Source: Bdellovibrionales bacterium | GTDB taxonomy: Bacteria > Bdellovibrionota > Bdellovibrionia > Bdellovibrionales > UBA1609 | Direction: 5' to 3' | Assembly: GCA_965199825.1 (NCBI GenBank) | Contig: CBDATP010000001.1 | Span: 1-11,999, forward strand | Length of the DNA stretch: 11,999 nt | Part shown: positions 1-11,999 of the stretch, piece after piece | Numbering within the stretch: the first letter of the stretch is position 1 | Layout: each line of letters begins with the position of its first letter | Notes under the pieces: generated by a model | The model's input: only the letters and a program-made list of their open reading frames with translations | Told to the model about the DNA's origin: nothing | Database searches by the model: none | Made by a program: the position numbers and the translations under genes

Positions 1-90
1 GGCGTGATCGAAGAGAGTTATCCGTTTCTCGAGTGCGCGACCGGCTAAACCGCCTGGCCGCTCACCAACAATCAAAATCTGTACACTTCA
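1..90 (+). repeat. 3' end (U5) of an upstream LTR copy, truncated by the window edge
   Basis: Identical to 7519-7608. Ends in ...ACACTTCA, followed by AA and TGGTGGAGGCGCCGG. Confidence 0.93.
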
Positions 91-92
91 AA

Positions 93-107
93 TGGTGGAG
101 GCGCCGG
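93..107 (+). promoter_or_regulatory. Truncated tRNA-Ala primer-binding site (15 nt)
   Basis: TGGTGGAGGCGCCGG lies 2 nt after the LTR end. Identity with the second copy stops at 107/7625. Confidence 0.85.
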
Positions 108-129
108 TCTTTCCTAAAGTCCTTCCCGT

Positions 130-3100
130 TTGCTGATGAGACCGTTTGATAATGACATGGAAATCGCCCACGAAGGATTGAATTTCAAAGGAACAATTGA
201 TTTGGGTGTCCTCAGAGATCAAGGCTATGACCTGTTGATTGGCATGGATTTTATGACCCAAGTCGGCCTCATCATAGTAACACCACTCTCAACATTCATG
301 ATGAGGACCGATCTTGAGGAACTATTTCGCCAAAGTGGCCGATCGGTAGAAGACTTATCACAGAACTCATGGCAAACAAACACTGGTTTATCCACAAATA
401 AGGATACCGAACCTGAAACCCGACATATCAATCATATTTCAATCTCTGAAATTATTGATGACGATTTTGATAGAGAAGTTCGAAAGTGGACATTCCAACC
501 AAATGCAGATATCAAAACAGTCATCCAAGATGTGAGCCCGGTTCCAAATGCTAAAGAAGACGGACTATCGAACGAGAAGGAACCGTTTCCAGAAATAGAG
601 GCTCGGTGTCATACCGAATCTTTGAATTATTTCAAGCCAAGACAAATGAGACGAATTTCAGTGATTACAGATAAGCCGGTTCTCAAAACCTCCCTTGCAT
701 CAATCGATCCGGCTATGGCTGAAAAGAATTGGACGATTACTGAGGTTCTGATCCCGTCCGGAACAGATTCGTTTATTGTGTACGTCCGAAACGACTCACT
801 TAAAGCAAGATATCTGAATAGAAACGTCTCAATAGCTGTATTAGAAGATATCGACGATTCTTTGTGTGTCGAAATTCCTCCCCAAAACGAGAAGCCGAAG
901 AACTCTCGTAAACGGACTAAAAGACCAAAAACGTCTACAACCAATATTGATAAGAATCGGATCAACAACATAAATGAAGAGGTCTGGTCAGAAATAAATT
1001 CGTATCCATCGGCGTCCATGACGTTTTTCACCCAATATGAAAGAGAATTAAAAGAAGATGACCCGTATTTCTCTGATTGTATCGATCAAGAATTTCTAAA
1101 GGACTACGACGTCAGCCCGGATCTGATCCCTCGAGACCGATTGTTGATGCAAAGATATCTTCAGAATAATCGTGACATTTACGTATTCCCGGGTGACCCT
1201 CTAGGACGAGTAACGGTCTGGAAACATAAGATCCCGACTGGCGACCATCCGCCCATCAAACAAAACCCGTACCGTTTCTCGGAAGTTCAAAAAGCGGAAG
1301 TCGAAAAGCAAGTGTCCGAAATGATCAGACTGGGAGTCATAGTCCCAGCGGTCACTGGTTGGTCTTCTCCAGTCACCTTAGCTCCTAAGCGAGACGGGAC
1401 ATGGCGTTTCTGCATCGACTACCGCAGACTTAACGATATAACACGAAAAGACTCGTTTCCAATCCCGCGTCTCGACGAAGCTTTATCTGTTATGCGCGGA
1501 TGCGACCGATTCTCAGTGCAAGATGCACAATCTTGCTTTTGGCAAATCCCGATGCATAGGGATGACCAACCAAAGACAACTTTCACTTGCCATTTAGGAA
1601 CGTTTATGTTCCGAATGATGCCTTTTGGTCTCACAGGAGCACCTGCTAGCTGCGTCCGAGCAATGACCCGGATTTTCCATAACCTCGAAAGACGGATCGG
1701 ATTCATTTATATGGATGATCTAATATGTTTCTCCAAAGGCGTCGACGAACACATTCGAAGGTTAACAATTTTAGCAGAACGTTGCCGTAAATATGGCCTC
1801 AAGATGCGGGCGGACAAGTGCACATTTTGTTACCCAACCGTTTCTTATCTTGGCCATAAGATAAGTGGCGATAGAATCCGGCCCGATCTCGATAGGCACG
1901 CCGCAATACTCAAGAAACCGATACCCACTAATATCAAAGAACTCCAGTCATTTCTTGGCTTCGCGAACTTTTTTAGAACTTTTATCGTCAATTTCGCCCA
2001 TAAGGCTAAACCACTGACACAACTCCTTCGGAAAACAGTCAACTGGCATTGGGAAGCGGAGCAAGAGAAAGCTCACCAAGAACTCATTCAAGATCTGACC
2101 AATCCGCCGGTTTTGGCACACTATAATCCTGAGTCCGAAATAGAAGTAAGAGTGGACGCTTCTGATGAAGGACTGGGATGCGTCTTGGTCCAAGTCGACA
2201 AAGATGGAAAACGGCAACTACTCGCTGCCTATTCCCGCACATACTCGTCATACGAAGAGAACTATGCGATTACTCACAAAGAATGCCTTGGCATATTGTT
2301 CGGTATCCGTCAAGCTCGACCATACATTTTCGGCCGCCACTTCACAGTTGTGACTGACCATTGTGGTTTGTGTTTTTTAATGAAAGCTCGTGACCTAAGT
2401 GGCCGGCTCGCAAGATGGGCTCTGGAATTAGCCGAGTACGATTTTAAGATTTTGTATAACAGCGGTAAAACACACGGAGATGCCGATTTTCTTTCAAGGA
2501 ACATCAAGAAATGTAACATTCTGCATTCAGAGATTCGTTATCATGAAATTCAAAGGAACATGTCATTCGAACTGAGAACAAGACTAGAACCTGTTTCTGA
2601 ACAAATTATGCAGGAATGGAGTCCTCCAAACACAATGTGTAAACAGAAAGAAGACAACATATTGGGACCGATTATGAGAAAGTTATCCGGAGAAATAACG
2701 GTTAGCGAAAGAGAACGACAATCACTTGAAAAACGATATACGATCAAAAACGGACTTTTATTCCAAACATCAAAACAAGGACATAGAGAGGTTGATCGAC
2801 TATATATCCCTCGATCACTCATCAGGAATGTGCTCTATGTACTGCATGACTTGCCAACGGCTGGCCACTTCGGCTTTGCCAAGACTCTTTGGAAGGCAAG
2901 GCAATATTGCTTTTGGCCGTTCATGACCATAGATATTCTCGGTTACGTTAAATCGTGCCACGAATGCCAATTTAGAAAAATGCCCAATTCTAAACCCAAT
3001 GGGCCGCAACTCAAAACAACGCCGCTTTCCGATAACGTCATGAAAACGATTTCCATTGACTTAATCGGCCCACTCACACATACAGATGGCGACAATAGAT

Positions 3101-3993
3101 ATATCCTGACAATAACCGATCAGTTGAGCAAATTCGCCATTGCAGTACCCTTATATGAGACGAAAGACATTGATATTATGGACGCATTAGAACGGCACGT
3201 TTTCTATAGATATGGACCACCCGCCGTCTTACTTAGCGACCAAGGAAGAAATCTCTGTTCAAATAATTGTGAACGTTTTTACGAATCATGGGGAATAACA
3301 CACGTCACAACGACCCCCTACCATCCGTGTTCCAATGGACAATGTGAAAAATTTAATGGAACTTTGGCCGTTCTACTCGCAACTCAAATTAAGGGCGAAG
3401 ATGAAAGATGGGACGTTTTTGTTGACTCTGTCGTTTATTCTTATAATATGACCATATCGGCCAGCACCGGTTATAGCCCATTTTATCTTATGTTCGGCCG
3501 GCAAGTAGACTCACCACATATGATGAAATTAGGATGTCAATCCGCCGAGACAGCTCAAGGATCGGACATAATTCAAGATAGAAAACGAGCACTCGAAAGA
3601 ATGAAAACTGTCCAAGAACGGAACATGGAAACTGCCAATAAGAATCGTTCTCTTACGAATTTCAAAGTCGGAGATCTAGTTCTCCTGTTATCTCATCCCC
3701 TCTTGACACAAAGATCGGCCAAACTACACTATCGTTATTTGGGCCCATTTAAGATTTTGAAGAAATTATCTGAAAATGTGTTTGAAATTCAATGTTTGGA
3801 AGGGCGAAAACAAATCAAGATAATAAACGTCATCAATTTAAAGAAGTTTTATTCAAGAGACGATTTTCGACTTCAGTGCGAACGGGATGGCCCGATTATC
3901 GCACAAATTGATCAAATGTCACGTACACCTCCCTGTGGAGATTCCACCCTAGCTATGTGGCATTTCAACTTATACTATCTAACCATAAACTAA
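130..3993 (+). CDS. pol: Pol polyprotein, 5'-truncated (protease C-terminal half, reverse transcriptase, RNase H, integrase with GPY/F module)
   Basis: Protease C-half DLLIGMDF. RT motifs WRFCIDYRRLN, MPFGL and YMDD (1708-1719). RNase H DAS (2155-2163), KECLGI, TDH, ADFLSR. Integrase HHCC (H 2845, CHEC 2956-2967), SIDL / SDQG / NGQCE, and GPF (3742-3750). No D(T/S)G catalytic motif is visible. There is an in-frame TAA at 115-117 and the first ATG is at 136. Confidence 0.96.
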   Translation: MLMRPFDNDMEIAHEGLNFKGTIDLGVLRDQGYDLLIGMDFMTQVGLIIVTPLSTFMMRTDLEELFRQSGRSVEDLSQNSWQTNTGLSTNKDTEPETRHINHISISEIIDDDFDREVRKWTFQPNADIKTVIQDVSPVPNAKEDGLSNEKEPFPEIEARCHTESLNYFKPRQMRRISVITDKPVLKTSLASIDPAMAEKNWTITEVLIPSGTDSFIVYVRNDSLKARYLNRNVSIAVLEDIDDSLCVEIPPQNEKPKNSRKRTKRPKTSTTNIDKNRINNINEEVWSEINSYPSASMTFFTQYERELKEDDPYFSDCIDQEFLKDYDVSPDLIPRDRLLMQRYLQNNRDIYVFPGDPLGRVTVWKHKIPTGDHPPIKQNPYRFSEVQKAEVEKQVSEMIRLGVIVPAVTGWSSPVTLAPKRDGTWRFCIDYRRLNDITRKDSFPIPRLDEALSVMRGCDRFSVQDAQSCFWQIPMHRDDQPKTTFTCHLGTFMFRMMPFGLTGAPASCVRAMTRIFHNLERRIGFIYMDDLICFSKGVDEHIRRLTILAERCRKYGLKMRADKCTFCYPTVSYLGHKISGDRIRPDLDRHAAILKKPIPTNIKELQSFLGFANFFRTFIVNFAHKAKPLTQLLRKTVNWHWEAEQEKAHQELIQDLTNPPVLAHYNPESEIEVRVDASDEGLGCVLVQVDKDGKRQLLAAYSRTYSSYEENYAITHKECLGILFGIRQARPYIFGRHFTVVTDHCGLCFLMKARDLSGRLARWALELAEYDFKILYNSGKTHGDADFLSRNIKKCNILHSEIRYHEIQRNMSFELRTRLEPVSEQIMQEWSPPNTMCKQKEDNILGPIMRKLSGEITVSERERQSLEKRYTIKNGLLFQTSKQGHREVDRLYIPRSLIRNVLYVLHDLPTAGHFGFAKTLWKARQYCFWPFMTIDILGYVKSCHECQFRKMPNSKPNGPQLKTTPLSDNVMKTISIDLIGPLTHTDGDNRYILTITDQLSKFAIAVPLYETKDIDIMDALERHVFYRYGPPAVLLSDQGRNLCSNNCERFYESWGITHVTTTPYHPCSNGQCEKFNGTLAVLLATQIKGEDERWDVFVDSVVYSYNMTISASTGYSPFYLMFGRQVDSPHMMKLGCQSAETAQGSDIIQDRKRALERMKTVQERNMETANKNRSLTNFKVGDLVLLLSHPLLTQRSAKLHYRYLGPFKILKKLSENVFEIQCLEGRKQIKIINVINLKKFYSRDDFRLQCERDGPIIAQIDQMSRTPPCGDSTLAMWHFNLYYLTIN

Positions 3994-4176
3994 TGTGCAT
4001 GGACACGAGTTTATTAGCACGTCCTTCACCTTTCAATCATTTAATAATTGTTACAACACCAGAAAATTCATTTTAATATTCTCGATCCAAAATATTTCTA
4101 AAGTTACCGTTTTTCGAATTAGATTATTTATTGTGATCACAACAACTGCGATAAACCTATAAACAGAAAAGTCTAG

Positions 4177-4310
4177 TAGCGCCATCTGGTTGACGCTTCT
4201 TGACTTGTTAAAACACGTGCTCCCCTAGCAACCAATAGGCTTAACTCCCGCCATTGTTGTTGCTGTGCAATCTGTTATTTATATAGTCTTCGAGCACATT
4301 ATCATTAGTG
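4177..4310 (+). promoter_or_regulatory. Putative internal Pol II promoter/insulator for the extra ORF
   Basis: CTCF-like TAGCGCCATCTGGTTG (4177-4192), CACGTG (4214-4219), CCTAGCAAC/CCAAT (4224-4236), CCGCCAT (4248-4254), TATATAG (4280-4286) and Inr-like TCATT/TTAGT (4302-4309), in plausible order and spacing. Confidence 0.5.
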
Positions 4311-4574
4311 ACCACCAAAGTAGTCAATTTGAGTCCATTACCCGTTCAAACCTGTCCAACATCGTCGGTAAGACTAAATAAAGACTGCCATATATTCTGC
4401 CGATCACTCGGCCGGTTCCTAAACCTCATTTTCCCTTTGATGGTCGAAATTAATCCTTTCATTTGCAACTGATACTGATTAACCTTTACGGAGCGACTTC
4501 GGCATAAAACAAATCGAATTAAACGGTTATCCACCTGTACGAAGCAGTCTCCATCACCTGGCCGACGGTCAACG

Positions 4575-6587
4575 ATGAGCACAGAAACAATTAAAGCGGA
4601 TGGTGTGCCACATGTCCTTCTAGAGGTCGAAACCGGACCATCCCTTACTGTCACTGTTTCCGAAAATGACCTGAACCGAATTCTGCACTCGAAAGTGACC
4701 TCCGTTTCTGCAAGCGATAAACAAGATCCCATTTCTGAAAGTTTGACGATTAGACACACGGAAGAAGATCTAATCGATTTAGTGAAAGCATACAGAGACA
4801 CGATCCCTAATAGTGTTGAGAAACGGATCGAGAGCGCAGAAAGTGTCAGCCATATTCACCAAAAGATCGGCTCAAGCTATTTCCAAAGGAAACGAGAAGA
4901 TCTCATCCCAATCCGTGCGCTGAAAGATATTCGGGAGAAAATTTTCACGATCGAAAACGGAGACAATATTGCCGGTTCTCAAGAAGTCCAAGGAACGGTG
5001 CCAAATCTGAAAGTTATTTCAAGTAAAAGCGAGAACCATCCAGGCTTATATATAATGCGAGAACAGAAGATCATAGAAGCCCAAAGGCAGATCAACGCTC
5101 TATCAGAATCGCTCAAAAATATCATTGAAGTCCAAAAGGCGACCGTCACCCAATTACAAGAACTAACAGACGAATCTAAAAAAGTCATCCAACAATACGA
5201 TAAAGTCTACTCCGTCGCTGAAACCACATATGGAGAACTCATTGAAGTCATAGTTGCGGTCAAAAGTCACCTGATCAATAAGGAACGTCAACAAGAATCA
5301 GAAACCGGAGACAGTGCTCGAATCTTGGCGGTTTTTAATAAGTTCCTCGATAAAGTTGAAGATCTGAATGTCGCAGAAATCAGAAATACTCTAAATGAGG
5401 ACTTCGGAGAGAAGCGGTCGATTAAGACCAACATCGGAAACGTACAATCGAAAATGCCTGAAGAATCCGAGTCCAATGTGATTAGCCCAAAATCCGACAT
5501 CAGGAAACGGATTAGGACTGATCCAGAACTGAACATCGCAATGATTGAGCTATCGGAAAAAGAGCTGGAAACGATCTTCAGCGACAAAGACCAACAAGAT
5601 GATCTTCTCGGAGGTCCTGATGATGTTAGAAAGAGTCCCAGTAATGACCGAGAAGCTGACCAAAACCGGAATGATGCTGATGACGAATCCGACAAAATGT
5701 CAGAAAAAGAATCAGAAAACGGTCATCAACCTCATCAATCTCCTAAGGCACCATCAGTTAAAGAACCGTCACCTTTTACGTCTGGAAATAAGAAGGATGA
5801 CGATCAAGAAGATGAACCTGAGCTTAACCAAGTCACTCCGGCTGACAACAAGAAGCGGTCCCGAATACGAAATAGAACGAACGAAGAATTCTTCCCAATT
5901 TTCAAGTCAGACGGCAGACAATTAATAAAGAAAATTAATACCTATGGCGAATGGCTCAGGAAAGCCGCAAAGTTAGAGTTCCTTAAAAACCTAGCAGAGG
6001 ACGAATATGGTCAGGCCTTGGCCAAAGAAATGGCAAAGATTGACACAAAAGATAAGAACGCCGTCAAAAAGGTTGAGGAAGGTCTGACCGCTTTAGAAAA
6101 AAGAATGAAGAAGGCGCGGCTTAACTTCACTCAAACCATTCGACGTCTTCACAACCGGTGGGCTCTATTCAATGGATTTAACCCCAAATTCGCCCTAACA
6201 TACCTCCGAATGGAACCACCGTTTAAAAAGACGGACCAAATAAGAAAGGGCTTGAAGAAGAAAGATCGCGATAATGTCATTAAAATAGCCACCGGTAATC
6301 AGTATAAGTCTAACATTAAAAAGATCGAGACAGCGATCAAAGATGGTGAAGGTCAGATACAACCGTTTCCAACAGAAGAAGAAATCGAAAGATTCAGGGA
6401 CGGCCACTTCGATGGAGAACCGTCCGATGACGAAGATGAAGCGAATGAGTCCGAAAATGACGACCCGGCAGACGAAAGTGATGATGAATCGGTCAACGTG
6501 CACTCGAGCGGAAAAGGAAAACGCAAAAGTGGTCAATCTTATGGTCCGTCTCTTAAAGCTCAGAAAAGAGTATCCGATTCCGAGTGA
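4575..6587 (+). CDS. Retrotransposon accessory ORF of unknown function (670 aa), in the env position but not env-like
   Basis: Intact long ORF between pol and the PPT. Coiled-coil-like segment at about aa 160-240, acidic/disordered tracts, and basic clusters KKRSRIR and GKGKRK. No cysteine, signal peptide or transmembrane stretch is visible. Confidence 0.85.
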   Translation: MSTETIKADGVPHVLLEVETGPSLTVTVSENDLNRILHSKVTSVSASDKQDPISESLTIRHTEEDLIDLVKAYRDTIPNSVEKRIESAESVSHIHQKIGSSYFQRKREDLIPIRALKDIREKIFTIENGDNIAGSQEVQGTVPNLKVISSKSENHPGLYIMREQKIIEAQRQINALSESLKNIIEVQKATVTQLQELTDESKKVIQQYDKVYSVAETTYGELIEVIVAVKSHLINKERQQESETGDSARILAVFNKFLDKVEDLNVAEIRNTLNEDFGEKRSIKTNIGNVQSKMPEESESNVISPKSDIRKRIRTDPELNIAMIELSEKELETIFSDKDQQDDLLGGPDDVRKSPSNDREADQNRNDADDESDKMSEKESENGHQPHQSPKAPSVKEPSPFTSGNKKDDDQEDEPELNQVTPADNKKRSRIRNRTNEEFFPIFKSDGRQLIKKINTYGEWLRKAAKLEFLKNLAEDEYGQALAKEMAKIDTKDKNAVKKVEEGLTALEKRMKKARLNFTQTIRRLHNRWALFNGFNPKFALTYLRMEPPFKKTDQIRKGLKKKDRDNVIKIATGNQYKSNIKKIETAIKDGEGQIQPFPTEEEIERFRDGHFDGEPSDDEDEANESENDDPADESDDESVNVHSSGKGKRKSGQSYGPSLKAQKRVSDSE

Positions 6588-6916
6588 AAATTCTAAAGGA
6601 TAATAATTATTTCCGTCCATTTATCTCGAATTATTATTTCTTATTCCAGTATTTATAACTTATTCTATTATTAATGATGATTCAAAGTATTCCGTATCTA
6701 ATTCCAAGTTAAGCTGTTTTTCAAACGTCTATTATGAACGGACACTACCGTTTCTCTAATGATTAATTTACAGATATTTTGATGTTTTTTGGATATAATC
6801 CGTTTCTTTAGAACTTTCAAACGGTTCTTATTTTTTTCAGACTTGATTTTTCTATTATTCACAATTATTTATAATCCCGATCAATAATCTCAGAGCCGAG
6901 GAACCCTCCGTTTTTC

Positions 6917-6926
6917 GAAGGGGGGG
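6917..6926 (+). promoter_or_regulatory. Polypurine tract (plus-strand primer)
   Basis: GAAGGGGGGG lies 4 nt upstream of the LTR start TGAAG and is preceded by a T-run. Confidence 0.85.
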
Positions 6927-6930
6927 CAAT

Positions 6931-7608
6931 TGAAGAAGTAAGAATCGGCCCACTGTCGAGAGAGCTACTGCTACCACAGAAGCTCTCCTCTCTCGACAGT
7001 TTGGCCCGATTCCCGACAGGAGGCGCCACTGCTGAGCAAGCACGTGTTGTGTGTTGCTCCGCCATGCTGTCGGCACTCTGGTGTTTGGGCTCGACTCGAG
7101 CAGTCGACTTCCCGGCTAATGTTCTCTTAATTGTGATTCAGTTCTAGTTCTTTCTTGATTTGTTGACAATAAAGTGATTTATTAATTAAATCAAGTGTGT
7201 TACACTCGGCCACTGGCCGCTTTCAGCGATTAAGAAGACCATCGGAGACAACACAAAGAGAAGAACGCCGAGTGCCCACGACGACCATCAGAGCCGGCAT
7301 CTGATCTGCCGTTAGGGTCAACGACCAGCAGACATCTCCTCCGCGAAAAGCCGTAGCTTCAGGTAAGCCTGACGTTGGAGTGTCTCTTGCCGTTTCCCAG
7401 CATCAGTGGTGGAGGCCCGTTTTCGGGTATTTCTCGAAGAAATCTATAAGTCCTCAAGGAACGGCTTATCAAGATCGTGCTCCGAAACCGGGCATCAAAT
7501 GGTGTAAAGTCGTTCTCTGGCGTGATCGAAGAGAGTTATCCGTTTCTCGAGTGCGCGACCGGCTAAACCGCCTGGCCGCTCACCAACAATCAAAATCTGT
7601 ACACTTCA
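6931..7608 (+). repeat. Complete long terminal repeat, 678 bp
   Basis: TG...CA ends with a 5-bp terminal inverted repeat TGAAG/CTTCA. Flanked by the PPT upstream and the PBS downstream. The last 90 bp are repeated at 1-90. Confidence 0.92.
7138..7190 (+). promoter_or_regulatory. Putative R region: initiator and polyadenylation signal
   Basis: TCAGTT (7138-7143, arthropod-type Inr), AATAAA (7168-7173) and ATTAAA (7185-7190), followed by a GT-rich stretch. Confidence 0.55.
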
Positions 7609-7610
7609 AA

Positions 7611-7666
7611 TGGTGGAGGCGCCGGGTATCGATCCCGGTACCTCTCGCATTTATCAGCGAGCTCTT
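7611..7666 (+). promoter_or_regulatory. Extended primer-binding site complementary to the 3' part of tRNA-Ala including CCA
   Basis: The reverse complement reads AAGAG-CTCGC-TGATAAAT-GCGAG-AGGTA-CCGGG-ATCGATA-CCCGG-CGCCTCC-A-CCA. This corresponds to the anticodon arm, variable loop, T-arm and acceptor strand of a eukaryotic tRNA-Ala, matched to a consensus recalled from memory. Confidence 0.88.
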
Positions 7667-7731
7667 TCCAGGAGACGCAGCAGAAACTCGAAGAGACCAT
7701 AGAATTTAAGCGAAGCCAAAACGAATCGACC

Positions 7732-7926
7732 ATGAGATACGAAGATACCCTTGAGAAAATCATTGAAATGTTCAACGCTTTTTACGCTCGGGCTAAAGCA
7801 CACATAACTGAAATGAGTCGACAGTTGGATGAAGAGGTCGATGCATTAAATGCTAGCGACGAAGACCTCGACGATTTACTTCGGGGAATTCGACGAAGAA
7901 ATGAAAACCAAAACGCGACCGCCTGA
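7732..7926 (+). CDS. Small 64-aa helical ORF upstream of and overlapping gag
   Basis: First ATG after the PBS (ACCATGA context). Amphipathic helical pattern LEKIIEMFNAFYARAKAHITEMSRQLDEEV, then an acidic and a basic tail. Confidence 0.4.
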   Translation: MRYEDTLEKIIEMFNAFYARAKAHITEMSRQLDEEVDALNASDEDLDDLLRGIRRRNENQNATA

Positions 7927-9973
7927 GAGGAAAAATGCCGTCCCTCAAACTCCCAAAGAAACGGCACCACCTGAACAGACTCGTCAAATGCCGAAACCGA
8001 TTGTCAGTAAGGCTCAAATGGATGAATATTTTCAACGTAAACGACTGATAAGAGAAGAGCGAGAAAATAAGCACTTATTAGAACTGCAGGAAATGTCTAA
8101 AAAGATCAATGAACGTACAGCTCAGATACTAAGTCTACCGATCCGAGACCCTGCAGCTTTTAACGCCCGGTCGGCCTTTCCAAAAGTAACTCCGCCGCCC
8201 GTAGCCGGTTTTCAAATCCTTGATCACACTCCGAAGAGCCCCGAAAAACAGATTCAGAATCAGGAATCGGTTGGAGAGTCGACCACACTCCCGGTTTCTG
8301 AACAGATAATGAATCGAAAAACGACGAAAATTAAGAGTGTAGAGCGAGAAGATTTCGATCAAAGAATAAAGCAAAGACATATCGAAAAATGGAATTACCA
8401 TGTTCAAGGAATCAAAGCGCGGTTTGAGAGAGCTCAAGAAGTGGTCGCAAACCATCTTTTGAACATTGTTAAAAGTCCTATTTCTGTTGGACTAGAAACG
8501 GCGCATAAGAAATCTGCGTCCGTTTCTGAACAAGAACTGTTGGTGAACTGCCATTATAGGGCATCAATCCTTATCAAGATCATTGGAGAGAAGAATGACC
8601 GATGCAATATCCTGAGTAAAGCTATAAACGGCTTCCAGTTATCGGATGATTTTGATCCGGACGATGTCGAATTTCAAGATAATATTCGAGAATATTCAAA
8701 CCTTACGGATGAAATTATAAAGATGAGTCAAGAATTTGAAGCCATTCGTATACAACTCGAGGAAATTACCAATTATGCGGAAAGAGATCTGAAGGAACTG
8801 AAAGAACAAGTGAAAAGTTCAGTACGCATTAAACTGAAAACGGCTGCCGAAGAAAGATCTCCGAAGAATACTAGAGAACCCAAGGGTGACCGAATTTCAA
8901 AAAGAAAAGTTCAAGAGGTGGTCAAGAATAAAGGATCAGGAGTTGACTCGAATGGTCGGAACAGAAGACGTCCGATTCTAACGGATAGAGAGACCGTCTC
9001 CGGATTAGTTGGCCAGACACCGATTGAAACTGAAAAGAAAACCGAATCCGGAACGTCCGAACGAATCCTTTTATTAGAAAAGGAATTGGCGCAAGTTGTC
9101 TCACGCCTGACCGATATGAGCGATAAGAGCAGAAGTAATAATTCTTCATCAGACTCGGATAGGGATAAGAGCCCCAAAAAGGGAAAACATAAAAGTGACA
9201 AACGGCAGGACAATTCAATGATAACTAAAGATCAGAGCCAAAATATCGAGAAGAGAGGACGACGACCCAAAGAGGAAGGGTCCCGTTTCTCTAGATCAGG
9301 AAAAGACACCGTTTCTAGTAAAGTTGACAAATCCCAAAAAACGTCACCCAAGAAAACATCCGGACAAAAACGAAGTTCAGGTAGTCTTAAGACGCCGACC
9401 GAAGAGAAAAGCATCGGCAGTAAGAACGCTAGAAATTCGTCTGAAGACGAAGATGATCCCTCTGATGACGACCCAAGCGACGATGATGGACAAAGTGACA
9501 CAGTTCAAAAGAAGTCGAAAAAGCCTACGCATGAAAAACGGCCCGATATTCATACCTTCGAGGGTGGAGATGCGGGCGAAGCCACATTTTGGTTAAGGGC
9601 GTTTATCAATGCCACAGACACAATGAATTGGTCGAAAATAGATAAAGCAAAGAACTTTTCGACATACTTAACCGGATCAGCCCGGAAGTGGTTCACTAAT
9701 GAATTCGGTCTGAATCGGAAGCAATCACTCGAAGAATTTCTCGACCCGAAGCCGATCAAATGGAAGAAAATCCTGACCGCTTTCTATCAACATTATCTTA
9801 GTGATGCCTCCTGTGCCCACTTCATTGACGACTTCAACAATTTTACACCGAAGTCCGATGAGAAATGGACGGATATGTGCCAACGCTATTGGAGCCAAGA
9901 GCTCGCTGATAAATGCGAGAGGTACCGGGATCGATACCCGGCGCCTCCACCATTTGAAGTGTACAGATTTTGA
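7850..9973 (+). CDS. gag: Gag polyprotein with long N-terminal extension; authentic sequence ends at about 9896 and the remainder is read from an inverted PBS/U5 copy
   Basis: Located after the LTR and PBS. Ty3/Gypsy capsid-like pattern TFEGGDAGEATFWLRAF...NW...YLTGSARKWF...WKKILTAFYQHY at about 9550-9795. No CCHC knuckle is reached. The true start may be the ATG at 7901. Confidence 0.85.
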   Translation: MLATKTSTIYFGEFDEEMKTKTRPPERKNAVPQTPKETAPPEQTRQMPKPIVSKAQMDEYFQRKRLIREERENKHLLELQEMSKKINERTAQILSLPIRDPAAFNARSAFPKVTPPPVAGFQILDHTPKSPEKQIQNQESVGESTTLPVSEQIMNRKTTKIKSVEREDFDQRIKQRHIEKWNYHVQGIKARFERAQEVVANHLLNIVKSPISVGLETAHKKSASVSEQELLVNCHYRASILIKIIGEKNDRCNILSKAINGFQLSDDFDPDDVEFQDNIREYSNLTDEIIKMSQEFEAIRIQLEEITNYAERDLKELKEQVKSSVRIKLKTAAEERSPKNTREPKGDRISKRKVQEVVKNKGSGVDSNGRNRRRPILTDRETVSGLVGQTPIETEKKTESGTSERILLLEKELAQVVSRLTDMSDKSRSNNSSSDSDRDKSPKKGKHKSDKRQDNSMITKDQSQNIEKRGRRPKEEGSRFSRSGKDTVSSKVDKSQKTSPKKTSGQKRSSGSLKTPTEEKSIGSKNARNSSEDEDDPSDDDPSDDDGQSDTVQKKSKKPTHEKRPDIHTFEGGDAGEATFWLRAFINATDTMNWSKIDKAKNFSTYLTGSARKWFTNEFGLNRKQSLEEFLDPKPIKWKKILTAFYQHYLSDASCAHFIDDFNNFTPKSDEKWTDMCQRYWSQELADKCERYRDRYPAPPPFEVYRF
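9897..9952 (+). pseudogene. tRNA-Ala-like 3' fragment with encoded CCA (inverted PBS, not a functional tRNA gene)
   Basis: T-arm CCGGG/CCCGG with loop ATCGATA, anticodon stem CTCGC/GCGAG, ending CCTCCACCA. It lacks the 5' acceptor strand and a full D-arm, and has an 8-nt loop. Confidence 0.7.
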
Positions 9974-10001
9974 TTGTTGGTGAGCGGCCAGGCGGTTTAG
10001 C
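9897..10001 (-). repeat. Inverted 105-bp copy of the LTR end plus extended PBS
   Basis: Exact reverse complement of 7562-7666. Confidence 0.95.
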
Positions 10002-11622
10002 TGAGCTACCGGAAGAATTCTAGAAAGAATAAAAATCTGAAATAATTATCATAGACACTCCTCGTGATTCTCTATCGAATGAGCTTTATGAAATTTCGAT
10101 TAAAAAATTCCTTCTATTTATTATGAATTATCAAAGTTTTGGTAAGGAATTAACTTTAATTTATATAAAATACTTAGAATTTTTCAATGACAACAATGAT
10201 GGTACTGTTGAGTACAACTTTGTCAATGGTTTCAACAATGAGTATCAAAAGATTTTCGCTGATCATTATTAAGCCACAATTAGACATTAAGTTACTCTCG
10301 CATGACCACTTGAAAAGTTTTTGAGCTACCGGAAGAATTCTAGAAAGAATAAAAATCTGAAATAATTATCATAGACACTCCTCGTGATTCTCTATCGAAT
10401 GAGCTTTATGAAATTTCGATTAAAAAATTCCTTCTATTTATTATGAATTATCAAAGTTTTGGTAAGGAATTAACTTTAATTTATATAAAATACTTAGAAT
10501 TTTTCAATGACAACAATGATGGTACTGTTGAGTACAACTTTGTCAATGGTTTCAACAATGAGTATCAAAAGATTTTCGCTGATCATTATTAAGCCACAAT
10601 TAGACATTAAGTTACTCTCGCATGACCACTTGAAAAGTTTTTGAGCTACCGGAAGAATTCTAGAAAGAATAAAAATCTGAAATAATTATCATAGACACTC
10701 CTCGTGATTCTCTATCGAATGAGCTTTATGAAATTTCGATTAAAAAATTCCTTCTATTTATTATGAATTATCAAAGTTTTGGTAAGGAATTAACTTTAAT
10801 TTATATAAAATACTTAGAATTTTTCAATGACAACAATGATGGTACTGTTGAGTACAACTTTGTCAATGGTTTCAACAATGAGTATCAAAAGATTTTCGCT
10901 GATCATTATTAAGCCACAATTAGACATTAAGTTACTCTCGCATGACCACTTGAAAATTTTTTGAGCTACCGGAAGAATTCTAGAAAGAATAAAAATCTGA
11001 AATAATTATCATAGACACTCCTCGTGATTCTCTATCGAATGAGCTTTATGAAATTTCGATTAAAAAATTCCTTCTATTTATTATGAATTATCAAAGTTTT
11101 GGTAAGGAATTAACTTTAATTTATATAAAATACTTAGAATTTTTCAATGACAACAATGATGGTACTGTTGAGTACAACTTTGTCAATGGTTTCAACAATG
11201 AGTATCAAAAGATTTTCGCTGATCATTATTAAGCCACAATTAGACATTAAGTTACTCTCGCATGACCACTTGAAAAGTTTTTGAGCTACCGGAAGAATTC
11301 TAGAAAGAATAAAAATCTGAAATAATTATCATAGACACTCCTCGTGATTCTCTATCGAATGAGCTTTATGAAATTTCGATTAAAAAATTCCTTCTATTTA
11401 TTATGAATTATCAAAGTTTTGGTAAGGAATTAACTTTAATTTATATAAAATACTTAGAATTTTTCAATGACAACAATGATGGTACTGTTGAGTACAACTT
11501 TGTCAATGGTTTCAACAATGAGTATCAAAAGATTTTTCCTGCTCATCGTTGACCCACACTTAGACTATTAGTTACTTTCGAAAAAGTTTTTGAGCTACCG
11601 GAAGAATTCTAGAAAGAATAAA
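10002..11622. repeat. AT-rich tandem repeat (satellite-like), 320-bp monomer, about 5.1 copies
   Basis: Units start TGAGCTACCGGAAGAATTC at 10002, 10322, 10642, 10962, 11282 and 11591. The first four are near-identical (one G>T seen at 10957). The fifth diverges after about 11536 and is 309 bp. The sixth is partial. Confidence 0.97.
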
Positions 11623-11999
11623 TAATATCAATATAATTTAGGATTAACTTTGGGAAGGAAATGAAATTTTTCCAGGTAAGGAATTTAAGGTATTGTGTAA
11701 AACTGCAATTTTAATAATTTTTATTGTTACATTTTTCCCTTTAATTGGAGGGAGATGGATTTTTCAATCACTTTGTTCTCTGCCTGAAGTATAAAGTAAA
11801 TATTCCAAATAAAAAATGTTAATACTGTGATAGATTCATGGGCAAGAAGTACAGTTATGACTTTATTAGAAACAACTTGTCAATAGAGGGCTCTGACTAC
11901 GCGCAAAGTTCGATAACCGGATAACTTTGCCTCGCTTATTTCTCAGTGTTTTGTGTTTGTATATGCTGGGGATAACTAAGGGAGTTCGGCAAATACCGA

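Follow-up and report, generated by a model that had tools for sequence, protein, structure and literature searches.

A 670-codon, very probably selected non-env gene downstream of pol in a Ty3/Gypsy LTR retrotransposon

The bdelloid rotifer Ty3/Gypsy elements Vesta and Juno carry a family-specific, non-env ORF3 between pol and the 3' LTR, and the third open reading frames (ORFs) of such elements are typically made from spliced messages, according to the extracts of PMC5408684 used here. The element described in this paper resembles them, as far as those extracts go: its additional ORF (also designated ORF3) lies on the same strand after pol and is not env, its Gag is of the CCHC type, and the ORF is absent in some branches. 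However, the rotifer ORF3s portrayed there encode a GDSL esterase, a DEDDy exonuclease or a TM/coiled-coil protein of 210–230 aa, whereas the protein found here has ~670 aa and contains neither a transmembrane (TM) segment nor an enzyme domain.

A second system is CERV, encoded by Cer1 of C. elegans, which is nuclear and needed for the export of unspliced genomic RNA (PMC10309623, in the sections drawn on here). As described in those sections, CERV resembles ORF3 in being a large accessory protein of orphan type whose Ty3/Gypsy element has a single gag-pol frame, and in combining flexibly linked ordered domains, a coiled coil, a basic candidate nuclear localisation signal (NLS) and fast divergence; its spliced message has a presumed counterpart in ORF3. 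The same description sets the two apart, since CERV shares exons with gag and has a Cys loop and a G-protein-like domain, whereas ORF3 follows pol, is nearly Cys-free and is all-helical in its model. ORF3 does not belong to the CERV family, being a separate frame after pol without similarity to the Gag N-terminus and without an alpha/beta domain in the model.

The env proteins of errantiviruses (F-type and gB-type) occupy the same position after pol and are of similar length; however, as characterised in the available text of PMC13524379, they have a signal peptide, a TM anchor, a furin site and Cys, all of which ORF3 lacks. Finally, the plant Retand/Grande elements contain conserved additional ORFs (TRP28) in the interval between pol and the 3' LTR, for which a regulatory role has been proposed, but these are mostly antisense and have a TRP28 domain in the extracts of PMC11963269 and PMC7264820, whereas ORF3 is sense and gave no such Pfam match. 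ORF3 falls outside the CERV, GDSL/DEDDy and TRP28 groups. Since non-env ORFs of rotifers and plants are already in print, the kind itself is not rare. The ORF3 family appears to be new, conserved non-env extra ORFs as a kind being already known, and the literature searched holds no description of it (Repbase, GyDB and subscription journals lay outside that search).

The contig and its retrotransposon

The DNA analysed here (the window) is a whole contig of 11,999 nucleotides, contig C2 of a five-contig assembly of which the main contig of 2.78 Mb is bacterial, with 38 tRNAs and a tmRNA. An assembly-wide comparison revealed no sequence shared between C2 and the other four contigs. No further copy of the element was found elsewhere in the assembly, and none of 60 related bacterial genomes contained it (0/60). 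Because C2 is unlike the other contigs, a Helitron is present on contig C5 and the 60 bacterial genomes lack the element, C2 is eukaryotic DNA that was binned by accident with the bacterial genome. C5 is a eukaryotic contig like C2; its Helitron is tandemly repeated and has a Rep-helicase frame of 2,370 codons. On contigs C3 (with a repeat period of about 3.45 kb) and C4 no ORF reaches 150 aa; these two could be eukaryotic as well. The contamination score of the assembly is 0.11% despite the eukaryotic C2 and C5.

Two of the samples listed as containing DNA of the element are lichen metagenomes (the ORF3 content of sequencing run X3 was confirmed), and the best named reverse transcriptase (RT) relatives are arachnid proteins with 33–47% identity, from which we infer that the host is likely to be a small invertebrate. 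At 10002–11638 the window contains an unstranded, AT-rich tandem repeat of the host, with 5 copies of 320 nt. In run X1 the summed contig depth of this repeat was about 12,000, versus 3–5 for ORF3, a value that is not a copy number.

The element is a Ty3/Gypsy LTR retrotransposon. Pfam matches in pol follow the order protease, RT, RNase H and integrase, as in Ty3/Gypsy, and the LTR has TG...CA ends, with a polypurine tract before it and a primer-binding site (PBS) after it. Two tandem copies are present with one LTR between them. Of the upstream LTR of the first copy only 90 nt remain: region 1–107 (plus strand) consists of its 3' end (1–90) and the first 15 nt of the PBS (93–107), and is a 100% repeat of 7519–7625. 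Then follows a deletion in which gag and the N-terminal half of the protease are lost; an X1 contig (78–2907) spans this junction. The pol frame (118–3993, plus strand) encodes the C-terminal half of the protease, RT, RNase H and an integrase with H2C2, rve and C-terminal SH3-like parts (Pfam), and aligns to residues ~1076–2322 of the single Gag-Pol frame of the relative P0128. It is followed on the plus strand by a non-coding spacer of 581 nt (3994–4574), with only weak candidate splice acceptors and an upstream ORF of 10 codons (4440–4472), by ORF3 (4575–6587), by an AT-rich UTR and by the polypurine tract (6917–6926, from sequence).

The LTR common to the two copies (6931–7608, plus strand, 678 nt) contains, on the same strand, an initiator-like TCAGT (7138), an AATAAA (7168) and a consensus 5' splice site (7362/7363, matching AG/GTRAG). 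The LTR begins with a strong hairpin (6942–7012, plus strand; z = -4.0, 0/200 shuffles as stable), which would lie close to the 3' end of genomic RNA and is a candidate cis-acting element.

The long PBS (7611–7650, plus strand) is complementary to a tRNA 3' end; its 7611–7638 part (28 nt) matches, on the minus strand, the T-arm, acceptor strand and CCA of a tRNA-like domain, with E 0.049 and a score that falls short of the gathering threshold. We take the pairing to extend over ~40 nt, with tRNA-Ala, and to end at tRNA position 37, presumably the modified base of eukaryotic tRNA-Ala at which plus-strand synthesis, as if having run past position 58, stops. In the extracts of PMC7264820 the usual pairing is 10–20 nt, so that ~40 nt here would be twice that, and nothing on long primer-binding sites like 7611–7650 was present in the literature searched, including the consulted part of PMC10886601.

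The second copy is headed by this LTR and the long PBS and contains a gag in two frames (7567–9896, plus strand; frames 7567–7926 and 7850–9973), identified by homology to P0004, P0021 and P0128 and cut inside the capsid region. At the truncation the LTR end and PBS (7562–7666) recur in inverted orientation at 9897–10001 on the minus strand, beside the host satellite, and an X1 contig (7867–9950) crosses the junction of gag and the inverted piece. With a first copy that lacks gag and a second that is truncated, both copies are defective; ORF3 is nevertheless intact. In this clade Gag has an N-terminal extension of 600–790 aa that comprises two helical blocks as well as basic/acidic tracts of low complexity (7567–9500 in the window; also P0004, P0021, P0128 and P0143), which gave no convincing Pfam match and diverges at the pace of ORF3.

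The nearest relatives of Pol, with 75–88% identity in RT-RNase H, are ENA proteins without a name, and the next tiers have 52–60% and 33–47%. A quick RT tree was made with 59 rows (all 26 rows with at least 50% identity and a one-in-three sample of the remaining 97), all of them unnamed or auto-named proteins. In this tree the window RT fell in a 15-row clade (SH-aLRT 100) nested in a 26-row clade (98). Full-length members of the clade encode Gag-Pol as a single frame of about 2,250–2,380 aa, in which Gag carries a CCHC knuckle and is greatly extended at its N-terminus. The preliminary description, made from the sequence of the window, had compared the element with errantiviruses; given the single long gag-pol frame and CCHC knuckle of its close relatives, this was the wrong baseline. 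Its suggestion of an undescribed Gypsy lineage holds in part: the clade that contains the RT is well supported and made up of unnamed proteins, but ORF3 is tied to only one of the other subfamilies and a variant without ORF3 exists.

When JGI, GTDB and IMG/VR contigs were scanned, using ORF3, integrase or the RT alignment as the query, no clade member with DNA was recovered; 79 loci were obtained at only 33–44% identity, and none of them matched the ORF3 profile (0/79). Two distant Gypsy elements, at loci L013 (after 5410) and L020 (after 5624), have frames of 645 and 539 codons, respectively, just past the pol match. These frames contain cysteine, are non-hydrophobic and have no ORF3-profile match; they may be extensions of Pol.

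ORF3 and its protein family

ORF3 runs from ATG to TGA (4575–6587, plus strand) and encodes 670 residues with 0 internal stops, within a stop-to-stop frame of 4479–6587. With this base composition, 670 open codons would arise by chance with a probability of about 1.5e-18, and 20–68 stops are present in each of the other five frames. Codon-usage likeness to pol (r 0.63) was uninformative as evidence, as an off-frame control gave r 0.66. Run X1, possibly the source run, covers 3866–6651 with 0 differences, run X3 of another study contains three pieces of ORF3 with 0 differences, and run X5 of a third study contains two pieces with 1 difference each. The occurrence of ORF3 DNA in runs of separate studies shows that it is not an assembly accident. 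Run X4 covers only 38 nt, upstream of ORF3, and run X7 covers none of the region. In RNA run X9 0 reads matched, even on the host repeat, so that this run says nothing about expression of ORF3.

A recount of the protein bore out its first characterisation in full: 670 open codons, zero Cys, no signal or TM segment, a coiled coil, acidic tracts and basic clusters. The 0 cysteines compare with 12.6 expected from base composition, but this is not family-wide, as the five homologues checked carry 1–2. The highest 19-residue hydropathy (1.14) lies inside the coiled coil, and neither an N-terminal hydrophobic stretch nor an R-x-K/R-R site was found. In a hydropathy scan of six family proteins the 19-residue maximum was 1.01–1.29, without a TM or signal stretch in 6/6; the furin site R-x-K/R-R was present in 0/6, and Cys numbered 0–2 each. 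Because ORF3 has no Cys, signal peptide, TM segment or furin site, it is not env, in agreement with the preliminary description.

No match to an env Pfam family or a class I/III fusogen fold was obtained (E 0.001 in BFVD and PDB, no Z of at least 8; the N-terminal half was poorly modelled). Pfam, PHROGs and PDB sequence searches with ORF3 gave no match, nor did Pfam searches with 12 members, which also covered SGNH hydrolase and DEDDy exonuclease; the model is all-helical.

The single-sequence structure model was poor (pLDDT 40), and with 13 sequences the mean was 51.7. In the N-terminal part, helical conserved blocks (aa 10–130; 4602–4964, plus strand) were modelled with a pLDDT mostly <60; their identities are 22/36 and 45/75 to P0156, and 20/36 and 36/74 to P0165. 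They are followed by the coiled coil (aa 163–239; 5061–5291, plus strand), which AlphaFold predicts as a single long helix (pLDDT about 70) and which contains a conserved Y..AE...GEL.E block; over aa 150–245, 59% of the heptad a/d positions are hydrophobic in the best register. The acidic, fast-changing linker (aa 291–424; 5445–5846, plus strand; net charge -18) is predicted to be disordered, as is the tail, with a pLDDT <50 and about 19% identity to relatives. Within it, aa 317–337 (5523–5585) form a short acidic-hydrophobic, helix-forming motif that recurs in P0156 and P0165 and could bind a partner.

Just before the C-domain lies a basic NLS-like motif (aa 426–434; 5850–5876, plus strand), a putative NLS kept in all three groups of the family: K427, R430, R432 and R434 are identical in P0001, P0165 and P0176. 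The net charge is +6 over aa 425–436 and +17 over aa 437–590. The basic C-domain (aa 441–610; 5895–6404, plus strand) was modelled by AlphaFold with a pLDDT of 75–89 over most of its length as a long helical hairpin (helices 447–488 and 494–535) and a small helical bundle. It contains the motifs KIN.Y..W and R.LH.RW..F..F...FA, and its net charge is +17 in ORF3 and +15 and +14 in relatives. The protein ends with an acidic tract (aa 613–640, charge -16 by charge count) and a short basic tail (641–670), together at 6411–6584 on the plus strand; the acidic tail is also present in P0165, P0176 and P0158. AlphaFold and the alignment thus place the ordered parts about where they had been proposed (aa 60–280 and 435–610).

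Foldseek searches against BFVD and PDB gave no match at E 0.001, with the N-terminal half poorly modelled. Using VIA-align against 48,161 chains, 0 chains reached a Z of at least 8, and only generic hairpins were matched, over residues 443–580 (Z up to 7.4). On these predicted models the fold searches establish the C-domain neither as a known nor as a new fold, and barely cover the N-terminal half.

Word-indexed protein searches found no ORF3 relative and the Protein Atlas gave no usable match. A full HMMER scan returned 7 matches besides the query, 4 of them at E under 1e-30 (P0156, 42%; P0157, 34%; P0158, 52%; P0159, 38%) and the remaining three weak. Full-length relatives have 670–696 aa at 21–35% identity, with fragments up to 52%; among them are P0165 (696 aa, 35%) and P0176/P0177 (675/670 aa, 21–24% depending on the alignment method). 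The near and sister groups are homologous along their length (hhalign 99.2% over 495 columns). The coiled coil, the basic NLS-like motif, the basic helical C-domain and the acidic tail recur within the family. ORF3 thus occurs in three diverged groups, none of them named, with 14 members in the sister (distant) cluster, as a conserved additional ORF and not as a one-off transduced host gene.

To link ORF3 to Pol, contig sizes were compared. The 14 sister-cluster ORF3s fall on contigs of 12 sizes, 6 of which match sister Pol (P0005/P0128) contigs among the 10 sizes listed (15 of the 29 members of this Pol cluster are listed). None matched the 27 other Pol contigs, nor two further ones. This is strong but indirect evidence that sister ORF3 and sister Pol share contigs, and, together with the homologue search, it upholds the proposal that the homologues go with this RT clade. 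No ORF3 homologue was tied to the P0006 (0/9 contigs) or P0020 (0/5) subfamilies, and the nearer homologues showed no tie to any Pol examined. Identity to the sister family is 84% for RT-RNase H, 48% for the capsid part, 27% for the Gag N-terminus and 24% for ORF3. That ORF3 diverges like the Gag N-terminus, while RT-RNase H remains at 84%, fits co-descent, and these comparisons suggest that ORF3 has long belonged to the element and evolves fast within it. Similarity of ORF3 to the long Gag N-terminus was no better than in shuffled or reversed controls, and ORF3 was rejected as a duplicate of it; an internal repeat was likewise rejected after comparison of the ORF3 halves.

Variation and loss of ORF3

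Identity to the nearer relatives is mostly 38–61% in the N-terminal blocks, the coiled coil and the C-domain, and about 19% in the linker. Two copies of the sister family differ at 18/102 linker versus 11/392 ordered sites (Fisher p = 6e-7), with block borders set from the models and the alignment before this count. Among the near-identical copies in run X2, 5/15 ORF3 changes are synonymous versus 21–29% expected under neutrality (p 0.19–0.45), and 8/10 replacement changes fall in the linker or tail; the SNPs among near copies are not different from neutral. Contigs of X2 break off inside ORF3 at 5277 and 6326.

A variant that is 10–14% diverged was present in X1 and X2 (one study). In this variant 4007 is joined to 6504 with 38 other letters between them, so that nearly all of ORF3 is lacking, but the last codons and the stop are kept; 4/7 listed changes are synonymous (p 0.06–0.13). 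The retained end codons and stop fit loss by deletion. The variant may be non-autonomous, and its existence indicates that ORF3 is not needed in cis. With full-length relatives and block-wise conservation, ORF3 is a real conserved gene, as had been proposed, and in our view it is very probably an accessory gene, distinct from env, that is under selection.

Possible roles of ORF3

The most likely role is that of a nuclear helper of the element, either Rev/CERV-like or acting at the level of chromatin. HIV Rev, like CERV, helps unspliced element RNA to accumulate or to leave the nucleus. Our first, though tentative, choice is that ORF3 encodes a soluble, helical, non-env accessory protein that would act on the element's own unspliced RNA. 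Its message would be spliced from the LTR donor (7362/7363) to an acceptor before ORF3. The protein would enter the nucleus through the conserved basic motif and self-associate through the coiled coil; the basic C-domain would bind nucleic acid, namely the unspliced RNA of the element, while the acidic linker and tail would contact partners. In this way ORF3 could help unspliced element RNA to accumulate or to exit the nucleus.

The LTR donor is the only AG/GTRAG match on the plus strand of 1–10000, and no ATG is present between the initiator-like site (7138) and the donor, which makes a spliced ORF3 message plausible. In addition, since Gag-Pol is a single frame in the relatives, unspliced RNA is required despite a donor near the 5' end. 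The RNA-level role is placed first because export would suit a protein that combines a coiled coil with a basic motif and a basic helical domain, both of them conserved. Against a spliced message, the best acceptor candidates have 57–71% pyrimidines and most lie before the short upstream ORF. Against RNA export, CERV is Cys-rich, has a G-like domain and overlaps gag, and ORF3 has none of these three features; in addition, no nuclear export signal proved to be conserved. High-depth related LTR contigs (X2 and X3) have an insertion inside the donor, showing that the donor is not universal among relatives.

Nearly as likely as the RNA-level role, and doubtful like it, is a helper at the chromatin level, with the basic C-domain on LTR DNA or nucleosomes and the acidic tracts serving as an activation or histone-chaperone surface that would keep the element transcribed against host silencing. 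This is the reading favoured by the preliminary description; the nuclear location, anti-silencing, chromatin or histone binding and trans-activation put forward there are candidate properties derived from composition and one conserved basic motif. The conservation of the basic motif, the basic C-domain and the acidic tracts would suit such a protein, and the extra ORFs of plant Retand elements have been proposed to encode DNA-binding regulators (PMC11963269, in the extract used). However, neither Pfam nor PDB sequence and fold searches revealed a known domain that binds DNA or histones. The rapid change of the linker would be in keeping with a conflict with the host, but relaxed constraint produces it as well. 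A single HP1-binding PxVxL (aa 12–16) was rejected as a candidate motif, as it is not kept in place in P0156, P0165 and P0176.

Unlikely, in our judgement, is a cytoplasmic scaffold, in the form of a coiled-coil RNA chaperone, a part of particles or RNP granules, or a filament-forming membrane shaper that aids the spread of non-enveloped particles from cell to cell. ESCRT-III proteins have a basic helical hairpin and an acidic tail, and a 2025 bioRxiv preprint (2025.03.14.642691) reportedly describes env-less cell-to-cell spread in the mdg1 clade. The model of ORF3 has a long coiled coil and a basic hairpin, and ESCRT-III chains recur among the weak matches: CdvB2 had Foldseek rank 1 (E 0.65), and Vps24 and Asgard ESCRT-IIIB scored Z 6.2–6.3 over 96–100 residues, covering the hairpin only. 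However, unrelated helical hairpins reach similar scores, with 0 chains at a Z of at least 8, no Snf7-type Pfam match was obtained in 12 members, and the conserved basic motif lies outside the fold, as expected of a localisation signal. Env-less spread within the mdg1 clade is known from the part of PMC13269885 drawn on here.

That ORF3 is a mere passenger of no use to the element, whether captured from a host or virus or left over from a decayed env, is very improbable: the neutral-looking SNPs in near copies, the ORF3-less variant and the lack of homologues tied to P0006 (0/9) or P0020 (0/5) would agree with it, but frames of 670–696 codons stay open across 21–35% identity with conservation in ordered blocks, protein and fold searches gave no host or viral homologue, no member checked has an env feature, and the variant, with its last codons and stop and 4/7 synonymous changes (p 0.06–0.13), fits deletion. 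The probability remaining beyond these four readings belongs to other roles.

A third ORF in a Gypsy element is often classified as env solely because of where it lies, and the ORF3 family offers a large, conserved, soluble alternative. Its C-domain is compact and suited to expression and testing. It is possible, though far from certain, that this basic helical domain is an undescribed nucleic-acid-binding module in a nuclear regulator that occupies the env slot, either an independent Rev/CERV-type exporter or an anti-silencer, usable in trans by partners without gag or without ORF3. If so, it would be a rare counter-measure of an animal retrotransposon to host RNA surveillance. Among the accessory proteins of LTR retrotransposons in animals, few besides CERV have been assigned a function; should ORF3 turn out to export unspliced RNA or to block silencing, this would reveal a way in which such elements escape nuclear retention or piRNA-type control.

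Follow-up and report, generated by a model that had tools for sequence, protein, structure and literature searches.

The stretch of DNA analysed here, hereafter the window, is a whole 11,999-nt contig (C2) of an assembly made up of a bacterial chromosome, the 2.78-Mb main contig, and four small contigs. Because it carries a Ty3/gypsy pol gene and a 320-bp satellite, its content is eukaryotic, and the window is a contaminant of the bacterial assembly. The host of the element is probably a small arthropod; we infer this from Arthropoda being the commonest group in the top Atlas cluster and from lichen metagenomes being among the samples that hold the stretch. The features of the window are as follows.

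1 to 90, forward strand: U5, the 3′ end of an LTR truncated by the contig start (1–107 are identical to 7519–7625)
93 to 107, forward: short PBS, 15 nt complementary to the 3′ end of tRNA-Ala (12 gene nt plus CCA)
108 to 150, forward: remnant of the normal leader, after which an extensive internal deletion brings in the protease region
151 to 3993, forward: Ty3/gypsy-type pol with the protease end, RT, RNase H and integrase (Pfam RVT_1, RT_RNaseH, Integrase_H2C2, rve)
4575 to 6587, forward: extra 670-aa ORF between pol and the polypurine tract, with no Pfam family and no usable Atlas match
6917 to 6930, forward: polypurine tract (PPT) abutting the LTR
6931 to 7608, forward: 678-nt LTR bounded by TGAAG...CTTCA, AATAAA at 7168, the 3′ LTR of the upstream unit
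7611 to 7628, forward: canonical 18-nt portion of a PBS, tRNA-Ala positions 76 to 59
7629 to 7650, forward: 22-nt overshoot, exact antisense of tRNA-Ala positions 58 to 37
7651 to 7666, forward: 16-nt joint tail, like tRNA positions 21–36 and like the antisense of gag codons at the second joint
7666 to 9896, forward: internal gag fragment, residues 106–916 of protein P0005 (tblastn), start and end absent, with a frame break near 7880
9897 to 10001, reverse: exact inverted copy of 7562–7666 (tail, 40-nt tRNA copy and 49 nt of U5)
10002 to 11638, no strand: 320-bp host satellite, 5.1 copies, abutting the inverted arm

The order of domains in pol, with RT and RNase H followed by integrase (Pfam), is that of Ty3/gypsy elements, as are the TG...CA ends of the LTR, the PPT before it and the PBS after it. 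The closest pol relatives share 68–79% identity. Pol homology begins at 151 with residue 1213 of P0005, the upstream unit skipping at 150/151 from leader to protease region. With a PPT before it, the LTR at 6931–7608 can equally be counted as the 3′ LTR of the upstream unit or as the 5′ LTR of the downstream sequence; a contig of a public run (X4, below) departs from the window behind 7608. An intact gag-pol, two full LTRs and a target-site duplication were not found: there is the internal deletion, a fragment of gag and no right LTR terminus, and the target-site duplication is unreadable where the contig start cuts the left end of the element. This Ty3/gypsy copy is thus rearranged and dead. 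The 670-aa ORF lies on the sense strand, contains acidic stretches, and is a putative accessory gene outside the Pfam families.

Behind the LTR, 7611–7650 is the exact antisense of positions 37–76 of animal tRNA-Ala(AGC), 40 nt with no mismatch, in agreement with the preliminary description of this DNA. The first three letters (7611–7613) are the complement of CCA, and the reverse complement of 7614–7650 equals the last 37 nt of a tRNA-Ala(AGC) gene that ARAGORN places at 2965–3037 of locus L004 (JBCAZI010000172.1). L004 was the sole locus recovered when the genome collection was scanned with a 36-nt piece of the window; it belongs to another record, and its tRNA gene is a stand-in that may differ from the host's own. 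A near-identical tRNA-like sequence lies in a Drosophila construct printed in PMC9020824, which points to a conserved animal tRNA. By eye, the two tRNA-Ala genes of the assembly's bacterial chromosome differ from the match. The antisense of the primer tRNA continues in register with the PBS past position 58, and the chance probability of 22 nt matching beyond an 18-nt PBS is about 3e-13. At copied positions 58 and 37 alike the letter is the gene's A. Within the window, tRNA matches occur only at 96–107, 7614–7650 and 9913–9949. The inclusion of CCA, earlier adduced for copying of the mature primer, holds as an observation; it is not independent proof of such copying, as the short PBS at 93–107 also begins with the CCA complement.

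An inserted tRNA gene or tRNA-derived SINE, which the preliminary description had set against its own reading as a possible one-off insertion, was rejected. ARAGORN reports 0 tRNA genes and there is no complete tRNA fold; a SINE body and tail are missing, and gag begins directly behind the joint tail, behind 7666.

Homology to gag (tblastn against P0005) spans 7666 to 9895, with limits exactly at the arms of a repeat. The two arms, 7562–7666 and 9897–10001, are inverted, 105 nt long and 100% complementary, and with this 105-nt inverted copy at 9897 the tRNA copy and its tail are joined to both ends of the gag fragment. At the long copy the leader and about 105 gag codons have been replaced. 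An ATG overlapping the PBS was considered as the gag start and discarded, since the relative's gag extends ~105 residues further upstream than the gag of the window. The inverted second copy at 9897–10001, the short-PBS LTR end at 1–107 and the loss of the leader and gag start had all been missed earlier. The gag fragment behind the 3′ LTR falls wholly within the part deleted at 150/151, and no internal sequence is duplicated, an arrangement that would fit an origin from one particle. The adjoining satellite reaches depths of 1,490–72,022 across four runs; in 4/4 runs its summed contig depth exceeds that of the gag fragment by a factor of several hundred to several thousand, making it a good host marker.

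Evidence at the level of copies comes from the window itself and from the contigs of four public runs. Part of the stretch was contained in 9 of 24 runs, and four of those nine (X1–X4) were aligned to the window; X3 comes from another study and X1 is possibly the source sample. Gaps in contig cover (for example X1 at 7728–7833) were excluded as evidence, and the comparison rests on the contigs, pieces and loose ends listed, which exclude 45 loose ends and 266 pieces. One X2 contig follows the window up to exactly PBS position 18 and parts from it there; its next 30 letters agree with window positions 111–140 at 21/30 (ungapped, in register, aligned by eye; binomial 2e-6), which identifies it as a copy with a normal leader and the canonical stop before tRNA position 58. 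An X4 contig departs at PBS position 20. Summed contig depth drops from the bin 7516–7621 to the bin 7622–7727 in three runs, X1, X2 and X4 (33.4 to 6.6, 224.7 to 26.8 and 11.2 to 0.93). X3 shows no drop across the PBS boundary (3.05 to 3.7), and its sole LTR-PBS contig among those listed is the long form. A PBS or primer duplex extended throughout the family, as envisaged in the preliminary description, does not agree with other copies that carry 15 or 18 nt and a normal leader. Nor do all members have the extension: the window holds a 15-nt copy, and ends of 18 and 20 nt appear in X2 and X4 among the contigs listed.

The long form is itself represented in the runs. Contigs of X3 cover 7319–7666 (2 differences), 7637–7836 (0) and 9749–9926 (0). 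At the joints these contigs have 30 letters on the short side, one fewer than the 31 that the alignment tool demands; 30 is the number that a 31-letter graph should leave when a repeat makes it fork. A contig of X1 (7867–9950) spans the second joint with 54 letters, and the gag contig of X2 stops exactly at 9896, suggesting a fork there. The junctions confirmed in the runs are thus both gag joints and the stretch from LTR to tail, and do not include 150/151 or 10001/10002. The long form is real and inherited, and present in more than one sample; X2 or X4 may hold more copies of it.

Searches elsewhere bore on how widely the long form occurs. The assembly's own contigs gave three matches, all inside the window. 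Viral contigs yielded 0 exact matches to a 28-nt long-PBS pattern and, by pol alignment, 0 confirmed relatives among 48 candidate stretches; metagenome contigs yielded 0 exact matches to a 32-nt long-PBS pattern and 0 to a gag-end pattern. A 19-nt LTR-PBS pattern hit 3 viral loci, which represent one GC-rich phage stretch without a tRNA and were rejected as chance.

Between the 40-nt copy and gag lies the 16-nt tail. The preliminary description had similarity to the tRNA resuming after an altered loop, as if RT had stumbled at the modified anticodon loop. Similarity does resume, weakly: against tRNA positions 21–36 the tail shows a 7-nt run in near register, attained by 22 of 19,578 control 16-mers, while its gapped score is attained by 248/19,578 or 82/6,527 controls. 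The tail fits conserved gag residues equally, with a three-residue run attained by 23/19,578 controls and a gapped score attained by 111–114 of 6,527. Past the break, the gag proteins of two relatives read L-A-E-L-A-Y-P-E-M where the window has Q-E-L-A-D; the gag side of the microhomology rests on these two proteins. Positions 37–39 of the tRNA are ATG, as is the conserved gag Met codon. The loop letters, as 8-mers and longer, occur in the window only within the two arms and were not copied from elsewhere in it.

The tail may contain RT errors at modified bases or may come from gag, and because it fits tRNA and gag equally it does not count as evidence of stumbling at the loop. On the simplest reading, the join was made at a point where gag is similar to the anticodon arm of the tRNA. 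Because position 37 reads A where copied I37 should give G, the copy may be 39 nt long with its final letter taken from gag. Neither joint is a clean microhomology join. A Fisher test on the clustering of differences was left unused, its p being 0.08 or 0.0002 by the way of counting events.

What, then, produced the 40 nt? During retroviral plus-strand synthesis the usual stop is at m1A58 (PMC13191261, PMC8599865). Human AlaAGC carries m1A58, m1I37, I34 and m22G26, and its m1I37 is reported mostly to stop RT (PMC5066629), although m1I37 is also listed among the RT-readable sites (PMC11770116). HIV-1 yields a minor strong-stop product that ends at modified position 37 and is unusable in strand transfer (PMC13191261), and overshoot past position 54 leads to DNA unable to integrate (PMC8599865). 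The copy in the window ends at 37/38, which we compared with the m1I37 of human AlaAGC, a human map that may not be the host's. An exact copy ending at this point is consistent with reverse transcription of an under-methylated primer as far as the anticodon loop.

We consider it fairly likely that a single defective reverse-transcription cycle of a Ty3/gypsy element, primed by tRNA-Ala(AGC), left the 40 nt behind as a fixed scar. Plus-strand synthesis would have continued beyond position 58 of the primer, which was still attached and probably lacked m1A58, and would then have stalled at the modified anticodon loop (m1I37). The over-long 3′ end, unable to pair at the PBS, may have gone into gag, landing at conserved codons (E-L-A...M) that resemble the tRNA anticodon arm, with the ATG of positions 37–39 on the Met codon. 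Folding back could have created the 105-nt inverted repeat. Lacking a proper right LTR end, the product would have been linked to satellite DNA through the host's repair machinery, and inherited in that form. The first of these steps, read-through past 58, is strongly indicated by the letters themselves; the later ones and their order are inferred, and landing in gag and fold-back may have come either way round. The scar is probably that of a single event, and the locus looks like an inherited accident, not a new mode of replication. Counting against this reading are the A, not G, at position 37, the imprecise joints and a modification map taken from human tRNA. Any signature of an RNA template (I34 read as G, errors at m22G26) would fall in the tail, which suits tRNA and gag alike, and the identical 40 nt could equally result from a DNA template or from a 3′ half of the tRNA.

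Read-through of position 58, as first proposed, with an end at the anticodon loop stands as the best explanation, and priming by a tRNA half, proposed alongside it, is still a live rival and the main one, though we think it unlikely. On this view tRNA-Ala was cleaved within the anticodon loop and its 3′ half served as the primer; RT would have reached the 5′ end of that half at 37 and jumped to gag, so that the stop is the physical end of the template and not a modified base. An exact match that ends inside the anticodon loop, reads the gene's A at 37 and has zero errors in 40 nt is what such a half would give. A free end of the template favours a template jump by RT, and the half would supply one. 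Passage of position 58 would still be required, however, and the tRNA-half priming known from PMC10886601 uses the anticodon-loop ends of 5′ fragments, not 3′ halves.

Somewhat less probable again is repair of DNA, in which strand invasion of a tRNA-Ala gene from a break at the PBS, over 12–15 nt of homology, led to the copying of 22 nt, templated repair also making the inverted repeat. This would account for 37 nt that equal the gene letter for letter, including A at 58 and 37, in a locus that is heavily rearranged and adjoins satellite, but a DNA template gives no reason for copying to end at the anticodon loop, which is where RT stops.

We regard it as improbable, though by a little more than for repair, that the long form, instead of being one dead locus, is a spreading derivative: a unit between two inward-facing arms of U5 plus 40 nt of tRNA, primed by tRNA-Ala 3′ halves via a 40-bp duplex. 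Over-extended strong-stop DNA would then land recurrently on a tRNA-like patch among the conserved gag codons, and nature would have an element in which read-through of position 58 is tolerated or exploited.

It is very unlikely that the site, at 40–56 nt, is functional in the family or in an amplified subfamily, serving as an extended primer duplex or a tRNA-fragment target. The long form does occur in runs of two studies, and the sole X3 LTR-PBS contig listed is only 2 letters from the window; yet a short PBS with a normal leader is found in the window, X2 and X4, depth drops in 3/4 runs, the long form lacks the gag start, and neither the 28-nt (viral) nor the 32-nt (metagenome) pattern had an exact match. 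A chimeric read or amplification artefact, which an isolated eukaryotic contig of 12 kb among bacterial sequence and a perfect inverted repeat of the kind seen in fold-back chimeras might have suggested, is largely refuted and scarcely credible, given both joints and the LTR-to-tail stretch in X3, from the other study, and the second joint in X1.

The preliminary description had also stated that the copy keeps both hairpins and could act as a tRNA mimic. Both hairpins indeed fold (z −2.3 and −3.3), as follows from the tRNA's own stems. Mimicry finds no support: in the element's transcript the stretch is antisense and lacks the 5′ acceptor strand, ARAGORN calls no tRNA there, and Rfam gives no match to a tRNA family. 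Four Rfam matches to tmRNA (16.7–21 bits against cut-offs of 47–50) were set aside as sub-threshold; they stem from the T-arm and CCA. The extension shows no sign of expression or selection, and any function is putative.

Returning to the reading as a reverse-transcription scar, its closest counterpart is the over-extended strong-stop DNA of HIV-1, with which it would share a primer copied past 58, an end at position 37, modified in HIV-1's primer and presumably here, and a product unpairable at the PBS (PMC13191261, PMC8599865). According to the same reports, over-extended HIV-1 products end at Psi55, m5U54, ms2t6A37 or the tRNA 5′ end. Unlike that transient in vitro product, the present one involves a Ty3/gypsy element and tRNA-Ala(AGC) and is fixed in a genome together with a deletion, a fold-back and a joint to satellite. 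With other Ty3/gypsy elements (Metaviridae) the window shares the PR-RT-RH-IN order, the PPT, the TG...CA LTR and a 15–18-nt PBS two bases behind the LTR, whereas this copy is rearranged and dead and has an unclassified 670-aa ORF between pol and PPT. Abortive LTR cDNAs of Arabidopsis likewise have LTR ends fused to truncated or inverted internal pieces, and are ascribed to auto-integration by integrase at LTR ends (PMC7197481); here, in contrast, the joints coincide with the end of the tRNA copy and are 58 nt away from the LTR end. Helenus and TRIMp3 also combine tRNA-derived sequence with an LTR element, and in Helenus the tRNA-like part is reported within both LTRs and family-wide (PMC10886601). 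In the window the tRNA copy is instead outside the LTR, antisense, in register with the PBS and absent from other copies among those listed. Membership of Helenus or TRIMp3 was rejected, the mapped tRNA matches of the window including none inside the LTR.

The mechanism is thus already known in vitro. A literature search at the level of titles and abstracts, with few subscription papers and no supplements, found no described germline fossil of primer overshoot. If the proposed reading is true, the locus would be a germline record that the HIV-type minor strong-stop product, reaching to the anticodon loop, arises in vivo in an animal LTR retrotransposon. The overshoot product would then be mutagenic and not merely abortive, driving deletion and inversion in heritable form. 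Scars of this kind collected genome-wide could report the methylation of position 58 of the primer tRNA in the germ line, as well as RT stop sites. One locus alone changes little, and a long PBS in one copy should not be taken for a family trait.

Some further observations concern sequences around the locus. Related LTR families are visible in X1, X2 and X4, with loose ends at 6936 and 9972; those behind 6936 come from X1 and X2. They differ inside the LTR, and what they share is either the PPT and the first LTR bases or the last ~18 nt of U5 and the PBS. In L004, which is assigned to a bacterial MAG, positions 1–4145 carry 22 tRNA genes of eukaryotic type, packed into 4.1 kb and read from either strand; this contig is probably an animal tRNA cluster carried as contamination. 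Scanning of contigs C3–C5 of the window's own assembly gave no tRNA-like and no pol match. These contigs, too, look like contaminants: by eye, C3 is a tandem repeat of ~3.4 kb, and a frame of 2,370 codons and a helicase-like motif are visible in C5.
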